A DNA stretch of 64,000 nt from Rhabdothermincola salaria (GTDB taxonomy: Bacteria > Actinomycetota > Acidimicrobiia > Acidimicrobiales > Acidimicrobilacustridaceae): assembly GCF_021246445.1 (NCBI RefSeq), contig NZ_JAJQXW010000001.1, positions 1,816,168-1,880,167 on the forward strand, written 5' to 3'. Below the pieces are notes generated by a model. The model was not told where the DNA came from. It made no database searches and saw nothing but the letters and a program-made list of their open reading frames with translations. Shown here one piece after another: positions 1 to 64,000 of the stretch (within the stretch, counting starts at the first letter, position 1; the number at the start of each line of letters is the position of its first letter). The translations under genes were made by a program, and so were the position numbers.

Positions 1-2
1 CC

Positions 3-2228
3 TTGGCCCTCCTGCGGCTCAAGCTGCTCTTCGACGCCTCCCGGCAGGCCGAACGGCACCTGGCCGGCTACCTCACCCTCCCTCTCACCGGGATGTCCAT
101 GAACCGACCCGACGGGCGGTGGCTGGAGGTCAACGACCGGTTGTGCGCCATCCTCGGTCGCCCTCGCGACGAGATGGTGACCCTGCGGTGGGCCGACCTC
201 ACCCATCCCGACGACATCCCGGCATCGATCCAGGCCCATGATCGGCTCCGTCGGGGCGAGTCCGAGCTCGAGACGCTCGACAAGCGCTACCTGCGGCCCG
301 ACGGGAGCGCGGTGTGGTGCCGGGTGGGGCTCTCCGCCGTACGTGACCGACGCGGACGCCTCGACGCCGTCGTCACCGTGGTGGAGGACGTCGACGAGCG
401 CCACCGCGCCGCCGAGCGGCTGGCCCAGCACATGGCCTTCCAGGACCTCATCACCGAGGTGGCCGAGGAGCTGGTCGCCGTGCCGGCCGACGACCTCGAC
501 ACCACGGTCGAGCGAGCCCTGGCCCGGGTGGGCGGTCGTGCCGGCGCCGAGCACGTCTTCGTCGCCGCCGTCGACACCACCACCGAGCGCCCGCTCGTCT
601 TTCGCTGGGACGACCCCGCGGCCCACGCCGATGCCGAGCTGCTCCCTGATCCGGCCACGGCCTCCCAGGCCGCCCTCCGCGGGCGCAAGGGCCTCGACGC
701 CCTGATCGCCGAGGCCGAGAAGCACGGCTGGCGCTCGCTGGTGGTGCACCCGGTCGCCACCGAACCCCCGGTGGTGGGCCTGGCCGGCCTCGGCACCACG
801 AGCGGGGACCGGACCTGGGACGACGAGACCCTGGAGCTGGTGAACGGCCTGGCCGAGGTCATCGGCCGGGCGCTGGCCCGTCGGGCCTACGAGGTGGAGA
901 TCACCCACCAGGCCCTCCACGACGATCTCACCGGGTTGGCCAACCGGGTGCTGTTCCTCGATCGGCTGGCCACCGCCCTGCGCCAGGCCGAACGCCACCG
1001 CCGCTTCCCCAGCGTGCTCTACGTGGACCTCGACCGCTTCAAGGTGATCAACGACAGCCTCGGCCACGACGTCGGCGACCGCGTGCTGCGGGAGGTGGCC
1101 ACCCGGCTGGAGGCCTCGGTGCGGGCCGGCGACACCGCCGCCCGCCTCGGGGGCGACGAGTTCGCGGTGCTGTGCCTGCGCACCGACGACGACGAGGATC
1201 CCGAGACGGCCGCCGCCGAGATCTCCGGGCGCATCCTCGACGCCGTGGCCCGGCCGGTCGAGGTGGCGGGGCGGACTCTGGCCGTGTCGGCCAGTGTGGG
1301 CGTGGTGCACGCCACCCCCGGGGTCACGGCCGACACCATGCTGCGCGACGCCGACGTGGCCATGTACCGGGCCAAGGCGGCCGGGCGCAACCGCATCGAG
1401 ACCTTCACGTCGGCCATGCACGACGAGGCGGTGGCCCGTCTGGCTCTCGAGTCCGAGCTGCGCCGGGCGCTCGACGACGACCAGCTCGAGCTCCACTACC
1501 AGGTCGTGTACCGCATCGAGGACCGACGCCCGGTGGGCATCGAGGCCCTGGTGCGCTGGCGCCACCCGACGCGGGGTCTGCTGTTCCCCGGTCAGTTCCT
1601 CGAGGTGGCCGCCGACGCCGGCCTCGACGGCGAGCTCGACCGCCAGGTCCTGGCCGAGGCCACCCGCACCGCGGCGACGTGGCACCGAAGGGGGGTCGAG
1701 CTCCCGGTCTGGGTGAACATCAGCCCCGGCTTCGCCGGGCGTCCGGAGTTCGTCGACGGCGTGACGGAGGCGCTCACCGAGGCCGAGCTGCCGGCGACGG
1801 CGCTCGGCATCGAGATCACCGAGCGGGCCCTGATCGGCGATCTCACCCGCCTCACCGCCAGCCTGGGCCGCCTGCGCGCCCTGGGCGTCCACCTGGCCAT
1901 CGACGACTTCGGCACCGGCCTGCTGTCGCTGTCGCTGCTGCGGGACCTCCAGATCGAGGACCTCAAGGTGGACCGTGCGTTCATCGACAGCGTCACGGTC
2001 GGCGAGAACGACGGCGAGGTGGTGCGCAGCGTGGTGTCCCTGGCCCACAGCCTGGGTCTGAGCGTGGTGGCCGAGGGGACCGAGACCAGCGAGCAGCTCG
2101 CCGCCTTGACGGCCGCCGGCTGCGACCGGGCCCAGGGCTACCTGCTGGGCCGGCCGGTGCCCTTCGTCGAGCTCACCCTGGTGCAGCACCTCGAGATCCG
2201 CCCGGGGTCAACCGCACCCCGCGAGTGA
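3..2228 (+). CDS. PAS/GAF/GGDEF/EAL diguanylate cyclase-phosphodiesterase (probably 5'-truncated by window edge)
   Basis: PAS (THPDD..KRYLRPDG), HDDLTGLANR, RxxD I-site (RAGD) 5 aa before GGDEF, IEALVRW, DDFGTG, AEGTET. Confidence 0.93.
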   Translation: MALLRLKLLFDASRQAERHLAGYLTLPLTGMSMNRPDGRWLEVNDRLCAILGRPRDEMVTLRWADLTHPDDIPASIQAHDRLRRGESELETLDKRYLRPDGSAVWCRVGLSAVRDRRGRLDAVVTVVEDVDERHRAAERLAQHMAFQDLITEVAEELVAVPADDLDTTVERALARVGGRAGAEHVFVAAVDTTTERPLVFRWDDPAAHADAELLPDPATASQAALRGRKGLDALIAEAEKHGWRSLVVHPVATEPPVVGLAGLGTTSGDRTWDDETLELVNGLAEVIGRALARRAYEVEITHQALHDDLTGLANRVLFLDRLATALRQAERHRRFPSVLYVDLDRFKVINDSLGHDVGDRVLREVATRLEASVRAGDTAARLGGDEFAVLCLRTDDDEDPETAAAEISGRILDAVARPVEVAGRTLAVSASVGVVHATPGVTADTMLRDADVAMYRAKAAGRNRIETFTSAMHDEAVARLALESELRRALDDDQLELHYQVVYRIEDRRPVGIEALVRWRHPTRGLLFPGQFLEVAADAGLDGELDRQVLAEATRTAATWHRRGVELPVWVNISPGFAGRPEFVDGVTEALTEAELPATALGIEITERALIGDLTRLTASLGRLRALGVHLAIDDFGTGLLSLSLLRDLQIEDLKVDRAFIDSVTVGENDGEVVRSVVSLAHSLGLSVVAEGTETSEQLAALTAAGCDRAQGYLLGRPVPFVELTLVQHLEIRPGSTAPRE

Positions 2229-2999
2229 TTCGGCGATGGCCTCGACCAGCACCTCGTCGCCGGCCGGGCTCGGGTGCACCTGGTCCTCGAGCAGGACCGG
2301 CTCGGAGCCGTCGGCCCGGCGCAGGATGTCGGCCCAGTCCACGACCCGGATCCTCGGGTCGGAGGCGGCGATCCCCCGCCAGGCGGCGTTGAGCGCCTCG
2401 GCCTCGGGCCAGCGCTCGATGCGACCCTCGTCGCGCCGGCGGTCGGTGACGGTGACCAGGTGCAGGCAGCGCGCGTCGGGATAGGCGGCCACGATCTCGG
2501 TGAGGGCGGCCGTCGATTCGTCGAGGGGGCGCAGGGAGGTCACGTCGTTGGTCCCCAGGTTGATCACCACCTGCTCGACGGGGGGTTCGGCGGCCGCCAC
2601 CTCGAGGGCACCGGCCACCTGCTCCCGCGTGGTGTTGCCCGGCACGGCGTGCAGGCGCAGCTCCCACCCGTCACCCAACCGCTCGTCGAACACGGCGGCG
2701 GCGCCGAAGAAGATCGAGTCGCCGATCAGGGCCAACGCCGGACGATCGCCGTCGGCGCCGAGCACGGTGACCGCACCATCGCCCTCCTCGCCCTCCGACG
2801 CGCCGGCCCCGCCCTCTGCGACGACGTCCGCGGCGACGTCGGCGGCCCCGGTCTCGCCCGCCGACGGTTCGGCCTCGTCGTCGCCGCCCACGACGGCGAC
2901 CCCCACCCAGATCACCACCAGCAGCGCCAACGCCCCGAGCAGGGCCAGCACCGGGGTCCGACGCGGTGGAGCGGACTCGGGGGGCGATCCGGGCGACAT
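2208..2999 (-). CDS. Membrane-anchored SGNH/GDSL hydrolase
   Basis: N-terminal TM helix, IGDSI, INLGTND, DQVHP; ATG at 2999 chosen inside the long ORF. Confidence 0.85.
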   Translation of the reverse strand: MSPGSPPESAPPRRTPVLALLGALALLVVIWVGVAVVGGDDEAEPSAGETGAADVAADVVAEGGAGASEGEEGDGAVTVLGADGDRPALALIGDSIFFGAAAVFDERLGDGWELRLHAVPGNTTREQVAGALEVAAAEPPVEQVVINLGTNDVTSLRPLDESTAALTEIVAAYPDARCLHLVTVTDRRRDEGRIERWPEAEALNAAWRGIAASDPRIRVVDWADILRRADGSEPVLLEDQVHPSPAGDEVLVEAIAESLAGCG

Positions 3000-3063
3000 G
3001 ACCCGACCACCGTACCGGCGGCGGCTCGGACCGGGCGGCGACGTCGGTACGATCGGCCCCGCC

Positions 3064-4416
3064 GTGACGCCCCCCGACTCCTCCCCCGCCGACCACGACC
3101 TCCTCTCCCCGCGTCCCTGGCGCACCCGCCTCGCCGTGGCGGTGAGCCGAGCCGTCGCCGGCGCGTCGCGGGCGGTGCACTTCGGTTCCGGATCGGTCAT
3201 CGGGGGGCGGGCCGCACTGGCGGTGGACCCGGCGCTGCTGGCCAACCTCACCGCCCGCCGCCCGGTCGCCCTGGTCAGCGCCACCAACGGCAAGACCACC
3301 ACCACCCGGCTGCTCAGCGCTGCGCTCGGCGTCGACCGACCGGTCGTGTCCAACGCGCTGGGCGCCAACATGACCCCGGGCATCGTCGCCGCCCTCGGTC
3401 CGGCCGACCCTCGGGCCACGGCCGTGCTGGAGGTCGACGAGCGCTGGCTCGAACAGGTCCTGGCCGACACCGGCGCGGCGACCGTGGTGCTGTTGAACCT
3501 GAGCCGCGACCAACTCGACCGCACCCAGGAGGTGCGCAAGCTGGCCGAGCGCTGGCGGCGGGCCCTCACCGCCACCCCGCCCCGGCGGGTCGTGGCCAAC
3601 GCCGACGACCCGCTCGTGACCTGGGCCGCCATGGCCGCCCCCGCCGTGGTGTGGGTGGGCACGGGCCAGGACTGGACGGCCGACGCCGCCGGCTGCCCGG
3701 CCTGCTCGGGCCGCATCGCCTTCGAGCCGGGGTCCTGGCACTGCACCGACTGCGCGCTGGCCCGCCCCGAGCCCGAGGTCACCGTGGCGCTGGCCGACGG
3801 GCCCGACCGCGACGAGGGCCAGGAACCCGCCGGCGGATCGGGTCGGGCGACCGCCATGGTGACCCTCCCCGCCGGCACCGTGCCCGTGCCGCTGGCGCTT
3901 CCCGGCCGGGTCAACCGTGTCAACGCCGCCTTCGCCCTGGCCGCGGCTACCGCCATGGGCGCCGATGCCCACCGGGCGGCGTCGGGGTTGGCGGCCGTCA
4001 CCGAGATCGCCGGGCGGTACCGCGTGGCCGACGTGGGCGGCACGTCGGTGCGCCTGGTCCTGGCCAAGAACCCCGCCGGGTGGCACGAGGCCCTCGACCT
4101 GTTGGCGCCCGCCCCCGCCCCGGTGGTGGTGGCCATCAACGCCCGCATCGCGGACGGCCACGACCCCTCGTGGCTGTGGGACGTGCCCTTCGAGCGCCTG
4201 GCCGGCCGCTTCGTGGTGGCCACCGGCGAACGCCGCCACGACCTGGCCGTGCGCCTGCGCTACGCCGACGTCGATCACCGCGTGGCCACCGACCTCGACG
4301 GCGCCGTCGCCGCCGTGCGGGCCCACACCGCGGCGCCCCTCGAGGGTGTCCTCGACGTGGCCGCCAACTACACCGCCTTCCAAGAGTTCCTCGAGCAGGT
4401 CGGAGGTCCGCGGTGA
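3064..4416 (+). CDS. murT: MurT ligase (lipid II isoglutamine amidation)
   Basis: TNGKTTT P-loop, LEVDE, LNLSRDQLDR, CPAC..CTDC zinc finger, LAKNPAG, DPSWLWD, NYTAF; coupled to gatD. Confidence 0.92.
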   Translation: MTPPDSSPADHDLLSPRPWRTRLAVAVSRAVAGASRAVHFGSGSVIGGRAALAVDPALLANLTARRPVALVSATNGKTTTTRLLSAALGVDRPVVSNALGANMTPGIVAALGPADPRATAVLEVDERWLEQVLADTGAATVVLLNLSRDQLDRTQEVRKLAERWRRALTATPPRRVVANADDPLVTWAAMAAPAVVWVGTGQDWTADAAGCPACSGRIAFEPGSWHCTDCALARPEPEVTVALADGPDRDEGQEPAGGSGRATAMVTLPAGTVPVPLALPGRVNRVNAAFALAAATAMGADAHRAASGLAAVTEIAGRYRVADVGGTSVRLVLAKNPAGWHEALDLLAPAPAPVVVAINARIADGHDPSWLWDVPFERLAGRFVVATGERRHDLAVRLRYADVDHRVATDLDGAVAAVRAHTAAPLEGVLDVAANYTAFQEFLEQVGGPR

Positions 4417-5216
4417 ACGTGGCCGGCTCCTCCTCCCCCTCGGCGGTCCGCGTCGGCGTGCTGTTCCCCGATCTGCTGGGCACCTACGGCGACGGCGGCA
4501 ACGCCACGGTGCTCACCCAGCGCCTGCACTGGCGGGGCATCCCCACCGAGGTCGTCACCGTCGCCGGCGGCGACATCGCCCCGGACTCCTGCGACGTCTA
4601 CCTGGTCGGCGGCGGCGAGGACGGCCCCCAGACCCAGGCCGCCCGGGAGCTGATCGAGAGCCGGGCGCTGCACCGCGCCGTCGATCGCGGTGCGGCCGTG
4701 CTGGCCGTGTGCGCCGGCATGCAGATCCTCGGCCACCGCTTCCCCGACGCCACCGGCGCCGACCGCACCGGCCTGGGCCTGCTCGACTGCGAGACCGTGC
4801 GCGTCGACCGCCCGCGGGCCGTGGGCGAGCTGCTCACCCCCACCGCCGGCGTCACCGGGCCCGACGGCGTCCACCACGACCTCGGGGTGCTCACCGGCTT
4901 CGAGAACCACGCCGGGCGCACCGTGGTCGGCGGCGGGGCGCAACGGCTCGGCGCCGTCGAGGTGGGCGAGGGCAACGGCGACGGCAGCGAAGGGGTGGTC
5001 GTGGGCCGGGTGGTCGGCACCTACCTGCACGGACCGGTGCTGGCCCGCAACCCCCGCCTGGCCGACCTGTTGCTCGGGTGGGTCGTCGGCCCCGACGCCC
5101 TCGGCCCCCTCGACGACCACGAGGTGGAGGCCCTGCGGGCCGACCGGGTGCGCGCCGCCCGGGCCGGCGAGCTGGCCCCCCGCCGCTCCTGGCGCGACCT
5201 GCTGCGCCGTTCCTGA
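4413..5216 (+). CDS. gatD: GatD, CobQ-like glutamine amidotransferase
   Basis: GTYGDGGN, VCAGMQILG, GFENH, TYLHGPVLARNP; GTGA overlap with murT stop. Confidence 0.92.
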   Translation: MNVAGSSSPSAVRVGVLFPDLLGTYGDGGNATVLTQRLHWRGIPTEVVTVAGGDIAPDSCDVYLVGGGEDGPQTQAARELIESRALHRAVDRGAAVLAVCAGMQILGHRFPDATGADRTGLGLLDCETVRVDRPRAVGELLTPTAGVTGPDGVHHDLGVLTGFENHAGRTVVGGGAQRLGAVEVGEGNGDGSEGVVVGRVVGTYLHGPVLARNPRLADLLLGWVVGPDALGPLDDHEVEALRADRVRAARAGELAPRRSWRDLLRRS

Positions 5217-5248
5217 GCTGCGCCGTTCCTGAGCTGCGCCGTTCCTCA
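5201..5248. repeat. 16-bp tandem repeat x3 (gctgcgccgttcctga) across the convergent gatD/prpE stops
   Basis: Copies at 5201-5216, 5217-5232 and 5233-5248 (last ends tca). Confidence 0.9.
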
Positions 5249-7144
5249 GCGCCGCAGCAGGGGCGCCAGCTCGTCGAGGACGGTGGGATCGTCGATGGTG
5301 GAGGGCACGTCGACCTCGCGCCCGTCGGCGAGGGCCCGCATGGTGGCGCGCAGCACCTTGCCCGAGCGGGTCTTGGGCAACCGGGAGACCACGATCACCC
5401 GCTTGAACGAGGCCACCGCCCCGATCTCGTCGCGGACCAGGGCCACCAGCTCGGCCTCGATCCGGGCGGGGTCGACGTCGACGCCGGACTTGAGCACCAC
5501 CAGCCCCAACGGCAGCTGGCCCTTCAACTGGTCGGCCACACCGATCACGGCGCACTCGGCCACCATCGGGTGGGTGGCGAGGGTCTCCTCCATGCCCCCG
5601 GTGGAGAGCCGGTGACCGGCCACGTTGATCACGTCGTCGATGCGTCCCATCACGAAGAGGTAGCCGTCGGCGTCGAGGCGGCCCCCGTCGCCGGTGAGGT
5701 AGTAGCCCGGGAAACGTTCGAGGTACGACGACACGAAGCGGTCGTCGTCCTGCCAGAGGGTGGGGAGGCACCCCGGGGGCAGTGGCAACCGGATCACGAT
5801 GGCACCGTCCGTGCCCGGTGGCACCGGCCGGCCGTCGTCGTCGAGCACCTCCACCGCGTAGCCCGGCACCGCCTTGGTGGGCGACCCCGGCTTCACCGGC
5901 AACGGCTCGACCCCCAACAGCTGCGACGCCACCGCCCACCCCGTCTCGGTCTGCCACCAGTGGTCGATGACCGGCACCCCGAGCAGCTCGCCCGCCCAGG
6001 CCAGCGTGTCGGGGTCGGTGCGCTCGCCGGCGAGGAACAAGGCTCGTAGCCGGCTCAGGTCGTGCCCGCCCAGGTGGGCGCCGGCGGCGTCCTCCTTCTT
6101 GATGGCGCGCAGCGCGGTCGGGGCGGTGAACATCACGTCGACCCGGTGGTCGGCCACCACCCGCCAGAAGGCCCCCGGGTCGGGGGTCCCCACCGGCTTG
6201 CCCTCGTAGAGCACGGTGGTGCACCCCGACAACAGCGGGGCGTACACGATGTAGCTGTGGCCCACGACCCAGCCCACGTCGGACGCCGCCCAGAACGTCT
6301 CCCCCGGCGCCATGCCGTAGACGTGGCTCATGCTCCAGCGCAGCGCCACCGCGTGCCCGCCGTTGTCGCGGACCACCCCCTTGGGCTTGCCGGTGGTGCC
6401 CGAGGTGTAGAGCACGTAGAGGGGGTCGGTGGCGGCGACGGGCACGCACGGGTGGGGTTCGGCGCCGGGCACCACGTCGGCCCAGGCCAGGTCGCGGCCG
6501 GCGAGGAGCGAGGCCTCCACCTCGGGTCGCTGCACGATCACGCAGCGTTCGGGCCCGGCCGAACCGGCCAGGTCGAGCGCCCGGTCGAGCAGCGGCTTGT
6601 ACTCGATCACCCGGCTGCCCTCGATGCCGCAGCTGGCCGACACCACCACCTTGGGGCGGGCATCGGCGATGCGCACCGCCAACTCGTGGGCGGCGAAGCC
6701 ACCGAACACCACCGAGTGCACCGCACCGAGGCGGGCGCAGGCCAGCATGGCCACCACCGCCTCGGGGATCATGGGCATGTAGAGCACGACCCGGTCGCCG
6801 GCGGCGACACCGAGGGCGGCCAGCGCCCCGGCGGCGCGGGCCACCTCGTCGCGCAGCTCGGCGTAGGTGACGTGGCGGATCGTCGCGGTGACGGGGCTGT
6901 CGTAGGTGAGGGCGATCTGGTCGCCGCGCAACCGGTCGACGCCGTCGCCTCCGTCGACCCAACGGTCGAGGGCGTTGAAGCAGGTGTTCAGGCGACCGCC
7001 GACGAACCAGCGGGTGAACGGGGCGTCCGAGGCGTCGAGGACCTGATCGGGAGGGGTGTCCCAGTGGATGGCGGCGGCGGCGTCGCCCCAGAAGCCCTCG
7101 GGGTCGGCCAGGCTGGCGGCGTGGAGCTCGTCGAAGGTTCCCAT
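5246..7144 (-). CDS. prpE: Propionyl-CoA synthetase (AMP-forming acyl-CoA ligase)
   Basis: YTSGTTGKPKG, VVRDNGGH, DHWWQTETG, GRIDDVINVAGHRLSTG, LPKTRSGK. Confidence 0.88.
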   Translation of the reverse strand: MGTFDELHAASLADPEGFWGDAAAAIHWDTPPDQVLDASDAPFTRWFVGGRLNTCFNALDRWVDGGDGVDRLRGDQIALTYDSPVTATIRHVTYAELRDEVARAAGALAALGVAAGDRVVLYMPMIPEAVVAMLACARLGAVHSVVFGGFAAHELAVRIADARPKVVVSASCGIEGSRVIEYKPLLDRALDLAGSAGPERCVIVQRPEVEASLLAGRDLAWADVVPGAEPHPCVPVAATDPLYVLYTSGTTGKPKGVVRDNGGHAVALRWSMSHVYGMAPGETFWAASDVGWVVGHSYIVYAPLLSGCTTVLYEGKPVGTPDPGAFWRVVADHRVDVMFTAPTALRAIKKEDAAGAHLGGHDLSRLRALFLAGERTDPDTLAWAGELLGVPVIDHWWQTETGWAVASQLLGVEPLPVKPGSPTKAVPGYAVEVLDDDGRPVPPGTDGAIVIRLPLPPGCLPTLWQDDDRFVSSYLERFPGYYLTGDGGRLDADGYLFVMGRIDDVINVAGHRLSTGGMEETLATHPMVAECAVIGVADQLKGQLPLGLVVLKSGVDVDPARIEAELVALVRDEIGAVASFKRVIVVSRLPKTRSGKVLRATMRALADGREVDVPSTIDDPTVLDELAPLLRR

Positions 7145-7259
7145 CGGCGCCGACGCTACCGCCGACCCGGCGGGGCGGTGGGGGCTCGATCGGGGCCGAC
7201 ACGGTCACGTCGGCCCGGTGCGGGGCCGGGTGCTGACGACGGGTGGGCGGGGCCCCGGG

Positions 7260-7754
7260 TCAGGCGAACGTGACGCTGGCCAGCACGGCGTTGACCTCGC
7301 GCACCAGCACGTTGCGGAGCCGGTGGCTGCCGATCACCACGTAGAGGCAGAAGGGCCGTCCCTCGGCGACGAAGAAGCGCTGGAGGCCGGCCTGGCCGGC
7401 GATGCCGCGCTGGAGGGTGTCGGGCGAGAAGTCGTCGCCGGCGAACGGCCACGGGATGGCCTGGCCGGCGAAGAGGGCCGTGGCCGCCTCCTCGACCGGG
7501 TGCTCGAGCAGCGAGATGAAGATCGCGCCCGACTCCATGAGCTCGACGGCACCGCCGCCGAAGTCGCCCCGCACCGGCGGCAGCCCGAAGTTGGCCACGT
7601 GGGCGATGGGCGGCACCGACTCGGCTCCGCCGAACGGGGCCAGCGTCTCCGGTGCCCGGGGGTCGGGCAGCGGGTCCGGGTCGCGGCGGTAGATCTGGGC
7701 GTCCCACCCGTTGGGTGGGGCGACGGTGAGGCCGTGGGCGGACAACGTCGGCAT
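7260..7754 (-). CDS. Hypothetical protein (164 aa) downstream of the mau-like cluster
   Basis: Protein-like frame MPTLSAHGL..GRPFCLYVVIGS; CAGACT -10-like hexamer 8 nt before ATG. Confidence 0.75.
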   Translation of the reverse strand: MPTLSAHGLTVAPPNGWDAQIYRRDPDPLPDPRAPETLAPFGGAESVPPIAHVANFGLPPVRGDFGGGAVELMESGAIFISLLEHPVEEAATALFAGQAIPWPFAGDDFSPDTLQRGIAGQAGLQRFFVAEGRPFCLYVVIGSHRLRNVLVREVNAVLASVTFA

Positions 7755-7861
7755 GATCCGCCAGTCTGCCACCGAACGACCCGCCGGCGGGAGGCGGCGC
7801 CGGGGTCCGACGCCGACGCCGGCTGCGCGGGGAGGGGCCGCCCGCGTCGTCTCGGCCGGCC

Positions 7862-8545
7862 TCAGGCCAGGGTGACGGTGGCTCCGACCGCCACCACCAC
7901 GACGGCGAGGTCGCCGACCACGGTGGCCACCCGGGCCCACGAGGCCCGGGCCTGGAGGCGGCGGTGGAAGACCACGAGGGCGTCGGGGTCGTGCACCCCC
8001 CGGGCGGCCAGGATCGCCAGGCCGCGCACCAGACCGAAGGTCAGCCCGATCAGGCCCCCCAGCAGCCACGAACCCGACAGCAGGCAGGTCACGAAGACCA
8101 CGTAGACGAGCCCAGCGGTGACGATGGTGGTGAGTCCGGCACCGAGCTGGAGGCCGAACCCGCCGCCGTAGACCCAGCCCCGGTAGGAGGTCATCCAGTC
8201 CTCGTTGACCTGCCGGCCGTAGCGGGGCAGGGGCAGCCGACCCCCGGAGGCGTCGGCCGCGAGCGCACCGAGCGCCACCACGCCCACGACGACGGCGACG
8301 GCCACCTCTCCGATCCAGGCCACCAGCGGGGTGCCCACCAGGCCCAGGAGCGCGCCGAGCAGGGCGCCGCCGAGCGCCGACCCGAGGATGTGGGCGGTGA
8401 CGGTCAACCACCACCGTTGGGCTCGTCCCCGCTCACCGAGCGGAGTGATGCTCGAGAGCATCGACTCCCCTCAGGGCGACCACGTGGAGCGGATGGCCCC
8501 GATGACGGCCGAGACCAGGCCGACGACGACCAGGGCGACGGGCAC
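7862..8545 (-). CDS. MauF-like (DsbD/CcdA-type) membrane protein, predicted selenoprotein with in-frame TGA at 8471-8473
   Basis: GTG 3 nt after upstream TAG gives MPVALVVVGLVSAVIGAIRSTWSP-(TGA)-GESMLSSITPLGE; MauF motif is STWSPCG; ORF track shows only 7862-8461. Confidence 0.8.
8427..8468 (-). promoter_or_regulatory. Candidate bacterial SECIS hairpins 3' of the in-frame UGA
   Basis: CUCCGCUC[GGU]GAGCGGGG with loop 33 nt after UGA; also GGAGU-C-GAUGCU[CUCG]AGCAUC-ACUCC immediately after UGA. Confidence 0.55.
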
Positions 8546-8548
8546 GGC

Positions 8549-9442
8549 CTACGGCAAGGGCGCGTCGCGGGCGTCGGGCCCGGCGGCGGCGTCGTCGTCG
8601 TCTCCGTCGGCGGGATCGTCGTCGGCGATCAGCTGGCTGGGATAGAGGCTGGGGTGGCCGGGGCCGATGCCGGCGGCGCGCAGGTCGCGGTCGGCCCGGG
8701 CGGTGCGCTCCGGGCCGGTGAGGCGGCCGGCGGGGGCCGAGCGGTGCAGCGACGAGCCGTCCACGTCGTGGCCGGCGTCGGCCGCGGCCTGACCCAGGAG
8801 GTTGGCCACCTGGGCCCAGGTGGCCGCCGCCCCTTCGCCGAGCACGGCTCCCGAGGGGCCGTCGACGAGGATGAAGTAGGGGTTGGCCGGCACGCCGTAC
8901 TCGTCGTACGCCGCACTCGACATGAGGGTGGTGACCCCCGTCGGGGCCAGGCCGGCCACCGCGCTCACGCTCTCGGCCTCGGGACCCTTGGTGACGACCA
9001 CCAGGCGGGTGTCGCGCCCGGGCAGTCGGGTGCCCTCGCCGTCGGCGAAGGCCTGCCAGAAGTCGGCGCAGGTGCCACAGCCGCTCGACAGGAACGCCAA
9101 CAAGGTGGTGTGGTCGGTGCCGACCACCCCCGCCACCGTGGCCGCCCCGTCGGGGGTGACGCCGGCGATGTCGTGGGCGTCGGTGCTCACCACGCCGGTC
9201 TGCGATCGCGGCTCGGGCACCCCGGGTCGGGTGCGGATCTCGACCGGAGAGCGCACCCCTCCCGTGGTGGACCCGGTGCCCGACGGGTCGGTGGGGTCGG
9301 CGCCGTCGGCACTCTCGTCGTAGATGCCGGCCCCGAGCTCGTGGAGGCGGCGCAGGATCTCGGCGTGGCTGCGCAGCAGCCCGACGACGAGCACCGCGAG
9401 GAGGGCCACCACGAGGGCCAACAGCACCACGACGACGGTCAC
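8549..9442 (-). CDS. MauD-like membrane-anchored thioredoxin-fold protein
   Basis: N-terminal TM, LLAFLSSGCGTC (CxxC), YGVPANPYFILVDG cis-Pro region; GTGA overlap with upstream stop. Confidence 0.82.
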   Translation of the reverse strand: MTVVVVLLALVVALLAVLVVGLLRSHAEILRRLHELGAGIYDESADGADPTDPSGTGSTTGGVRSPVEIRTRPGVPEPRSQTGVVSTDAHDIAGVTPDGAATVAGVVGTDHTTLLAFLSSGCGTCADFWQAFADGEGTRLPGRDTRLVVVTKGPEAESVSAVAGLAPTGVTTLMSSAAYDEYGVPANPYFILVDGPSGAVLGEGAAATWAQVANLLGQAAADAGHDVDGSSLHRSAPAGRLTGPERTARADRDLRAAGIGPGHPSLYPSQLIADDDPADGDDDDAAAGPDARDAPLP

Positions 9443-11595
9443 GAGACCCTCACCGAGCGGCAGGCCAGGAGCACGTTGTCGCCCCGGCCGCGGTTGATCA
9501 GGTACACGCAGACCGTCCGGGACCCGCGAGACGCCCCGACCGTGACGTCGAAGCCGTGTGACGGCCCGTACAGGGGATGGGCGGCGCCGACGTCGCTGCG
9601 GTTCTTCGATGCCGTGGCGACTCCCGCGCCGACACCGTCGACGTACACGTGCACGTCGATCGGTCCCGCGGTGTCGGGGTCGATGGCCCAGCCCTGCAGC
9701 CGGATGGTGCCGGACCCCCCTCTTGCCACGTCGAGAGACCCGAACGGCGAGCCGCCCACCAACACCGATCGACATCCGATCAGGCTGTTCGAACCGGGGC
9801 CGAGGTTGATGCCGTAGGCGCACACCGTCCGGAGCCCGGAGGAGGCCGGCAGCTCGGCCGAGAAGCCCCGCGCCGACCCGTACCCCGGGTAGGCCGCAGC
9901 CACGTCGGAGCGCCGGCGATCGGCCCGCAGGACGTGGCCGACGCCGTCGACGTACACGTGCACGTCGACGGGGTCGGAGCTGTCGGGGTCGAGGAGCCAA
10001 CCGGCGACGGCGATCTTGCCCGGTCCGGCGCGCACGACGTCGAGGGCACCGAAGGGTGCCCCGGAGAGCACGTTGACGGGCCGCACGGCGATCAAGGCGT
10101 TGGGGCCGGGGCGATCGTTGATGGCGTAGGCGACCAGCTCGTGGCTGCCCGGTGGGGCCGGCACCACGACATCGAAACCGTGGTTGGTGGAAGGGCTGGT
10201 CGAGCTCAGCGCGGGTCGGGGATCGTCGGCGAGCACCGCCAGGCCCTTGCCGGCCACGTAGAGGTGGACCTGGATGGGATCGGTGGTGTCGGGATCGCGC
10301 GCCCAGCCCCGCACCCGCAACCCACCCGGAGCCGGATCGACGCGCTCGACCGTCCCGATCGGGGTTCCCACTTCGATCGTCCGCGACCCGAGCAGCACGT
10401 TGCCCGACCCGCCCCCGACGTTGATGGCGTAGACGTCGACCCGGTGACGCCCCTGCGGGACGTCGATCGTGACCCGGAAGCCGTGGTCGGCGCCCATGCC
10501 GAAGGCGACGTCGAGGTCCGCACGGCGCCGGTCGGCGCGCACCGCCACGCCCTTGCCGGCCACGTACACGTGCACGTCGATGGGGTTCGTGGTGTCGGGA
10601 TCGATCGCCCACCCCTCGACGGTGACCTTGCCCGTTCCGACGGTCACGTTGTCGATGACCCCGAAGGGGTTGCGGCTCACGACGGTGCGGCAACCGATGA
10701 TGCCGTCGGAACCCGGGCCGATGTTGACCGCGACGGCGCAGACCTGGCGCTGGCCGCCCTGGGAGCCGGGCAGGACGACATCGAACCCGTGGTTGGGGCC
10801 CATGCCCGGGTGGGCGGCGGCGATGTCGGACCGAGGGCGGTCGGCGCGCACCACGGCGACGACCTCGCTGTTCATGATGAGCCGGACGTCGACGGAGGCG
10901 TTGGTGTCCCAGTCGATGGCCCACCCCTTGACGCGGATGCCCCCCGAGACCTCGGTGGCGGAGTCGATCTGGCCGGTCACCCCGTGCAGGCAGGAGCGGT
11001 CGTGGGTGGCGGTGGCGTTGTCGACGCGGATGGTGCCGGTGCAGGTGCCGTCGATCTCCCACGGCGCGATGCACGTGACGAGCCGGCAGATGATCGGACC
11101 CACGCACGCCACACCCTGGTTGCACTGGCCGTAGCGGAAGTTGGTGCAGCCGGCCTTGCGGTTGTTGCAGTCGCCGTTGGCGCACCCGCACCCGGTGCCC
11201 GAGCAGGAACCGCTGCACACGCCGCTGCCGCCGCACCCGCAGCCGTTGCAGGGCGCGTTGCAGTCCATGTAGTAGCGGGGGCCGCTGCAGAACCCGGTGC
11301 CGTCGACCTTCCACCAACCGGCGAGCAGCGAACCCGGAGGGCACTGGTTGCGACCGGTGAGGGTGCAGCAGAACTCGGTGTAGCCGTCGCAGCACAACGA
11401 GCCGCACGCGCAGGCCTGCCCCTGGCACGAGCACACCGCGGCGTAGGCGTCGGTGGGGGTGAGGGCATAGGAGACGGGATTGGCGGCGATGGCCGAGCCG
11501 ACCACCGCGCTGCGGGCGAAGAAGCCGCGGCGGCCCATTCGGGCGGAGAGGGCGCCGGCGACCTTGTCGACCAGCGTCGTGGTGGCACGGCTCAT
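9439..11595 (-). CDS. Tat-exported Cys-rich MauA-like domain fused to five ~100-aa beta-rich surface repeats
   Basis: GRRGFF Tat motif and AYA cleavage site; 26 Cys in ~150 aa including CCDG, CPPG..GWW, YYMDC; 5x GWxxDxD..HVYV..RxD..HGF repeats. Confidence 0.8.
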   Translation of the reverse strand: MSRATTTLVDKVAGALSARMGRRGFFARSAVVGSAIAANPVSYALTPTDAYAAVCSCQGQACACGSLCCDGYTEFCCTLTGRNQCPPGSLLAGWWKVDGTGFCSGPRYYMDCNAPCNGCGCGGSGVCSGSCSGTGCGCANGDCNNRKAGCTNFRYGQCNQGVACVGPIICRLVTCIAPWEIDGTCTGTIRVDNATATHDRSCLHGVTGQIDSATEVSGGIRVKGWAIDWDTNASVDVRLIMNSEVVAVVRADRPRSDIAAAHPGMGPNHGFDVVLPGSQGGQRQVCAVAVNIGPGSDGIIGCRTVVSRNPFGVIDNVTVGTGKVTVEGWAIDPDTTNPIDVHVYVAGKGVAVRADRRRADLDVAFGMGADHGFRVTIDVPQGRHRVDVYAINVGGGSGNVLLGSRTIEVGTPIGTVERVDPAPGGLRVRGWARDPDTTDPIQVHLYVAGKGLAVLADDPRPALSSTSPSTNHGFDVVVPAPPGSHELVAYAINDRPGPNALIAVRPVNVLSGAPFGALDVVRAGPGKIAVAGWLLDPDSSDPVDVHVYVDGVGHVLRADRRRSDVAAAYPGYGSARGFSAELPASSGLRTVCAYGINLGPGSNSLIGCRSVLVGGSPFGSLDVARGGSGTIRLQGWAIDPDTAGPIDVHVYVDGVGAGVATASKNRSDVGAAHPLYGPSHGFDVTVGASRGSRTVCVYLINRGRGDNVLLACRSVRVS

Positions 11596-11605
11596 GACGG
11601 TCGGC

Positions 11606-12184
11606 TCATGTGAGGGGGGCCTCCACGGAGAAGGAGCGAACGGGTCGGCCGGTCCCGGCGGAGCCGGGGGTGCGGCGGGCGGCGACGAGCGCCTCGGGCA
11701 GGGCGGTGAGCAGGGCGACCCCGAGGCCCACGGCGACGAACGACACCGACAGGTAGGCGACGCCGGCGGCGGGCAGGTCGGGGCGCATCTCGATGAAGCC
11801 CGGCGCCCCGGTGACCGCGGCGGAGACGGCGACGAGGGCGGCCGCCCCGTCGACGACGGCGTGCACCAGGGTGGGCGGGGCCGACGAGGCCCCGAAGCAG
11901 CCACAGGAGACGGCCGCCTCGCCCGCGGCACGCAGGCGCAGCACCGAGCCGGTGAAGACCACGAACAGCACCGCGGTGGCGGCCGCCAGCCACGGGCCGC
12001 CGAACAGGTAGGTGGCGACCCCGATGGCCACCTCGGCGGCGCCGAGGAGCCGGGCCAGGGCGGGTCGGGCGGGCAGGCGCAGGGCCTCGAGCATGGGCAC
12101 GGTGGCGGCCGGGGCGCGCAGCTTGGCCATCCCTCCCACGGCGAGAACGCCGGCCACGACCCCCAAGAGGCCTCCGAGCACCAC
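11606..12184 (-). CDS. mauE: MauE/DoxX-family redox membrane protein
   Basis: GMAKL, AAE, CGCFG motif, several TM helices; TACCAT -10 8 nt before GTG 12184 (alternative start 12220). Confidence 0.88.
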   Translation of the reverse strand: MVLGGLLGVVAGVLAVGGMAKLRAPAATVPMLEALRLPARPALARLLGAAEVAIGVATYLFGGPWLAAATAVLFVVFTGSVLRLRAAGEAAVSCGCFGASSAPPTLVHAVVDGAAALVAVSAAVTGAPGFIEMRPDLPAAGVAYLSVSFVAVGLGVALLTALPEALVAARRTPGSAGTGRPVRSFSVEAPLT

Positions 12185-12233
12185 GTCGGCCGATGGTAGT
12201 GCCGGTCGCCCGCAGTTCACCCGAGGGGGCGGG

Positions 12234-12284
12234 CGGTCAGGGGGTGATGACGGTCAGGCGGTGATGACGGTCAGGGGGTGATGG
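12234..12284. repeat. 17-bp tandem repeat x3 (cggtcaggSggtgatgR) at the carboxyltransferase stop
   Basis: Copies at 12234-12250, 12251-12267 and 12268-12284. Confidence 0.9.
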
Positions 12285-13788
12285 CGGTGCGCTGGACGGG
12301 TTCGGGCGGGGCCTGGCGACGCGACAGGGCCCGCCGGAGGGCGTCGAGCAGCACGGTGCGGGTCTCGCGCGGGTCGATGAGCTCGTCGAAGCCGAGGTTG
12401 GCGGCCGACCGGTACGAGGCCTCCAGCTCGGCCTCACGCAGCAGCGTGGCCTCGTCGACGTCGGCACCGGTGGCCCGGCTCATGGCCGCGGCACCCATGG
12501 CCCCGAGGGTGGCCCCGGGATAGGCGAAGGTGGCCGACTGGCCGTCGAAGCCGACCAGGGACATCACCATGGAACCGAAGCCGTAGGCCTTGCGCAGGGT
12601 GAGGTGCAGCTTGGGGCTGGTGGCCTGGGTCTGCGCCGCGAACATGCGCGCTCCGCTGCGCAGCACCCCGGCCCGCTCGGAGGCCCGCCCCGGGAGCATG
12701 CCCGGGTTGTCGGCCAGGAAGACCAGCGGCAGGTGGAAGGAGTCGGCCACGGAGATGAAGTGGGCGGCCTTGTCGGCGGCGTCGGCGTCGACCGACCCGG
12801 CCAGCACGCTGGGCTGGTTGGCCACGATGGCCACCGGATCGCCGCCGAGGTGGGCGAGGGCGCAGATGATGGACGGGCCGAAGCCGGGCTGGACCTCGAA
12901 CCAGTGGCCGTCGTCGACGACCACGTCGAGCACGTCGGCCATGTCGTAGACCCGCCGGGTGTCGCGGGGCACGATGCCGAGCAGCTCGTCGGTGGGCCTC
13001 GGCCCCTGGTCGCCGCCACCGACGCGGGGCGGGTGGCTCCAGGCGCTCGACGGGAAGAACTCGAGGTAGTGGCGCAGCATGTCGAGCGCCGAGGCGTCGT
13101 CCGGCGTGACGTTGTGGATGAGGCCGCTGGCCACGGCCACCGACGGCCCGCCCAGGTCCTCCTTGGAGATCTCCTCGCCGAGCGACTCCTTCACCACCGG
13201 TGGCCCGGCGGTGAACACCGCGCCGTCGGCGGTCATGACGCTGAAGTCGCTCATGGGCACGATGAGGGCACCGTGACCGGCCGAGGGGCCCATGACCGCG
13301 CTGAGCACCGGCACCCGTCCCGAGCACTGGGCCTGGATGAGCAGGTCGGTGGGGGCCCGGCCCCCTCCCCCGCCACCGCGGTGCCCGGCACCCTCCAACA
13401 ACATGAGCAGCGGCATGCGGTCACGCAGCGCCAGCTCGGCGATGCGATAGCGCTTGGAGCTGCTGCCCGGCCCGATCGAGCCGGCGAGGGTGGTGAAGTC
13501 CTCGGCCCCGACCATGACCGGGCGGCCGTCGATGCGGCCGGCGCCGGCCACGATGCCGTCGGACGCGATGGACTCGCCCACCAGCGTGCCGATCTCGCGG
13601 AAGGTGCCGGGGTCGAGCAGGTGCTCGACGCGCTGGCGGGCGTCCATGAGGCCGCGGGCGTGGCGCTTGGCCAACCGCTCCTCGCCGCCCATGGCCCGCG
13701 ACGCGGCTCGGCGCTGCGACAGGTCGGCCAGGGTCGGCCCCCACCCACCGGGCAGGTCGGGGGCCCCGGTGGCGTCGTCGGGGCTCAT
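12271..13788 (-). CDS. Acyl-CoA carboxylase beta (carboxyltransferase) subunit
   Basis: AMGGEERL, GRIDGRPV, FTAGPPVVK, EDLGG, ADNPGMLPG, LRKAYGFG, IDPRETR. Confidence 0.92.
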   Translation of the reverse strand: MSPDDATGAPDLPGGWGPTLADLSQRRAASRAMGGEERLAKRHARGLMDARQRVEHLLDPGTFREIGTLVGESIASDGIVAGAGRIDGRPVMVGAEDFTTLAGSIGPGSSSKRYRIAELALRDRMPLLMLLEGAGHRGGGGGGRAPTDLLIQAQCSGRVPVLSAVMGPSAGHGALIVPMSDFSVMTADGAVFTAGPPVVKESLGEEISKEDLGGPSVAVASGLIHNVTPDDASALDMLRHYLEFFPSSAWSHPPRVGGGDQGPRPTDELLGIVPRDTRRVYDMADVLDVVVDDGHWFEVQPGFGPSIICALAHLGGDPVAIVANQPSVLAGSVDADAADKAAHFISVADSFHLPLVFLADNPGMLPGRASERAGVLRSGARMFAAQTQATSPKLHLTLRKAYGFGSMVMSLVGFDGQSATFAYPGATLGAMGAAAMSRATGADVDEATLLREAELEASYRSAANLGFDELIDPRETRTVLLDALRRALSRRQAPPEPVQRTAITP

Positions 13789-14672
13789 GCGTCGGCGGGG
13801 ACCGGGGTCTCGCCCTCGCCCGCGGCCTCGATCTCGGCTTCGACCTCTTCTTCGGCCTCCTCGGCGGCGGCGCTCACCGACTCCTGGCCGTCCGGGCGGG
13901 GCGGGCGCATGTCGGGGAAGGCCCGCAGGGTGTGCCCACCGTCGACGGTGAGGTGCTGGCCGGTGACCCAGCTCGACTCCGGCCCGGCCAGGTAGCGGAT
14001 GGCCTGGGCGATGTCGTCCGCCTCACCGCCGCGGGCGAGGGGTTGGTTGGCCAGGAAGGCCGCCATCATGTCGTCGTCGGCGAACAGACCGGTGGTGCTG
14101 GCGGTGCGGGTGAGCCCGGGACGCACCGAGTTCACCCGGATGCCCTCCTCGCCGAGCTCGTCGGCGGCCACCTCGACGAGCGCGTCGACGGCGGCCTTGC
14201 CGGTCTTGTACGAGGCCAGGCCCTTTGTGGAGAAGGCCGCGGCGGTGGACGACACGGCCACGATGGAGCCGCCGGGCGGCATCGCCGGCACGGCGTACTT
14301 GAGCAGGAGGAACACCGGGCGCACGTTGCGGTCGACCTCGGCACTGAACTGGTCGGGGTCGTAGTCGACGAGGCGGGAGGGGCTCCCTCCTCCGGGCACC
14401 GTCACCGCGATCTCGAGGCTGTCGCCGTCGGCCGCGAAGGCCACGGCATCGGCCACGTCCATGGGGCGCAGGGTGTCGCAGGGGCAGGGGTGCACCTCGA
14501 GGCCCTCGGCCGCCAGGACGCGCAGGGCGTCGACCAAGCGCTGCTCGTCGCGCCCGGCGATGGTGACCCGGCAGCCGTCGGCCGCCAGCAGGCGCGCCGT
14601 GGCCAGGCCGATACCGCTGCTGCCGCCGATCACCAGGGCGTGGGTGCCGTCGAGGGGTGCGTCGCTCGTCAT
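13785..14672 (-). CDS. SDR oxidoreductase
   Basis: GGSSGIG, YKTGK (YxxxK), IRVNSVRPG, TGQHLTVDGG. Confidence 0.92.
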   Translation of the reverse strand: MTSDAPLDGTHALVIGGSSGIGLATARLLAADGCRVTIAGRDEQRLVDALRVLAAEGLEVHPCPCDTLRPMDVADAVAFAADGDSLEIAVTVPGGGSPSRLVDYDPDQFSAEVDRNVRPVFLLLKYAVPAMPPGGSIVAVSSTAAAFSTKGLASYKTGKAAVDALVEVAADELGEEGIRVNSVRPGLTRTASTTGLFADDDMMAAFLANQPLARGGEADDIAQAIRYLAGPESSWVTGQHLTVDGGHTLRAFPDMRPPRPDGQESVSAAAEEAEEEVEAEIEAAGEGETPVPADA

Positions 14673-14760
14673 GGCGCGTGTCTAGCAGTCCCCTCTCGAG
14701 GGCTGCAGCGGCACCCGCTCTCCTCCTGGTGACGACACCGCTGCCGACCACTACGGTCGG

Positions 14761-14787
14761 CCGATCCCGGCAGGGGGCCGGGATCGG
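14761..14787. promoter_or_regulatory. Perfect 11-bp inverted repeat between divergent SDR and sulfotransferase genes
   Basis: ccgatcccggc-agggg-gccgggatcgg abutting the RBS of 14801. Confidence 0.45.
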
Positions 14788-14800
14788 GGGAGGGACGACG

Positions 14801-15970
14801 ATGCAGTTCGATGCCGACGGGTTCGAAGAGCGAGCCAGCGAGGCCGCCGGCGGTCTCACCGACTTCGGGCACCCCTCCTACCGGGAGGCCCTCGAGGTGT
14901 TCCTGGGTTCGGCGGGCGCCGATGGCGCCCTGAACGCCATCGGTGAGGCCTCGGTGGAGGCCATGGCGATCGGTTCGCTCACCAACCGTCTGCGGGTCAC
15001 CGACTGGCACGCCCGCCACCCCGAGGTGGGGGCGGCGTCGGTCGAATCGCCGATCTTCCTCATCGGGTTGCCCCGCACCGGCACCACCGCGCTCAGCCAC
15101 CTGTTGGGGGCCGACCCCGCGAACCGCTCGCTGCTGGCCTGGGAGGCCAACGAGTCGGTGCCTCCGCCGACCGCCCAGGGCTACCGGGAGGACCCCCGCT
15201 TCGTCGCCGCCATGGAGGCGCCGAACATGCTCGACCTCATCAACCCCGAGTTCAAGGCCATCCACTTCGACCCGCCCGACATGCCGGTCGAGTGCGCCAC
15301 CGTGCTGGGCCAGCACTTCACCAGCCTCCACCTGGCCACCGTGTACAACGTCGAGACGTACCGCCGGTGGCTGTTCGCGGCCGACCACACCGAGGCCTAC
15401 CGCTACCACCGCCAGGTGCTGCAGGTGCTCCAGTCGCAGTGCCCGGGCCAGTGGCAGCTCAAGTCGCCGGTGCACCTGGTGGACCCGTCCGCCCTCGCCG
15501 CCGTCTACCCCGACGCCCGGTTCGTGCTCACCCACCGCGACCCGGTGCGGGTGACGGCATCGGTGCTGAGCCTGGTGCGGTCGCTCACCGGCACCTTCAG
15601 CGACGCCGACCGCACCGCCTACATCGCCGAGGCCTGGACCGACGTGGTGGTCACGCTGCTCGAGCGCCAGAGCGCCTTCCGCGACGCCATGGAGGCCCGG
15701 GGCAAGGGGGGTAGCTTCGTCGACGTGGCCTACGCCGACCTGGTGGCCGACCCGATGGGCACGGTCACCACCGTCTACGAGCAGCTCGGCCAGCGCCTCT
15801 CGCCGGAGGCCAGCGACGCCATGCACCGCCACGCCGCCACCCACACCCAGGGGGCCCACGGCTCCCACCAGTACTCCCTCGACGACTTCGGCGTGTCACC
15901 CGACGCCCTGGCCGAACGCTTCGCCGACTACACGACTCGCTACGCCGCCCACCTGGAGGCACCCCGATGA
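14801..15970 (+). CDS. Sulfotransferase family protein
   Basis: GLPRTGTT (5'-PSB), WQLKSPVH, THRDP..SVLS (3'-PB); RBS ggaggg. Confidence 0.92.
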   Translation: MQFDADGFEERASEAAGGLTDFGHPSYREALEVFLGSAGADGALNAIGEASVEAMAIGSLTNRLRVTDWHARHPEVGAASVESPIFLIGLPRTGTTALSHLLGADPANRSLLAWEANESVPPPTAQGYREDPRFVAAMEAPNMLDLINPEFKAIHFDPPDMPVECATVLGQHFTSLHLATVYNVETYRRWLFAADHTEAYRYHRQVLQVLQSQCPGQWQLKSPVHLVDPSALAAVYPDARFVLTHRDPVRVTASVLSLVRSLTGTFSDADRTAYIAEAWTDVVVTLLERQSAFRDAMEARGKGGSFVDVAYADLVADPMGTVTTVYEQLGQRLSPEASDAMHRHAATHTQGAHGSHQYSLDDFGVSPDALAERFADYTTRYAAHLEAPR

Positions 15971-17406
15971 CCGATCTCGCCGAGCTCCTCGACACTCGCG
16001 ACGTCCTCGACCTGGCCTGGATGGTCGTCAACGGCGAGATCGCCCCTCGCGAGCTGGTGGAGGCCTCGATCGCCCGGATCGAGGAACGCAACCCGGCCCT
16101 GAACGCCGTGGTGGCCACCCGCTTCGAGCAGGCGCTCGCCGAGGTCGACGCCGGGCTTCCCGAGGGCCCCCTCAAGGGCGTGCCCTTCGTGGTCAAGGAC
16201 CTGGGCTGCGACGTGGCCGGCCTGCCCGCCACCCGCGGCAGCCGGCTCTTCGCCGACGTCGTCGCCGCCGAGGACAGCGAGCTCACCCGGCGCTACCGGA
16301 CCGCCGGGCTGGTGATCCTGGGCAACACCAACTCCCCCGAGTTCGGCAAGAACGCCAGCACCGAACCCCTGCTGCACGGACCCACCCGCAACCCGTGGCG
16401 CACCACCCACTCCACGGGCGGGTCCAGCGGGGGTACCGCGGCCGCCGTGGCGGGGGGCATGGTGCCGGCCGGGCACGGCAACGACGGCGGCGGATCCATC
16501 CGCATCCCGTCGTCGGCCTGCGGGTTGTTCGGGCTCAAGCCCACGCGGGCCCGCACGCCGTCGTGGCCGGCGCCGTCGTTCTTCTCGTATCCGCTCTCGG
16601 TCGGCCATGCCCTCACCCGATCCGTGCGCGACAGCGCCGCCATCCTCGACGCCACCGCCGGAGGGATGCCCGGCGACCCGTTCAACGCGCCCCCCACCCC
16701 GCGGGCAGGCACGTTCATGGCCGTGTTGGCCGAGCCTCCGCACCCGTTGCGCATCGGGTTCTCCACCTCCTCGGTGGCGGGCAACCCGGCCGACCCGGCC
16801 GTGGCCGCCGCCGTCGAGCGGATGGCGAAGGTGTGCGCCGAGCTCGGCCACGAGGTCACCGAGGCCCGCCCGGTCTACGACCCGGGCCAGGTCGTCGAGG
16901 CCGTCTCGGTGGTGATGGGCGCCATGTCGGCGGCTCAGGTCGAGGAGCGGCTGGCCGAGCTGGGCCGGGAGCTGGGCGACGACGACCTCGAGCCCTTCGT
17001 CCGCTTCATGCACGAGCGCAGCCTGCAGATGTCGGCGCAGGATCTCAACCGCGCCCTGCAGGGCATCGAGGTGGTGAGCCGGTCGGTGGCCGACTTCTTC
17101 GTCGACCACGACCTGTGGCTGTGCCCCACGCTGAACCCCCGGGTGCCCGAGTTGGGCTGGCTCGACACCACCAGCCCCGAGGCCATGTTCACCCGGGCGG
17201 GGGCGTACAGCGAGATGACCGCCCCCGCCAACGTCACCGGCATGCCGGCCATGTCGGTGCCCGCCGGCCACGACGACGACGGCCTGCCCATCGGCGCCCA
17301 GTTCGTGGCCACCCACAACCGCGAGGGCATCTTGTTGCAGGTGGCCTCCCAGATCGAAGAGGCCGCCCCGTGGCCCAAGATCGCCCCCTGGCCCCCGCCT
17401 GGCTGA
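15967..17406 (+). CDS. Amidase (amidase-signature family)
   Basis: GVPFVVKD, GGSSGG, GNDGGGSIRIPSS, GLKPTR; ATGA overlap with sulfotransferase. Confidence 0.95.
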   Translation: MTDLAELLDTRDVLDLAWMVVNGEIAPRELVEASIARIEERNPALNAVVATRFEQALAEVDAGLPEGPLKGVPFVVKDLGCDVAGLPATRGSRLFADVVAAEDSELTRRYRTAGLVILGNTNSPEFGKNASTEPLLHGPTRNPWRTTHSTGGSSGGTAAAVAGGMVPAGHGNDGGGSIRIPSSACGLFGLKPTRARTPSWPAPSFFSYPLSVGHALTRSVRDSAAILDATAGGMPGDPFNAPPTPRAGTFMAVLAEPPHPLRIGFSTSSVAGNPADPAVAAAVERMAKVCAELGHEVTEARPVYDPGQVVEAVSVVMGAMSAAQVEERLAELGRELGDDDLEPFVRFMHERSLQMSAQDLNRALQGIEVVSRSVADFFVDHDLWLCPTLNPRVPELGWLDTTSPEAMFTRAGAYSEMTAPANVTGMPAMSVPAGHDDDGLPIGAQFVATHNREGILLQVASQIEEAAPWPKIAPWPPPG

Positions 17407-17436
17407 CCCGGCGACCCGGTGACCCGGGAGCGGGTG

Positions 17437-18189
17437 TCAGTCGACGGCTGTCGTCCCGCCGTCGACGACGATGGAGGCGCCGGTGATGAACGACGCCGCG
17501 TCGGACAACAGGAACGCCACCGGGGCGCCGATCTCCTCCGGCTGGCCCACCCGGCCGAGCACCGACGAGTTGGAGAACTCCTCGCGCAGGCCCGGCACCT
17601 CGAGGGCGTCGGCCAGCATCGGCGTCTCGATGTAGCCGGGGCACACGGCGTTGACCCGCACCCCTTCGGGGCCGAGCTGGGCGGCCATGGACCGCACCGC
17701 ACCGAGGAGTCCGGCCTTGGAGGCGCAGTAGGCGGGGATGGCACCGTTGCCGATCCACCCCTCGATCGACGAGATGCCGACGACGGCCGCCCCCGACACC
17801 GAGCGCAGCTCGGGCAACAGGGCCTGGGTGAGCAGCGGGAAGGCCCGCAGGTTCACGTCGAGCACGGCGTCCCAGGCGTCGGCGTCGAGCTGGCCGAGGC
17901 CGTCGGCGCGCACCACACCGGCGGCGTGCACGAGACCGCCGATGGGCCCCACCACCTGACGGCTGGCGTCGATGGCGGCGTCGAAGGCGGCGGCGTCGGT
18001 GACGTCGATCTGGTGGCCGTGGGCGGCCACCCCGAACTCCTCGGCGATGGCCGCGGCTTCGGCGGCGGCCCGGTCACCGTCGAGGTCCCACAGGGCCACC
18101 CCTCGGCCCTGGGCGGCGACGGCGCGGGCGCTGGCCCGACCGATCCCCGACGCCCCACCGGTGATGACCACTGCGCCCATCGCGTGCAT
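17437..18189 (-). CDS. SDR oxidoreductase
   Basis: TGGASGIG, YCASK, VRVNAVCPG; start may be ATG 18180. Confidence 0.92.
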   Translation of the reverse strand: MHAMGAVVITGGASGIGRASARAVAAQGRGVALWDLDGDRAAAEAAAIAEEFGVAAHGHQIDVTDAAAFDAAIDASRQVVGPIGGLVHAAGVVRADGLGQLDADAWDAVLDVNLRAFPLLTQALLPELRSVSGAAVVGISSIEGWIGNGAIPAYCASKAGLLGAVRSMAAQLGPEGVRVNAVCPGYIETPMLADALEVPGLREEFSNSSVLGRVGQPEEIGAPVAFLLSDAASFITGASIVVDGGTTAVD

Positions 18190-18308
18190 CTGCTTCCCCC
18201 ATCGATCTCGTCGGGCCCGCCTGGTGCCGGCCCGGCGGCAGTCGAGCGCGGGCCCTGCGGATCTGTCAAGGTGCCCGACGGATCCGACGCCGACCCAGGG
18301 GGAGCTCG

Positions 18309-19082
18309 ATGACCGACGGCCGCTTCGACGACAAGGTGGCGATCGTGACCGGTGCCGGACGAGGGATGGGCGAGGCCATCGCCCGCCGCCTGGTCGCCGA
18401 AGGGGCGAGGGTGGTGCTCACCGACGTGCTCACCGACGAGGGGGAGGCGGTGGCCGCCGACCTCGGCGGCGCGGCGCGGTTCCTCACCCACGACGTCACC
18501 GACGCCGATGGCTGGACGGCGGCGGTGGAGCTGGCCGGCACCGCCTTCGGGCGCCTCGACGTGTTGGTCAACAACGCCGGCGTCTACTGGCGGCGCCCCC
18601 TCGAGGACGAGACCGCCGACCGGTTGCGCCGGGCGTTCGACGTCAACGCCATCGGCCCGTTCCTCGGCCTGCAGGCCGTCCTCCCGGCGTTCCGCCAGCA
18701 CGGAGGCGGGGCGGTCGTGAACGTGGTGTCCCTCGCCTCGGTGCACGGCTACGCGTGGCAGGGCGCCTACGGCGCGTCGAAGTGGGCCCTGCGGGGCCTC
18801 ACCCGCACCGCGGCCCAGGAGCTCGGGCCCGAGGGCGTCCGCGTCAACGCGGTGATGCCCGGGCCCATCGAGACGTCGATGCTGCCGCCGGACACCACCG
18901 GCATGGGCGACGCCCGCTTCGCGGGCATCCCCCTGCAACGGGCCGGCCAACCCGAGGAGGTGGCCTCGGTCGTCTGCTACCTGGCCTCCGACGACGCCTC
19001 GTACGTGTCGGGCGCCGAGGTCGTGGTCGACGGCGGATCGTCGTCGGCGCCGGCCGCCACCCCGCGCCCCACGGGGGACTGA
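18309..19082 (+). CDS. SDR oxidoreductase (3-alpha,20-beta-HSD-like)
   Basis: TGAGRGMG, NNAG, YGASKWALRG. Confidence 0.92.
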   Translation: MTDGRFDDKVAIVTGAGRGMGEAIARRLVAEGARVVLTDVLTDEGEAVAADLGGAARFLTHDVTDADGWTAAVELAGTAFGRLDVLVNNAGVYWRRPLEDETADRLRRAFDVNAIGPFLGLQAVLPAFRQHGGGAVVNVVSLASVHGYAWQGAYGASKWALRGLTRTAAQELGPEGVRVNAVMPGPIETSMLPPDTTGMGDARFAGIPLQRAGQPEEVASVVCYLASDDASYVSGAEVVVDGGSSSAPAATPRPTGD

Positions 19083-19720
19083 TGGTGGGCCCCGACGCCG
19101 CCGATCCCAGCCGGACCACCGACGATCCCGGCCCACCCACCGACGCCGGCCAGACCCCCGACGCCGGCCGGCCTGCGCAGTCGGCCCGGGCCACCGATCC
19201 CGCGACCCTGGCCCGCCTGGTCGACGTCGAGGCCATCCGCGACGTGGTGCGCCACTACTGCCGGGGCATCGACCGCATGGACCTGGCCCTGGTGCGCTCC
19301 TGCTACCACCCCGACGCCATCGACGACCACGGCACGTTCGTGGGCACCGTCGACGAGTACCTGGCCTGGGTCGAGCGCCTGCTCGGCCGCTACGACGCCA
19401 CCTTCCACCTGGTCGCCAACCAGCTGGTGGAGGTCGAGGGCGACCTGGCCCGATCCGAGACCTACGGCATCGCCCACCACCGCTCGAGCGATCCCGACCC
19501 GAAGCTGAACCTCACCATCGGCTTCCGGTTCCTCGACCGCTTCGAACGCCGCGACGCCAACGGATGGCGCATCGCCCGGCGGGTGGCCACCACCGAGTGG
19601 GTGCAGGCCGTGACCCCCGAGCAGGCCTGGCCGATCCCCGACGGCATCGGGGTCGGCCGTCGCGGTCCTGACGACCCCCTCTACGGCCTCGTCCCCGGGT
19701 TCCCCACCCACGGCGCCTGA
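19082..19720 (+). CDS. NTF2/SnoaL-like protein (LinA/BaiE-like)
   Basis: YCRGIDRMD, YHPDAIDDHG, RFLDRFERRD..WRIARR; TGATG coupling with SDR. Confidence 0.88.
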   Translation: MVGPDAADPSRTTDDPGPPTDAGQTPDAGRPAQSARATDPATLARLVDVEAIRDVVRHYCRGIDRMDLALVRSCYHPDAIDDHGTFVGTVDEYLAWVERLLGRYDATFHLVANQLVEVEGDLARSETYGIAHHRSSDPDPKLNLTIGFRFLDRFERRDANGWRIARRVATTEWVQAVTPEQAWPIPDGIGVGRRGPDDPLYGLVPGFPTHGA

Positions 19721-19751
19721 TCGCCCCTCACCCGGGAGGGCGAACAGGGGG

Positions 19752-19788
19752 TTGACCAACTCACTCTCGTTAGGCAGACTTAACGGAA
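19752..19788 (+). promoter_or_regulatory. Promoter of bfd-bfr overlapped by a putative IdeR/DtxR iron box
   Basis: TTGACC-N17-CAGACT; TTAGGCAGACTTAACGGAA (19770-19788) matches 13/19 of TWAGGTWAGSCTWACCTWA. Confidence 0.6.
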
Positions 19789-19835
19789 GCGTTCGGATCA
19801 CCGAATGCCTCGAGTTCGCCACAGGTGGGTCCCGC

Positions 19836-20042
19836 GTGATCATCTGCCACTGTCGAGGAGTCAACGACCGCAAGGTCCGCAAGGCCGTCGACAAGGGCGC
19901 GCGCACGATCGACGAGATCGGTGACGTCTGTGGTGCCGGCACCCGCTGCGGCGGATGCCATCCGGCTCTGGCAGAGTTGCTGGCAGCCCGCACCGGCCAG
20001 CCGGTCGAGCAGATCTACGGAATCCGCGTCGCCGTCGCCTGA
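19836..20042 (+). CDS. bfd: Bacterioferritin-associated [2Fe-2S] ferredoxin
   Basis: IICHCRGV..GAGTRCGGC; immediately upstream of bfr. Confidence 0.92.
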   Translation: MIICHCRGVNDRKVRKAVDKGARTIDEIGDVCGAGTRCGGCHPALAELLAARTGQPVEQIYGIRVAVA

Positions 20043-20078
20043 TTTCAGGGGCGGCCCACCCCCCTGGGAGCGAACCTC

Positions 20079-20552
20079 GTGAACGGCAACCCCGACGTCA
20101 TCGAGATCCTCAACGAGGTCCTGACCGCCGAGCTCACGGCGATCAACCAGTACTTCATCGACGGCAAGATGTGCGAGAACTGGGGCTACGAGCGCCTCGG
20201 CCACCAGTTCCGCGACGAGTCGATCGACGAGATGAAGGACGCCGAGGCCCTCATCGAGCGCATCCTCTACCTCGACGGCGTACCCAACCTGCAGCGCCTG
20301 GGCGCGGTGCGGGTGGGCGAGACCGTCCCCGAGAAGCTCAAGCTGGCCCTCGAGGTGGAGACGGAGGCCGTCGAGCGCCTCACCCGGGGCATCGAGCTGT
20401 GCAGCGACCGCCACGACCACGGCTCGCGGGAGCTGCTCGAGCACATCCTCGAGGGCGAGGAGGAGCACGCCGACTGGCTGGACGCCCAGCTCAACCTCAT
20501 CGAGCAGCTCGGCGTCGAGAACTACCTGACCCAGCAGATCCACAAGAGCTGA
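20079..20552 (+). CDS. bfr: Bacterioferritin
   Basis: [38 protein letters not shown]. Confidence 0.96.
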
Positions 20553-20636
20553 GCCCTCCCGACGGTCGATGACGCCGTCCGGCCGGGACCACCACGGGTC
20601 CCCGACCGGGCGGCGTCGCCGCGCCAGGCTGGGACC

Positions 20637-20825
20637 ATGGCCGAACCACCCACCACTGCGCATCCCGGGCCCACCCCGGTGAGCGCCGCCGCCCCTCCGG
20701 CCGGCTGCGCCCGATCACCGCTCGGCACGTTCATCGACTGCCCCCACTGCGGCGGCGACATGGCTCCCGAGCACGCCCACTTCCGTTGCACCGGGTGCGG
20801 GTGGCGCGACTCCTGCTGCGACTGA
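20637..20825 (+). CDS. Small zinc-ribbon-like protein (62 aa)
   Basis: CPHC-x12-CTGC-x5-CCD; CAGGCT hexamer 6 nt before ATG. Confidence 0.6.
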   Translation: MAEPPTTAHPGPTPVSAAAPPAGCARSPLGTFIDCPHCGGDMAPEHAHFRCTGCGWRDSCCD

Positions 20826-20951
20826 CCGCGGCGGAGGACGCTCGGCCCGATCCTGCGGGACAGGCCCCCGACCCGACGGCGTAGAGTGCGACGTCGGTCA
20901 CCCGGAGGTCGGGTGCCGTTCACCGATTCGCCAGGTCCAGGGGGGCACCAC

Positions 20952-22055
20952 ATGCCGGTCGAAGGTCAACGCGATCCCGCAGAGGTCAAGGTCGCACTCG
21001 AGCGGTGGCTCGCCGACAAGATGCCCGAAGCGTCCGGCGTGGAGATCACCAGCCTCGAGGTGCCGCAGTCGAGCGGCTTCTCCAACGAGACGTTCCTGCT
21101 CGACGCCCGCTGGACCAACCCCGACGGCACCGACGAGGCCGCCGAGCTGGTGCTGCGCAGCCAGCCCCTGGTGCACAAGCTGTTCCCGGAGAGCGAACTG
21201 CTGGCCCACCAGTACGAGGTCATGCAGGCCCTGTACGACACCGACGTGCCCGTGCCCCGCACCCGGTGGGCCGAGGACGACCCGGCGGTGCTGGGCGCCC
21301 CGTTCTTCGTGATGGACCGCCTCCACGGGCTGGTCCCGGGCGACGCCCCGCCCTACACGGTCGAGGGCTTCGTGGTCGACATGACCGTCGACGAGCGCAA
21401 CGAGTGGCACCGCAACGCGGTCGAGGTGCTCACCCGGGTGGGCAAGGTCGACTGGCAGGCCGTGGGCCTGCACCACCTCGACCAGACCCACCACGGCGAG
21501 CTCGGACCGGAGCAGCGGCGCAACTACTTCGCCAGCTATCTGGAGTGGGCCACCAAGGGCGAGCAGCACCCGATCGCCCACCCGGCGTTCGAGTGGCTGA
21601 TGGCCAACTGGCCCGACGACGGCGAGCACACCGCCCTGTGCTGGGGCGACGCCCGCCCCGGCAACCAGATGTACCGCGGCACCGAGGTCATCGGGGTCTT
21701 CGACTGGGAGATGGTGTCGCTCGGCAACCCCGAGTCCGATCTCGGGTGGTGGCTCTTCCTGCAGCGCTACTCCACCGAGGGCAACGGTGCACCGCTCCTC
21801 GAGGGCATGCTCGACCGGGCCCAGACGATCGCCGAGTGGGAGCGCCACATGGGCCGCCCGGCCACGCACGTCGACTTCTACGAGGTGCTCGGCGGCTTCC
21901 AGTTCTGCCTCGTCATGGTGAAGCTGGCCGAGATGTACTCCATGTCGTTGGGTCCCGCGGCGCTCACCATGGCCGTGCACAACCCGGTGGCCGCCATCAC
22001 CGCCGAGCTGATCGGCATCGACATGCCGCCCGCTCCGGAGCCGGCCTCGGCCTGA
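20952..22055 (+). CDS. APH-family phosphotransferase
   Basis: GFSNET, LGAPFFVM, WGDARPGN, DWEM. Confidence 0.92.
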   Translation: MPVEGQRDPAEVKVALERWLADKMPEASGVEITSLEVPQSSGFSNETFLLDARWTNPDGTDEAAELVLRSQPLVHKLFPESELLAHQYEVMQALYDTDVPVPRTRWAEDDPAVLGAPFFVMDRLHGLVPGDAPPYTVEGFVVDMTVDERNEWHRNAVEVLTRVGKVDWQAVGLHHLDQTHHGELGPEQRRNYFASYLEWATKGEQHPIAHPAFEWLMANWPDDGEHTALCWGDARPGNQMYRGTEVIGVFDWEMVSLGNPESDLGWWLFLQRYSTEGNGAPLLEGMLDRAQTIAEWERHMGRPATHVDFYEVLGGFQFCLVMVKLAEMYSMSLGPAALTMAVHNPVAAITAELIGIDMPPAPEPASA

Positions 22056-22137
22056 GGCCGGCCTCCCGCCGAGGTCACTCCCGACCTCGGACCGTCTCCC
22101 CGTCGCGCCCCGCCGGGGCGCCCTCGAAGCCGATGGA

Positions 22138-23187
22138 GTGCCGTCGTTGAAGTTCTCGTTGTCGTTGCCGTTGCTGAAGGACCTGTCGGCCCCGGACCCG
22201 TTCCGGGAGACCTTCGACCTCGCCGTGCTGGCGGAGGAGTGCGGCTTCGACACGGTCACCATCGGCCACCACCACTTCATGCCGGGCAACATGGCCGACC
22301 CCCTCACCTTCCTCGCCGCGGTGGCGGCGCGCACCTCCACGCTCCGGGTGGGCACCGGCATCTTCCAGCTGCCCGTGCACAACCCGGTGCGGGTGGCCGA
22401 GCAGGTGGCCACCATCGACCAGCTGTCCGGTGGGCGCATCTCGCTCGGAGTGGGGCTCGGGTGGTGGCCCCTCGAGTACCAGGTGCACGGGTCGGACTTC
22501 CGCCAGCGCGGCGCCCGCATGGAGGAGGCCCTGCGCATCCTCAAGCTGGTGTGGACCGAGGAGGAGACCTCCTACGACGGCCGCTTCTGGTCGTTCCCCG
22601 AGCTCACCGTGCACCCCCGCCCGGTGCAGGACCCGCACCCGCCGTTGTGGGTGGCCGGCGTGGCCGACGCCGCCGTGGACCGGGCCGCCCGGTTGGGCGA
22701 CGCCTGGTTGTGCGGGCCGGTGCAGTCACTCGGCAAGGCCCTGTCGTGCCTGGAGGTCTACCGGGCGTCGTGCGCGGCGGCCGGCACCACGCCGGACTGG
22801 GTGCTGCGGCGCTACGCGTGGGTGGGCGCCGACCGTCGCCAGGTGATGGACGAGGTGCTGCCCGAGTACGTGGGCGGGCTCATGGAGCACTGGCGCGAGT
22901 CGGTGGAGGACGACGAGGAGAAGGCCCTCTTCGCCCGCATCGACGCCGGCGAGGACGTGCCCGCCGAGGAGATCGCCGCCGACCGCCTGCTCTTCGGCGC
23001 CCCCGACGACGTCATCGCCCAGGTCCAGCGCTACCGCGACCTCACCGGCTGCGAGCACGTGCACGCCGCCTTCGGCGCCGGGCTGCCCGGAGCCAGCGCC
23101 AAGGCCTCGCTCGGCGGGTTCGACGACATCGCTGAGATGATCCGCCTCTACGGCCGCGAAGTCATCCCCGCCTTCCCCACCACCTGA
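22138..23187 (+). CDS. LLM-class flavin-dependent oxidoreductase
   Basis: AEECGFD, HHF, AAVAARTSTLRVGT, VAEQVATIDQLSGGR, PRPVQDPHPPLW. Confidence 0.92.
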   Translation: MPSLKFSLSLPLLKDLSAPDPFRETFDLAVLAEECGFDTVTIGHHHFMPGNMADPLTFLAAVAARTSTLRVGTGIFQLPVHNPVRVAEQVATIDQLSGGRISLGVGLGWWPLEYQVHGSDFRQRGARMEEALRILKLVWTEEETSYDGRFWSFPELTVHPRPVQDPHPPLWVAGVADAAVDRAARLGDAWLCGPVQSLGKALSCLEVYRASCAAAGTTPDWVLRRYAWVGADRRQVMDEVLPEYVGGLMEHWRESVEDDEEKALFARIDAGEDVPAEEIAADRLLFGAPDDVIAQVQRYRDLTGCEHVHAAFGAGLPGASAKASLGGFDDIAEMIRLYGREVIPAFPTT

Positions 23188-23457
23188 CCAGCGAACCGGC
23201 TCGACCCAGCCGCCCGCCGACCGGGGTGTGGCCGGGCACCGAGACGGCGCGGGCCAGCCCGCCGACCCCGCCGAGCCCGCCGCCCGACCACGAGATCCAT
23301 CTTCCCAGACCCCTGCGACACGAACGTCCGTACGGGCCGACGGGGCCCGGGCCGGGCGGGGATGCGGCGGGCCCGCCGGGCCGATGCGTCCGGCCGTGCG
23401 ACGGCGGGTGTCGACGCTCGACCGTGGCCGGCAGAAGCCGGCGACCGTCAGCCGTCG

Positions 23458-23880
23458 TCAGCGGCCGAGCATCCCGTACGCATGGGTGGGACGCAGGCGC
23501 AGCACCAGGCGCTGGTCGGCCACCATGGCGGCGCGGTACTCGTCCCAGTCGCCGTGCTCGCCCTGCATGGCGCGGTACAGCTCGACGAGCTCGTCGACGG
23601 TGGCGTCGTGGGGATCGGTGGCCACGGGGCTCAGGTCGGCGTCGCCCTCCACCACCACGTAGGACCAGAAGTCGTCGGCGCTCACGTGCAGCGACACCCG
23701 GGGGTCGCGTCGCATGTTGCGGGTCTTGGCCCGGTCGTCGGTGACGCTGACGCGTACGACATCGTCGTCGCCGACCACGTAGATGATGTTCGAGCTCTGC
23801 GGGCGGCCGTCGGACTTGAGGGTGACGAGCACCCCGTTGCGACGTTCGCGGAGGTAGGCCATGGCGGCGGTGAGGTCCAT
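23458..23880 (-). CDS. PPOX-class F420-dependent oxidoreductase
   Basis: VTLKSDGRPQSS, RAKTRNMRRDPRVSL, WSYVVVEG. Confidence 0.9.
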   Translation of the reverse strand: MDLTAAMAYLRERRNGVLVTLKSDGRPQSSNIIYVVGDDDVVRVSVTDDRAKTRNMRRDPRVSLHVSADDFWSYVVVEGDADLSPVATDPHDATVDELVELYRAMQGEHGDWDEYRAAMVADQRLVLRLRPTHAYGMLGR

Positions 23881-23963
23881 GGACTGGCCAACGCCGCCCG
23901 GCCCCGGCGGCATTCCGCTCGGGAAGGCGGAACATTTGCGCGCGCAATGACGTTGGAGGAGAC

Positions 23964-24926
23964 ATGCCCGCCATCACCGTCACCGACCCCCTGGTGCTCC
24001 CCCGCCTCACCCGGCCGGGGCCCGACGTGACCCCGCGCCCGGTGCGCGACGTGATCGCCGCGCACCACGCCGTCGAGGGTGCCGGCTTCGAGGTGTGGCG
24101 CCCCTTCCCCGGCGGGGTGCACACCGCCGACAGCGACCCCTTCTTCCTCCTCGACCAGCTCGGTCCGGTGGACTACGCCCCCAACGAGCCCGTCGGCGCG
24201 CCGTGGCACCCCCACCGGGGGTTCGAGACGGTCACCTACGTGCTCGACGGGGTCATCGAGCACCACGACTCCCACGGTGGGGGCGGCGTCATCGGCGAGG
24301 GCGACACCCAGTGGATGACGGCCGGCGCCGGGATCCTGCACGACGAGGTGCCCACCGAGGCCTTCACCCGCTCGGGCGGACGCACCCACGGGGTGCAGCT
24401 GTGGGTGAACCTGCCGGCACGCGACAAGTTCGCCGAGCCCCGCTACCAGGCCATCGGCCGCAACGACCTCACCCTGCTCTCCAGCCCCGACGGCGGCGCC
24501 CTCGTGCGCCTCATCGCCGGCGACCTCGACGGCCACGAGGGCCCCGGCTCGACCTACACGCCCATCACCTACGCCCATGTCAGCCTCCAGCCGGGCGCCA
24601 CGCTGGAGCTGAACTGGAACCCGGCGTTCAACGCCATGGCCTACGTGCTCGGCGGCCACGGCTTCGCCGGCACCGAACGCCGACCGGTCGACAACCACCA
24701 GTTGGCCCTGTTCGGCCCGGGCGACGCCCTGCGCATCGAGGCCGCCGGCCACCAGACCGACGAGTTCCCCCAGCTCGAGGTGCTGGTGCTGGGCGGGCTG
24801 CCCATCAAGGAGCCCGTCGCCCACTACGGCCCGTTCCTCATGAACACCCGGGCGCAGCTGCTCGAGGCGGTCGAGGACTTCAACGCGGGCCGCCTCGGCA
24901 CCGTCCCCGCCCGCCCCCGGTCCTGA
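23964..24926 (+). CDS. Pirin family protein
   Basis: HPHRGFETVTY, WMTAGAGILHDE, QLWVNLP, YGPFLMNT. Confidence 0.95.
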   Translation: MPAITVTDPLVLPRLTRPGPDVTPRPVRDVIAAHHAVEGAGFEVWRPFPGGVHTADSDPFFLLDQLGPVDYAPNEPVGAPWHPHRGFETVTYVLDGVIEHHDSHGGGGVIGEGDTQWMTAGAGILHDEVPTEAFTRSGGRTHGVQLWVNLPARDKFAEPRYQAIGRNDLTLLSSPDGGALVRLIAGDLDGHEGPGSTYTPITYAHVSLQPGATLELNWNPAFNAMAYVLGGHGFAGTERRPVDNHQLALFGPGDALRIEAAGHQTDEFPQLEVLVLGGLPIKEPVAHYGPFLMNTRAQLLEAVEDFNAGRLGTVPARPRS

Positions 24927-24990
24927 CCGGGGCCGCCGCCGGTCGGCCCGAGCCCAGCACGGGCGATGCGGTCGCCCTACTGTGCCGCGC

Positions 24991-25800
24991 ATGGCCACCG
25001 ACCTGGACCGATCCGCCGCGGCCACCCCCGAGGAACAGGGCCGCCTGAGCAACCTGCGCGCCTGGAACCTCGGCGTGGGGGTGGTGCACCTCGCCCAGGG
25101 CGTGGCGATCCTGGTGCTCAGCACCTCGTTCGCCATCCCCATCGTCGCCAACGTGCCCACCGGGCCGCCGGGTGCCCCCATCACCGACTCGGTGACCTTC
25201 TTCGACTTCAGCCTGCCCCTGGGCATCGCCCTCTTCTTGTTCCTCGCCGCCGCCGACCACCTGTTGATGGTCGTTCCCCCGGTGCGGCAGTGGTACGAGG
25301 CCAACCTGCGCCGGGGTCGCAACTACGCCCGCTGGATCGAGTACTCGGTGAGCGCCTCGCTGATGATCGTGCTGATCGGGCTGCTCACCGGGATCAACGA
25401 CCTCTATGCCGTGATCGCCCTCTTCGGCGTCAACGCCGCCATGATCCTGTTCGGACTGGTGATGGAGCAGGTCAACCCCGAAGACCGTGAGTCGGTGAAC
25501 TGGTGGCCGTTCGTGTTCGGCTGCATCGCCGGCATCGTGCCCTGGATCGTCATCACCATCTCGCTCATCACGGCGACCCAGCAGGCCGGTGACGGTGACG
25601 GGGTGCCCACCTTCGTCTACGTGATCTTCGTGACCCTGTTCGTGCTGTTCAACACCTTCGCCATCAACCAGTGGCTGCAGTACCGGGGCAAGGGACGCTT
25701 CGCCGACTACCTGTACGGCGAGAAGGTGTACCTGGTGCTGAGCCTGACGGCCAAGACGGCCCTGGCCTGGCAGATCTTCGGCGGCACCCTGGCCGACTGA
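24991..25800 (+). CDS. heR: Heliorhodopsin
   Basis: 7 TM; WN..HLAQ, GPPG loop, RWIEYSVSAS, GEKVYLVLSLTAK (retinal Lys in SxxAK); TACTGT -10 7 nt before ATG. Confidence 0.95.
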   Translation: MATDLDRSAAATPEEQGRLSNLRAWNLGVGVVHLAQGVAILVLSTSFAIPIVANVPTGPPGAPITDSVTFFDFSLPLGIALFLFLAAADHLLMVVPPVRQWYEANLRRGRNYARWIEYSVSASLMIVLIGLLTGINDLYAVIALFGVNAAMILFGLVMEQVNPEDRESVNWWPFVFGCIAGIVPWIVITISLITATQQAGDGDGVPTFVYVIFVTLFVLFNTFAINQWLQYRGKGRFADYLYGEKVYLVLSLTAKTALAWQIFGGTLAD

Positions 25801-26074
25801 CGCTCAGTCGGGGGACGGATCGCGAACCCGCTCGGGCAACAACAGCACGGCGCCGACGAGGAAGCGGCGAGCGTAGAGGTCGGAGGGCATCAGCCGGCGC
25901 CGCACGGCCGGTCCCGACGGGCCGAGTCGACGGCGTGATCGGGACGGTCGATGCGGAGGAGCGCCACGGTCTGGGGGATGCAGGGGTGGTGCACGAGGAG
26001 ACGGCGGCCGCCGTGGCGTCGGCGGGGCGGTTGGGCCATGGTGGGGGTCGAGAGCTCCGAGGAAGGGACCGAGG

Positions 26075-26842
26075 ATGGGCACCAAGTCGGCGAAGACCGC
26101 TCCGGACGTGCGCACCATGCGCCGGGCGCTGGAGGTGCCCGCCGACGCCGAGACCTTCGCCGAGGACGAGCTGCTGGGCCTACCCGACCCGGTGGCCCGG
26201 TGGTTCCGGGCCGCCATCGCGCCGGGGGTCCCGCTGGCTCGGGCCGTGCACCTGACCATGGCCGGTCACATCCGCCTCGGCGAGCGGTGGTGGCCGTTCC
26301 GGGCGACCGAGACCCTCGCGCCGGGCCTCGGGTTCGTGTGGCCGGCCTCGGTGCGGGGGGTCATCCGGGGCTCGGACCACTTCTTCGACGGCCAGGGAGC
26401 GCTCGACTGGCGCCTCCTCGGGCGCAAGGTGGTCGTGCACGCCGACGGTCCGGACGTCAGCCGCTCCGCCGCCGGGCGCGGCGCGGCCGAGTCGGTGTGG
26501 GCGCCCACCGCCCTGCTCCCCCGCTTCGGGACGACGTGGCGGGCCCTCGACGACAGCCACCTGGTCGTCACCTGCTCGATGGGCGACGAGACCGTCGACG
26601 TGCACCTCCACGTCGACGCCGACGGACGGTTGCTGCGGTTCTGGTTCGAGCGGTGGGGCGACCCCGACGAGTCCGGCACGTGGCGGCGGGTGCCGTTCGG
26701 CGGCGATGCCCTGGGCTGGGCCACCTTCGACGGGGTCACCATCGCCAACGAGGGCCGCATCGGCTGGTGGTACGGCTCGCCCCGCTTCGCCGAGGGGGAG
26801 TTCTTCCGCTACCAGATCACCGACCTCGAACTGGTGCGCTGA
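26075..26842 (+). CDS. DUF6544/DUF6920-like conserved protein
   Basis: LPDPVARWF, GFVWPA, AESVWAPTALLP, RWGDPD, EGEFFR. Confidence 0.75.
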   Translation: MGTKSAKTAPDVRTMRRALEVPADAETFAEDELLGLPDPVARWFRAAIAPGVPLARAVHLTMAGHIRLGERWWPFRATETLAPGLGFVWPASVRGVIRGSDHFFDGQGALDWRLLGRKVVVHADGPDVSRSAAGRGAAESVWAPTALLPRFGTTWRALDDSHLVVTCSMGDETVDVHLHVDADGRLLRFWFERWGDPDESGTWRRVPFGGDALGWATFDGVTIANEGRIGWWYGSPRFAEGEFFRYQITDLELVR

Positions 26843-26893
26843 GGCCGGAGCCCCTCGGTCGGGCTGGCACGGGACGATCTCAGGCGGGGCGGC

Positions 26894-29134
26894 CTACGCC
26901 TCGACGCGGGCCGGGGCATGGGCCGTCCCCGACTGCTCGCCGCCGAGTGGGTCGGCACCCTCGGCACCCTCGGCGGTCTCGGCCACCGCGGCCGGCGGCT
27001 CTCCCTCGACGTCGAGGTGGGGCAGGAGCCGGTCGAGCCAACGGGGCAACCACCAGTTGGGGTCGCCCACCAGGGCCATGGTGGAGGGCACCAGCACCAT
27101 GCGCACGATGGTGGCGTCGAGGGCCACCGCGGTGGCCAGACCCACCCCCATCATCTTCACGATCGGGTCGGGGCTGGCCACGAAACCCAGGAAGACACTG
27201 ATCATGATGAGGGCGGCGGCGGTGATGACCTTGGCCGTGGCGCCCAGTCCCTCCACCACGCTGTCGATGTTGCTGTGGCCCCGGTGGTACTCCTCTCGGA
27301 TGCGACTGAGGATGAACACCTCGTAGTCCATCGACAGCCCGAAGAGGATGGCGAACATCATCATGGGCACGAACGAGGCGATGGGGACCGCCTCGTCGAG
27401 CCCGATGAGGCTGCGGCCCCACCCCCACTGGAACACGGCGACGACCACGCCGTAGGCGGCGCCGATGGCCAGGAGGTTGAGCAGGGCCGCCTTGAGGGGC
27501 ACGAGGATCGAGCGGAACACGACCATCAACAACAGGAACGAAACGGTGACGACGCCGAAGATGAACCAGGGCAGGCGTTCGCCGATGCGGTCGGACTGGT
27601 CGATGAACCGGGCGGTCGGCCCACCGACGGCGACCTGGGCGTCGGTGCCGTCGGTGACGGCCGGCAGGGTGGTGTCGCGCAGACGGTGGACCAGGTCGGA
27701 GGTGGCGACGTCCTGGGGCTTGGTGGTGGGGATCACCGTGACGAGGGCGGTGTCGCCGGCCGCGTTCATCTGCGCGGGGGAGACGGCCTCGACCCCGGGA
27801 TCCTCGCCGACGGCAGCCGACACCTGGTCGGCCACGACGGCGTCGGGGTCGGCACCGAGATCGATCACCAGGGCCAGCGGCCCGTTGAACCCGTCGCCGA
27901 AGCCGTCGGCCAGCAGGTCGTAGGCCTGGCGGTGGGTGGTGTCGGTCGGGGCCGAACCGGCGTCGGCCTGGCCCAGCTGCATGTCGAGGGCGGGGACGGC
28001 CAGCACCAGCAGCACGGCGGTGGCGGCCACGGCCGACCGCCACGGGTGGTGGGCCACCCAGTGGGCCCAGCGAACCCAGCCGCCGCGCCGGGTCTCGGGG
28101 GCCACGGGGACGCCGGCCCGGTCGCGCCGGGCGAGGATCCGGGTGCCGGCCAGACCGAGCAGGGCGGGCAGCAGGGTGACGGCGACCACCACCGCGACGG
28201 CGACCACCAGGGCGGCGGCGTAGCCGAGGGCGGCGACGAAGGGGATGCCGGCGAACTGCAGGCCGAGGATGGCCACGACCACGGTGGAGCCGGCGATGAC
28301 GACGGCCTTGCCGGCGGTGGCGTTGGTGCGGGCGATGGACTCGTGCACGTCCATGCCGGCGGCGACGTTGTCGCGGTGGCGGCTCAGGACGAACAGGGCG
28401 TAGTCGATGCCCACGCCGAGCCCGATCATGGTGCCGAGCTTGGAGGCCATGCTGGGGATCTCGATGACGCCGGCCAGCAGGGCGACGAGGCCGAGGCCGG
28501 TGAACAGCCCGAGCAGGGCCGTGAGCAGCGGCAGGCCCATGGCGGTGACGCTGCGGAACATGACGAAGAGGATGATCAGGGCGGCCACGATGCCGATGGC
28601 CTCGGCCGGCCCGGTGGACTCCTCCTTCAGCACCGTGGGCAGCTCGCCGCCGTACTCGACGGTGACGACGCTGCCGGCGGCGGCCTGGCGCGTGTCGACG
28701 AGGTCGTCGAGGGTGCCGCGGCCGAGCTCGGCGGTCGACGCGTCGAACTGCACGGAGGCGAACGCGGTGGTGCCGTCGGCGGAGATGCTCATGGGGTTGG
28801 CGAGCGGGTCGGTCACGCCCACCACCCCGGGCACCCCGGCGACGGCGTCGGTGGTGGCCGCGATGGCACCGGCGGCCTCGGGATCGGTGACGGCCCCCTC
28901 GTCGACGTGGAAGACGACGAGGGCGGTGGCGCCGGACCGCTCGGGGAAGCGCTCTTCGAGGAGGTCGCTGGCCGCCTGCGACTCGACGCCGGGGACGGAG
29001 AAATCGTCCACGGCGTCGCCCCCGATGGTGCGGCTGGACACGCCGATGACGAGGGCGACGACGACCCAGCCGAGCACCACCCAGCGGGCCCGACGGGCCG
29101 AGAACGAACCGGTGCGGTGCAACCATCTGCCCAT
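26894..29134 (-). CDS. MMPL (RND-superfamily) transporter
   Basis: Two TM modules, GVGIDYALF, GLSMDYEVF, GFGDGFNGPL. Confidence 0.95.
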   Translation of the reverse strand: MGRWLHRTGSFSARRARWVVLGWVVVALVIGVSSRTIGGDAVDDFSVPGVESQAASDLLEERFPERSGATALVVFHVDEGAVTDPEAAGAIAATTDAVAGVPGVVGVTDPLANPMSISADGTTAFASVQFDASTAELGRGTLDDLVDTRQAAAGSVVTVEYGGELPTVLKEESTGPAEAIGIVAALIILFVMFRSVTAMGLPLLTALLGLFTGLGLVALLAGVIEIPSMASKLGTMIGLGVGIDYALFVLSRHRDNVAAGMDVHESIARTNATAGKAVVIAGSTVVVAILGLQFAGIPFVAALGYAAALVVAVAVVVAVTLLPALLGLAGTRILARRDRAGVPVAPETRRGGWVRWAHWVAHHPWRSAVAATAVLLVLAVPALDMQLGQADAGSAPTDTTHRQAYDLLADGFGDGFNGPLALVIDLGADPDAVVADQVSAAVGEDPGVEAVSPAQMNAAGDTALVTVIPTTKPQDVATSDLVHRLRDTTLPAVTDGTDAQVAVGGPTARFIDQSDRIGERLPWFIFGVVTVSFLLLMVVFRSILVPLKAALLNLLAIGAAYGVVVAVFQWGWGRSLIGLDEAVPIASFVPMMMFAILFGLSMDYEVFILSRIREEYHRGHSNIDSVVEGLGATAKVITAAALIMISVFLGFVASPDPIVKMMGVGLATAVALDATIVRMVLVPSTMALVGDPNWWLPRWLDRLLPHLDVEGEPPAAVAETAEGAEGADPLGGEQSGTAHAPARVEA

Positions 29135-29177
29135 GGGAGGGCCTCCTGCCGTCGAGTGGTCCTCAGCCTACCGTTTT

Positions 29178-29209
29178 TTGCAGTCCCTGCAAGTTTGCAG
29201 TGACTGATA
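29178..29209. promoter_or_regulatory. Tandem TetR operator sites
   Basis: TTGCAG-tcc-CTGCAA (29178-29192) and TTGCAG-tga-CTGATA (29195-29209) between divergent mmpL and tetR. Confidence 0.7.
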
Positions 29210-29250
29210 CGGTATTCCTGTCCGCCCGTTGACCCGGAGGCCGTCTGCCC

Positions 29251-29838
29251 GTGGCCGAGAGCCTGCGAGAACGCAAGAAGGTCGAGACCCGCCGCCGGTT
29301 GGAGGATGCCGCACTGGACCTGTTCGACCGCGACGGGTTCGATGCCACCACCGTCGACGCCATCGCGGCCGAGGCGGGCATCTCCCCCCGCACCTTCTTC
29401 CACTACTTCGCCACCAAGGAGGACGTGGTCGTCGCCGACCACGGCGACCGTCTGGCCCGCATCATCGCCGTGCTGGGTGGCCAACCCCCCGGGCTGGCGC
29501 CCTGGTCGGCGCTCGAGCACTCGTTCGTGGAGGTGGCCGCCGACTACGAGTCCGAGAAGGACCAGCTGCTGCGCCGCTTCCGGATCATGGCCGGCTCCCC
29601 GACCGTGTTCGCCCGGTCTCTCCACCTGCAGGCCGGCTGGGAGGTCTCCCTGGCCGATGCCCTGGCGTCGCGCATCGGCGACCCGGGCCACCCCGACCTC
29701 ACCACCCGACTCATGGCCGGTGCCGCCCTCGCCTCGATGCGCGCCTCGCTACAGGAGTGGTTGGCAAGCGACGGGGAGCCACAGCTCCCCGGGCTGGTGA
29801 CCGCCTGCTTCGAGCGCCTCGGAGCCGGGTTGCGCTGA
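29251..29838 (+). CDS. TetR/AcrR transcriptional regulator
   Basis: LRERKK..GFDATTVDAIAAEAGISPRTFFHYFATKED. Confidence 0.95.
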   Translation: MAESLRERKKVETRRRLEDAALDLFDRDGFDATTVDAIAAEAGISPRTFFHYFATKEDVVVADHGDRLARIIAVLGGQPPGLAPWSALEHSFVEVAADYESEKDQLLRRFRIMAGSPTVFARSLHLQAGWEVSLADALASRIGDPGHPDLTTRLMAGAALASMRASLQEWLASDGEPQLPGLVTACFERLGAGLR

Positions 29839-29954
29839 CCGGCCCACTGCGCCGGAGGGGCAACCGAGCGGCGCCGAGGGTGGCGTGCGGGGAGGCGGGC
29901 GGTCGGCGAGGGTAGAGACCGTCGAAGCTTGTCCGCAGCCGTCTGGAGCCCACC

Positions 29955-31577
29955 GTGAGCATCCCACCCGTCGAGACGTTCGACCCCGCCGACGAGCTCC
30001 GGGGCCAGCGTGCCCCCCACCCGGCGCCGACCCGCTGGTCCAGCGCCGAGCGCATCGAGCGCCTGGCCGGGCTGGTGACGACGGTGGGTGAACGGCCCCA
30101 CCAGCCCTCCCATGCCCCCTACGACGGGCGGCTCGTCGGCGAGGTGCCGACCTGCGACGCCGACGACGTCGAGCTCGCCGTGCAGCGGGCCCGGTCCGCG
30201 CAGAAGGGGTGGGCGGACCGCTCGTTCGAGGAGCGCCGCCAGGTGCTCCTGCGCTTCCACGACCTGGTCCTCGCCCACCAGGACGACCTGCTCGACCTCA
30301 CCCAACTCGAGACGGGCAAGGCTCGACTCTCGGCGTTCGAGGAACTCCTCGACGTGGCCATGACGGCCCGCTACTACGCCAACACCGCCGAGCGGCACCT
30401 GCGCCCCCGGCGCCGCCAGGGTGCCCTGCCGGGTCTCACCCGCACCACCGTGGTGCACCACCCCAAGGGCGTGATCGGGGTGATCAGCCCCTGGAACTAC
30501 CCGCTCACGCTCGCCGTCAGCGACGCGGTGCCCGCCCTCATGGCCGGCAACGCCGTGGTGCTCAAGCCCGACGCCCAGACCCCGTTCACCGCGCTCGCCG
30601 CGGTCGAGCTGCTCTACGAGGCCGGGGTCCCCCACGACGTGTTCGGCGTGGTCACCGGGGCGGGCTCGACGCTCGGGACACCCATGATCGAGCGGGTCGA
30701 CTACCTGATGTTCACCGGCTCCACCGCCACCGGGCGCATCGTGGCCGAGCAGTGCGGGCGCCACCTCATCGGCTTCTCGGCCGAGCTCGGCGGCAAGAAC
30801 CCCATGATCGTGCTGGCCGACGCCGACGTGGACACCACGGTCGAGGCGGCCGTGCGGGCCTGCTTCTCCAACACCGGGCAGCTGTGCATCAGCATCGAGC
30901 GCATGTACGTCGAGGACGCCGTGTACGACCGGTTCGTGCCTGCGCTCGTCGAGCGGGTGGCGTCGATGTCGGTGGGCGCCGGGTTCGACTGGGAGCACGA
31001 GGTGGGGTCGCTGGTCAGCGAACAGCAGCTCGAGGTCGTCAACGCCCACGTCGACGACGCGGTGGCCAAGGGCGCCCGGGTGCTCACCGGGGGCCGGGCC
31101 CGACCCGACCTCGGGCCGCTGTTCTACGAGCCCACCCTGCTCACCGACGTCACCGACGACATGGAGCTGGCCCGCACCGAGACGTTCGGGCCGGTCGTGG
31201 CCGTCCAACGCGTCCGCGACGCCGAGGAGGCCCTCGAGTTGGCCAACGACACCACCTACGGCCTCAACGCCAGCGTGTGGACCGACGGCACCCGGGGTGA
31301 GGCGCTCGCCCGGCGCATCCGGGCCGGCACGGTGAACGTGAACGAGGGCTACGCGGCCACGTGGGGCTCGATCGACGCCCCGATGGGCGGCATGAAGGAG
31401 TCGGGCGTGGGGCGCCGCCACGGCCACGAAGGCATCGTGAAGTACACCGAACCCCAGACCATCGCCGTGCAGCGGCTGCTGCCGATCGGCCCGCGACCGG
31501 GGATGCCGGTGGCGGCCTACGCCAAGGTGATGTCCGGCGCCCTGTCCGCCCTGCGGCGCCTGCCCCTGCGTCGCTGA
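29955..31577 (+). CDS. gabD: Succinate-semialdehyde dehydrogenase-like aldehyde dehydrogenase
   Basis: ISPWNYP, FTGSTATG, ELGGKNP, GQLCISIER, ETFGP, GRRHG. Confidence 0.88.
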   Translation: MSIPPVETFDPADELRGQRAPHPAPTRWSSAERIERLAGLVTTVGERPHQPSHAPYDGRLVGEVPTCDADDVELAVQRARSAQKGWADRSFEERRQVLLRFHDLVLAHQDDLLDLTQLETGKARLSAFEELLDVAMTARYYANTAERHLRPRRRQGALPGLTRTTVVHHPKGVIGVISPWNYPLTLAVSDAVPALMAGNAVVLKPDAQTPFTALAAVELLYEAGVPHDVFGVVTGAGSTLGTPMIERVDYLMFTGSTATGRIVAEQCGRHLIGFSAELGGKNPMIVLADADVDTTVEAAVRACFSNTGQLCISIERMYVEDAVYDRFVPALVERVASMSVGAGFDWEHEVGSLVSEQQLEVVNAHVDDAVAKGARVLTGGRARPDLGPLFYEPTLLTDVTDDMELARTETFGPVVAVQRVRDAEEALELANDTTYGLNASVWTDGTRGEALARRIRAGTVNVNEGYAATWGSIDAPMGGMKESGVGRRHGHEGIVKYTEPQTIAVQRLLPIGPRPGMPVAAYAKVMSGALSALRRLPLRR

Positions 31578-31712
31578 CCGTCCGGTTTCGGGCGCGATGG
31601 CGAGGTCCGGACCGGACGCGGCCCCTCTACCCTCGGGGGTGGACGAGGACCGGGCGGTCCCGTGGTCCGCCTCGGTGCCCTCGTGTCCGTCGACACGACC
31701 CAGAGGAGACAC

Positions 31713-32423
31713 ATGTCCGAGCGCATCGGCCCCGTGACCGCCGCGATCGGGGAGCGAAAGCCCTTCGGCCCCATGGAACGCCTCGACCACGATCGCCTCG
31801 TCGAGGAGCAGCGGGCCACCATGGGCACCCCGAGGCGCCGGGCGTCGCTCAGCGCCCGCGGCCTGTTCGCGGTGATGGACCTGCTCTACGGCGAAGCGCG
31901 GACCCTCGAGAAGTTCCGGGTCCTCGAGCTGGTGGCCCGGGTGCCGTACCAGGCCTGGGAGAACGTCGCCTACGTCGCCGTCACCCACACCTCCCGCCAG
32001 ACCGGTTTCGCCCGGCGGGTGTTCGACCGGGTGCGCACCGCCCGCTTCGAGCAGGACAACGAGCAGTGGCACCTGCTCATCCTCGAGGAGCTCACCAGCG
32101 GTGACCGGCGCCCCTGGATCCGCACCCGCATCGTGCCCCAGCTGCTGGCCTTCGCCTACTACCAGCTGTCGTGGTTCATGTTCGCGGTGAACCCGCACTG
32201 GAGCTACCGGCTCAACGCGGACTTCGAGGATCACGCCGAGCACGAGTACGCCCTGCTCGTCGACGAGCACCCCGAGTGGGAGACCGAGCGCTACGAGGGC
32301 CAGTTCACCGAGGACTTCGGGGCCTTCGACAGCCTCGCCGACCTCTTCCGCCAGATCGGTTACGACGAGCGCCTCCACAAGGAGGAGAGCGAGCTGCTGT
32401 TGGACCGCGCCCGCTTCGGTTGA
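31713..32423 (+). CDS. AOX/PTOX-family diiron carboxylate protein
   Basis: LELVARVPY, EQDNEQWHL, FEDHAEHEY, DERLH diiron ligand set; RBS gaggag. Confidence 0.8.
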   Translation: MSERIGPVTAAIGERKPFGPMERLDHDRLVEEQRATMGTPRRRASLSARGLFAVMDLLYGEARTLEKFRVLELVARVPYQAWENVAYVAVTHTSRQTGFARRVFDRVRTARFEQDNEQWHLLILEELTSGDRRPWIRTRIVPQLLAFAYYQLSWFMFAVNPHWSYRLNADFEDHAEHEYALLVDEHPEWETERYEGQFTEDFGAFDSLADLFRQIGYDERLHKEESELLLDRARFG

Positions 32424-32564
32424 GCGACGACCCGATCACCGACAGGACCGATGCGGCGCCCGATCGGGTAGGACCCTGCGAGATCTCGCGCGCCGCACCG
32501 ACGGCACGTGGGGACGACCACCGACCGGCCCGAACGACCGATCACGACGACCCAGGAGGCGACG

Positions 32565-32981
32565 ATGGCCCTGACCCGCAACAAGAAGAAGTCGATCCCC
32601 GCCAAGGCAGTGGATGTGCTGCCCACCAAGGCCGTGGCGGCGCTGCCGGCCAAGGCGGCGAAACGGGTCGGCAAGAAGCGCTGGCACGACATGGAGTCGA
32701 GCCAACGGGCGACGCTCGTGGCTGCCGGTGTGGTGCAGGTCTCCATGGCGGCCGCCGCGTGGATCGACCTGGCCCGCCGACCGTCCGAGAAGGTGCGGGG
32801 CCCCAAGGCCCTGTGGGCCCTGGTCATCTCGGTCAACGTCGTCGGTCCCGTGCTCTACCTCCTGGCCGGCCGCACCTCCGGAGACGCGCCGTCCTCCGAC
32901 CGCCACTCCTCGGACAGCGGCTCCTCCGATGCCGGATCGTCCGATGCCTCCGAGGACGACCACGCGCTGACCGGCAGCTAG
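32565..32981 (+). CDS. PLDc N-terminal-like small membrane protein
   Basis: WIDLARRP..VRGPKALW..VGPVLYL; RBS ggagg. Confidence 0.75.
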   Translation: MALTRNKKKSIPAKAVDVLPTKAVAALPAKAAKRVGKKRWHDMESSQRATLVAAGVVQVSMAAAAWIDLARRPSEKVRGPKALWALVISVNVVGPVLYLLAGRTSGDAPSSDRHSSDSGSSDAGSSDASEDDHALTGS

Positions 32982-33196
32982 CGATCGCCTCACCCCCGGG
33001 CTCGATCGCGAGCGGAGCCGTGTCGACGCAATCGCCGAGCGACGGTCGATCCCCGGCGGGCACTGGGCGCACCCGAGGAGCATCCCCTCCGCGGCGGCCG
33101 GCCAAGGAGCATCATGGGGCCCGGCTCACCACCTGGTGAGCGGGGCACCGGCGGGGATCCCACCGATGCCTCTCCGACAGGCGACCGGAGACAACG

Positions 33197-33559
33197 GTGA
33201 CCCCAGAACCACGACCTCCCGCCGGCTGGTACGCCGATCCGTCCAACCCGGGCGGCCAGAGGTACTGGGACGGAACCGCCTGGACCGCCAACGCCGCCGC
33301 CGGGGGGATGGCCGGGGTGCCCTCGGCCCGCACCGAACCACTGGCCATCTGGTCGCTGGTGCTGTCGATCCTCGGCTTCGCCTGCGGGCTGAGCGCCATC
33401 GGCGGGATCATCTGCGGCCACCTGGCCCTGGGGGCGATCAAGCGCAACGGCACCGGCGGCAAGGGCCTGGCCATCGCCGGGCTGGTGATCGGCTACCTCT
33501 TCGTCGCCGCCTTCGTCGCCGTCGTGTTGCTGGTCTTCCTGGGCAGGTCGACCACGTAG
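33197..33559 (+). CDS. DUF2510 + DUF4190 membrane protein
   Basis: PAGWYADP..RYWDGTAWT; LAIWSLVLSI..CGHLALGAI..GKGLAIAGL. Confidence 0.85.
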   Translation: MTPEPRPPAGWYADPSNPGGQRYWDGTAWTANAAAGGMAGVPSARTEPLAIWSLVLSILGFACGLSAIGGIICGHLALGAIKRNGTGGKGLAIAGLVIGYLFVAAFVAVVLLVFLGRSTT

Positions 33560-33584
33560 GAGACCGGTCGGCCAGCCGCCCGCC

Positions 33585-34097
33585 TCAGCGGCGGGGCTGC
33601 TCGGCCAGGGCCTTGATGCCGTCGAGGGTGGCCGCCATGTTGGCCCGCCACTCCTCGAGGCGGGCGGCCACGATGCCCTCCTCGCGGTCGGGGCGGGCCT
33701 CGACGGCCATCGTGAGCCCGGACGTCGCGGTACCGACCTTGGCCCACATGGTCAGCTGCGTCGCGCCCGCCCCTCGGGGTTCGAGGTCGAAGCGCCACCG
33801 GGCGATGGGCTGGTCCACGTCGCCCACGCTCCACTCGAAGCGCCGTTGGGGCTCGAGGGCGGTGACCGTGCTCGTGGTCTCCCACTCCACCGGCTCGGTG
33901 CCGAACAGCCGTCGGTTGCGCCCGACGAAGCGGGCACCGAGGGCGGGCCCGTCGACGTCGTCGAGCCAGTGGGCGCCCTGGAGCTCACCCGAGAACCGGG
34001 CCGGCAGCTCGATGTCGGTGACCAGCGCCCACAGCGGGGCCGGCTCGGTGAGCACCGTGACGTCCACGCTGATCTCGGGTTCGTCGGCTTGACGCAT
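33585..34097 (-). CDS. SRPBCC (polyketide cyclase-like) protein
   Basis: LWALVTDI, FSGELQ, GARFVGRNR, WRFDLEP. Confidence 0.85.
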   Translation of the reverse strand: MRQADEPEISVDVTVLTEPAPLWALVTDIELPARFSGELQGAHWLDDVDGPALGARFVGRNRRLFGTEPVEWETTSTVTALEPQRRFEWSVGDVDQPIARWRFDLEPRGAGATQLTMWAKVGTATSGLTMAVEARPDREEGIVAARLEEWRANMAATLDGIKALAEQPRR

Positions 34098-34173
34098 GGC
34101 TGACCTCCTCTGGCCGGGGGCGACCCTAGAGCCGGGACCGGGACCGGGGCGGCCGGGCGGCCGGGGCCGGCGG

Positions 34174-34665
34174 TCAGGACCCGTCGAAGGTCTCGGTACG
34201 CTGCACCACGCTGGTGAAGGTGCGCTCGGCGATCTGCCAGCCGGTGTCGGTGCGCACCACCACGTCGTCGTAGTAGCCGGCGCCCCGGATGGCCCCCGTG
34301 GCGTCGGGGAGCACCAGGAGCACGTCGACGTAGCTGCGGGCCTCGGCCCGGTCGGTGCCGGTACCGGTGCCGGTACCGGTGCCGGTACCGGTGCCGGTGC
34401 CGGACGCAGGCGACCCACCGGGCGGCCGGACGTCGATGTTGGTGATGCGGTGCATGGTGGGGCCGAAGGCGGCGTGGACCTGGTCCATCCAGGTGGTGAT
34501 CTCCTCGGCGCCGTGCCAGGTGCCGATGTCGCCGTAGTCGGCGGTGCAGTCCTCGGTGAAGCAGGAGCGGAACAGCGCCCAGTCCCGCCGATCGATGCCG
34601 GAGGCGTAGCGCACCAGCACCTCACCGATGTCGTGGACGTCGTCGCGGCTCAGGCCTGCACCCAT
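34174..34665 (-). CDS. NTF2/SnoaL-like protein with Gly-Thr repeat insertion
   Basis: YASGIDRRDW, HRITN, GYYDD, GWQI; GTGTGTGTGTGTGT insert. Confidence 0.85.
   Translation of the reverse strand: MGAGLSRDDVHDIGEVLVRYASGIDRRDWALFRSCFTEDCTADYGDIGTWHGAEEITTWMDQVHAAFGPTMHRITNIDVRPPGGSPASGTGTGTGTGTGTGTGTDRAEARSYVDVLLVLPDATGAIRGAGYYDDVVVRTDTGWQIAERTFTSVVQRTETFDGS
34353..34403. repeat. 6-bp microsatellite (ccggtR), about 8 units, encoding Gly-Thr
   Basis: cggtg ccggta ccggtg ccggta ccggtg ccggta ccggtg ccggtg ccgg. Confidence 0.9.
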
Positions 34666-34783
34666 CGCTCCCCCTCGGCTCGTGCCCCGGCAGTGTCGCG
34701 CAGACACCAGGGCCGAGCGGAGGGACACGACCGCGATCGCTGGGCACCAACTGATCGTCGGTCGGTGTGGAAGGCTCGCCGCC

Positions 34784-35617
34784 ATGGCTGACATCGACGA
34801 GGACGCGGCTGCCGTCCAGCGCCACATCTGGACCATCGGCGACTACCCGGCGGTGGCCCGCCGGATGTTCGAGGTGGCCGAGTCCACGGTGGAGCTCGCC
34901 GGCATCGACGCCGGCCAGCGGGTGCTCGACGTGGCCACCGGCGACGGCAACGCCGCCTTGCTGGCCGTGCGCCGGGGCGCGTCGGTCGTTGGCGTCGACC
35001 TCACCCCGGCCCAGCTCGACAAGGCCCTGACCCGGTTGGCGGCCGAGGGGGTGACGGTGGAGCTGCGCCCCGGCGACGCCCAGGCGCTCGACATCGGCGA
35101 CGACGAGTTCGACGTGGTCATCAGCGTCCTCGGCATGATCTTCGCTCCCGACCACGCCGCCGCCCTGCGCGAGATGGTCCGGGTGTGCCGCCCCGGGGGC
35201 ACGGTGGCGGCGGCGGCATGGGCCGAGGGCGGGTGGATGGGCCGGTGGCGCGCCGCGGTGGCCGAGCAGCTGGCCCCGGGCTCCGCACCCACTCCTGCAC
35301 CGAACGCCGGGCCCGACGCATGGGGCGATCCCGACGAGGTCCGCCGCCGCTTCGCCGCCGTGGGTCTCGACGTCGAGCTCCACGAGCGGGTGCTCGACTG
35401 GTCGTTCCCCTCGCCGGAGGCGGCCCTCGACTTCTACCTCGAGGCGTCCGGGCCCTTCATCGCCTTCATGGACGGCATGCGCCGACGGGGCCTGCAGGAC
35501 GAGGCCCGCCAGCTCCTGCACCAGTGCATGGTCGACGCCGACACCTCCTCGTCGGCAGAGGCCGGCTGCCACCTCGAGTCCCCCTACCTGGTGATGGTCG
35601 CCCGCCTCCCCCGGTAG
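34784..35617 (+). CDS. Class I SAM-dependent methyltransferase
   Basis: VLDVATGDG, GDAQAL, FDVVIS, RVCRPGG. Confidence 0.92.
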   Translation: MADIDEDAAAVQRHIWTIGDYPAVARRMFEVAESTVELAGIDAGQRVLDVATGDGNAALLAVRRGASVVGVDLTPAQLDKALTRLAAEGVTVELRPGDAQALDIGDDEFDVVISVLGMIFAPDHAAALREMVRVCRPGGTVAAAAWAEGGWMGRWRAAVAEQLAPGSAPTPAPNAGPDAWGDPDEVRRRFAAVGLDVELHERVLDWSFPSPEAALDFYLEASGPFIAFMDGMRRRGLQDEARQLLHQCMVDADTSSSAEAGCHLESPYLVMVARLPR

Positions 35618-35629
35618 CCGGCCAGCCGG

Positions 35630-36859
35630 TCACCAGATGCGGCGGAGTTGGGCGCCTTCGCGACGGAGGCGCAGCTGGTGGCGACGCTCGTCGGGGGTGA
35701 CCACCGGGGTGTCGGCCGGGAGGTGGTCGCGGACCTCGGCGAAGGGCACCTTGATCAGCATGGGGTCGGGGTAGTCGCTGCCCCGGTTGACCCGCATCTG
35801 GATGACACCCCAGGGGAGGTTGCCCTTGTCGAGCCAGTTGGGCACGCCGGGGTCGCGTCGGGAGATGACGGCCCGGAAGCGGCCGTCGGTGTCGACGCGG
35901 GCCTGGGCGTCGTTGAGGCTGGACTGGCGGTTGACCCAGTCGACGGTGGCGAAGCGGTCGTCGGCCACCAGCGCCTGCCAGTAGCGGCTCTCGCGGGGCA
36001 GGGCGGTGTCGAGGATGAGGGCCTCGTCGTCGTCGATCTCGTGGATGGCGTCGTAGTAGGCCTGGGTGGGCAGCCCACCCAGGGTGTCGATCTTGGTGGA
36101 CCGGGCGATGTGGTTCACCCCGTGGTGCTCGCGGTACCAACGGACCAGGTCCATGTCGAACTCGATCATCCCGGTGACCCAGTCGGCCAGCTCGGAGAAG
36201 CGTCGGGCCCGGTCCTCGGGGGTCATGTCCCAGGCGTCGGTGTCGGCGCCGCCGTCGTCGAGGCGGTTGATGGCCACCTGGGCGTCGACCTCGGCGTTCC
36301 AGTCGCAGGCGCACTTGCGCATGAGGAGGCGCACGGTGCCGGGGTTCAGCTCCCACCAGTCGCCGTCGTGGCCGGCGGGCCGTTCGGGGCTGAGGACCAC
36401 CCGGAACGAGCCGTCGGGACCGAGCGCGAGGTCGTCGAGGTCGTGGGTGGCGCTCGCCGGCCCGGCCTCCACCACGCTGGTGGGGCTCATGATGTCGTAG
36501 CCCATCTGGGTGATCTCGACGAAGCGCGAGGTGCCACGACGCCCCGAGAGCTCGTAGACCCCGGTCGCGTCGATCTCGGTGGTGGAGTACACGTAGTCGG
36601 GGTCGGGGCCGCCCTGGTTGTAGGCGTAGTTCCACAGGGGCATGAACACCGGTCGGCGGGCGTCGGTGTACACGCGGCACAGGTAGCCGCCCGACAGGAT
36701 CGACAACGCCAGGCCGTACATGTCCTGGCGTTCGGCCTCGGTGGCGCCGTCGGGGCGCCAGAGGTCGACGAGGTGGTCGCCGACGTGGTCGAGCAGAGCC
36801 ATCTGGTCGGCCCAGCTGGGCAGGGCCGAGGCGCCGGGTGCGGGGTGGGGGCTGGTCAT
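35630..36859 (-). CDS. DUF1214-domain protein
   Basis: GGPDPDYVY, DGSFRVVLS, RQSSLND, DGRFRAVISRRDPGVPNWLD; directly downstream of a sulfotransferase. Confidence 0.8.
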   Translation of the reverse strand: MTSPHPAPGASALPSWADQMALLDHVGDHLVDLWRPDGATEAERQDMYGLALSILSGGYLCRVYTDARRPVFMPLWNYAYNQGGPDPDYVYSTTEIDATGVYELSGRRGTSRFVEITQMGYDIMSPTSVVEAGPASATHDLDDLALGPDGSFRVVLSPERPAGHDGDWWELNPGTVRLLMRKCACDWNAEVDAQVAINRLDDGGADTDAWDMTPEDRARRFSELADWVTGMIEFDMDLVRWYREHHGVNHIARSTKIDTLGGLPTQAYYDAIHEIDDDEALILDTALPRESRYWQALVADDRFATVDWVNRQSSLNDAQARVDTDGRFRAVISRRDPGVPNWLDKGNLPWGVIQMRVNRGSDYPDPMLIKVPFAEVRDHLPADTPVVTPDERRHQLRLRREGAQLRRIW

Positions 36860-36896
36860 GGGGTTGGTCTCCTGATGGGGCCGGCGGTCGGGGCGG

Positions 36897-38102
36897 TCAG
36901 CCCTCGAGGGCGACGTCGAAGCGGTCGATGTAGGCGGCGTAGTCGGCGCGGATCTGCGGGGCGGACAGGCCGAACTGCTCGGCGGTGTAGCGGTGGGCGC
37001 CGTGGGCGCCGGCGCGATTGGCGGCGTGCCACTCGGCGATGGAGCGCTCGACCTCGGGACGCAGCTCGAGGCCCAGCCAGTCGTAGGTGCGGGCCACGGT
37101 GGCGAAGGGGTCGGCGACCAGGTCGACGTGGTGGACGTCGAGGAAGCGTTCCTCCCCCAGGCGGGCCCGGGCGGCCATGGCGTGGTCCATGCCGATGCGC
37201 AGGTGCTCGGAGACCTCGCGGCCGGCGCGGTGCAGGTCGGGCTCGGTGCGGGGCTCGGGGAAGATGCTGGTCACCAGGCTGGTGTAGGAGGGCACCACCT
37301 TGGCCGGGTCGCGGTGGGTCATCACGAAGCGGATGTCGGGGTAGGCGGCGACGATCGCCTCGAGGTGGAACTTGTGGTGCGGGGCCTTGAACAGCCAGAG
37401 GTCCGGGGGTCGCCGGGACTGCAGGAGGGTGACCACCCGACGGTGGTAGGCGAAGGTTTCGGTGCTGTCGGCCCGCCGCCACCAGTCGTGGTAGCCCCAC
37501 ACCGGCAACGTCATCTGCTGGCCGTGGAACGCCATGCCCAGCACTTCGCTGTCCTCGGTGGTGGCGTCGAGGTCGTAGAGGTGCATGGCCTTGAGCTCGG
37601 CCGGCACCTGCTCGTTGTCGGCCGCGGCCTGCAGGCGGCGGGGGTCGTCGGCCTCGCCGTCGAGGGTGGGCGGCGGCACGGGGCGGGCCTGCTCCCAGCC
37701 CCGCAGGCACCGGAACTGGGGGTCGAGCGAGAGCATGTTGGCCAGCGCGGTGGTGCCCGTGCGGGGCAGCCCGATGATGTCGACGGGGCCCCGCAGCTCC
37801 AGCCCCTCGAGTTCGGGGTGCTCGGCATACCAGGCCTCCACCTCGAGGCGGTTGACGAGTCGTTGGCGCAGCCGGTCGAGCACGGCGGGGTCGGTGGTGG
37901 GGCTCAGGTCGGCGTCGTGGGTGAGGCTGTCGAGCAACGCGTCGAGGCCGTCCCGGAAGTCGCCGGGTCCGAAGTCGTCGAGGCCGGTGGCGGCCATCGC
38001 CTCGGCCAGGAGCTGCTCGCTGGTGGGATAGCGGCCCTTCGTGTCGGGCGCGGCCTCGCTCGTGGGCGTGGCGGTGGTCGGCGTCTCGTCGTCGGTCGAC
38101 AT
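36897..38102 (-). CDS. Sulfotransferase family protein
   Basis: GLPRTGTT, WLFKAPHH, THRDP..SYTS. Confidence 0.92.
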   Translation of the reverse strand: MSTDDETPTTATPTSEAAPDTKGRYPTSEQLLAEAMAATGLDDFGPGDFRDGLDALLDSLTHDADLSPTTDPAVLDRLRQRLVNRLEVEAWYAEHPELEGLELRGPVDIIGLPRTGTTALANMLSLDPQFRCLRGWEQARPVPPPTLDGEADDPRRLQAAADNEQVPAELKAMHLYDLDATTEDSEVLGMAFHGQQMTLPVWGYHDWWRRADSTETFAYHRRVVTLLQSRRPPDLWLFKAPHHKFHLEAIVAAYPDIRFVMTHRDPAKVVPSYTSLVTSIFPEPRTEPDLHRAGREVSEHLRIGMDHAMAARARLGEERFLDVHHVDLVADPFATVARTYDWLGLELRPEVERSIAEWHAANRAGAHGAHRYTAEQFGLSAPQIRADYAAYIDRFDVALEG

Positions 38103-38204
38103 GGTGAACCCCCTGCCGTCCGGGCTATCACACGACGCCACCGGGCCGGGACGGCCCGCGACGATCCCCGCGCCGACGTGAGCAGCCCCGGCGCCGGGGG
38201 CGGG

Positions 38205-38837
38205 TCACTCCTCGGGGGCGGGTTGGTCGATGTCGTCCACGTCCTCTTGGAGCTGGGTGAGCGACGCGACGGCCTGGGTGCAGATCTGGTCGGCGTTGGC
38301 CAGGGCGGCGTCGAACGCGGTGCGCGGGGCCTCGGGCGGGGCACCGACGAGCTCGATGGCGCGGTTGGCGACCTCGCCTCGGGCGTCGGCGCAACGCTGC
38401 ATCTCGGTGGCCACGACCGGCCCCCGCTCGGCGATCTCGCGCAAGGTCTCGCGGTCGGTGGCCACGAGGAAGCCCTCGATGGTGCTGGCCTCGAGCTCCC
38501 CGCCCAGCTCCTCGACCTGGGTGCGCAGCGTCTCGGCCTGGGCGGCCAGCGAGGTGGCTTCCGCCTCGGAGTCGCGCAGGGCCCGTTCGGTGGCGTCGAG
38601 CTCCTCGCTCAGCCGGCCGACGTCGTCCTGCCAGGTGGCGAGCTGGTCGCGGGCGTCGGCCGCCTCGTCGCGTTGGGTGACGGCCCAGAAGCCCAGCGCC
38701 AGGATGACCACCAGGGCGAGGACGCCGCCCACCCAGACCAGGGCCGACCCGCTCACCCGGTTGCGGATCTTCATCGGTTCCCGCACGTAGGGCAGGTCGT
38801 CGGAGCCCACGCCGTGGGCGTCCTCGGGCACCGGCAT
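38205..38837 (-). CDS. Hypothetical single-TM coiled-coil protein
   Basis: TM ALVWVGGVLALVVILALGFW then heptad-rich region; start uncertain (38837 or 38774). Confidence 0.6.
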   Translation of the reverse strand: MPVPEDAHGVGSDDLPYVREPMKIRNRVSGSALVWVGGVLALVVILALGFWAVTQRDEAADARDQLATWQDDVGRLSEELDATERALRDSEAEATSLAAQAETLRTQVEELGGELEASTIEGFLVATDRETLREIAERGPVVATEMQRCADARGEVANRAIELVGAPPEAPRTAFDAALANADQICTQAVASLTQLQEDVDDIDQPAPEE

Positions 38838-39167
38838 GGGTGGGTGCGGGGTCACTGCGCCGGGCGGCACGTCCTGGTTGGCGGGGCGGGGACGTTCGGG
38901 TTGATCCAACGGGCTGGTCCTTCGTGAGGCGCGGCGAGCCGACGACGCCCGCACTCCCCCAGTATCACCGCATCCCTCTCCCTTTCCGGTGACCCGCCGG
39001 CTCGGCGAGTACGTCGGCTCGGAGCCGGTGCGCCGCCACCTGCGTCGCCACCGACGTCGCCACCGACCCCGCCACCGGGCCCGTCGACCCGGCCGTGGGG
39101 CGCGGCGCCGAGCCCCCCGTCCGACTCCCCCGCCCCGCGGGGAGGGCCGATGGTAGGTTCCGAGATC

Positions 39168-39548
39168 ATGAGGCGAACCGCAGCGATTCTGATCATGGCG
39201 GTGATGGCCCTGGTGACGCTGGCCTGCGGGGGAAGCGACGACTCGTCGGACTCCGAGGCCGGACCCACCACCGAAGCCGCCGCCGACGCCACCACGAGCA
39301 GCGCGGCGACGGAGGACGGCACCGGGGGCGAGGACCTCGCCATCGGCGACGCCGGCCTGGAGACCGCCATCCGCTCGGGACTCGAAGCCGCCGGGCTCGA
39401 GGTCACCGACATCGTCGTGGCCGACGACGTCGCCACCGTCACCTTGGCGACGGCCACCACCTCCCAGCGCGCCGTCGCCTGCGCGGCGGTCGGGTCGTTC
39501 GTGGGCACGACCGTCCTGGTGGTCGACGGCGACGAAGAGGAGTGCTGA
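39168..39548 (+). CDS. Hypothetical lipoprotein
   Basis: MRR..VTLAC lipobox; TAGGTT -10 8 nt before ATG. Confidence 0.7.
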   Translation: MRRTAAILIMAVMALVTLACGGSDDSSDSEAGPTTEAAADATTSSAATEDGTGGEDLAIGDAGLETAIRSGLEAAGLEVTDIVVADDVATVTLATATTSQRAVACAAVGSFVGTTVLVVDGDEEEC

Positions 39549-39635
39549 GCCGCTCACCCCTCCCTGGGCCCGCCGCTGCGTAGGGTGTCGGCCGTCGAGA
39601 CGTGAGGTCGGGGGACCTCCGGGGGGAGGACGACG

Positions 39636-40859
39636 ATGCACACGCGACCCGATTGGGTGCGGCGGATGAACGCCATGGCGATGGGGGCCGGCGGGGCGGC
39701 GGACCTGGTGCCGCTCGACGCCGACGACCTGATGGCGCGGGCGGCCGTCTCGACCGGCCTGGAGGACTTCGGCACCGGCAGCTGGGAGGAGGCCTACCGG
39801 CGCCTGGTCGACTCGTTGAACGACGAGGCCGAGCTGCACGTCGTGGGGCGGTTGCAGACCCGCTACGACCTGTTGACCCAGCTGCGGGTACGCCTCCAGG
39901 TGCTCGACGCGGTGGCCGGGGACCCGTCGATCACCGAACAGGAGGTCACCGCCCCGGTGTTCGTCACCGGCCCGGCGCGGTCGGGCACCAGCATCCTGCA
40001 CGAGCTGTTGAGCCAGGACCCGAACCTGCGCGGCCCGCTGGGTTGGGAGATGGTGCAGCCCTTCGCCCCCTCGGATGGTCCCGACGAGCGAGCGGCCTAC
40101 ACCGAGCCGTCGTTCGACCTGTGGAGTGACGTGTCGCCCGAGTTCGCCGCGGTGCACGAGCTGGCGTCGACGCTGCCCGAGGAGTGCATCTGGTTGATGG
40201 CCCCGGACTTCGCTCTGGGCTACTGGGCCACCTGCACCAACGTGCCCAGCTTCATGATGTGGCGGGCCATGAGCGATCCGTTGTCCGGCTATGAGATGCA
40301 CCGGACGATGCTGCAGGTCCTCCAGCACGGCACCGGGCCCACCACGTGGGCGTTGAAGTCGCCAGTGCACATGGGCCGGTTGTCGACGTTGTTCGCGGTC
40401 TACCCCGACGCCCGGGTGATCCACACCCACCGTGACCCGGCCAAGGTGGTGCCCTCCACGGTGAGCACGGTGGCCAACGGGCGCTGGCTGCGCTCCGACG
40501 CGGTGGACCCCAAGGAGGTGGCCGTCACCACCGGGTTCGGCATGACGATGATGCTCGACACCACCATGAACGAGCGCACCACCGGCGCAGTGCCGGCCGA
40601 CCAGGTGACCGACCTGCACTACCTCGACCTGTTGCGCGACCCGGTGGGCGCCATCGGCGGCGCCTACGAGCGGCTGGGCATCCCGTTCACCGACGAGCTC
40701 CCAGGACGCATCACCGGCTACCTCGACGCCCGCCCGCAGGACAAGCACGGGGTGCACCGCTACTCCGCCGCCGACTTCGGCCTCGACGCGGAGGAGATCC
40801 GCCAGGGCGCCGCCGCCTACATCGACCACTACGGCGTGGAGCCCGAACCGACCGCCTGA
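39636..40859 (+). CDS. Sulfotransferase family protein
   Basis: GPARSGTS, WALKSPVH, THRDP..STVS; RBS ggagg. Confidence 0.92.
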   Translation: MHTRPDWVRRMNAMAMGAGGAADLVPLDADDLMARAAVSTGLEDFGTGSWEEAYRRLVDSLNDEAELHVVGRLQTRYDLLTQLRVRLQVLDAVAGDPSITEQEVTAPVFVTGPARSGTSILHELLSQDPNLRGPLGWEMVQPFAPSDGPDERAAYTEPSFDLWSDVSPEFAAVHELASTLPEECIWLMAPDFALGYWATCTNVPSFMMWRAMSDPLSGYEMHRTMLQVLQHGTGPTTWALKSPVHMGRLSTLFAVYPDARVIHTHRDPAKVVPSTVSTVANGRWLRSDAVDPKEVAVTTGFGMTMMLDTTMNERTTGAVPADQVTDLHYLDLLRDPVGAIGGAYERLGIPFTDELPGRITGYLDARPQDKHGVHRYSAADFGLDAEEIRQGAAAYIDHYGVEPEPTA

Positions 40860-40894
40860 CCGCCGGCCCGGCGACGCCCGGAGCCAGCCCGTGG

Positions 40895-42766
40895 TCAGGC
40901 GGCGCGGACGAGTTGGTGGGCTCGGTGGCGGATGAGGGCGTGGACGGCGTCGTCGTCGAGGGGTTCGCCGTTGGTGTCGTGGGGGCCGAGGGCGCCGCTG
41001 GTGAGCAGGGCCACGACCTCGTGGAGCACCTCGGCGATCTCGGTCAGCTCGGCGCTCTCGGAGGCCCCAGCCGTCGGGGTGTTGCGCTGCCCGGGACGTC
41101 GCGGGGGTCTTGTGGACTCGCCCGGTACTGCGGGTGGGGTCGGATCGGCGGCGTGGTCGGAGGTGGGTTCCGCCCCATCGGGGTCCGACGGTCGGGTGGT
41201 GGTGCCATCGTCCCCGGTGCTCGGGGTGGTTCCGTCGGTGGGCTTGGTGCTCGCCCTGACCGGCTCGAAGACGTCGATGAAGTCGCCGGACACCACCAGT
41301 TCGCCGCCGCTACCAGGGGCGCCGTCGGGCCGCGCCTCGTCGGTGCGGGTGGGTGGGGTGAAGGGGTGGGGGGTGAGGGCGTCGATGGTGGGGTGGTCGA
41401 GGGGGAGGCGGGGTGGTCGGGTGCGTCTCGGGGGCGGTGAGAGCATGGGTGGGCGATCGGGGAACGTGAACACCACGGTGCCGTCGGGTTCGACGGTGAG
41501 CCCGTGGCCTTTGCGGTGCACGAGACCGTGGTGAGCGCCGCAGAGGGCGACCAGCCTGGCGATGTCGGTTCCACCGCCGTCGGCCCAGGCGTCGATGTGG
41601 TGGATGTCGGCCCACGCCGCCGGGGCGTCACAGCCGGGGAACCGGCAGGTGCCGTCACGGGCCAGGATCGCGTCACGCAACGTGGGGGTGGCCAGGCGGA
41701 TCGACCGGCCGTGATCGATCACCTGACCCTGGGCCAGCAACAACCGGGCCAGGGTGGTGCCCTCCCCGAACAGATCGTTGACCACCTCGGGGGTCAGGCT
41801 GCGACCTTCGATGGTGCGCAAGGCGGTGGATCCCCGGGCCAGAGCGTGGGTGAGGAACGCCCGAGTCGCGGCGCCGTACCCGTGCAGGGCGCACCACGCG
41901 CCCAGTTGCTCGGCCGTGGTGATGCCGGCGCCCCACAACACCCCGGCGGCAAGGCCGTCGAGGTCGACGGTGACCAGGATGTGGGGGTGCTGACGACCCG
42001 GGCGGGTCCCCTCGCTGGGATGGTGGTCGAGGAAGAACCGGGCCATGTCCACCCACGCGTCCCCCCGACGTTGCGCGGCGGTGCGCACCTCACCCGGCTC
42101 ATCCTCGGTCTCCGCGACCCGGAGGGCGTTCTCGATCACCGTGGCATCACCCGGGGCGAAGTTCGCTCGCTGCTCGGCCCGGTCGCCGAGGGTGCGTGAC
42201 CACTGGGCCTCCGACGGCGGCACCACCGGTGGGGCCTCCAACCGGGCCGGATCCGCCGAGGTGACCGCATCAGCGCAAGCCACCCAGTCCTCGATCACCA
42301 CCTTCGTGTCCGCCAACGACAACCCCACCAGCACCGGCGAACACTCGGCGTCGTGCTCGGCGTACAGATCGACCAGACCCTTGGGGATCAACCGGACGAC
42401 CATCTCCACCTGCGCCCCGGTCAACGCACCATCGGCCCACAACGACCGCATGGTCGACCAGACGGCCATGCGGGCCACCCGCACCAACAACGACCGAGCC
42501 GCCGGTTCGGTCAACCCCAGACGGGCCCGCACCCACGACGCCTTGGTCGGGAACCCCTCCACCCGGTGACCGTCGGCGGCGAAGAACCCCACCAGACCCA
42601 CCACCCGCACCGCCTCCAACCCATCGATACGCCGCGACAACGCCACCAACTCGTCATCGGAGACCGGCACGTCGACCGAGATGTCCGCATCAGGCTCACC
42701 GCCGTGGCCCACCGCGCTGAGGTCGGCGGTGTCGCCCAACCCCCCGGTCGCAGCCCCTTCGAACAT
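40895..42766 (-). CDS. DUF222 (13E12-repeat-like) HNH endonuclease
   Basis: QRRGDA, RDGTCRFPGC, DIHHIDAWADGGGT, LCGAHHGLVH; composition differs from neighbours. Confidence 0.9.
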   Translation of the reverse strand: MFEGAATGGLGDTADLSAVGHGGEPDADISVDVPVSDDELVALSRRIDGLEAVRVVGLVGFFAADGHRVEGFPTKASWVRARLGLTEPAARSLLVRVARMAVWSTMRSLWADGALTGAQVEMVVRLIPKGLVDLYAEHDAECSPVLVGLSLADTKVVIEDWVACADAVTSADPARLEAPPVVPPSEAQWSRTLGDRAEQRANFAPGDATVIENALRVAETEDEPGEVRTAAQRRGDAWVDMARFFLDHHPSEGTRPGRQHPHILVTVDLDGLAAGVLWGAGITTAEQLGAWCALHGYGAATRAFLTHALARGSTALRTIEGRSLTPEVVNDLFGEGTTLARLLLAQGQVIDHGRSIRLATPTLRDAILARDGTCRFPGCDAPAAWADIHHIDAWADGGGTDIARLVALCGAHHGLVHRKGHGLTVEPDGTVVFTFPDRPPMLSPPPRRTRPPRLPLDHPTIDALTPHPFTPPTRTDEARPDGAPGSGGELVVSGDFIDVFEPVRASTKPTDGTTPSTGDDGTTTRPSDPDGAEPTSDHAADPTPPAVPGESTRPPRRPGQRNTPTAGASESAELTEIAEVLHEVVALLTSGALGPHDTNGEPLDDDAVHALIRHRAHQLVRAA

Positions 42767-42778
42767 GCGGCCATGCTA

Positions 42779-42794
42779 TCAGACACACGTTCGA
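42779..42794. promoter_or_regulatory. Putative LexA (SOS) box at the DUF222-HNH promoter
   Basis: Minus strand TCGAAC-gtgt-GTCTGA vs TCGAAC-N4-GTTCGA; adjacent TAGCAT -10 6 nt before ATG. Confidence 0.55.
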
Positions 42795-42933
42795 GATCCA
42801 CCCTGTTCGCCATTTCTTTTCCTGCATTCACACCTGTCGAACCGCTCCTCACCGGTGGTGTCCCTGCCGGCACCTCCCGTGACCACATCGGGGGAATCCG
42901 GGACTGTCCCAGACGCTTCGTACCGTCGGGGAC

Positions 42934-44073
42934 ATGGCCAAGAAGGGACGACATCGCCAACCATCGACCCCACCGGGCCCACCGCGTCCCAGGGCCGACC
43001 ACCTGCGTCTGGTCGGCGGCCGTGGTGCGCCCACCGGCCGACCCACCGACGATCGGGCGGAGGCCAGCCGGGGCGATCCGCCGCCGGGAACATGGACTCC
43101 CGAGCGGGTGAAGGTGGAGCTCGAGCTGTTCTACGACGCACCGCAGGGGCGTCCACTCACCTACGAGGAGCGCTACGGGCTGGGCGCCCTCCTCGAGGGC
43201 GACCGCCCGGCCCTCTCCCACGACGGTACGTGCGGCGTCCGGTTCGTCCACCGGGCCATGGATCCCGCCACGCTCGACACCGTCGACGGCCTCGTGCCCC
43301 TCTTCATGCAGGAGTTCCCCCGAGGCCTCCGGGCATGGGTGCGCTTCTGTCGCAGCCGGACCCCCGACTCGAACGCCGAGCTCACCGTGTTCCTCCTCGA
43401 CGAGATCGACCGTCTGGAACCCGCATGGCGGGCCGGCCTGCACCTCTTGGAAGAACGCCGCCGGGCGAACCGACCAGGTGTGCTCCGGGCGCTCGACGAG
43501 ATCGCCGCCGATCTCGGTGGCCACGAGGCGCTCGCCCGGCTCACCGACGATCCCCTGCCGGACGAGCCGCTCGACACCGCCGGCCTCGACGACCCGACGG
43601 CGGCCTTCGTCACTGAGGTCGCGGCACTCTGCGATGCCTTCTTCAGCCTCGAGATCCACCGTGAACTGCGCACTGTCGCCCGCCGCCTCGTCGCCCTCTT
43701 CGCCCACCGCGGCGGGCCGGCGTTCCGCCGTCCGAAGCCAGGCTCCGTCGCGGCGGCGGTCTGTCATCTTGCCATCCACGGCAACCGCCTCCGGGTCCGC
43801 CGCTTCGGCTACTTCGAGATCGCCTCGATCGCCTACGTCTGCGGCGTCAGCCCCTCGGGGGTAAGCAAGCGCGCCACCGCCCTGCTGGCCCTGGCCCACA
43901 TCGAGCAGCCCGCCCCTGATCCGGAGGAGGCGGAGCTCCCGCGCCGGATGCGCAGGCGGCGTCCGATCCGACTCGGCGATGCCCAGCTGCTGGTGTCGGG
44001 CACCCGCCGTTGGTACCTCTCTCGGGCCGCGCAGCTGGAGGACCGCCTGGCCGAGACCGCCCACCTGGCGTAG
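42934..44073 (+). CDS. Hypothetical protein, DUF6398-like C-terminal helical/HTH domain
   Basis: PGSVAAAVCHLA..IAYVCGVSPSGVSKRA; long ORF with high-GC codon bias. Confidence 0.6.
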   Translation: MAKKGRHRQPSTPPGPPRPRADHLRLVGGRGAPTGRPTDDRAEASRGDPPPGTWTPERVKVELELFYDAPQGRPLTYEERYGLGALLEGDRPALSHDGTCGVRFVHRAMDPATLDTVDGLVPLFMQEFPRGLRAWVRFCRSRTPDSNAELTVFLLDEIDRLEPAWRAGLHLLEERRRANRPGVLRALDEIAADLGGHEALARLTDDPLPDEPLDTAGLDDPTAAFVTEVAALCDAFFSLEIHRELRTVARRLVALFAHRGGPAFRRPKPGSVAAAVCHLAIHGNRLRVRRFGYFEIASIAYVCGVSPSGVSKRATALLALAHIEQPAPDPEEAELPRRMRRRRPIRLGDAQLLVSGTRRWYLSRAAQLEDRLAETAHLA

Positions 44074-44156
44074 ATCTCCGCCCACGATCCACGATCCGCT
44101 CAGGCCACGGGTCAGCGGGGTGGTGGGGTGGCGGAACGCTCGGGCGCACACGGCGA

Positions 44157-44180
44157 GGGCCCGCCCCGGAGGGCGGGCCC
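44157..44180. terminator. GC-rich hairpin between convergent genes
   Basis: gggcccgccc-cgga-gggcgggccc, perfect 10-bp stem. Confidence 0.65.
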
Positions 44181-44222
44181 GTCGTCGGTCCTCGTTCACC
44201 CGGCCGCAGGAGCCGGGACCAG

Positions 44223-45275
44223 TCACCCGGTGAAGCGGGGGGTGACCACGGCCGGCTGAGCCGCGGTCGTGGTGGTCGTGGTGGTCTCGATGGGCTGGGG
44301 CAGGCAGGAGGTGTCGCCCTCGATCCAGGCCAGCACGACGAAACCGTCGCCCGGGGCCGGGCTGGGGCTGACCTCGGAGCCGGCGGGCGCCAGGTTGCCG
44401 CCGCCACCACCACCGGCGCCGACCGAGCCGTAGCCGGGGTAGCCGCCGCCACCACCGAGGTAGCCGCCACCGCCGCCACCGCCGCCGTCGCCGGAGGTGC
44501 CGCCGGTGCCACCGGTGAGGGCGTCACCCGCGGTGGGGGCCGTGTCGAGGAAGAGCTCGTCGCCGCCCAGGTAGGTGCCGGCCGCACCGGGGCTGCCCGC
44601 CGTGCCCGCTCCGCCACCGGTGCCGAAGAGGTCGTCGACGTCCTCACCCTGGTAGCCATCGGTCCCCGGGGCACCGCCGTTGCCGCCGTCGACGCCGTCA
44701 CCACCGGGTCCGGCCGCACCACCACCGCCGCCACCGCCACCGATCACCAGCGGGGTGTCGGCCTCGGTGAGCCACGAGGCGCCGCCACCGCCGCCACCGC
44801 CGGAACCTTCGCCGGCACCACCGGCGCCGCCGGAGGCGATGTCGCCGTCACCGCCGCCACCACCGAGCCCGGCGACGGTGTACGCCTCGATCTCGAGCGG
44901 CCGCTCCTGGTCGCCGTCCGCGCCGGCCTGGCCCACGAAGATCGAGAGGGTCTGGCCGGGGGTGACGACCATCTCACCGAACACGGTGCCGCCGAGGCCA
45001 CCGCTGCCGCCGGCCGCAACCGGGCCTTCCCCACCGAAGTCGCCGCCGGCGCCGCCGGCGCCGCCGCCCACGCCGTAGCCGAGGCACTGCACGTCGGCGG
45101 GCACGGTCCAGGTCTCGACCTCACCCGTGTACTCGAAGGAGGCTTCCTCGCCGGCGTCCTGGGCACCGGCGGGCCCGAAGGCCAGGCCCGGCAACAGCAG
45201 GCCGGCGACGGCCACGCCACCGACGGCGGCGATCCGGCCGGTGCGGCGACGCAGGGGACGCGCAGAGTTCGACAT
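44223..45275 (-). CDS. Secreted glycine-rich protein (ALK/LTK glycine-rich-like domain) with poly-Thr linker and C-terminal PRFTG
   Basis: Signal peptide ending AGA-Q; FEYTGEVETWTVP; GGGGG tracts; TTTTTTTAAQPAVVTPRFTG*. Confidence 0.8.
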   Translation of the reverse strand: MSNSARPLRRRTGRIAAVGGVAVAGLLLPGLAFGPAGAQDAGEEASFEYTGEVETWTVPADVQCLGYGVGGGAGGAGGDFGGEGPVAAGGSGGLGGTVFGEMVVTPGQTLSIFVGQAGADGDQERPLEIEAYTVAGLGGGGGDGDIASGGAGGAGEGSGGGGGGGASWLTEADTPLVIGGGGGGGGAAGPGGDGVDGGNGGAPGTDGYQGEDVDDLFGTGGGAGTAGSPGAAGTYLGGDELFLDTAPTAGDALTGGTGGTSGDGGGGGGGGYLGGGGGYPGYGSVGAGGGGGGNLAPAGSEVSPSPAPGDGFVVLAWIEGDTSCLPQPIETTTTTTTAAQPAVVTPRFTG

Positions 45276-45386
45276 CGAGGGTTCCTCCCAGGTGTGGGCG
45301 GAGTGCCTCCCCGCCGCCGGCGAACTTAGCCCGTGGCGCCGCCGGGATGAGGGAAGAGCTGCCGTCGCCGGGGCGACCGTGATCGG

Positions 45387-46070
45387 ATGGTCGGCATGCG
45401 CATGTACGAGGAACTGCTCTTGTTGGTCCTGCACGACGAGAAGGGCACCCCGAAGGGCACCTACGCCAACCTGGCGTTGGCTGCGGGGGTGCTGGGCGAG
45501 CTCGTCACCGAGGGGCGCCTCGAGGTGGCCGACGACAAGAAGGGCACCGTGACGGTGGCGGACGCCTCCCCCACCGGGGAGGCGGTCATGGACAGGGTCC
45601 TCGACAAGATCGCCTCGGCCCGTCGTCCTCGGCCGCTGAAGTCGTGGATCGACCGGATCGCCGACATGCGGGGGCTGCGCGACCGGGTGGCGGAGCCGCT
45701 GGTCGAACAGGGGGTGCTGCACGAGGAGTCCACCAAGGTGCTGGGCCTGTTCACCAGGACGCGCTACCCGGAGGCCGATCCCGAACCCGAACAGGAGCTG
45801 GTCGAACGGTTGCGCCGGGCGGTGTTCGGCGACGGCGCCACCAGCGAGGTCGACGAGCAGACGTGCCTGGTGGTGGCGGTGGCGTCGTCGGCGGAGCTGC
45901 TGCCCCGGATCTTCGGCCGCAAGGAGGTGGCCGGGCGCAAGGACCGCATCGCCGCGTTGGCCGCCGACGAGCGCCTCGGCGAGGCCACCCGCAAGGCCGT
46001 CGAGCAGTTGCAGGCAGCGATCGTGGTGGCGGTCACCGCCGCGGCGGCGTCCTCCGCCGCCAGCTCGTGA
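45387..46070 (+). CDS. GOLPH3/VPS74 (GPP34) family protein
   Basis: EELLLLVLHDEKG, LAAGVLGEL, LVEQGVL..KVLGLF..RYP. Confidence 0.85.
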   Translation: MVGMRMYEELLLLVLHDEKGTPKGTYANLALAAGVLGELVTEGRLEVADDKKGTVTVADASPTGEAVMDRVLDKIASARRPRPLKSWIDRIADMRGLRDRVAEPLVEQGVLHEESTKVLGLFTRTRYPEADPEPEQELVERLRRAVFGDGATSEVDEQTCLVVAVASSAELLPRIFGRKEVAGRKDRIAALAADERLGEATRKAVEQLQAAIVVAVTAAAASSAASS

Positions 46071-46197
46071 CGGAGAGGGTGCCCTACGGCCCGGGGACGA
46101 CGGCGCGCACCAGCGGGGCGAGCAGCACCCCGCAGGCGGCCACCACGGCTGGGATTCCGCCCGACCGGCCGGGATGCCGGTGGAGGCTCCCGGAGCC

Positions 46198-47322
46198 TCA
46201 GCTGCCGTCGGAGACGATGTCCACGACGAGGCGGGTCGGGTCGTCGTACATGGCCACCGCGAAGGGGTCGGGGGTGTCCACGCCGACCACCCAGGACATG
46301 GTGGCCTCGAAGTCCCCGACGAAGACCAGCTCGTTCACGATGCCCTGGTCGATGGCGATGCGCTCGGGGCCGTCGTAGGTGACCCGGGGCTCGTCGCCGC
46401 GCAGGCTCACGGTGCGGGCGGGCGTCAGCCGCAGCTCGAGGCGGGCGTCGCCCTCCACCGCCACGGGTTGCCCGCTACCGGGGCGGCGCACCGGTTCGTC
46501 GACGTAGCTCACCCGGTAGGCGGGCGGGCTGTCGCCCTCCTCGAACTCGAGCACGATGCGGTGGAACCCGTCGTGGGTGGCCTGGCGCACGGCCACGAGG
46601 TGCCGGACTGGCCCATCAGCCCTCGGGAAGCCCTCGCTCTGCACGTCGTCGGGGCCGGGCGTCCCCACCGGCTCGATGCCCTCGTCGGGCGGGGCGGTCG
46701 TGGTGGTGGTGGGCGCCGGGTCGTCGACGAGGTCGATGGTGAGGCTCTCGACCATGCGGTCGAGCACGCGTTGGGCCTCGGCGAAGCCGGGCTCGGTGTC
46801 GGGGATGTCGTGGGTCTGGGCGATGAGGGTCTCGCCGCCCAGGTCGATCGACCAGCGCACCACGCTCAACCCCTCGTTGTGGAGGCCCTCGCCGGTGGCC
46901 ACCAGCTCCTGGCGCAGGGCGGTGCGGCCGTCGACGGTGGCGTCGCGGCGATCGGACTCGACGAAGGCGGGCGAGTCGCTCACCACCGTGGCGAACGGTG
47001 CGGGTTCGGCGAAGAACGACAGCGCGATGGTGGTGGGCACCTCGGTGGCCTCGGGCACCTCGAAGGGCTCGGGGTCGAACAGCGAGCAGGGCGGCACGAC
47101 GGTGCCGTCGTTCACCGCCCAGGCTTCGGGGTGGGCCACCCGGTAGGCCACCTCGGGGTTCTCGCAGGTGGTCCAGGCGGGTTCGCCGTCGACGGTGGTC
47201 GAGCTGGTGGACGTGGTCGACTCGGTGGTGGTGGGGTCGTCGGGGGCCGCGTCATCACCGTCGCTGCTGCAGGCGGCGGCCACGAGGGTGAGCGCGGCGA
47301 AGAGGGCGAGGAGTCGTCGCAT
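46198..47322 (-). CDS. Lipoprotein with C-terminal AMIN-like domain
   Basis: AAAC lipobox; HDGFHRIVLEF, GDFEATMSWVVGV, PTRLVVDI. Confidence 0.8.
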   Translation of the reverse strand: MRRLLALFAALTLVAAACSSDGDDAAPDDPTTTESTTSTSSTTVDGEPAWTTCENPEVAYRVAHPEAWAVNDGTVVPPCSLFDPEPFEVPEATEVPTTIALSFFAEPAPFATVVSDSPAFVESDRRDATVDGRTALRQELVATGEGLHNEGLSVVRWSIDLGGETLIAQTHDIPDTEPGFAEAQRVLDRMVESLTIDLVDDPAPTTTTTAPPDEGIEPVGTPGPDDVQSEGFPRADGPVRHLVAVRQATHDGFHRIVLEFEEGDSPPAYRVSYVDEPVRRPGSGQPVAVEGDARLELRLTPARTVSLRGDEPRVTYDGPERIAIDQGIVNELVFVGDFEATMSWVVGVDTPDPFAVAMYDDPTRLVVDIVSDGS

Positions 47323-47389
47323 GCCGCGCGCGCTACCCGACAGCCCGCCGAGGGATGCCCCGGGGCCGCCGGCGGCCGACTGCGGTGGG

Positions 47390-48430
47390 TCAGTTGGTGG
47401 AGGCCACGGTCGCCGGGTCGGGGGCGCCGACGGCGGCGCGCAGCGCCTCGGTCATGTGCTGGGTGAAGCGGCGAGAGGCGCTGGCGTCGGGCTTGAAGCG
47501 TTCGGCGGCGTGGTACATGCCGGGGGTGATGTGCACCTCGCAGGCCACACCGGCGGCGCGGAGGCGCTCGGCGTAGTCGACGTCCTCGTCGTGGAAGAGG
47601 TCGAGGGCGCCGACGCCGATCCACGTCGGGGGCAGACCGGCGAGGTCGTCGGTGCGGGCGGCCGCCGCGTAGGGCGGCAGGGAGGCGTAGGTGGGGATGT
47701 GGCCGAGGTAGGAAGCCCACCCGAACCGGTTGGACTCGGGGGTCCACAGCAGCTGGCCCCGACCCTCGTGGTCGCGGCGCAGCGAGGTGCGGTCGTCGAT
47801 CATCGGATAGGCCAGCAACTGGAAGGCGATGGGCGGTCCACCGTCGTCGCGGGCCCGTTGGGCGAGCGAGGCGGCCAGTCCCCCACCGGCGCTGCCACCG
47901 CCGACGGCCACCCGGGCGGCGTCGATGCCGAGGGTGCCCGCATGGTCGTGCACCCAGCGCAGGGCGGTGTGGCAGTCGTCGAGCGGAGCGGGGAACGGGT
48001 GCTCGGGGGCGAGGCGGTAGTCGACGCTGACCACCACGATCCCGAGGTCGCGAGCCAGGGTGGAGCAGAAGTCGTTGTCCATCTCGGGCTGGCCGAGGAC
48101 GAGCCCGCCGCCGTGGATCCACACCAGGGCGCCGGCCGGTTCGGTGAGCTGGTCGGGCCGGTAGACGAGCACGCGCACGTCGTCGGCCCCGTCGGCGGTG
48201 GCGATGCGGTCGTCGACGGACACGCCGTCGGCCACGGGCGTGGGGCGCGACGGCAGGGAGCGCATGAACCGCAGACCCCGCTCGCTGGTGAGCGACAAGG
48301 GCAGGGCGAGCGCGGGGACGCGCAGCTCGGGGTCGCAGTCGGCCAGGCGGGTGTCGGCCTTCTTGCGCCCGAACGCCACCCCCGCTCCGATCCCTGCGGC
48401 CACCACTGTCAGCTTCATGAGCTTGCCCAT
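47390..48430 (-). CDS. Alpha/beta hydrolase (HSL-family esterase)
   Basis: HGGG, DYRLAPEHPFPA, GGSAGG, DLF..E, H in GMYHA. Confidence 0.93.
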   Translation of the reverse strand: MGKLMKLTVVAAGIGAGVAFGRKKADTRLADCDPELRVPALALPLSLTSERGLRFMRSLPSRPTPVADGVSVDDRIATADGADDVRVLVYRPDQLTEPAGALVWIHGGGLVLGQPEMDNDFCSTLARDLGIVVVSVDYRLAPEHPFPAPLDDCHTALRWVHDHAGTLGIDAARVAVGGGSAGGGLAASLAQRARDDGGPPIAFQLLAYPMIDDRTSLRRDHEGRGQLLWTPESNRFGWASYLGHIPTYASLPPYAAAARTDDLAGLPPTWIGVGALDLFHDEDVDYAERLRAAGVACEVHITPGMYHAAERFKPDASASRRFTQHMTEALRAAVGAPDPATVASTN

Positions 48431-48550
48431 GGGGTTCCTCCTGGTCATTGGGGTGCATCGTTCGTCGTTCGACCCTTCTACCAGCGCAGCACGGTCGGCG
48501 TCGGGGCGCCCCCCTCGACGACGGACCCGACGGGAGGACCCGCCGGAGCG

Positions 48551-48997
48551 TCAGTGGCGGTGGCGGTCCCACCAGCGGCGACCCACCCGGATGGCCTCGG
48601 TGGCCACGAGGGCCCAGGCCACGAGCAGCGGCTGGAAGACCAGTCGCACTGCTCGCTCGGCGTCGGTGTCGAGCCCGAAGCCGTCGTTGCCCTCGACGAA
48701 CTGGGCGATGTTGCCGGGGAACACGGCCACGAAGAAGGCGGCGGTGACGCCGCCCACGAGGGCCCGGCGGGGTTGGCGCCACTGGGTCACCAGCGCCACG
48801 CCGAGGGCCAACTCGACCACGCCCGAGACCAGCACCACCACGTCGGGGTCGGCGGGGAACCACGACGGGACCTGGGCCTGGAACTCGTCGCGCTGGAAGG
48901 TGAGGTGGCCGGTGCCGGCGACGAGCAGCGCGGCCCCGAGGAGTCCTTGCCCGACGGCTCGGACACGACGGCCGGCGCGGGCGTCACCGTTCTTCAC
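48551..48997 (-). CDS. DoxX-like membrane protein
   Basis: AGTGHL, SGVVELALG, VAVFPGNI, RLVFQP. Confidence 0.82.
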   Translation of the reverse strand: MKNGDARAGRRVRAVGQGLLGAALLVAGTGHLTFQRDEFQAQVPSWFPADPDVVVLVSGVVELALGVALVTQWRQPRRALVGGVTAAFFVAVFPGNIAQFVEGNDGFGLDTDAERAVRLVFQPLLVAWALVATEAIRVGRRWWDRHRH

Positions 48998-49155
48998 GGG
49001 GACCTTCTCGGTGGCGGGACCATCCCCGCCGACGGTACCGAGCCGGGGTCCGGCCACCAACGACACACCGGGACCGCCCCCTGGACGAGGGCGGTCCCAT
49101 GCCGTCCGTCGAGACGGCTCGGTAGGCGACCGATGGCGTCAGGGAGGAACGGCCC

Positions 49156-49199
49156 TTGACGGATTCCGACCGCTGTTCGATACTCCGAACAGTGTTAGA
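49156..49199 (+). promoter_or_regulatory. Promoter and likely operator of the tetR operon
   Basis: TTGACG-N17-GATACT, in-frame GTG 7 nt later; imperfect repeats tccgaccgctgttcga / tccgaacagtgttaga. Confidence 0.55.
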
Positions 49200-49857
49200 A
49201 GAACCGGTGCGAGATCGACGAGCGGAACGACACGCGGCGACGAGGGCGGAGATCCTCGACGCCGCCTGGACCCAGGTGCGCGAGCACGGCCTGGCCGCGC
49301 TGTCGCTGCGGGACCTGGCTCGCAGCGTGGGGATGCGGGCGCCGTCGCTGTACAGCTACTTCGACTCCAAGAACGCCATCTACGACGCCATGTACGCCCA
49401 GGCGGCGCAGCAGTTCGTCGACGAACAGCAGGCGGCGCTGCCCCTCCCCGACGACCCCGTCGAGGCGCTGAAGACCATGCTGCGCTTCTTCGTGGAGTTC
49501 TGCGCGGCGGACATCGCCCGCTACCAGCTGGTGTTCCAACGCACCATCCCCGGGTTCGAGCCGTCGCCCGAGTCCTTTCGGATCTCCCAGGAGAACCTGG
49601 CCGAGGTGGCCGAGAGGCTGGCCCGCTGCGGGGTGGACGATCCCGAGATGCTGGACCTGTTCACCGCCCTCGGCACCGGCCTCACCGACCAGCAGCTGTC
49701 CAACGACCCCGGCGGCGACCGTTGGATCCGGCTGATCGACGACGCCGCCGAGATGTTCCACGACCACCTGACCAAGCGAGCCCAGAAGGCAGACCAGGAA
49801 GCAACGGCACCCTCCCGCAAGGGCACGGGCCGGTCGAAGGGGAGGCGAGCAGGATGA
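49192..49857 (+). CDS. TetR/AcrR transcriptional regulator
   Basis: LSLRDLARSVGMRAPSLYSYFDSKN; probable leaderless GTG at 49192. Confidence 0.92.
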   Translation: MLEEPVRDRRAERHAATRAEILDAAWTQVREHGLAALSLRDLARSVGMRAPSLYSYFDSKNAIYDAMYAQAAQQFVDEQQAALPLPDDPVEALKTMLRFFVEFCAADIARYQLVFQRTIPGFEPSPESFRISQENLAEVAERLARCGVDDPEMLDLFTALGTGLTDQQLSNDPGGDRWIRLIDDAAEMFHDHLTKRAQKADQEATAPSRKGTGRSKGRRAG

Positions 49858-50612
49858 CCACGACACGGGTGGAGACGATCAGGCCGATCGCCCGGGAGGA
49901 GGTGGAATCGCTGGCGGCCACGGAGTATCGACGGGTGGCCGACCAGCTCCGACGCCTCGGGCCCGACGACTGGTCGCAGCCGACGGCGTGCCCGCTGTGG
50001 GACGTGCGGGCCATGGCCGCCCACAGCGCCGGGATGATGGCCACCTTCACCGGCTACGGGGCGATGTTCCGCACCATGCGGGCGGCGTCGAAGGAGGCCA
50101 AGCGGTCGGGCGGGCCCCGGGTCGACGGGCTCACGGCCACCCAGGTGGCCGAGCGGGCCGACGCCACCACCGACGACCTGATCGCCGAGATCGACCGGCT
50201 GGGCCCGGTCGCCGCGCGGTGGCGGGCCACCCGGCCGGCGCTGATGCGGCGCATGCCGATGAAGGAGGAGGTCGGTGGCGTGCCCGAGACGTGGCGCATG
50301 GGCTACCTGCTCGAGACCATCCTCACCCGCGACCCGTGGATGCACCGGGTCGACGTGGCCGACGCCACCGGAGCCGAGGTGGAGCTCACCGCCGAGCACG
50401 ACGGGCGCATCGTGGCCGACGTGGTGGCCGAGTGGGCCCGCCGCCACGGGCAGGCGTTCGTGCTGGAGCTCACCGGGCCGGGTCCGCTGCAGGTCGTCTA
50501 CCAGCAGGGCACCGACGGCGAGCACGTCGCCATCGACGCCCTGGAGTTCTGTCGCATCCTGTCGGGCCGTGCCACCGGGGCCGGCTTGCTCACCCAGGAG
50601 GTCCCGTTCTGA
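49854..50612 (+). CDS. Maleylpyruvate-isomerase-family (MDMPI/DinB) enzyme
   Basis: WSQPTACPLWDVRAMAAH, DPWMHRVDV; ATGA overlap with tetR. Confidence 0.88.
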   Translation: MTTTRVETIRPIAREEVESLAATEYRRVADQLRRLGPDDWSQPTACPLWDVRAMAAHSAGMMATFTGYGAMFRTMRAASKEAKRSGGPRVDGLTATQVAERADATTDDLIAEIDRLGPVAARWRATRPALMRRMPMKEEVGGVPETWRMGYLLETILTRDPWMHRVDVADATGAEVELTAEHDGRIVADVVAEWARRHGQAFVLELTGPGPLQVVYQQGTDGEHVAIDALEFCRILSGRATGAGLLTQEVPF

Positions 50613-51328
50613 TGGAATCCCGAGTCACCGAGGTCGCCCCCGACACCTACCAGCTCTCGAGCTTCGTGGGGGCTCCCGTCGGCTTCAACCAGTACCTGGT
50701 CGCCGCCGAGGAGCCCTTGCTGTTCCACACCGGCATGCGGGCCACGTTCGGTGCCGTGTCCGCCGGGGTGGGCTCGGTGCTGCCGGTGGAGTCGTTGCGG
50801 TGGGTGAGCTTCGGCCACGTGGAGGCCGACGAGTCGGGGTCGCTGAACGAGTGGCTGGCCGTGGCCCCCCACGCCACGCCGGTGCAGGGCCAGATCGGGT
50901 GCATGGTGTCGGTCGAGGACCTGGCCGACCGAGCGCCCCGACCACTGGCTCACGGCGAGACGCTCGACATCGGCGGCCACGTGGTGCAGTGGTTCGACAC
51001 GCCCCACGTGCCCCACGCCTGGGAGGCGGGGGTGCTCTACGACGTCACCGCCAAGACGTTGTTCTGCGGCGACCTGTTCACCCGGTTCGGGGAGTTCGAG
51101 GCGACCAGCGACGACGACATCGTGGGCCCGGCGGTGGAGGCCGAGGACATGGCGCCGGGCGGGCTGTCGCTGCACCCGGCCAGCGGGCGGATCATCCGGG
51201 AGCTGGCCGAGCTCGACGTGCAGACGCTGGCGCTGATGCACGGCCCGGCCTTCAGCGGCGACTGCCGCGCCGCCCTCTTGGCCCTGGCCGATGACGTCGA
51301 CGCCCGCATCGCTCGGCTGTCGAACTAG
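50612..51328 (+). CDS. MBL-fold metallo-hydrolase (FprA-like)
   Basis: FNQYL, GHVEADESG, TPHVPH, CGDLF, MHG; TGATG coupling. Confidence 0.88.
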   Translation: MESRVTEVAPDTYQLSSFVGAPVGFNQYLVAAEEPLLFHTGMRATFGAVSAGVGSVLPVESLRWVSFGHVEADESGSLNEWLAVAPHATPVQGQIGCMVSVEDLADRAPRPLAHGETLDIGGHVVQWFDTPHVPHAWEAGVLYDVTAKTLFCGDLFTRFGEFEATSDDDIVGPAVEAEDMAPGGLSLHPASGRIIRELAELDVQTLALMHGPAFSGDCRAALLALADDVDARIARLSN

Positions 51329-51372
51329 AGGTCGCTGAGCCACGGGGCTGCCGAAGGCCCCGAGGGAGTCGG

Positions 51373-51786
51373 TCACGCCCCCTCTCCCCCATCGGGCTCG
51401 TCGAGCTGGTCGAGTCGTTGCAGCAACCAGCCGGGGCCGACGACGTCGGCGCCGGTGGTACGGACCCGTTCGGCGAGCGCCCGGTCGGCGGTGACGACGA
51501 TCGCCCCGTGGTGGCTCGCCTCGGCGACGGCGGCGATGGTGTCGTCGCCCTCGCCGGGGGCGTGCACGACCGTCACCCCGTCGAGGTCGTCCTCTGTCAC
51601 GCCACGGCGGCTCTGCCCCTCGAGCACGATCGTGACGGGCGGATCGAGCAGCCCGTCGGCCACACCGGCTCGGACCCGGTCCGTGAACGTGCGGGCCGCG
51701 CCGGGCCGGTCCCGCCACCACCCGTCGGGTCGGGAACCGATCACGTTGGCGGCATCGATCACCAGCACGGCACAAGGCTCGCGCAC
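51373..51786 (-). CDS. NYN/YacP-like PIN-fold protein
   Basis: IDAANVIGSRPDGWWRDR, VLEG, GDDTI, VTADRAL. Confidence 0.82.
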   Translation of the reverse strand: MREPCAVLVIDAANVIGSRPDGWWRDRPGAARTFTDRVRAGVADGLLDPPVTIVLEGQSRRGVTEDDLDGVTVVHAPGEGDDTIAAVAEASHHGAIVVTADRALAERVRTTGADVVGPGWLLQRLDQLDEPDGGEGA

Positions 51787-51870
51787 CCGGTCCGGGCGGA
51801 GAGCGCCGCCGGTCGGGGCGACTCGACCGGCCGGCCTCCGGGGCGACGCCGAGCACTACCCTCGCCGCTC

Positions 51871-52830
51871 ATGGGAACGACGGTGGTGGAGCTCGACCGG
51901 GTCTTCGACGACGACGGCTTCATCCTCGACATGGTGCACGCCAACGCCCCGTACTGGACGACCCTGCGCTACGTGACCCCACCGACCGAGGGAACCGGTC
52001 CGAAGCCGCCGGGGTCGCCGTGGTTCCGCGGCGACTGGGCCTTCGGGGGCCGCCCGCTGGTGGAGGGCGCCGAGCGCATCCTGGCCCACGAGCCGTTCCA
52101 CGCCGCCGCCCGGGAGGTGTTCGCCGGCGGCGACCCGGGTGCGGTGGTCCGGCCGTGGAGCGTGTACCTGAACCTCAACACCGCCGGGCGCATCGCCGAC
52201 ACCGGCCACCTCGACGTGCCGCTGTACCGGGGCATCGACCGCAACGAGTGCGGGGTGCAGATCTGCCACGTGATGCGCGAGTCCGGCCTGTTCGAGCGCT
52301 GGCGGGTGCCGGTGGCCACCGCGGTGAGCTGGTTCAGCGACCAGGAGGGCGGGGCGTTCACGTACTGGGCGGACGGGCCCGACGAGCTCCCGGCCCGCCA
52401 CGCGCCGCCGTTTCGCAACACCGCCCTGGTGAGCGACAACGACACCATGCACCACCGGGTCGAGGCCGTGGGCCACACCGAGGCCGCCCCCGGGATCACG
52501 GTCGACTCGCTGCTGGCGCCGTCGCCCGGTGATCCTCGTCGCTGGGAGATCGTGGAGGACGGGGCCGTGCTGGGCACCTACGACGTGGCCGACGTCCGCC
52601 TCAGCGTCTCGTGGAAGGCGATGGTGTTCGCCGATGCCGACGACGCCCGTCGCCACGACGAGCACACCGACGACCTCACCCTGGCGCACGTGGCCGAGCT
52701 GTTGGGCGACGACCTGGCCGGTCGTGGCGTCGCTCACCCGCTCGACGCCGAGACGCTGCTCGAGCCGTCGAGCATGCAGGTGCTGTTGGACGCCTACCCC
52801 CGCCGTCCGCCGAGGCAGCCGCCGGCCTGA
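51871..52830 (+). CDS. Hypothetical protein, probable 2OG-Fe(II) oxygenase fold
   Basis: GHLDVP (HxD), HHRVEAV, RLSVSWK (RxS); TACCCT -10 8 nt before ATG. Confidence 0.65.
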   Translation: MGTTVVELDRVFDDDGFILDMVHANAPYWTTLRYVTPPTEGTGPKPPGSPWFRGDWAFGGRPLVEGAERILAHEPFHAAAREVFAGGDPGAVVRPWSVYLNLNTAGRIADTGHLDVPLYRGIDRNECGVQICHVMRESGLFERWRVPVATAVSWFSDQEGGAFTYWADGPDELPARHAPPFRNTALVSDNDTMHHRVEAVGHTEAAPGITVDSLLAPSPGDPRRWEIVEDGAVLGTYDVADVRLSVSWKAMVFADADDARRHDEHTDDLTLAHVAELLGDDLAGRGVAHPLDAETLLEPSSMQVLLDAYPRRPPRQPPA

Positions 52831-52969
52831 GTCGGCGCTCGCCCGAACCGCGGTGACGACGACCGTGAGACCAGTGGGGCTCGACCACCGGGTCCGACGC
52901 CGCGTCCGCCCCTAGATTCCCCTGGGGCGTCCGTGGGGGGCGACACCGCGACGGGGGAGGACACGACCG

Positions 52970-53521
52970 ATGACGCTGGACCCGAACAAGATCTGGGGGC
53001 TGCTCGAGGAGCGCCTGGCCGCCGAGACCGACCCGGTGGTGCGCCGCAACCTGGAGCTGGTGATCGCCCACGGCAAGGCCGAGGCCACCCTCGACCTCGA
53101 CGGCGTGCTGGCCACCCTGTGCCCGAACCCGCGATACGTGGCCCACTCGAGCCCCGATCTGGAGCTGGTGAACCCGACGACCACCGAGGGCGTGCGGGCC
53201 TTCTACCAGGCCACGATCGTCGACACCGACGCCCACCGCATCGAGCACGCGGTGGACCGGGTGATCGCCGATCGCACCGGCGTGTACACCGAGGGCGTCA
53301 TCAAGATCGCCTACCCGGGGTGGGTGCTGGCCCACCGGGGCATCGAGGTCGACGACCCCGACGCCTACTACCTGTACGTGTCGCGCATGGCCATCGTGTG
53401 GCCGGTGGACCCCGAGACCGGGCTGTTGGTCGGCGAGGAGAGCTGGGCCGAGGGCGACGGCTTCGCCGGCATCGCCGAGCGCAAGATCAGCCTCGACGAG
53501 GTGGAGCCGGTCCGGGTCTGA
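52970..53521 (+). CDS. NTF2/SnoaL-like protein
   Basis: HGKAEATLDLDGVLATL, GVRAFY, LLVGEESW; RBS ggagg. Confidence 0.78.
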   Translation: MTLDPNKIWGLLEERLAAETDPVVRRNLELVIAHGKAEATLDLDGVLATLCPNPRYVAHSSPDLELVNPTTTEGVRAFYQATIVDTDAHRIEHAVDRVIADRTGVYTEGVIKIAYPGWVLAHRGIEVDDPDAYYLYVSRMAIVWPVDPETGLLVGEESWAEGDGFAGIAERKISLDEVEPVRV

Positions 53522-53573
53522 CGCTCCGGGATACCGGCGCCCGAGTCGTCACCGGGCCGACCCGCACCGCCGT

Positions 53574-53972
53574 TCAGCGGCTGATGTCGGCCCTCCGGTC
53601 GTCGACGAGTCCGCCGAGTCGGCCCAGCGCCAGGCGGCAGACGGCGAGGTAGGGCGCCGCCGGCAAGGCAACGCCGAAGCCCACGCGGCACCGCTGCGGC
53701 CCGATGGCCTCCACGCGGTGGTCCGTGGCCGGAACCGTGGCCACCTTCCAGGCCCAGCGGGTGCCTGGTTCGAAGGTCGTGATCTCGAAGGGCAGGGTCA
53801 CGCCCACCGCCGTGGTGACGGTGCCGCGCACCCCCTCGGCCAGCTCGTCGGCGTCGAGGGCCGCGCTCCGCACCGACGGCCCCCACCGGGGCCAGGCGTC
53901 GGTGTCGACGAGGAGGTCCCAGAGCATCGTCGCCGGTGCGTCGTACTCGGCCCAGGTCCACAGCGTCTTCAC
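53574..53972 (-). CDS. SRPBCC family protein
   Basis: WDLLVDTDAWPRWGPSV, WAWKVA..ATDHRV; GTGA overlap with upstream gene. Confidence 0.82.
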   Translation of the reverse strand: MKTLWTWAEYDAPATMLWDLLVDTDAWPRWGPSVRSAALDADELAEGVRGTVTTAVGVTLPFEITTFEPGTRWAWKVATVPATDHRVEAIGPQRCRVGFGVALPAAPYLAVCRLALGRLGGLVDDRRADISR

Positions 53973-54925
53973 GAGGCGACCGTGTCGGGGGTCTCGGGCA
54001 TCTCGGGTCGCCGTTCGTCGTCGAGGTGGGCGTCGGCGGGGAGGGGCTGGCGGAACAGCCCCTTCGGCACGGGGGCGCCGCCGCGGACGAGGGCGAGGTG
54101 CCACGACGGGGAGGCGCCGAGCGTCCAGCGCAGGGCGCCGAGGGTGGTGCGCCCCACCTGGGCGGCGCCCGGTCGCGGCGACAGGCCGGTCATGTCGACC
54201 ATCCACTCGGGGAGGGTCGCCACCGCGGCCTCGAACAGGAGGCGGTAGCCGACCCGCACCGGTAGGGCGAGCGGCGGGTCGCGCAGGAAGTCGATGGAGG
54301 CCTGCTGGGCCGACGAGGGCGCGACCGCGTCGAGGTCGCGGATCCAGTTCCGCAGGTCCGGGGCGGTGGGCGGCAGCGGGCGGGCGCCGAGCAGGGCGCC
54401 GATCCGGGTCTGCTCGGCGACGAAGCGGTCGGCGTCGGCGTCGGAGAGCGGCTCGGGCCCGTAGGCCTGGTAGGCGGCGAGGAAGGAGTCGGTGAGGGCG
54501 TTGTGCACCCAGGCGGCCATCTCGGGGTGACCGGCGCGGTACGGCCGCTGGCGGTCGGAGTGGCCGTGCACGGGGCGGTGGGCGGCGCGGACCCCGGCGA
54601 CGGCGGCCTCGACCTCGGGCATGGCCCCGTAGGTCGTCTCGGTGACGTAGGCGGCCGTGCGCGAGAGCCGGCCGAGCGGGTCGGCCCGGTAGCGCGAGTG
54701 CTGCTCGACCCCGGCCACCACCTCGGGGTGGGCGGTCTGCATCACGAGGGCGCGGATGCCGCCGACGAAGACCGAGGCGTCGCCCATCACCCGCCACGAG
54801 ACCGAGTCCGGTCCCAGCAACCCGGGATCGCCCGGATGCTCGAGCGTGTGGGCGAGAGGCCGGGGTCCGTGGGCGAACAGCTGGCCGGTCGCCTCGACGA
54901 CGCGATCCTTGAGGGCGTCGATCAC
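53969..54925 (-). CDS. MpaB/DUF2236 oxygenase family protein
   Basis: GLLGPDSVSWRV, QTAHPEVVAGV, GRLSRTA, WVH; start approximate. Confidence 0.88.
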   Translation of the reverse strand: MIDALKDRVVEATGQLFAHGPRPLAHTLEHPGDPGLLGPDSVSWRVMGDASVFVGGIRALVMQTAHPEVVAGVEQHSRYRADPLGRLSRTAAYVTETTYGAMPEVEAAVAGVRAAHRPVHGHSDRQRPYRAGHPEMAAWVHNALTDSFLAAYQAYGPEPLSDADADRFVAEQTRIGALLGARPLPPTAPDLRNWIRDLDAVAPSSAQQASIDFLRDPPLALPVRVGYRLLFEAAVATLPEWMVDMTGLSPRPGAAQVGRTTLGALRWTLGASPSWHLALVRGGAPVPKGLFRQPLPADAHLDDERRPEMPETPDTVAS

Positions 54926-55144
54926 GACGAGGCCCCGCCGAGGTGGTGTTCCGCCGCGGCACCGGAGCGCGCGGCCGTGGCCGTGGTGGCGGGTGCTGGA
55001 CGGAGAGGAGTGGGCACTGCCGGCCCTCCACGGATCGACGAGACGTACTCCAGTCGGAACCGTGATCAGTGCTGAATATTCCGCTCCTCCTGAAGCGGCT
55101 GTGCCGGCGCTGACCGTAGGGCCGGGCGCCTCCACCGCTGGTGG

Positions 55145-55996
55145 CTACAGCTCGCCGCGGGCGATGAGCTCGACGGGGTCCTGCACCTCCACGGTGCCGA
55201 GGTAGCCGCCGCCGGTGGCGATGGCGTCGTGGGCGGCGTAGCCGAGCAGCTCCTGGGCGTCGCGGGGCAGGGTGCGGGCCACCTCGAGCGGGGTGGCCAG
55301 GTACTGGTTCTCCTCGGTGCGCAACCACCCGAGGCAGAAGCTGAGGTGCATGCCTCGGCGCCACCCGTCGGTGGTGTTGGAACCGCCGGCGTGGATGGTC
55401 GAGCCGAGGTACACGACGGCGGAGCCGGCCGGCATCTCGGCGGCCACCCACTCGTCGTCGGTGGGCTGGCGGTCGCGGTCGTCCCAGCGGTGGCTCCCGG
55501 GGACCACGACGGTGGCGCCGTTGTCGGCGGTGAAGTCCACGAGGGCGATGACCGAGGCCACCTGGACCTCGGGGTGCGGCGTCGGGAGCTGGTTCCACAC
55601 CAGCTCGTCGCGGTGGGGCCACTGGCGCACCGAACCGGGGCCGCGGTCCATGACGTGGGCGAGGTTGAGCTGGTAGCGGGCGCAGTTCGGCAGCAGGACC
55701 TCGTCGCACACGCCCCGCAGGACAGGGTTGGTCATGACCTCGGCGGCGAAGACGGGCGACTTGCCGGCCACGCCGACGACGTGGCGGGTCTTGTCGCCGA
55801 AGAAGCCGGCCACGGCTTGGTTCACGAACCGGCCGTCGTCGGGTCGAGCCCGCTCGAGCAGCGGGTCGAGCTCGGCGTTGAAGCGGGCGAGGAGGTCGTC
55901 GTCGAGCAGGCCGTCCACGATCACCACCCCGTCCGCCTCGAGGACCGCGACGACGTCGGCCACGGGTTCGTCGGCCTTCACGTGTTGGACGCCCAT
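55145..55996 (-). CDS. Phytanoyl-CoA dioxygenase (PhyH) family protein
   Basis: QWPHRD, DFTADNGATVVVPGSHRW, HAGG, GWLRTEENQ. Confidence 0.92.
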   Translation of the reverse strand: MGVQHVKADEPVADVVAVLEADGVVIVDGLLDDDLLARFNAELDPLLERARPDDGRFVNQAVAGFFGDKTRHVVGVAGKSPVFAAEVMTNPVLRGVCDEVLLPNCARYQLNLAHVMDRGPGSVRQWPHRDELVWNQLPTPHPEVQVASVIALVDFTADNGATVVVPGSHRWDDRDRQPTDDEWVAAEMPAGSAVVYLGSTIHAGGSNTTDGWRRGMHLSFCLGWLRTEENQYLATPLEVARTLPRDAQELLGYAAHDAIATGGGYLGTVEVQDPVELIARGEL

Positions 55997-56040
55997 CGGG
56001 TTCCCTCCCGTCCCCCTCGGCCACGTTAGGGCGTGGCCGC

Positions 56041-57744
56041 TCAGCCGTCGGTCGTGAACAGCGGGTTGGGGCGGCCGGGCAGCTCACGGGGCTCGCCGGG
56101 GCCGCGGGCGATGACCGAGCACTCGAGGCCCTCGGGCGGGGCCACGAGGTCGACGAGGTAGTCGATGATGGCCACGTCGAGGCACGCTTCCGGCGGGCCG
56201 TCGCCGGCCAGCTCCAGCGGGAACGACCCGTGCACGGCGCCGTCGACCACGACCAGTCGGCCCTCGGGGAGGGCGGCGACCATGCGCTCGGCGGTGACCA
56301 GCGGCGTGGCGCCATCGTGGGTCGTGTTCACCACCACGATGAGCGGCAGCCCCTCGGCCGTGACCGCAGTGTTGGTGCCTGTCGGCGGGGTGGGCCAGGT
56401 GAGGCAGGTGGCGGCGGCTTCCACTGCGCCGGCACCGAAGCGGGGAGCCTCGGCCGCGACCCTCGCCTCGGCGGCCTCGAGCTGCTCGCGGGTCGGCGTG
56501 GGGTAGTCGGCGCAGTTGATGGCGTGGAACGACCCCTCGGCAGCCAGCGGGTTCACGATCGGCCGCTCGAAGCCGGGGTCGTCGGGGTCGTCGGCATCCT
56601 CGGGGTCCTCGGGACCGTCCCCGGCGAGCGGGAGGGCGCAGGCACCGGCCACGACCTCGAGCACCTCGTTCTGGGGCTTGTCGACGAATCCGGGTTCGGC
56701 GAGGGCGGCCAGGCAGTGGGCCAGGCCGTCGTAGGCGGGCTGACCCCGGTAGAAGATGGCGTTGGGCGCGGCGGTGAGCACCTCGGCGAACTGCTCCCCT
56801 TCGGCCGTGCCCGAGAGGAACTCGGCCCGGAGGGCTGCGAAGGCGCCGGCGGGGTCACCGCTGGAGTGGAAGGCACAGGCCGCGTCGGCGGCGCACTCGG
56901 CGAGGAAGCGGTCGAAGGCCTTCTCGCGGCCGATGGCCATCTCGACGAAGCGGTCGACCAGCGGGGCGGTGGGGTCGGCGGCGCCGTCGAGCACCATGGC
57001 CCGCACCCGGTCGGGGAAGAGGTCGGCGTAGCGGGCGCCCAGCAGGGTGCCGTAGGAGTAGCCGTAGTAGGTGATCTGCTCCTCGCCGAGGGCCTCGCGG
57101 ACGTGGTCGATGTCGCGGGCCACGTTGTCGGTGCCCACCGCACCGAGCAAGGCGCCGGTGTCGCGCAGGCAGGCGGAGGAGAAGACGGTGCTCTGCACCA
57201 GGAAGGCCTCGAACTCGTCGTCGGTGGGGGTGAGGTCGACGCCGTCGGGGACGGGGCCGCAGACGACCCTTCCGCTCTGGCCCACGCCGCGGGGGTCCAT
57301 GCCCACCACGTTGAAGCGGCTGGTGATGGCCTCGGGCAGGGTGCTCGCCCAGGCCTCGGTCTCGGGGACGGTCTCCCCGCCGGGGCCGCCGAAGTTCACG
57401 AACAGCGAGCCGATGGGGTCGGGCTCGGTGGCGGGCACGACCTCGACGGCCAGGCGCAGCGTCTCGCCGTCGGGGTCGTCGTAGTCGATGGGGGCCTCGA
57501 TGGTGGTGCAGACCACGTCGCCGGGATCGGGCTCGTCGTCGGGGTCCAGGCAGTCGGCCCACGAGAGCGAGGTGTCCGAGCCCGGAAGGGCGGCGACGGC
57601 GACGCTGTTGGCGCCACCAGTGCGGTTGCTGTCGCTGTTCTCGGACGTGGCGGTGTCGTCGGACGTGCACGAGGCGGCGAGCAGGGCGAGGGCGGCCAGG
57701 AGGAGCACCACCGCACTCGGTCGTGGTGCGCGGTGCTGTCGCAT
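56041..57744 (-). CDS. Lipoprotein alpha/beta-hydrolase, TAP/Hip1-like peptidase
   Basis: AASC lipobox, NFGGPG, DPRGVG, GYSYG, DGATP, VHG. Confidence 0.9.
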   Translation of the reverse strand: MRQHRAPRPSAVVLLLAALALLAASCTSDDTATSENSDSNRTGGANSVAVAALPGSDTSLSWADCLDPDDEPDPGDVVCTTIEAPIDYDDPDGETLRLAVEVVPATEPDPIGSLFVNFGGPGGETVPETEAWASTLPEAITSRFNVVGMDPRGVGQSGRVVCGPVPDGVDLTPTDDEFEAFLVQSTVFSSACLRDTGALLGAVGTDNVARDIDHVREALGEEQITYYGYSYGTLLGARYADLFPDRVRAMVLDGAADPTAPLVDRFVEMAIGREKAFDRFLAECAADAACAFHSSGDPAGAFAALRAEFLSGTAEGEQFAEVLTAAPNAIFYRGQPAYDGLAHCLAALAEPGFVDKPQNEVLEVVAGACALPLAGDGPEDPEDADDPDDPGFERPIVNPLAAEGSFHAINCADYPTPTREQLEAAEARVAAEAPRFGAGAVEAAATCLTWPTPPTGTNTAVTAEGLPLIVVVNTTHDGATPLVTAERMVAALPEGRLVVVDGAVHGSFPLELAGDGPPEACLDVAIIDYLVDLVAPPEGLECSVIARGPGEPRELPGRPNPLFTTDG

Positions 57745-57846
57745 GTGACGTCCTCGTCTCTCTGCCGCGGTCCCCCGCCGGGCAGGGCCAGGGTAGGTCG
57801 TGGCCGCGTGAGGTTCGGGCCCACCCTCTCGGAGGGGCGCCTGCGG

Positions 57847-59487
57847 TCAGACCGGGCGGGGGCGGAGGCCGAGGCGGTCGGCGAGGGGTTCGGGGCCGAC
57901 GACGACGAGCTCGGTGACGGCGCGGCTGACGCCGACGTAGAGGACCATGAGGTCGTCCTCGTCGTCGGGACCGGCGAGGATCAGGGTGTCGAACTCGAGG
58001 CCCTTGAGGCGGTGGACGTTCTCGCACACCACCTCGTCGGGGTCGAGGCGCTCGTCGTGGGCCACGAGGTCGAGGGCGCGACGCAGGGCCTGGCGCACGT
58101 CGGTGTGGAAGGTGCCCACGCAGATACCGGCGGGGTCGCGGCCCTCGTCGTCGATGAGGCGGCTGAGCTCGGCGCCGACGGCGGCGACCACGGCGTCGAG
58201 GTCCGCGGCGGGGCGCCAGTGCACCCCGAGGCCGTCGGGGCTGGCCGCCGGGGCGGGGGCGCCGCCGAGCTTGTAGCGCAGGATGCGGGCGATGGGCAGG
58301 GCGTTGCGGCAGTTGTTCAGCAGCTCGGCGCGCACCCAGCCGTCGTCGGGGTGGGGGATGACGAAGCCCCGGTCGAAGAGGGCTTGCTCCTCATCGGCGA
58401 GCAGCAGCATGCGGCGCCGGCCGTCGGGGTCGAGGAGGGCGGCCAGCTGGGCCAGCCAGGCGGGGCTGAAGTCCTGGGCCTCGTCGACGACGATCGTGTC
58501 GTAGGCGGCACCGACGAGGGGCCAGTGCTTGTGGAGGTGGCCGACGGCCACGTTGTCCCACCAGAAGGCGTCGGCGTCGTCGGGGATGGTGAGGCGGGGC
58601 ATGCCGGGCAGGCCGAGGGAGAAGCGCAGGAAGGCCCCGGTGTCGAGGTCCTCGACCGGTTCGCCGTCGGAGCCACACATCTCGTCGGCCATGCAGCGGG
58701 CGAGGGGTTCGTTGAAGCAGGTGAGCAGCACCCGGTCGCCCTCGTTCCACGCCCGCCAGGCCCAGCCGACGGCCAGGCGGGTCTTGCCGGTGCCGGCGCC
58801 GCCGGTGACGACCACCCGGCGGTTGGCCATGAGGGGGACGAGGGCACCGACCTGGGTCTCGCAGAGCTCACGGAGGCGTTCGCGGGTGGCGGTGGTGCGG
58901 GCTTCGGGGTCCCAGGCGAAGTCGACGTCGGGGCGCAGCAGGGCGACGATGCCCTCGAGCTGGGTTTGGGTGAGCGGCGTGGACCAGCGCCGCAGCAGGG
59001 CCAGGTGCTCGACGGCGTCGGTGACGGCACCGCCACCGGCCAGGTTCTCCGAGACGAGCACCTGGGCCGGGTCGACGTCGGTGGGGAGGTTGCCGTCGAC
59101 GGCGCGGGTGTTGGGCAGGGCGATGCCGTACTCGACCTCGAGGTGGTCGAGGCCGTCGACCTCCTTGCGGATGCGGCGGCGCAGGGCGTAGGCGTTGTCC
59201 TTGGCCTGGGCGACGGGCTGGGGCTTGAGGGGCGTGCCCTCCTGGCCGACCCACTGGCCCTGGCGGATGGCCATGCGGTGGCCCTTCACCTCCAGCAACA
59301 CGACGCCCATCTCGGGGTGGACGAGCACGATGTCGCTCTGGTGGTCCTTGGCTTTCGTGTGCAGGCCGACGTCGGGGATGACGAGCCAGCTGTCGAACAG
59401 GCCGTCAACGAGGGCTCGCACGACCACCCGCTCGGCGTCGTTGGCCAGCGTGTCGAGGTCGAAGTCCTCGGGGATCAGAGTGCCCAT
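57847..59487 (-). CDS. NERD nuclease fused to superfamily-1 helicase
   Basis: SDIVL..LLEVKG (PD-(D/E)xK), GGAGTGKT, VDEAQD, KGLEFD, LYVGVSRA. Confidence 0.9.
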   Translation of the reverse strand: MGTLIPEDFDLDTLANDAERVVVRALVDGLFDSWLVIPDVGLHTKAKDHQSDIVLVHPEMGVVLLEVKGHRMAIRQGQWVGQEGTPLKPQPVAQAKDNAYALRRRIRKEVDGLDHLEVEYGIALPNTRAVDGNLPTDVDPAQVLVSENLAGGGAVTDAVEHLALLRRWSTPLTQTQLEGIVALLRPDVDFAWDPEARTTATRERLRELCETQVGALVPLMANRRVVVTGGAGTGKTRLAVGWAWRAWNEGDRVLLTCFNEPLARCMADEMCGSDGEPVEDLDTGAFLRFSLGLPGMPRLTIPDDADAFWWDNVAVGHLHKHWPLVGAAYDTIVVDEAQDFSPAWLAQLAALLDPDGRRRMLLLADEEQALFDRGFVIPHPDDGWVRAELLNNCRNALPIARILRYKLGGAPAPAASPDGLGVHWRPAADLDAVVAAVGAELSRLIDDEGRDPAGICVGTFHTDVRQALRRALDLVAHDERLDPDEVVCENVHRLKGLEFDTLILAGPDDEDDLMVLYVGVSRAVTELVVVGPEPLADRLGLRPRPV

Positions 59488-59665
59488 CGTGGTGACTGCC
59501 CTTCTCGACTGCCGGTGGCCGTCGCTCCGCCGCTTTCCGTCCTCGCCGCTGGTCCAGGGCGGGGCGTCAGCGAGCCTGCCACGCCCAACGACCGCAGGGG
59601 GCGACCGCTCGCGCCGGGCACCAAGCTGTCCTCCCTCCGTCGAAGCGGTCGGATCCCTCGCGGAC

Positions 59666-60433
59666 TCAATCCGGCTGCAGCCAGGGGCTGAGGTCGTGGT
59701 CGGTGGTGAGCTCGTCGTCCTCGAGGGGTCGCCACGACTCGTCGTCGATCCGGATGATCGGTGAGGGTCCGGTGCTCGCGAGGCCGTTGCCGTGGATGGC
59801 CGCCAGCTCGACGAGCCGGACCGGCACGGGTTCGGACTCCAGGTAGATCGCGCCCTCGGGCTGGGCCCAGGTGGTCCCGTCCGGGTGGAGGAGCTTGCCG
59901 ACGTCGGGGAGGTCGCCCATGCCGCTGGCGAACCAGAAGGCCCACTCCACCGGCACCTCCCTGGTCAGATGAGCGAGAGCGCGCTCGATGGCATCGTCGT
60001 CGCGGGTGACGCCGAGCCGTAGCGCCGGCCGAGTCCGACCGGTGGCGCGCACCAGGGCCATCGACCACTCCGTCGGGCCGTCGCCGCGGCGTGCGCTCGA
60101 GTCGACAAGAGCGCGGACCGCCACGACGGCTCGTCCGAGGTCCTCGTCGTCGACGACCACGACGAGGCCGCCGTCCACCTGACCGGTGACGAACATGCCC
60201 ATTCGAGAGAGCCCGGCCTGATCCCGGGCGGCAAAGCCACGTTGGCCCCGGTCGATGGTCAGCCAGTCCGTCGAGCACCAACGGGCGCCGCGGGTGAGGT
60301 CGGGATCCGGTCGATAGGGCACGCGATGGCCGTTGAACCGGGAGTGGCGTTGGCCGGCGGCGACGTAGCCGAGGACGGTGTTGCAGCCGAACACCCACTC
60401 GATCTCGGGGGCGTTGGACTCGTGGGGGTGCAT
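59666..60433 (-). CDS. Hypothetical protein
   Basis: Protein-like frame with RBS ggagga before ATG 60433; no family recognised. Confidence 0.55.
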   Translation of the reverse strand: MHPHESNAPEIEWVFGCNTVLGYVAAGQRHSRFNGHRVPYRPDPDLTRGARWCSTDWLTIDRGQRGFAARDQAGLSRMGMFVTGQVDGGLVVVVDDEDLGRAVVAVRALVDSSARRGDGPTEWSMALVRATGRTRPALRLGVTRDDDAIERALAHLTREVPVEWAFWFASGMGDLPDVGKLLHPDGTTWAQPEGAIYLESEPVPVRLVELAAIHGNGLASTGPSPIIRIDDESWRPLEDDELTTDHDLSPWLQPD

Positions 60434-60626
60434 CGGGTGTCCTCCTCCGGGACACCGCCGAGGCGTCCCACCTTTGCCGTGTGGATGGGGCCGGCTCTTC
60501 CCTCGGGGCACCGCTGGTGGACGGTTGCCGGGACGACGGGCCGAGTACCCGAGTCGTCGTCCGCTCTTGAGCCACTTCTCACCCTACGCAGGGGGTGAGA
60601 CAGCGCCCGTGGGGGCCGCCGATCCG

Positions 60627-60930
60627 TCACTCACACGCAACGACCGGTCGGAACTGGACCGGGTTCGCCACGAGGCTCTTGACGACACCGATGGGGATCA
60701 CCAGCGAGTACCCCGTTTCCGTCTCGATGGCGAACACGACACCAACCACGTCTCCGTTCGCGTCGAGGAGCGGACCGCCCGAGTTGCCCGGCTCGACTCG
60801 GGCGGTGGTGCGCATCACTCGGAACTACGGGGTTGGACGGCCTGCGTCGGCGACGCCGCGTACTCTGACGGCGCGGGGTCGTTGTCACACGTCGACGACC
60901 AAAGCAGCTGACGGCGGTCAGCTCCCAGTG
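60627..60930 (-). pseudogene. Remnant of a trypsin-like (S1C) serine protease
   Basis: VEPGNSGGPLLDANGDVVGVVFA preserved; in-frame TAG at 60825-60827; no His/Asp half upstream; left boundary approximate. Confidence 0.7.
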
Positions 60931-60962
60931 TCGTCGTCGGGCGACAGAAGGCGGAAGACAAC

Positions 60963-61655
60963 ATGAGCGACACACCACCCCCGGCGGACGGATGGCGGCA
61001 AGGCCCCGACGGCAAGTGGTACGGACCTGACGACGAGGTACCCGTTGCCGCATCGCAGCGGATGCCCCCCGCCGAGGCGCCAGACGCGGAGGGCCACCTC
61101 TCGCCGCCGGCGATCAACCAGGCCGACGAGACACGCCGACGACCTCTCGTCATCGGTGGCATCGTGGCCGCAGCGGTCGTCAGCTTGGGCGCCTTGGCCC
61201 TCGCCCTCGTTGTGGCCAGCGAAGACGACGGGCTGACCCTGACGGGCGAGTTCGCCTTGTCGGACACGGACAGCATCCGGGGAGGTCCCGAGACCTGTAG
61301 CGGCACCGGGGGCTACTCGGACTTCGGGCCCGGGATGAACGTGACCGTCCGCAACGGTTCCGGCGAGATCGTCGCCTCAGGAACCAGCGCCAACATCGTC
61401 ATCGACGAGTACTTCGGCGACAACGCCACCGAGGAAAGGGGCGACGGACGCAGCGATGACGACAGCGACGACATGTCCCCCGAGGAGCTGGCGGACCTGA
61501 TGTTCGAGTTCCTTGGCTGCACGGTCGTGTTCGAGGTCGACGTGCCGAGCGAAGACTTCTACGTGATCGAGGTCGGGCGGCGCGGTGAGCTGAGCTACAG
61601 CCGGACCGAACTCGAAGAGCGAAACTGGAACGTGTCGCTCAGTCTGGGAGACTGA
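60963..61655 (+). CDS. Single-TM hypothetical protein with DUF2510-like N-terminus
   Basis: GWRQGPDGKWYGP, one TM, CSGTGGYSD..GC..FYVIEVGRRG extracellular domain. Confidence 0.7.
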   Translation: MSDTPPPADGWRQGPDGKWYGPDDEVPVAASQRMPPAEAPDAEGHLSPPAINQADETRRRPLVIGGIVAAAVVSLGALALALVVASEDDGLTLTGEFALSDTDSIRGGPETCSGTGGYSDFGPGMNVTVRNGSGEIVASGTSANIVIDEYFGDNATEERGDGRSDDDSDDMSPEELADLMFEFLGCTVVFEVDVPSEDFYVIEVGRRGELSYSRTELEERNWNVSLSLGD

Positions 61656-61834
61656 ACCGAGACGACGCCAAGCACGTGGACGCTTCGCGCCGCCACCAGG
61701 CGGAACCAGTCGCGGAACGAACGCAGGGCGGCCGATGGGGCTCGTCGAACGCTCCGCACCTGGCAACCACGGTCCCTGCGCTGACCGCCTGGTCCGGGCT
61801 CCTCGGTGTCCCAACCTGCGGCGACAATGGCTCC

Positions 61835-63292
61835 ATGAGTCGAATCGAAGGCCACAGCCGCGAAGACCGTTCCATCGGCGCGCTTCTGGGCCTCGCCGCC
61901 GGTGATGCGGTGGGCACGACCGTCGAGTTCCGGGCCCCCGGGAGCTTCGCGCCACTTACGGACATGGTCGGCGGCGGGCCGTTCCGGCTCCAGCTAGGTG
62001 AGTGGACCGACGACACCTCCATGGCGCTGTGCATGGCCGAGTCGCTCGTCGACTGCGACGAGCTCGACCTCGCCGACCACCTCCGGCGCTACGTGCTCTG
62101 GCGAGACCAGGGGTATCTGGCGTCCAACGGTCGCTGCTTCGACATCGGCGGCACCGTCGCCGGCCAGCTTCGCCGCTTCGAGCGCACCGGCGAGGCTGTC
62201 GACCCCCAGCCTGACGAGGACGCCGCTGCCAACGGCTCTCTCATGCGACTGGCACCGGTCCCGATCCGCTGGCACACCGACATCGCCGAGGCCGCCGAAC
62301 GCTCCGGGGAGTCGAGCCGGTCCACGCACGCCGCAACCCGCCCCGTCGACGCCTGCCGGGTGCTGGGCGCCATGACGGCCGCTCTCATCGGAGGGATGCC
62401 GGCCGAGGAGGTCCTCGACCCCGACTTCTGGTCGTGGGGTCCATTGCACCCGGAGATCGAGGCCGTGGCCCGTGGGTCGTGGCGGGACCGGCAGCCTCCG
62501 CAGATCCGAGGCACCGGGTACTGCGTCGACGCCCTCGAGGCGGCCATCTGGGCCGTGGCCGGCGCGCAGGACTTCGCCGACGCCGTGTTGCGGGCGGCAA
62601 ACCTCGGCGACGACGCCGACACCACCGCCGCCATCGCCGGCCAGCTCGCCGGTGCCCGCTGGGGAGCATCCGGGATCCCCGCCGACTGGCGAGACGTACT
62701 GGCGCTCGGCAGCCGCATCACCGAGCTGGGCCGGCAGCTCCACGCCCGGGGAGCCGGGGCGACTCCGCCCGTGCCGTGGGCGCACGACGACCACCACCAC
62801 GCCTGGTGGGTCGAACCGGGTGCCGTCCTCGCCGGCGAGTACCCCGCCACCCGTCGCGGGCCGGTCGCCACCCGGGCCAAGGTCGACCTGCTGGTCGATG
62901 CCGGCGTGCACACCTTCATCGACCTCACCACACCGGAAGACCAGCTGACCCTGTACGCCCCGGTGCTCGCCGAGGTGGGCACCGCTCGCGGCCTCGACCT
63001 CGAGCACGTCCCGGTCCCCATCCCCGACCTCGACATCACCACCGACGCCGAGTACGACCGTCTGGTCCAGCTGATCGGCATCCATCGCGAGCGCGGCGTG
63101 GTGTACGTGCACTGCTGGGGCGGCATCGGCCGCACCGGCACCGTCATCGGCTGCCTGCTCGCCGACCAGGGCCACGACTTCGACTCGATCACCACCCGCC
63201 TGAGTGACATGCGCGCCGGAACCCGCAAGGCCCATCGACCCGCGCCCGAGACCGCCGAACAGGTCGACGTGCTGCGGCGGCGAGGCCGGTAG
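61835..63292 (+). CDS. ADP-ribosylglycohydrolase fused to a C-terminal protein-tyrosine/dual-specificity phosphatase
   Basis: GDAVG, WTDDTSMA, ANGSLMR, NLGDDADTTAA; then PIPD and HCWGGIGRTG (CX5R), PETAEQ. Confidence 0.92.
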   Translation: MSRIEGHSREDRSIGALLGLAAGDAVGTTVEFRAPGSFAPLTDMVGGGPFRLQLGEWTDDTSMALCMAESLVDCDELDLADHLRRYVLWRDQGYLASNGRCFDIGGTVAGQLRRFERTGEAVDPQPDEDAAANGSLMRLAPVPIRWHTDIAEAAERSGESSRSTHAATRPVDACRVLGAMTAALIGGMPAEEVLDPDFWSWGPLHPEIEAVARGSWRDRQPPQIRGTGYCVDALEAAIWAVAGAQDFADAVLRAANLGDDADTTAAIAGQLAGARWGASGIPADWRDVLALGSRITELGRQLHARGAGATPPVPWAHDDHHHAWWVEPGAVLAGEYPATRRGPVATRAKVDLLVDAGVHTFIDLTTPEDQLTLYAPVLAEVGTARGLDLEHVPVPIPDLDITTDAEYDRLVQLIGIHRERGVVYVHCWGGIGRTGTVIGCLLADQGHDFDSITTRLSDMRAGTRKAHRPAPETAEQVDVLRRRGR

Positions 63293-63310
63293 CAACGCTG
63301 GTCAAGCCGG

Positions 63311-63961
63311 TCAGTTGAAGAAGTTGTCGACGCTCGTGACGTCGCACACCAGCTCGACGTCCTCTTCGATGTTCGTCGTGACATCCCATCGGGCAGTGTC
63401 CCCAGGTGCCAGGTCGAAGACGATGTCCGCCAGGTCCTCGATGAGCACATCATCAGAGGCGTCGCGGAACTCGACGTCGATGGTGAAGTTCTTCTCCGAA
63501 CCCGAGGTGTTCGCGATCGTGCCCTCGAAGGTCACGAAGCCGAACTGGTCGGTCGCGCAGCTCGACCCATCGATGGTCAGCTCATAGGTGTCCGAATCGG
63601 CTTGCCCACCGAGGTCGTCGACGGCTTCGTCGGCGGCGAAGATGAAGAGCACCGCGATCAGGACTGCGCCGATCGACCCGATGACGCCGAGCACGATCCC
63701 GGCGATGCTCATGCCCTTGCCGACGCCGATCTCCTTGGCCCGGTTGAGGCCGACGAACCCGAAGACGATGGCGAGGATGCCGGCGATCGGGCCCAGGCAG
63801 AAGAACGTCAGGATCCCGAACACCAAAGAGGCGACCGCCATGCCGTTGGACTGGCCCTTCGGTGGCGGCCCTCCCGGCGGCGTCGAGCCGTACGGGGACG
63901 GAGGTGGTGGACCAGCCGGAGGCGGTCCGCCGAAACCCGGAGGTGGTGGTGGATTCGTCAC
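63311..63961 (-). CDS. DUF4190 membrane protein with C-terminal Ig-like (FxLYD-like) domain
   Basis: Pro-rich N-terminus, NGMAVASLVFGI..GKGMSIAG, GTIANTS..VEFRD..LAPGDTARW. Confidence 0.8.
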   Translation of the reverse strand: MTNPPPPPGFGGPPPAGPPPPSPYGSTPPGGPPPKGQSNGMAVASLVFGILTFFCLGPIAGILAIVFGFVGLNRAKEIGVGKGMSIAGIVLGVIGSIGAVLIAVLFIFAADEAVDDLGGQADSDTYELTIDGSSCATDQFGFVTFEGTIANTSGSEKNFTIDVEFRDASDDVLIEDLADIVFDLAPGDTARWDVTTNIEEDVELVCDVTSVDNFFN

Positions 63962-64000
63962 TTCTGGTTCTCCCCTGTCGATCTTGCGATCGTGCCCGAG

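Follow-up and report, generated by a model that had tools for sequence, protein, structure and literature searches.

The window analysed here, that is, the whole 64,000-nucleotide stretch of Rhabdothermincola salaria DNA (contig NZ_JAJQXW010000001.1, positions 1,816,168 to 1,880,167), carries on its minus strand a gene for a small membrane protein with a single TGA inside its reading frame, together with the other members of a five-gene cassette. The features to which we refer below are as follows.

7260..7754, minus strand: 164-aa protein, fifth conserved member of the cassette, with no Pfam, NCBIfam or PDB match
7862..8545, minus strand: polytopic membrane protein predicted to contain selenocysteine (Sec); GTG start at 8545, 227 aa plus stop, Sec at codon 25
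8428..8444, minus strand: SECIS-like hairpin 2 (CCGCUC-GGN-GAGCGG), in which Sec forms show compensatory changes
8447..8462, minus strand: SECIS-like hairpin 1 (GAUGCU-N4-AGCAUC), which begins 8 nt downstream of the UGA
8471..8473, minus strand: in-frame TGA, read here as selenocysteine and aligned with the sole invariant Cys of the family
8549..9442, minus strand: membrane-anchored thioredoxin-like protein with CGTC (CxxC), labelled 'MauD-like'; its GTG start overlaps the upstream stop (GTGA)
9439..11595, minus strand: Cys-rich protein, presumed substrate of the cassette, that has C-terminal repeats and a twin-arginine-like signal (RRGFFARSAVVG)
11606..12220, minus strand: MauE-like membrane protein with an S-C-G-C-F-G motif (PF07291, E 2.4e-13, 50.9 bits, cut-off 27)

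The TAG of the gene upstream (8551-8549) is followed after 3 nt by the GTG at 8545-8543, from which the frame runs through exactly one in-frame TGA, at codon 25, to the TGA stop at 7864-7862, as read directly from the minus strand. Translation with TGA as U gives VPVALVVVGLVSAVIGAIRSTWSP-U-GESMLSSITPLGERG..., 227 residues in all; the internal TGA lies within RSTWSP-TGA-GESMLS, and the predicted Sec-crossing peptide is STWSP-U-GESMLSSITPLGER. An earlier, sequence-only reading had proposed this frame and had described the part upstream of the TGA as a transmembrane helix of normal GC3. Translation confirmed the frame, all 24 codons preceding the TGA end in G or C, and relatives keep these codons as a transmembrane helix and the RSTWSP motif, with R19, T21, W22, S23 and P24 invariant. 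Since relatives conserve both this upstream stretch and the TGA column, the open frame goes beyond chance. The ORF in the annotated style starts at ATG 8461, four codons past the TGA, and encodes 199 aa. In metagenome contigs from three DNA runs and one RNA-library run, which are short pieces from relatives with no run covering half of the stretch, no letter other than TGA was found at 8471-8473; because these spanning contigs agree, the TGA is unlikely to have arisen in assembly. Another TGA candidate, G000:C1:767876, had no family match and looks non-coding.

Homologs are full-length across the 7862..8545 span. When their codons were read individually, one alignment column contained TGA in 51 and TGC or TGT in 59 of 110 gene copies. 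Close homologs do not, therefore, all carry TGY, as they would if the window held an isolated nonsense mutation or sequencing error: TGA was read directly in 25 of 30 order-level loci (TGC/TGT in 5) and in 26 of 80 loci of named genomes (44 TGC, 10 TGT), in counts that overstate independence because the genomes are relatives of one another and some loci are shared between the two sets, three identical rows having later been removed. The pattern scan for family loci, which gave 529 genome stretches, was biased towards Cys forms. Searching the order gave matches in 45 of 151 genomes, the 38 strong rows comprising 29 with exactly one TGA and 9 without, and searching the class gave matches in 87 of 301 genomes (46 rows with one TGA and 38 without); further matches were obtained in records titled Solirubrobacterales and Nitriliruptorales. 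A distant subfamily of 30-35% identity has RSLWSP-TGA-G in four of four members, RSTWSPCG is present in all 10 long database homologs fetched, and C25 is the only invariant Cys among 30 full-length members. Four database homologs of 198-201 aa, likewise fetched, have as their first residue the Met that follows the TGA. Fused forms of the family were suggested by five matches, of which the two examined are run-on gene calls and not real fusions.

The neighbourhood of the gene is conserved among Sec forms: in 49 of 50 Sec loci it is flanked immediately by the thioredoxin-like gene on its upstream side and by the 164-aa gene on its downstream side. The same cassette genes accompany the Cys form in a different order in 35-38 of 59 loci, and 20 of the 59 have no cassette gene within reach. 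At 11606-12220 the PF07291 score exceeds its cut-off and a CXC is followed by F-G, the CXC-F-G arrangement being the active-site motif of MauE (bioRxiv 10.64898/2026.03.05.709764). The neighbour that had been called mauD-like shows an invariant CxxC, together with conservation of a thioredoxin-like kind; its identity as MauD proper did not hold up, as TIGR02661 scored 16.6 bits against a cut-off of 188.6. The 164-aa protein retrieved unnamed Actinomycetota clusters only from the ESM Atlas. The Cys-rich gene is co-located with the Sec/Cys gene across loci, and its product, which is conserved in many invariant Cys as well as in GWW and FRYGQC, had no sequence or profile match in Pfam or PDB. Its AF2 model is poor (pLDDT 54), and the top Foldseek rows obtained with this model include the TTQ amine dehydrogenase light chains 2agy_H, 1mda_L and 3orv_C (E 1.7-6), a modelled likeness that may be taken as a lead only. 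The protein was rejected as a MauA-like light chain, for it had no PF02975 match and a second look with VIA gave no Z >= 2. Genome-wide, the search for the MADH light chain (PF02975) gave no match above E 0.06.

The window protein itself has an all-helical AF2 model (pLDDT 90.1), and a profile search of NCBIfam assigned it to no family at E <= 0.1. The sequence-only reading had likened it to DsbD/CcdA proteins, and this analogy proved weak: DsbD_2 (PF13386) reached 16.1-16.2 bits (E 0.01) against a cut-off of 24.9, matched only 2 of 30 aligned members at E <= 0.01, and is present as a precomputed match on some database relatives. CcdA and DsbD operate a two-Cys relay with one redox Cys in each domain half, whereas the window family has one invariant Cys, not two. 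Foldseek with the AF2 model found nothing at E <= 0.001, and its row to the CcdA NMR structure 5vkv is a weak match (prob 0.57, TM 0.36, E 0.34). In the ESM Atlas, a natural Cys homolog retrieved unnamed Actinomycetota clusters only, and tblastn of the window protein and its MauE-like neighbour against plasmids, run as a search for MauF, gave no matches. The distribution of charges suggests, by the positive-inside rule, that the Sec loop faces the cytoplasm.

We tentatively propose, at somewhat less than even odds, that the single Sec/Cys acts as a redox relay within the five-gene cassette, which would mature the Cys-rich protein bearing the Tat signal. The partners in this relay would be the MauE-like disulfide oxidase, the thioredoxin-like protein, the Sec protein and the 164-aa protein, and residue 25, as Sec or Cys, would bond transiently, through a selenosulfide or a disulfide, to the CxxC of the thioredoxin-like protein encoded next to it; we infer both this partner and the direction in which electrons flow. 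Counted against the relay were the presence of one invariant Cys/Sec, the DsbD_2 score below its cut-off, fold searches with nothing clear, and the cassette-free 20 of 59 Cys loci.

The same gene may be interpreted in another way, in which Sec is likewise decoded but the protein is a LysE/TauE-like transporter or a metal/metalloid permease, so that the Sec/Cys would bind a substrate such as a metal or a sulfur or selenium compound and would pass no electrons to the adjoining thioredoxin-like protein. Some members bear the JGI name 'sulfite exporter TauE/SafE' or 'MFS family permease', and the wide fold search with VIA returned generic transporter halves only, with Z up to 7.2; yet Pfam TauE had no match on the window protein at E <= 0.1, and the best Z lies within the generic range of which the tool warns. 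The single invariant Cys, rather than a pair, and the Cys-form loci outside the cassette would suit a transporter, and permease-type selenoproteins are known (YeeE/YedE, the SO_0444 efflux transporter and MerT-like proteins). Against this stand the position of the gene between the CxxC thioredoxin-like and 164-aa genes in nearly all Sec loci, and the linkage to the MauE-like and Cys-rich genes, which outlasts rearrangement. We regard the transporter as unlikely, albeit the best-surviving alternative to the redox relay.

The decoding of the TGA as Sec, which the relay and the transporter have in common, is addressed by RNA structure immediately downstream, where each of the 51 TGA forms has both hairpins. 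The region of hairpin 1 folds over 40 nt at -22.4 kcal/mol (z -3.93), and none of 200 shuffles folded as well. All six stem pairs of this hairpin are formed in 50 of 51 Sec forms vs 4 of 59 Cys forms; its stem codons AGC (51/51 Sec forms vs 6/59 Cys forms) and TCG (50/51 vs 38/59) are fixed only in Sec forms, and its loop positions are variable. Hairpin 1 provides no covariation because its stem is invariant, and part of its conservation could be an amino-acid constraint, although Cys forms with identical residues there use other codons. Hairpin 2, on the other hand, shows compensatory changes among Sec forms, in which pair 36:52 is CG in 36, UA in 8 and UG in 5, pair 40:48 is CG in 45 and UA in 4, and pair 39:49 is GC in 48, CG in 1 and UA in 1. 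Over both hairpins, 99.2% of cells are paired in Sec forms and 14 cells are changed on both sides, a result reached by 0 of 500 shuffles, and slid controls were 34-52% paired. In Cys forms, 64.9% of cells are paired, which 408 of 500 shuffles reach, and hairpin 2 is not kept; the mean fold energy is -20.2 kcal/mol for Sec forms vs -14.8 kcal/mol for Cys forms at equal GC. A published bacterial SECIS model reportedly requires a G in the loop, and a hairpin-1 loop of CUCC, without that G, occurs in 3 of 51 Sec forms. An Rfam scan of 7800-8700 at E <= 10 found no SECIS family. By sequence comparison, only the TGA forms have this SECIS-like structure, which SelB is predicted to bind.

The Sec genes that the sequence-only reading had proposed to look for were all found in the window genome: profiles for selD, selA and selB scored 364.8, 402.8 and 260.2 bits, all over their cut-offs, with selB adjoining selA, and a tRNA-Sec with anticodon TCA was detected at 70.6 bits. 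A gene of the UGSC family in the same genome (NF041046, 155.9 bits, cut-off 125) served as positive control and has TGA at the U position. No formate dehydrogenase of the Sec type was found in the window genome, and its SelD contains no Sec; the window gene and the UGSC gene are the only selenoprotein genes found there, and may thus keep the Sec machinery in place. Across the order, selA is present in 102 of 151 genomes overall; of those carrying the TGA form 28 of 29 have it, and of those carrying the Cys form 1 of 9, and the sole TGA-form genome without a selA match carries tRNA-Sec. In selected genomes, selB matches of about 200 bits lay below the cut-off.

The TGA/Cys column, the SECIS-like hairpins and the co-occurrence with selA thus support the central claim of the earlier reading, that the UGA is read as Sec in a 227-aa protein. 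The TGA at 8473-8471 very probably encodes selenocysteine, and this is the part of our interpretation held most firmly: comparison among genomes shows that the UGA is conserved, that a structured RNA follows it, that the TGA form goes with the Sec machinery and that the genes are linked, and the insertion of Sec is what we infer. SelB, together with Sec-tRNA(Sec), would be recruited by the hairpin pair beginning 8 nt past the UGA, and the ribosome would go on to produce a polytopic membrane protein of 227 residues whose Sec lies in the conserved R-S-T-W-S-P-U-G, where the first transmembrane helix ends. Taken as a whole, we hold this best explanation of the locus, of which the redox-relay role is the less certain part, with high confidence.

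If the TGA were a true stop, as present annotations suggest, the locus would encode a 24-residue peptide and a separate 199-aa protein starting from ATG 8461. Such an arrangement has in its favour the ATG just after the TGA and the 192-207-aa products that gene callers give for most close relatives; the same Met, however, is invariant and yet internal in Cys forms, the upstream codons are conserved as a transmembrane helix and RSTWSP, the TGA form tracks selA, the RNA structure is confined to TGA forms, and the shorter product would have to do without the only invariant Cys position, all of which makes a true stop highly improbable. Least credible is that a standard tRNA (Trp or Cys) decodes the TGA, or that the gene is a decaying pseudogene, with no role for the Sec machinery: the identity of the residue inserted does rest on sequence comparison and no Rfam SECIS model matched, but TGA is kept in 51 of 110 copies and in the subfamily of 30-35% identity, other stops or frame breaks are absent, TGG stands at the column in 0 of 110 copies, the TGA form is accompanied by selA and tRNA-Sec, and 8 of 9 Cys-form genomes have no selA match.

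In a Sec/Cys tree, drawn without an outgroup root, 57 Cys rows form one clade (100/98) inside the Sec forms, and one change of label suffices in 100% of 200 bootstrap trees. A more far-reaching form of the Sec-decoding reading would have Sec as the ancestral state, replaced once by Cys, and the cassette as an unrecognised selenium-dependent machine for thiol oxidation or cross-linking built around MauE, which we consider rather improbable. In this form, the Sec loop and the thioredoxin-like domain would both be cytoplasmic by the positive-inside rule, and, given the twin-arginine signal on the client, disulfides or cross-links might be introduced into it ahead of Tat export.

Several known systems resemble the one described here. 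As in UGSC (NF041046) and other Sec/Cys families, the UGA aligns with Cys and a hairpin follows directly, the form depends on selA, selB, selC and selD, and gene callers truncate the product; unlike those of the UGSC type, the window family is a polytopic membrane protein with W-S-P-U-G and not CxxU or UxxC. With CcdA/DsbD it shares the small multi-helix membrane protein, the Pro-Cys in the first helix and the adjoining thioredoxin-like gene, but it has one invariant Cys/Sec, and its Sec loop would be cytoplasmic. The mau accessory genes (mauF, mauE and mauD) and the MauE pathway likewise bring together a MauE-family gene with CGC-FG and a CxxC thioredoxin-like gene, and mau clusters also hold, as the cassette does, one more membrane protein and a secreted protein rich in Cys. 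This likeness is one of gene neighbourhood; unlike in mau clusters, the MADH light chain was not found, and the thioredoxin-like protein scores far under the cut-off for MauD. A disulfide-forming pathway involving MauE was recently proposed (bioRxiv 10.64898/2026.03.05.709764). Listed membrane selenoproteins include the TsoB rhodanese/DsbD fusion-like family (NF045694), YeeE/YedE, SO_0444 and MerT-like proteins (PMC13188914). They resemble the window protein in being selenoproteins with transmembrane domains, and differ from it in their Sec motifs (UxxxxU, GUxSG and UxC) and domain layouts, the window protein having no NCBIfam match at E <= 0.1. The window family was not found among the 119 prokaryotic selenoprotein families of a 2026 review, which agrees with the earlier view that it is not an established selenoprotein. 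A selenoprotein group predicted by deep-Sep and matching K07090, which a preprint reports from Actinomarina (bioRxiv 10.64898/2026.04.03.716425), may be the same family.

The gene most likely belongs to a widespread and apparently undescribed family of selenoproteins, one tied to a gene cluster for disulfide-bond formation. If this is true, a widespread selenoprotein family would be added to Actinomycetota (87 of the 301 class genomes sampled), and public databases would be seen to truncate it systematically, with products that begin 28 residues late and are devoid of the sole invariant reactive residue. Selenium would become tied to the proposed disulfide-forming pathway of MauE, and the natural Sec/Cys pair in a membrane redox protein would be usable for experiments. 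Should the selenium-dependent reading of the cassette also be true, the protein would be the first selenoprotein in a bacterial pathway of disulfide-bond formation.

The TAG of the upstream gene lies at 8551-8549 on the reverse strand, and 3 bases on, GTG 8545-8543 opens a frame that passes a single internal TGA at 8473-8471 (codon 25) and closes at TGA 7864-7862. When TGA was read as U, the product of this gene (the Sec gene, encoding a polytopic membrane protein) had 227 residues, VPVALVVVGLVSAVIGAIRSTWSP-U-GESMLSSITPLGERG..., and an ORF of the conventional style, starting at ATG 8461, had 199 aa. Re-reading and translation confirmed the coordinates and sequence that the sequence-only reading had proposed for the frame from GTG 8545 to 7862 with one TGA. 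Assembly error is unlikely, since the contigs that span 8471-8473, drawn from four runs (three DNA, one RNA-library), show no differing letter there; they are short, come from relatives and serve only as a check on the letters. Comparative evidence strongly supports the proposal that this TGA is read as Sec, to which we assign a probability of about 0.9.

8545-7862, reverse strand: GTG-to-stop coding sequence with probable Sec at codon 25 (translation with TGA=U)

A protein search retrieved 2382 proteins at E <= 0.001 out of 8000 candidates scored, with a usual length of 192-207 aa among the 120 matches listed. Four relatives of 198-201 aa that were fetched start with MLSSI[TH]PLGE, i.e., at the Met after the TGA, whereas RSTWSPCG or RATWSPCG stands close to the N-terminus of all ten longer relatives fetched (223-291 aa); many public entries of the family are probably without the first 28 residues. 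In whole-genome searches with stops read through, 45 of the 151 genomes of the same order matched, and 38 strong rows contained exactly one TGA (29) or none (9). The homologous codon proved to be either TGA (Sec forms) or TGC/TGT (Cys forms), the pairing that the sequence-only reading had taken as a selenoprotein signature: 25 versus 5 at 30 order-level loci, the window's own included, and 26 versus 54 (TGC 44, TGT 10) at 80 named genome loci, a set that is the best 80 of 529 stretches encoding a relative and is biased towards Cys forms by the presence of Cys in one of the two search patterns. These two sets overlap (3 identical rows were removed), and the counts are not independent, because the relatives are related to one another; they include one TGA locus from an unpublished genome (L047, G143), and one row without TGA is also from an unpublished genome (G378). 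Across the class, 87/301 genomes matched, with one TGA, counted whatever its position, in 46 main-family rows and none in 38. Record titles of TGA forms include Acidimicrobiia, Solirubrobacterales and Nitriliruptorales, and RSLWSP-TGA-GLS was read in 4/4 genomes of a distant subfamily (30-35% identity).

L140-L143 (genomes G058, G033, G053 and G025): distant-subfamily loci, RSLWSP-TGA-GLSV.ETV.PSV, TGA at the homologous column

The RNA downstream of the TGA also separates the two forms. For the 40 nt counted from the UGA in the window, the fold energy is -22.4 kcal/mol (z -3.93), and 0/200 shuffles were as stable. Two SECIS-like stem-loops, hairpin 1 (8447..8462) and hairpin 2 (8428..8444), both on the reverse strand, were compared between 59 Cys forms and 51 Sec forms, the latter being the window and 50 loci, with 49 distinct 48-mers among them. 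Hairpin 1, GAUGCU-N4-AGCAUC, begins 8 nt past the UGA, and its stem is paired 6/6 in 50/51 Sec forms (5/6 in the remaining one) versus 4/59 Cys forms; its 4-base loop takes 15 different sequences, and synonymous stem positions are fixed in Sec forms only. Codon +3 is TCG in 50/51 Sec and 38/59 Cys forms, and codon +7 is AGC in 51/51 and 6/59, respectively. Across both hairpins, 99.2% of cells are paired in Sec forms versus 64.9% in Cys forms, and shuffles matched the observed pairing in 0/500 and 408/500 cases; mean fold energies over 48 nt are -20.2 and -14.8 kcal/mol at the same G+C of 0.67. The invariance of hairpin 1 leaves it without covariation. Hairpin 2, CCGCUC-GGN-GAGCGG, emerged from RNAalifold and shows compensatory changes among Sec forms at pairs 36:52 (CG 36, UA 8, UG 5), 40:48 (CG 45, UA 4) and 39:49 (GC 48, CG 1, UA 1); both sides are changed in 14 cells of the Sec alignment, and slid-pairing controls were 34-52% paired. 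An Rfam scan of the region matched no model. An intact GATGCT-N4-AGCATC was also seen in three Cys forms deep within the Cys clade (L085, L111 and L114), where it may reflect chance via Ser-AGC codon use, or a relic.

The machinery for Sec is encoded in the window's genome (3.9 Mb, 7 contigs, 71.8% G+C): profile searches found selA (402.8 bits), an adjoining selB (260.2 bits), selD (364.8 bits, at a distance of roughly 30 kb from the Sec gene, with no internal stop) and tRNA-Sec (70.6 bits), the last of which ARAGORN also called as tRNA-SeC with anticodon TCA. For the selB model, the next-best GTPase of this genome scored about 100 bits. A scan for recoded TGA, based on high third-position G+C on both flanks in the same frame, gave 166 candidates, one of which belongs to the UGSC family (NF041046, 155.9 bits versus a cut-off of 125), its TGA being the U of D-U-G-S-C, and is taken as a positive control for Sec usage in this genome. 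The hairpin 3' of that TGA (-17.6 kcal/mol) is unexceptional against shuffles (z -1.44). No Sec-type formate dehydrogenase was found in the genome (best match 88.4 bits, without stops).

G000:C1:1335348-1335878 (L138:1349-1879), window's genome, outside the window: UGSC-family selenoprotein gene, in-frame TGA, NF041046

Within the order, selA was found in 102/151 genomes, including 28/29 TGA-form genomes and 1/9 Cys-form genomes, a tally that takes in the unpublished genomes G065, G042 and G143. The sole TGA-form genome without a selA match (G069, 92% complete) has tRNA-Sec and a normal Sec-form gene with its hairpin, and the one Cys-form genome with selA (G145) also has tRNA-Sec, which was absent at E <= 1e-8 from three other Cys-form genomes tested. 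Two Cys-form genomes, G148 and G066, gave selB-model matches of about 200 bits though no selA match. With the Sec/Cys column masked, a maximum-likelihood tree built from 112 distinct rows (55 Sec, 57 Cys) placed all Cys rows in one clade (ultrafast bootstrap 100, SH-aLRT 98), with one Sec pair as the nearest group (96/92), and one label change sufficed in 100% of 200 bootstrap trees. Under midpoint rooting, the distant Sec subfamily branches first. The single Cys clade and this early branch suggest that Sec is ancestral in the family and that Cys arose once, a reading that hangs on the root and the sample, in a tree whose bootstrap fell short of full convergence.

Residue 25 is the only invariant Cys when the window protein is aligned to 29 full-length Cys forms. 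The upstream extension that the sequence-only reading had added is conserved before the TGA column, with R19, T21, W22, S23 and P24 invariant, as are G26, S28, M29, L30, T34, P35, E38 and R41; R111-Q-V-N-E115, W117, W124-V-Y126, G129-F-G131, Q133, G135, G137 and T140; and F170-G171, H194 and R196. The high-confidence AF2 model (pLDDT 90.1, pTM 0.88) is all-helical, with a helix broken at P24-C25. Lys/Arg are concentrated in loops 19-44, 99-122 and 182-204 (means 3.8, 3.7 and 4.2) and nearly lacking from the other loops, which by the positive-inside rule suggests that the Sec loop faces the cytoplasm. Family assignment is weak. The likeness to DsbD/CcdA drawn by the sequence-only reading is marginal, given the one invariant Cys and a DsbD_2 score of 16.2 bits, below the cut-off of 24.9; just 2/30 members match DsbD_2 at E <= 0.01. 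Databases (NCBI, JGI) carry the relatives, at truncated length, as 'hypothetical', 'sulfite exporter TauE/SafE family' or 'MFS permease'; Pfam and NCBIfam profile searches gave the Sec-gene protein no match to TauE or in NCBIfam, and structure searches with the AF2 model returned uninformative matches.

The Sec gene lies in a cassette of five genes, all on its strand, whose other members are as follows.

12220-11606, reverse strand: MauE-family gene (PF07291, 50.9 bits versus 27) with S-C-G-C-F-G
~11595-9439, reverse strand: Cys-rich protein, twin-arginine-like signal, repeats at the C-terminal end (translation)
9442-8549, reverse strand: membrane-anchored thioredoxin-like protein with CGTC, far under the MauD cut-off
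7754-7260, reverse strand: 164-aa protein, unmatched in Pfam, NCBIfam and PDB sequences

At 49/50 other Sec loci, the Sec gene is flanked immediately by the thioredoxin-like gene on its upstream side and the 164-aa gene on its downstream side, the exception (L034) having none of the four neighbors. At the 59 Cys loci, the Cys-rich gene is directly upstream in 36, the thioredoxin-like and 164-aa genes occur within the locus in changed order in 35, and none of the four is within reach in 20. The thioredoxin-like gene starts at a GTG that shares bases with the TGA ending the Cys-rich gene (GTGA, 9439-9442, reverse strand), and this overlap and the 3-nt gap before the Sec gene are consistent with translational coupling along an operon. 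Invariant motifs of the Cys-rich protein are CPPG..AGWW and FRYGQC; its signal reads RRGFFARSAVVG, and GWAIDPDT...DVHVYV recurs in several repeats at the C-terminal end. Foldseek placed TTQ amine dehydrogenase light chains on top, at non-significant scores, which makes a MauA-like domain no more than a lead. The 164-aa protein, always linked to the thioredoxin-like and Sec/Cys genes, matched only unnamed Actinomycetota clusters in Atlas, which pointed weakly and unreliably to DcrB/DUF3805-like families.

According to a 2026 preprint (bioRxiv 10.64898/2026.03.05.709764), MauE proteins stand in for DsbB in E. coli via a CXC motif followed by F-G, as in the S-C-G-C-F-G of the window's MauE-family gene, and MauD is treated as a DsbA-like partner of MauE. 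From that account and the cassette genes we infer, at somewhat below even odds, a redox role for the Sec-gene protein, in which residue 25 would exchange with the CxxC of the thioredoxin-like protein in a thiol/selenol relay serving maturation of the Cys-rich protein. The main rival to this relay is that the protein is a transporter.

Among the 119 families and subfamilies in Table 1 of a 2026 review of prokaryotic selenoproteins (PMC13188914), none has the same motif, architecture or Pfam assignment; term searches of the deep-Sep and BSepDB papers and accessible supplements, one BSepDB file in truncated form, turned up no DsbD, TauE or WSPUG entry, and full-text searches on selenoprotein with DsbD, CcdA, MauE, TauE or Acidimicrobiia names yielded nothing relevant. 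Another preprint (bioRxiv 10.64898/2026.04.03.716425) mentions a group predicted by deep-Sep in 49 Actinomarina genomes, with a match to the function-unknown entry K07090, and this group may be the same family; sampled class genomes below 2.2 Mb in the 301-genome search gave no match to the Sec gene. We file the Sec gene and its relatives as a new Sec/Cys selenoprotein family, which is of interest to specialists in selenoproteins and disulfide pathways and has a practical consequence for annotation.

Follow-up and report, generated by a model that had tools for sequence, protein, structure and literature searches.

The locus considered here raises the question of how an in-frame UGA is read, and of which of the RNA hairpins that follow it directs that reading. 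In the window, i.e. the whole stretch of 64,000 nucleotides from Rhabdothermincola salaria that was analysed, a gene on the minus strand (7862..8545) extends, on the basis of its translation, from a GTG start at 8545 to a TGA stop at 7864-7862, and encodes a 227-residue product in which the in-frame UGA (8471..8473, minus strand) would specify selenocysteine (Sec) at codon 25. The aligned codon is TGA in 77 homologs and TGT or TGC in 19. Thus, among the 50 order-level homolog loci TGA is present in 35 and a cysteine codon in 15 at the same position, and among a further 46 class-level loci TGA is present in 42 and a cysteine codon in 4, with TGA being retained at one codon across 77 genomes of many families. 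The R. salaria genome has adjacent selA and selB genes, a tRNA-Sec with the anticodon UCA, and also selD. Judged from these comparisons, the UGA at 8473-8471 is almost certainly decoded as Sec by the SelB system of the host.

The initial annotation had placed two overlapping hairpins, A and B, downstream of the UGA, and both were confirmed on the minus strand, coordinates included. Hairpin B (8427..8445), to which it had assigned the role of the SECIS, consists of CUCCGCUC (8445-8438), the loop GGU (8437-8435) and GAGCGGGG (8434-8427); its conserved core is UCCGCUC[GGU]GAGCGGG (8444-8428), to which the window adds an eighth pair (8445-8427). According to the summary in PMC13188914 of the bSECIS consensus model by Zhang and Gladyshev, the apical loop is of 3-9 nt and the upper stem of 4-16 bp, at least one G is present in loop positions 1-2 (usually a G followed by G or U), the spacing from the UGA is 16-37 nt, and the free energy is -7.5 kcal/mol or below. 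Hairpin B, an in-frame stem-loop downstream of the Sec-UGA, agrees with all four of these constraints as there summarised, having a 3-nt loop that starts with GG on a stem of 7-8 bp, a spacing of 33 nt between UGA and loop (8470-8438), and a predicted energy of -10.2 kcal/mol with 7 bp or -12.9 kcal/mol with 8 bp. It departs from the summarised model in that its spacing lies towards the upper limit of the range and in that a second conserved helix between the UGA and the SECIS has no place in that model. B follows a UGA that is aligned with Cys, in a genome with selA, selB, selC and selD.

The comparative evidence for B is consistent with its assignment as a SECIS. The 33-nt spacing is invariant in 77/77 Sec-encoding homologs, the alignment being free of gaps, and the loop is G[G/U]N in the same 77/77 (GGU, GGG, GGC, GGA, GUC or GUG), although here and below the homologs are related to each other and such counts overstate their independence. 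In the 76 distinct Sec forms the seven conserved base pairs are 97.2% paired, with double changes at pairs 39-55 (12 cells), 42-52 (2), 43-51 (3) and 45-49 (3), i.e. 20 cells in total; some of these compensatory changes alter amino acids jointly (CUG..CAG, UUC..GAA). None of 500 shuffles reached the scores observed for the main-family stems (the upper stem of A and B, 76 Sec forms). In the 15 order-level Cys homologs the corresponding positions of B are 58% paired, like shuffles, and B is thus absent from the Cys forms; its mean energy is -11.5 kcal/mol in the Sec forms (n=35) versus -1.0 kcal/mol in the Cys forms. An alternative long hairpin, pairing GAG (columns 16-18) with CUC (columns 43-45), was rejected, since the columns in which the UUC/GAA and CUG/CAG changes find their covarying partners are 49-51 and not 16-18. 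A search of 8300-8600, on both strands, with the Rfam covariance models, including those for SECIS elements, gave no match at E values up to 10. The assignment of B as the SECIS proper has thus held, in that B fits the bSECIS constraints, covaries and is specific to UGA forms, and we regard it as a very likely candidate for the site of SelB binding.

Comparison with characterized and predicted SECIS elements reveals both similarities and differences. The SECIS of Escherichia coli fdhF, as described in PMC8659212, has a 17-nt upper stem-loop that lies at a distance of 11 nt from the UGA and has U17 as a bulge and G23/U24 in its loop. Within the scope of that description, B resembles the fdhF element in being a small coding-region hairpin downstream of the UGA that has both G and U in its loop and would be read by SelB; it differs in starting 26 nt rather than 11 nt after the UGA, in having a 3-nt loop and no bulged U, and in that the region corresponding to the lower stem forms a separate hairpin. 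Three other SECIS were found in the same genomes, namely those of the UGSC family (UCGUGCA[GUG]UGCACGA, 19 nt after the UGA), of a ResA-like WAxxUGC family (CUGCC[CGGGU or GGUCU]GGCAG, 20 nt) and of a PrdB-like family (GCGUAC[CGUGA]GUACGC, 17 nt). Like B, these have short stems, loops of 3-5 nt containing G[G/U] (GUG, GUC, CGGGU, GGUCU, CGUGA), and compensatory changes; by analogy, all three and B should be targets of the same SelB. Their loops, however, lie 17-21 nt from the UGA, with no space for a helix in between, whereas the 33 nt at the present locus accommodates a 16-nt hairpin.

That intervening hairpin, A, comprises GGAGU (8468-8464), C 8463, GAUGCU (8462-8457), the loop CUCG (8456-8453), AGCAUC (8452-8447) and ACUCC (8446-8442). 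The proposal that A is a hairpin that contains an AUG was borne out, but its conservation is confined to the upper 6 bp (8447..8462, GAUGCU[CUCG]AGCAUC), within which the in-frame AUG occupies 8461-8459. This upper stem starts 8 nt downstream of the UGA and encloses a loop whose sequence is free; in the 76 distinct Sec forms it is 99.6% paired, with 5 one-sided G-U changes and 2 broken cells. No pair of the A stem is doubly compensated in the main family, where its support at the RNA level comes from the fixation of synonymous sites and from its absence from the Cys forms. Third-codon positions within the stems are fixed (column 21 is G in 35/35 and column 33 is C in 35/35), and those within the loops (columns 15, 27, 30 and 48) vary freely. 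The 15 Cys homologs are 62% paired over A, like shuffles; the mean energy of A is -7.2 kcal/mol in the Sec forms versus -0.2 kcal/mol in the Cys forms, and the pair probabilities for A/B are 0.63/0.79 versus 0.01/0.00. RNAalifold independently predicts the same two helices in the main family. Of the stems that the initial annotation proposed to compare between UGA- and Cys-containing homologs, the upper stem of A as well as B is conserved in the former and absent from the latter.

A paralogous Sec-encoding subfamily (n=11) gives a second view of this arrangement. At the same columns it has a proximal 15-nt hairpin of other sequence, lacking any AUG, which begins 7 nt after the UGA and shows double changes at 3 pairs, and this is followed by a distal hairpin, CCCUC(G)[GUG]..GGGGG, with its loop 32-33 nt after the UGA. 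RNAalifold recovers both helices, and the covariation score was reached by 1/500 shuffles, in an alignment of 11 sequences of which one, L212, alone supplies most of the double changes. Because the paralog keeps the near hairpin without an AUG, this hairpin would appear to be a part of the recoding signal rather than a means of hiding a start codon. From the combination of fixed stems, free loops, Cys homologs without the helices and a rebuilt hairpin in the paralog, we infer that the recoding signal includes an additional, accessory helix; hairpin A is likely to belong to this signal.

The predicted stabilities, by contrast with the comparative data, are of limited use. The 71-nt fold has a z score of -1.90 versus dinucleotide shuffles, with 14/200 shuffles folding as well, and the 60 nt after the UGA have a z score of -0.64 versus 2000 synonymous resamples, so that the minimum free energy of this region is ordinary. 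In the window sequence taken in isolation, A and B each have a predicted probability of about 0.44. Among synonymous resamples, full-length A was equalled by 0/2000, the upper stem of A by 377/5000 and B by 442/5000, and the latter two were matched jointly by 34/5000; these controls and the dinucleotide shuffles distinguish the window sequence weakly. Since thermodynamics is weak evidence at this G+C content, the case made here is based not on energy but on comparative evidence.

The explanation that we favour, and to which we give rather better than even chances, is that of a two-part signal in which B would be the SECIS and the upper stem of A an accessory helix. In this arrangement the core of B (8444-8428) would provide the helix whose G-G loop SelB binds, with upper A (8462-8447) acting within the same signal. 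Because it starts 8 nt after the UGA, A could stay folded at the mRNA entrance of the ribosome with the UGA positioned in the A site; a folded A would remove 16 nt from the path, such that the loop of B would lie at 8+2+7 = 17 nt from the UGA, not 33 nt, in agreement with the 17-21 nt of the other SECIS of the clade. It is possible by analogy with those elements, though we hold it with some doubt, that A acts specifically as such a spacer, the 17-nt argument being post hoc, relying on three other families and assuming that a folded hairpin adds little length. The 33-nt spacing of B is itself already within the 16-37 nt range given for published elements in the summarised model, and a helper may be unneeded.

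Rather less probable is that A works kinetically, as a helper or roadblock at the mRNA entrance that slows the ribosome or disfavours release factor 2 and so gives time for B-bound SelB to act. Such a role would not conflict with a SECIS function of B and may combine with a spacer effect. The proximal hairpins start at distances, 8 nt for A and 7 nt in the paralogous subfamily, that are close to those of viral read-through stimulators, which sit about 8 nt after the stop codon, and the conservation of the helix alone, with the sequence of the A loop being free, is in keeping with such a role. With 6 bp and about -7 kcal/mol, however, the helix of A is weak, the three other SECIS of the clade do without one, and we know of no bacterial example of a UGA-proximal helix serving as a roadblock helper. 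The analogue would be the eukaryotic SRE: in SEPN1 and SPS2, according to the work of Howard et al. (2005, 2007) cited in PMC4561486, a stem-loop right after the UGA aids recoding together with a distant SECIS, and such UGA-proximal stem-loops are reported in that source to promote recoding and to enhance Sec insertion with a SECIS. Hairpin A is likewise a conserved stem-loop a few nucleotides after a Sec-UGA and separate from the SECIS, with the same position as the SRE and with conservation independent of its loop. The eukaryotic SECIS, as there described, differs in being in the 3' UTR and in being read by SBP2, and the likeness is one of possible function, with no sign of homology. The present data fit the kinetic and the spacer roles of A alike.

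The initial annotation had further proposed that, with B binding SelB, A sequesters GGAG and the AUG at 8461 against re-initiation of a Sec-less protein, and that A and B compete for 8445-8442 and so form a switch. Several observations are in keeping with this. The AUG lies inside the conserved stem of A in 76/77 Sec forms (GUG in one), the Cys forms, in which no stop precedes the AUG, are also without A, and gene callers place the start at the AUG. The long form of A in the window is unusually stable relative to its synonymous resamples, and the 3' arm of its lower stem (ACUCC, 8442..8446), which overlaps the base of B, uses the rare Thr codon ACT (136 of about 15,900 Thr codons in the long ORFs of this genome). 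The 5' arm (GGAGU, 8464..8468) pairs with 8446-8442 in the window specifically: in the 76 Sec forms the five lower-stem pairs are formed in 15, 74, 19, 17 and 42 cases, with 449-467/500 shuffles being equal, and GGAG is present in 37/77 only, just 3 nt from the AUG. As this lower stem is the sole part of A that pairs with GGAG and overlaps B, a conserved A/B switch is not upheld. The geometry of the ribosome footprint also places the lower stem of A inside the ribosome during UGA decoding, where it would be melted; the lower stem would then be a local accident, and a conserved switch would again not be expected. The idea that A blocks re-initiation is weakened rather than removed, with the Met codon being equally conserved in Cys forms that lack A (13/15) and the proximal hairpin of the paralog being kept without any AUG. 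Since A covers the start codon in all 77 Sec forms, a role against internal initiation may still apply in this subfamily. Overall, we consider re-initiation control with a switch to be improbable, and the interpretation given in the initial annotation to be partly supported.

More improbable still is that A is the SelB-binding element, with B being accessory or unrelated. A is the more invariant helix and its loop, 14 nt after the UGA, is nearer than that of B, at 33 nt, both to the E. coli arrangement as described and to the 17-21 nt of the clade. However, the loop of A is not conserved, being G[G/U] in 34/77 only and without any G in 5/77, and in the window A departs from three of the four bSECIS constraints as summarised, i.e. 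in G position (loop CUCG), in spacing (14 nt) and in energy (-7.2 kcal/mol), whereas the loop of B matches the SECIS loops of the clade in 77/77. Least probable of all is that the stems have no RNA function and are a by-product of a conserved peptide and codon bias, or that the TGA is a true stop or the gene a broken one. The peptide SMLSSI.PLGER is conserved, and a G+C-rich coding sequence folds easily, with a minimum free energy that is ordinary here. However, in the Cys forms a closely similar peptide (SMLST..P.GE) is retained without the stems, synonymous sites are fixed inside the stems only, B has compensatory changes, and the codon is TGA in 77 genomes of many families.

The product of the gene is predicted to be a membrane protein of several helices and contains the motif RSTWSP-U-GESML. 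Its AF2 model has a pLDDT of 95.2; the best Foldseek match of this model was CcdA (E 0.046, TM-score 0.35), with nothing decisive, and a wide VIA-align search returned helical bundles of a generic kind only (Z at most 6.6). The match of the protein to PF13386 (DsbD_2) is weak (16-20 bits against a cut-off of 24.9; E 0.00056-0.01), and a search with the family profile against the sequences of solved structures returned chance-level GAPDH rows only (E at least 0.14). The upstream gene (8549..9442, minus strand) encodes a membrane-anchored, possibly thioredoxin-like protein with a CGTC (CxxC) motif; its TAG stop is 3 nt ahead of the selenoprotein GTG, its own GTG and the preceding gene's stop overlap (GTGA), and a homolog of it is directly upstream in 33/35 Sec-form loci. 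Pfam searches with three neighbouring proteins, including this CxxC protein, gave no match, and its match to MauD is weak (E 0.005, far below the cut-off). Like the CcdA/DsbD_2 transporters (PF13386; PDB 5vkv), which carry thiol-disulfide electrons across membranes, the selenoprotein is predicted to have several membrane helices, and its reactive Cys/Sec comes after a Pro close to the first of them. Both the weak Pfam match and the best Foldseek match point in this direction, and the CxxC gene adjoins the selenoprotein gene. The selenoprotein family, however, has one conserved Cys/Sec column only (in 50 and also in 58 sequences), whereas CcdA and DsbD use a pair of conserved redox cysteines, each in a different membrane helix.

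This membrane selenoprotein family is absent from the selenoprotein catalogues, i.e. the NCBIfam models and Table 1 of PMC13188914. The NCBIfam selenoprotein models gave no match to the protein at E values up to 1, and the same library does recognise the UGSC and WAxxUGC genes of this genome; Table 1 of PMC13188914, which covers 119 prokaryotic selenoprotein families, lists none that has this motif or domain. A K07090-type selenoprotein has been predicted in Actinomarina, according to a preprint (10.64898/2026.04.03.716425), and a search of one family, in 65 genomes, for a possible identity of the two proteins gave no match at E ≤1e-15. De novo genome scans for further selenoprotein genes, employing GC3 and hairpin filters, returned the three known families and false positives only, with one of the filters being rough enough to miss the membrane selenoprotein gene itself; of the scan candidates, L071 was rejected as being two genes and L072 as having no family. 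Database entries for the protein are of 197-200 residues, its start having been placed at the internal AUG. A membrane protein that is widespread in the Acidimicrobiia thus appears publicly only as a fragment, without its first helix and without its sole conserved reactive residue.

The overall results raise the possibility, to which we assign about an even chance, that bacterial Sec insertion can employ a bipartite signal, i.e. a required, sequence-independent helix 7-8 nt from the UGA together with a SelB-binding hairpin whose loop is about 33 nt from it, with the proximal helix either folding out the spacer or holding the ribosome, and with the arrangement being kept in two paralogous subfamilies across the Acidimicrobiia. 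SECIS elements of bacteria are regarded as single hairpins; a limited literature search found no two-hairpin example, and finders of the bSECISearch type permit spacings of 16-37 nt without explanation. If correct, the bipartite signal would account in part for the long spacings, up to 37 nt, which the bSECIS models simply tolerate, and would be the first counterpart in bacteria of the arrangement of SRE plus SECIS in eukaryotes. The bipartite pattern also makes testable the question of how SelB gets to the ribosome from a distant SECIS.

The in-frame UGA lies at 8473-8471 on the minus strand of the window, where it forms codon 25 in an open frame running from a GTG at 8545 to 7862, which encodes 227 residues on read-through, with a hydrophobic N-terminal helix followed by RSTWSP-U-GESMLSSITPLGER in the translation. 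Two stem-loops follow it on the same strand, i.e. a proximal hairpin A (GGAGU-C-GAUGCU[CUCG]AGCAUC-ACUCC, 8468-8442), which contains an in-frame internal AUG at 8461-8459, and a distal hairpin B (CUCCGCUC[GGU]GAGCGGGG, 8445-8427), the loop of which is 33 nt after the UGA; the positions assigned to all four elements by the initial annotation are exact. The genome has selA adjoining selB, as well as selD and a tRNA-Sec with anticodon UCA (70.6 bits). A six-frame search located the protein in 59/201 genomes of the same order, and a search of the class gave a match in 84/301 genomes, each tally counting one unpublished genome that was left out of further use. The aligned codon in 50 loci of the order is TGA in 35 (Sec forms) and TGT/TGC in 15 (Cys forms); the class search added 42 TGA and 4 Cys forms to the alignment, although the resulting 77:19 ratio is not a frequency, because only TGA-flagged rows were fetched from it. 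This codon is the sole conserved Cys/Sec position in the family alignments. Database entries of the Sec forms are solely proteins of 197-200 aa that start at the internal AUG, mostly from Acidimicrobiales and named as hypothetical, TauE/SafE-like or MFS. The second residue after Sec (window 8465-8467), the codon of which is outside both conserved helices, is Glu in 73/77 Sec forms; the first 15 Cys forms to be aligned have Leu, Trp, Val or Gln there, and the difference may reflect either a need of the selenol at the protein level or an effect of RNA or codon context.

Comparison of Sec and Cys forms reveals strong conservation of both hairpins in the former. In the gapless alignment of 77 Sec forms (76 distinct), pairing reaches 99.6% in the upper 6 bp of A (columns 21-26 with 31-36; 8462-8457 with 8452-8447), where five one-sided changes give G-U and two cells are broken, and 97.2% in B (columns 39-45 with 49-55), where both sides have changed at pairs 39-55 (12 cells), 42-52 (2), 43-51 (3) and 45-49 (3). 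Some compensation in B spans amino acid replacements, as from Leu to Phe (CUC..GAG to UUC..GAA) and from Glu to Gln (CUC..GAG to CUG..CAG). The observed pairing, covariation score and number of doubly changed cells were each reached by 0/500 shuffles, sliding the partners by 1-3 columns left only 35-48% pairing, and RNAalifold, from the alignment alone, returned the upper stem of A together with the four pairs at the top of B. Pairing at the same columns falls to 62% (A) and 58% (B) of cells in 15 Cys forms, which is shuffle level. When 35 Sec forms were compared with the 15 Cys forms, mean energies were -7.2 versus -0.2 kcal/mol for A and -11.5 versus -1.0 kcal/mol for B, with mean pair probabilities of 0.63 and 0.79 versus 0.01 and 0.00. 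Third-codon positions within the stems are near invariant in Sec forms (A, column 21 G and column 33 C, both 35/35; B, column 42 G 33/35, column 45 C 34/35 and column 54 G 33/35), whereas those in loops and linkers (columns 15, 27, 30, 48, 57 and 60) vary freely; in Cys forms both classes are alike variable. The comparative data are decisive in indicating that both hairpins are more than chance products.

Hairpin A is, however, shorter than initially drawn. Its lower stem (8468-8464 with 8446-8442), the segment that overlaps B and engages the GGAG, has its five pairs formed in 15, 74, 19, 17 and 42 of the 76 sequences; the pair formed in 74 joins two columns that are fixed regardless. This pairing was equalled by 449 to 467 of 500 shuffles, and the 35-sequence set gave the same lack of conservation. 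Energy by itself says little in G+C-rich coding sequence. The 71-nt fold has z = -1.90, with 14/200 dinucleotide shuffles folding equally well, and for the 60 nt 3' of the UGA, 2000 synonymous resamples that follow the genome's own codon usage give z = -0.64. Synonymous resamples equalled the upper stem of A in 377/5000 cases, B in 442/5000 and the two jointly in 34/5000, but the long form of A in 0/2000; the unusual stability of the latter, to which a rare ACT codon adds, is a feature local to the window.

As to which hairpin is the SECIS, a review of bacterial SECIS (bSECIS) elements (PMC13188914) describes a stem of 4-16 bp with a loop of 3-9 nt, a G within the first two loop positions (usually G followed by G/U), a UGA-to-loop spacing of 16-37 nt and an energy of at most -7.5 kcal/mol. 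B agrees with all four constraints (3-nt loop, 7-8 bp, GG, 33 nt, -10.2 to -12.9 kcal/mol), and its loop is G[G/U]N in 77/77 Sec forms. A in the window departs from three (loop CUCG, 14 nt, -7.2 kcal/mol), and its loop sequence is free, being G[G/U] in 34/77 and lacking any G in 5/77. As an independent yardstick, we sought other selenoprotein genes of the genome and found three, all outside the window, i.e. a UGSC-family gene (NF041046, 154 bits; L069, C1:1335636, plus strand), a ResA-like WAxxUGC gene (NF041054; L070, C1:803854, minus strand) and a PrdB/GrdB-like gene (L068, C1:775960, plus strand). Orthologs from 34 genomes carrying the Sec form show that all three hairpins are conserved, and compensatory changes affect each of them in orthologs or paralogs: UCGUGCA[GUG]UGCACGA, with its loop 19 nt after the UGA (UGSC); CUGCC[CGGGU, GGUCU, CGUGU or AGGUU]GGCAG, 20 nt (ResA-like); and GCGUAC[CGUGA]GUACGC, 17 nt (PrdB-like), with AUCAGUCC[GUG]GGGCUGAU at 18 nt in the PrdB-like paralogs. 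These hairpins imply that the SelB of this clade sees short helices with 3-5-nt loops bearing G followed by G/U. B shares this kind of loop and helix, whereas A does not; however, the loop of B is 33 nt after the UGA, compared with 17-21 nt in the three other families. The arrangement also differs from that in E. coli, where a SECIS stem-loop of 17 nt stands 11 nt after the UGA (PMC8659212). Given its fit to the four constraints, its covariation and its absence from Cys forms, the proposal that B is the SECIS is well supported.

A distant Sec paralog, subfamily 2 (RSLWSP-U-GLSV(A/T)ETV.PSVRG), is a longer protein (~400 aa, with an extra C-terminal domain) with nucleotides entirely unlike those of the main family and no AUG after the UGA. 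Its 11 sequences (L151-L154, L156, L206-L209, L211 and L212) have a 15-nt proximal hairpin that begins 7 nt after the UGA (CGGUC[5 nt]GACCG, subfamily columns 20-24 with 30-34) and a distal one (CCCUC(G)[GUG/GUC]..GGGGG), the loop of which is 32-33 nt from the UGA. Three pairs of the proximal helix show changes on both sides; L152 has one pair swapped, and L212, in which the peptide differs, has the helix rebuilt as GCGUG/CACGC plus a sixth G-C pair. The covariation score was reached by 1/500 shuffles, with L212 giving most of the changes, and RNAalifold arrived at the same pair of helices; in the distal helix, the basal pair (39-55) has six cells changed on both sides. The presence of a proximal helix of the same place and size, but of other sequence, in two subfamilies argues, within this small sample in which one locus supplies most changes, that the helix is probably part of the recoding signal rather than an AUG-hiding device. 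In both subfamilies RNAalifold also pairs the Pro-codon CC with the Gly-codon GG (8470-8476, columns 7-8 with 13-14), which would place N-U-G-A in a 4-nt loop; both codons are peptide-fixed in Cys forms also. A more distant membrane protein (L155, G157:C175; ..QQTIP-U-GPNAV..) has an in-frame TGA at the equivalent place.

The AlphaFold model of the window's protein (58-sequence alignment; pLDDT 95.2, pTM 0.91) is a helical membrane bundle. Pfam gave a sub-threshold DsbD_2 match, NCBIfam, selenoprotein models included, no match, Foldseek a best match to CcdA (E 0.046, TM 0.35), and VIA-align generic helical matches only (Z at most 6.6). Further conserved motifs are RQV(N/D)E..W, WVY, GxGxQxG and FGxxR. 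Measured to the stop from a point 22 codons ahead of the Sec/Cys codon, Sec forms span 215-230 aa and Cys forms, which bear an extra C-terminal tail, 249-290 aa. Directly upstream in 33/35 Sec-form loci is a gene for a membrane-anchored CxxC protein, which 2/15 Cys-form loci have within the 1.5-kb flank; a role in thiol/selenol redox or chalcogen handling is at most a reasonable guess. Upstream again on the minus strand (9442-11931) is a gene for a protein of 830 aa that is Cys-rich in its N-terminal part, contains about five ~100-aa repeats and has no Pfam match. Its stop overlaps the GTG of the CxxC gene (GTGA, 9439-9442), the TAG of which is 3 nt before the selenoprotein GTG (8543-8551), and the three genes look translationally coupled. 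No such family is in Table 1 (119 families) of the 2026 review (PMC13188914), and the searched passages of the deep-Sep and BSepDB papers make no mention of DsbD, TauE or membrane proteins. An Actinomarina preprint describes a selenoprotein, predicted by deep-Sep in 49 genomes, that matches K07090 and may or may not be related. Within the limited coverage of the literature searched, a bacterial SECIS made of two helices is nowhere described.

With respect to the role of hairpin A, we prefer that of a spacer. If A is folded, the distance left between the UGA and the loop of B would be 8+2+7 = 17 nt, and the equivalent distance in subfamily 2 would be 7+4+6 or 7 = 17-18 nt, which is how far from the UGA the loop lies in the single-hairpin SECIS elements of this clade. 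It may be that the peptide P-L-G-E-R, ten codons after Sec, happens to allow a SECIS-capable sequence, and that the surplus distance is taken up by a second helix, made from S-M-L-x-S-I. With an mRNA channel and helicase that extend about 11-13 nt past the first P-site base, the stem of A would begin just outside a ribosome with the UGA in its A site. This position also suits a kinetic role, perhaps held jointly with that of a spacer, as suggested by analogy with the eukaryotic SRE, a stem-loop adjoining the UGA that raises recoding in the presence of a SECIS (PMC4561486). The initial proposal that A blocks re-initiation at the internal AUG is weakened; the GGAG, which ends 3 nt 5' of the AUG, is present in only 37/77 Sec forms, the Met codon is equally conserved in Cys forms (13/15), and subfamily 2 keeps the helix without the AUG. 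A switch between competing A and B is not supported, given the shuffle-level pairing of the overlapping lower stem, which is window-specific and would moreover be melted at UGA decoding. The point of interest in these results is that a bacterial Sec recoding signal would include a conserved accessory helix, which is directly testable.

Follow-up and report, generated by a model that had tools for sequence, protein, structure and literature searches.

We suggest, with a probability of about 0.6, that the 718-aa protein encoded on the minus strand of the analyzed window, a 64,000-nt stretch of the Rhabdothermincola salaria genome, is a Tat-exported protein with a cofactor-less, MauA-like, disulfide-rich head on a stalk, and that this head is a client of a Mau-type oxidative-folding cassette. 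The head is co-inherited across Actinomycetota with this cassette, which comprises genes of MauE-, MauD- and MauF-like proteins and a further conserved gene, orf164. The features are listed below by their positions in the window.

7260..7754, minus strand: orf164, conserved 164-aa protein with a PsbP/Mog1/DcrB-like fold, the fifth cassette gene
7862..8545, minus strand: MauF-like membrane protein, 227 aa with TGA taken as selenocysteine (profile, read-through); the ATG-initiated ORF 7862-8461 is its 3' part only
8447..8462, minus strand: SECIS-like hairpin GAUGCU-CUCG-AGCAUC, 11 nt past the U of UGA (stem conservation)
8471..8473, minus strand: in-frame TGA, candidate selenocysteine codon in a WSP-U-G motif (locus comparison, Sec machinery)
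8549..9442, minus strand: MauD-like membrane-anchored thioredoxin-fold protein with CGTC (profile match); start uncertain (GTG, 9430-9442)
9439..11595, minus strand: whole gene, 718 aa (translation); the end coordinate includes the stop codon
9439..10974, minus strand: five tandem repeats of about 102 aa, residues 208-718 (repeat alignment)
10975..11439, minus strand: mature Cys-rich domain, residues 53-207, 26 Cys (Cys positions, AF2 model, fold and language-model searches, conservation)
11440..11595, minus strand: MauA-type twin-arginine leader, residues 1-52 (..LVDKVAGALSARMGRRGFF..AYA; leader profile), with predicted cleavage after AYA
11606..12220, minus strand: 204-aa MauE-like membrane protein carrying the CXC site CGCFG (Pfam MauE, PF07291)

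The segment 10975-11595, where the sequence-only reading had placed a twin-arginine substrate with 26 cysteines, is translated on the minus strand into residues 1-207 of an ORF with the ATG start at 11595. The N-terminus reads MSRATTT..MGRRGFFARS..AYA and is followed by the Cys-rich stretch with 26 Cys at residues 55-202 (26 of 148 residues); both the leader and the cysteine count are as described, and the motifs quoted in that reading (CCDGY, NQCPPGSLLAGWW, YYMDCN, FRYGQC, APWE) are all found in the translation. The extent given there, 10975..11595, was too short, as the ORF goes on past 10975 to the stop at 9439, and the small-subunit size is replaced by a 718-aa protein, whose C-terminal repeats had been overlooked. 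The five repeat copies, with the motif GWAxDPDT..VHVYV..HGF, have no match in Pfam or NCBIfam. In relatives, Big_7, SLH or LGFP repeats are found at the same position: SLH modules occur in relative P0059, and LGFP, in 11 of 30 wider-family proteins hand-picked among the lower and longer rows of the wider-family listing. The five repeats are presumed to form a stalk holding the head in the envelope, probably at the cell wall. The gene is present in a single copy in its genome.

The Cys-rich region is matched at E ≤ 1e-3 by 855 proteins of 394-1257 aa (out of 1379 candidates) and by 223 proteins of 30-393 aa (out of 570 candidates), and 16 cysteines are invariant across 235 aligned homologues, so this region is not a chance feature. 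At the same threshold, the family constitutes 479 clusters at 50% identity, and it was detected in 96 of the 301 Acidimicrobiia genomes and 32 of the 401 Actinomycetota genomes that were sampled. Eleven source names in the family all label the protein as “hypothetical” or as a “twin-arginine signal domain”, “S-layer homology domain” or “LGFP repeat” protein, and a literature search yielded no paper on the Cys-rich head family. An in-frame TGA seemingly inside the Cys-rich domain, considered as a selenocysteine codon, turned out to be the true stop codon of stand-alone forms of about 200 aa.

Among Acidimicrobiia, 47 of 80 loci have all five genes (27 of 38, if only loci with the full 12 kb are considered), as do seven of nine stand-alone loci and all ten loci of other classes, with the gene order permuted. 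The MauF-like gene is absent within ±6 kb in 11 of the 38 full-length loci, the closest relatives being among them. Clustering of neighbors (ORFs of at least 140 aa in these 38 loci) revealed no other family in more than four loci.

The MauE-like protein matches PF07291 with E 2.4e-13 (50.9 bits against the cut-off of 27), and the profile of its family matches MauE of Paracoccus denitrificans (95.1%, E 3.3e-8, 116 columns); tblastn against plasmids yielded no match. In its site, all 63 sequences have C-G-C and the next G, and 60 of the 63 have F, which is the CXC-F-G motif described in the available part of a recent preprint (bioRxiv 10.64898/2026.03.05.709764), where MauE complements dsbB in E. 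coli via the CXC site, then F and G, and MauD is interpreted as DsbA-like. The protein is a candidate DsbB-like disulfide generator. The MauD-like protein falls far below the cut-off of the MauD equivalog TIGR02661 (E 0.007, 15.8 bits against 188.6); despite that, its homology to MauD is supported by the family profile match (95.0%, E 3.9e-8, 104 columns) and by the CxxC, invariant in 75 of 75 sequences. In the HHalign matrix, MauE, MauD and MauF are matched one-to-one, with P ≥ 0.014 for all off-diagonal pairs. The cassette agrees in these matches, as well as in the MauE CXC-F-G, MauD CxxC and MauF STWSPCG motifs, with the mauF-mauE-mauD part of the P. denitrificans mau cluster (NC_008688). 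It differs from the latter in that its client is not a dehydrogenase and that the fifth gene, orf164, has no mau counterpart: no Paracoccus mau protein is matched (the best P being 0.08), and its identification with MauJ was rejected (BLASTP E 0.86). The orf164 product, belonging to no Pfam or NCBIfam family, has no signal peptide and is cytoplasmic.

One more difference from P. denitrificans concerns the MauF cysteine. The MauF-like family profile matches MauF with 97.4% and E 9.3e-12 over 150 columns (NCBIfam has no curated MauF HMM), and reading through the TGA yields STWSP-U-G aligned with STWSPC79G of MauF, that is, the MauF motif is retained with U replacing the conserved C79. In the 64 loci compared, all of them having WSP upstream of the site, the codon is TGA in 49, TGC in nine and TGT in six. 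A perfect 6-bp hairpin stem is observed in 45 of the 49 TGA loci vs. none of the 15 Cys loci, and Rfam recognizes no family at E ≤ 1 in the region 7000-12500, the hairpin included. The genome encodes tRNA-Sec, SelA, SelB and SelD. Hence the features used to recognize bacterial selenoproteins, a UGA aligned with Cys in a conserved context, a downstream hairpin and the Sec machinery, are observed together, and the MauF-like gene probably encodes a hitherto unrecognized selenoprotein.

The likeness of the Cys-rich domain to the MADH light chain, noted in the sequence-only reading, is real but remote, being supported by the leader, a language-model search and the MauE/D/F neighbors, and little or not at all by Pfam, PDB or profiles of the mature domain. 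Comparison of the family and MauA profiles yields 96.9% with E 1.9e-10, the signal coming from the leader; the leader-only profile compared with MauA leaders by HHalign yields 96.9% and E 1.4e-10 over 27 columns. In a search with the leader HMM, 88 MauA leaders rank above any other of the 31,953 ORFs of the genome, and the leader is of the extended Tat type characteristic of MauA; TatC is encoded in the genome. MauA-family HMMs (full, leader and mature) fail to retrieve the gene among these ORFs: with the MauA leader HMM it ranks only 89th of 345 (E 24), and with the full-length HMM it is not listed at E ≤ 100. For the mature domain without the leader, 19 of 30 matches in ESM Atlas are PF02975 clusters, PF02975 being ranked first, and the best match has a score of 0.90 and 184 of 256 features. 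The AF2 model of the domain has pLDDT 86.2, and in the fold search two TTQ light-chain clusters rank first and second among 48,161 chains, the matches being weak. The DG..CC..CPPG correspondence, earlier drawn by eye, is the sole stretch of the mature domain recovered by profile comparison with MauA, albeit over 21–22 columns with P just 0.005–0.007 and probability of 6–7%; the order and spacing of DG..C.C..CPPG are as in MauA.

Other searches yielded no match. No Pfam family, PF02975 included, matches the 718-aa protein at E ≤ 1, and in the whole genome nothing exceeds the PF02975 cut-off, two weak matches (E 0.065 and 0.15) being located elsewhere. Against PDB, profiles A1 and A5 match nothing at E ≤ 10, and phmmer with residues 1-207 finds only Tat leaders of nitrous-oxide reductase with E ≥ 1.2. 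The forced global alignment of the head with MauA (hhalign -glob) comprises two columns and is meaningless, and the match of the mature domain became no better when nine divergent stand-alone forms were included. Homology of the mature domains is not established by sequence, and we consider the head a very remote MauA/AauA light-chain-like descendant, the resemblance being supported by several weak or indirect lines.

Alternatively, the Cys-rich domain could be unrelated to MauA and form a cysteine-knot family of separate origin, equipped with the same type of leader and served by the same MauE/D/F cassette, with the likeness being convergent or accidental. The P-value of 0.005–0.007 at best for the mature domain and the absence of Pfam and PDB sequence matches agree with this possibility, as does the generalist nature of MauE, found mostly without MauA according to the available part of bioRxiv 10.64898/2026.03.05.709764. 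Similarly, Streptomyces candidate RiPP clusters predicted by decRiPPter have, in the part of the source available (PMC7794033), homologs of MauE and MauD without other mau genes beside unrelated Cys-rich (at least 8 Cys) exported precursors; these, however, are small peptides proposed to be RiPPs, while the head is a conserved 155-residue domain of large wall proteins with the MauA-type leader. Independent origin is unlikely, given the top two ranks of TTQ light-chain clusters, the first rank of PF02975 in the leader-free language-model search, the local match in the MauA order and spacing, the homology of the leaders, and MauF common to both systems. To our knowledge, MauF has so far been known only from mau clusters.

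Under the preferred reading, that of remote descent from the light chain, the head shares with the MADH/AADH light chain (MauA, AauA; PF02975; PDB 3c75_M, 2agl_D) the long MauA-type Tat leader, a small disulfide-rich beta domain with the motif order DG..C.C..CPPG..W..Y.DC, and the adjacent mauE, mauD and mauF, the light chain being its best, though weak, structural and language-model match. On the other hand, it has 26 Cys vs. 12, a variable equivalent of Asp32, and no equivalent of Trp108, heavy chain, MauG or amicyanin; it is also fused to repeats or LGFP/SLH modules, comes from a monoderm phylum and is unrecognized by PF02975.

The second TTQ tryptophan, which had appeared to be missing, is indeed absent: the column aligned with Trp108 contains A in 129, P in 54 and S in 21 of 235 homologues. 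The only other common Trp, W179, is present in 185 of 235 homologues, with Y instead in 21 of 94 wider-family rows. The Asp/Trp/Asp triad, to which the comparison with MauA had been tied, is retained in part: all 94 wider-family rows have W94/W95 and 93 have D111, equivalent to Asp76, whereas only 54 have D70, equivalent to Asp32, the equivalence with TTQ residues coming from a low-confidence alignment extension. In the genome, which is 97.8% complete, neither MauB (PF06433, E ≤ 1) nor MauG (PF03150, E ≤ 0.01) has a match. Under the preferred reading, the head is neither an amine dehydrogenase nor a TTQ maker; the heavy chain, MauG and a second Trp were all looked for and not found.

The invariant patch of N83-x-CP, W94-W95, R107-YY-x-D111, F153-RYG and C170-R171 is presumably a site of ligand binding or some activity, judging by conservation; the very strong conservation of W94, W95, D111 and FRYG fits a catalytic or cofactor site too. 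The head might then carry a new protein-derived cofactor on the conserved Trp, an uncross-linked tryptophylquinone or a CTQ-like Cys-Trp link formed without MauG, and act as a wall redox enzyme without a heavy chain. Besides the near-complete retention of W94-W95 and D111, placed by the same extension at Trp57 and Asp76 of MADH, this would be consistent with domain conservation far exceeding the needs of a scaffold and with odd Cys counts in one subfamily (25 Cys in all three members, L103, L104 and L107) and in nine of 94 rows, as an odd count leaves one Cys free for a cross-link. Cofactor proteins are also typically exported by Tat. Still, we regard this option as decidedly unlikely: there is no Trp in the Trp108-aligned column, the Asp32 equivalent is variable, MauG has no match, 233 of 235 close homologues have an even number of Cys, and the alignment behind the residue equivalences has almost no confidence beyond DG..CPPG. 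Its specific version, in which the Trp-Trp/Arg-Tyr-Tyr-x-Asp/Phe-Arg-Tyr-Gly site on a heavy-chain-free MauA fold bears a MauG-independent Trp-derived redox cofactor (a single-Trp quinone, or Cys-Trp in the odd-Cys subfamily), is given a slim chance. CTQ proteins (QHNDH gamma subunit, LodA, GoxA) would provide a precedent for a Trp quinone without a second Trp, but they have an unrelated fold and need radical-SAM/QhpG or LodB/GoxB partners. The TTQ and CTQ routes covered in the available part of PMC11951088 require MauG, QhpG or LodB/GoxB, and near the head no flavoprotein, radical-SAM, haem or other CTQ partner gene is conserved, further families reaching at most four of 38 loci. Were the cofactor real, many Actinomycetota would have a new wall-displayed quinoprotein, whose maturation would be assisted by a MauF with selenocysteine.

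The cysteines themselves are best read as forming about 13 disulfides that hold the head, the one of three options proposed in the sequence-only reading that agrees best with the data. The counts in close homologues are even (20, 22, 24 or 26, with the two exceptions mentioned above), and so are those of all nine stand-alone forms and of 85 among the 94 representatives of the wider family. Cysteines also disappear in pairs: 119 and 164 are jointly absent in 48 sequences, 57 and 69 in one, and 57, 62, 64 and 69 in three. It is very improbable that the CxC, CC and CGCG runs are Cu, Zn or Fe-S ligands of a Tat-exported metal store or sensor, although CxC and Gly abound in residues 116-138 and Tat export suits metal-loaded proteins, because the losses are strictly paired and the counts nearly always even in close homologues, the stretch most like a metallothionein (116-131) is also the most dispensable, no His/Met ligand pattern is conserved except H198, and the cassette consists of thiol-disulfide oxidoreductase types with no conserved metal chaperone or transporter nearby.

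Taken together, the disulfide-rich, cofactor-less reading predicts the following pathway. The 718-aa envelope protein would be exported by Tat and cleaved near AYA(52), and its head of about 155 residues with 26 Cys would fold as a cofactor-less MADH/AADH light-chain descendant, kept at the cell wall probably by the five repeats, with LGFP, SLH or Ig-like modules instead of them in relatives. The head would be a dedicated client of the cassette, in which the MauE-like membrane enzyme (CGCFG) may generate disulfides and the membrane-anchored MauD-like thioredoxin (CxxC) may relay them onward. The selenocysteine in WSP-U-G of the MauF-like protein would most likely speed up thiol-disulfide exchange or serve to proofread the 13-disulfide knot, and the cytoplasmic PsbP/Mog1-like orf164 possibly handles the precursor ahead of export.

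MauE has recently been found to generate disulfides in the manner of DsbB, in most cases with no link to methylamine dehydrogenase, according to the available part of bioRxiv 10.64898/2026.03.05.709764. The cassette described here would supply a natural MauE client outside MADH, a large family whose head would need about 13 disulfides, and offers a way to approach the function of MauF and MauD. It also predicts a selenoprotein form of MauF, missed by ordinary gene calling, and in monoderm bacteria one branch of the TTQ light-chain fold would lack the cofactor or be equipped in another way.

The Cys-rich head was re-read on its minus-strand ORF, which is single-copy in the genome and starts 10 bases past the stop codon of the upstream gene:

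11595 (ATG) to 9439 (stop), minus strand: 718-aa gene, proposed client of the cassette (translation)
residues 1–52 of the client, minus strand: twin-arginine leader (..SARMGRRGFFARS..AYA; translation)

As the leader and 26 Cys (within residues 55–202) are confirmed in the translated ORF, the observations of the sequence-only reading are correct and its finding is real; TatC is also encoded in the genome. Rather than a small subunit, the protein is a 718-aa product in which residues 208–718 form five C-terminal repeats of approximately 102 aa.

By sequence searches, the Cys-rich family is real and large. Residues 1–215 are matched at E ≤ 1e-3 by 855 proteins of 394–1257 aa (out of 1379 candidates) and 223 proteins of 30–393 aa (out of 570), and stand-alone forms of approximately 200 aa occur. 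When 1.84 billion clusters (50% identity) are searched with a mature-domain profile (A5, 83 sequences), 479 representatives score E ≤ 1e-3, with 382 reaching 1e-10 and 189, 1e-30. Of 301 Acidimicrobiia genomes sampled, 96 carry the domain (54 of 146 genera); of 401 genomes sampled from Actinomycetota, 32 do, 22 of the 32 outside Acidimicrobiia; both tallies include unpublished genomes G228 and G541. Named homologs bear only the labels “hypothetical”, “twin-arginine signal domain” or “S-layer homology domain” protein, and a literature search found no publication on the family or its cassette. LGFP repeats are seen in 11 of 30 relatives, hand-picked from longer, lower-ranked A5 search rows, and the C-terminal modules of homologs P0059 and P0019 are SLH and Big_7, respectively. 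As LGFP and SLH are wall-binding modules, we infer that the head is situated in the envelope. Three single predicted proteins (P0375, P0115, P0416) have a MauE domain ahead of the Cys-rich one, with Pfam MauE over its cut-off in two of them; they could be genuine fusions or the product of merged gene calls.

In the 235 homologs, out of 240 aligned, whose domain is nearly complete, the head has 20 (5 sequences), 22 (16), 24 (52), 26 (160) or 27 (2) Cys, an even number in 233. Losses are in pairs or their multiples: Cys 119 and 164 are jointly lost in 48 sequences, 57 and 69 in one, and 57, 62, 64 and 69 in three, other patterns holding parity via gains at 134 and 149. The number is also even in 9/9 stand-alone forms and 85/94 wider-family rows, and is 25 in all three members of one stand-alone subfamily from other Actinomycetota classes (loci L103, L104, L107). 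This subfamily has a Cys two residues past Trp-Trp (WWQC). Metal binding had been suggested from the CxC and CC motifs, but the stretch richest in CxC (residues 116–131) is also the one most often lost, which argues against a conserved metal site.

Resemblance to the MADH light chain (MauA, PF02975) was assessed using the P. denitrificans mau cluster (NC_008688) as the reference and an alignment of 48 MauA sequences. Most sequence methods speak against it: Pfam gives no match to the client at E ≤ 1, family profiles none in PDB at E ≤ 10, and HMMs of the MauA family miss the gene in its own genome. Profile–profile comparison of the family with MauA yields 96.9% probability (E 1.9e-10, 73 columns), the source of the signal being the leader, which alone matches the MauA leader at E 1.4e-10 over 27 columns; the mature domain alone matches over 21–22 columns (DG..C.C..G.N.CPPGT) at P 0.005–0.007. 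At the sequence level the leader match is specific, since in a family-leader HMM search over 31,953 ORFs of the genome and 121 MauA-family proteins the client is first, followed by 88 MauA leaders, and the first other ORF of the genome has rank 90 (E 0.027). In a leader-free ESM Atlas feature search, PF02975 clusters come first (19/30 hits, 0.90, 184/256 features). Of the original claim, the 26-Cys Tat substrate lacking a Trp108 equivalent stands, while remote homology of the head and MauA is probable, not proven.

According to PMC11951088, TTQ is the MauG-made cross-link of beta-Trp57 and beta-Trp108.

Client residues and MADH beta counterparts (low-confidence extension of the profile alignment)
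D70: Asp32
W94: Trp57
D111-C112: Asp76-Cys77
C136-x-C138: CPC
N159-Q-x-V-A163-C164-V-G: NDIIW108CFG

In wider-family representatives, W94, W95, FRYG and C170-R171 are kept in 94/94 and D111 in 93/94, but D70, by this low-confidence alignment the equivalent of Asp32, in only 54/94, so that the proposed Asp/Trp/Asp triad is conserved in part. Asp32 and Asp76 are required for TTQ biogenesis. The second TTQ Trp is indeed missing: the Trp108-aligned column contains A (129), P (54) and S (21) among 235 homologs, in which no other Trp downstream is invariant; another Trp-derived cofactor is not supported and seems unlikely. TTQ itself is excluded, because of this A/P/S column, the lack of MauB and MauG matches in the genome (97.8% complete), and the lack of haem, flavin or radical-SAM genes conserved beside the cassette in related loci.

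The client is accompanied by four genes:

11606–12220, minus strand, as the client: MauE-like gene (Pfam 2.4e-13)
8549–9442, minus: membrane-anchored thioredoxin-like (MauD-like) gene (MauD profile match)
7862–8545, minus: membrane protein (MauF-like) gene (MauF profile match)
7260–7754, minus: orf164, neighbour of the client

Profiles of the cassette families, derived from 80 related loci, were set against each of the ten mau proteins of P. denitrificans, and the best matches are MauE for the MauE-like family (95.1%, E 3.3e-8), MauD for the thioredoxin-like one (95.0%, E 3.9e-8) and MauF for the membrane protein (97.4%, E 9.3e-12); orf164 matches none (best P 0.08), and the remaining comparisons have P ≥ 0.014. 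HMMs identify MauE in 72, MauD-like in 75, MauF-like in 48 and orf164 in 68 of 80 Acidimicrobiia loci, the full five-gene set being present in 47 (27 of 38 among loci with full 12 kb). The respective numbers are 9, 9, 7 and 8 (all five, 7) in nine stand-alone loci, and 10 throughout in ten loci of other classes, where the same five genes are permuted. The order MauE–MauD–MauF–orf164–client is seen in loci L100–L102, L106 and L108, as opposed to MauE–client–MauD–MauF–orf164. The MauF-like gene is absent within ±6 kb in 11 of 38 full-length loci, including the closest relatives of the client (L005–L009, L011, L032, and others), unlike the window itself, which carries it. Flanking genes at 5246–7144 (minus), 12271–13788 (minus), 13785–14672 (minus) and 15967–17406 (plus) look metabolic; Pfam confirms only a carboxyltransferase, the others resembling by eye acyl-CoA synthetase, short-chain dehydrogenase and amidase, and in related loci conservation does not extend from the cassette to these metabolic neighbours.

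The MauD-like protein has an invariant CxxC, and CGCFG of the MauE-like protein fits the CXC-F-G active site of MauE, which was shown to replace DsbB in E. coli (bioRxiv 10.64898/2026.03.05.709764). A published parallel is provided by Streptomyces mauE/mauD clusters adjoining Cys-rich precursors (PMC7794033).

The MauD-like stop and the MauF-like ATG are separated by an 87-bp “gap” that is in frame with the MauF-like ORF:

8447–8545, minus: 5′ part of the MauF-like gene (GTG 8545, hydrophobic helix, RSTWSP, TGA, then GESMLSSI..)
8471–8473, minus: in-frame TGA at the conserved Cys of MauF

STWSPC79G of P. denitrificans MauF coincides exactly with RSTWSP-TGA. The codon following WSP in 64 loci with this context is TGA (49), TGC (9) or TGT (6), and 11 nt past the U begins a 6-bp stem (GAUGCU/AGCAUC), which is perfect in 45/49 TGA loci and in 0/15 Cys loci. 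The genome (G000) encodes tRNA-Sec, SelA, SelB and SelD:

G000:C1:1793059-1793982: selD, on the contig of the cassette, about 22 kb before the window start
G000:C4:200419-203279: selA and selB, adjacent on contig 4
G000:C2:662642-662737: tRNA-Sec, contig 2

The MauF-like gene is probably an unannotated selenoprotein gene, judging by these codon and stem patterns. No second conserved Cys is seen in the family alignment of the MauF-like protein, and the TGA-encoded residue is presumably its redox centre.

The best reading of the head is a MauA-derived, TTQ-less domain with roughly 13 disulfides, borne on a wall protein, whose maturation would depend on a MauE/MauD/MauF(Sec)/orf164 cassette of its own.
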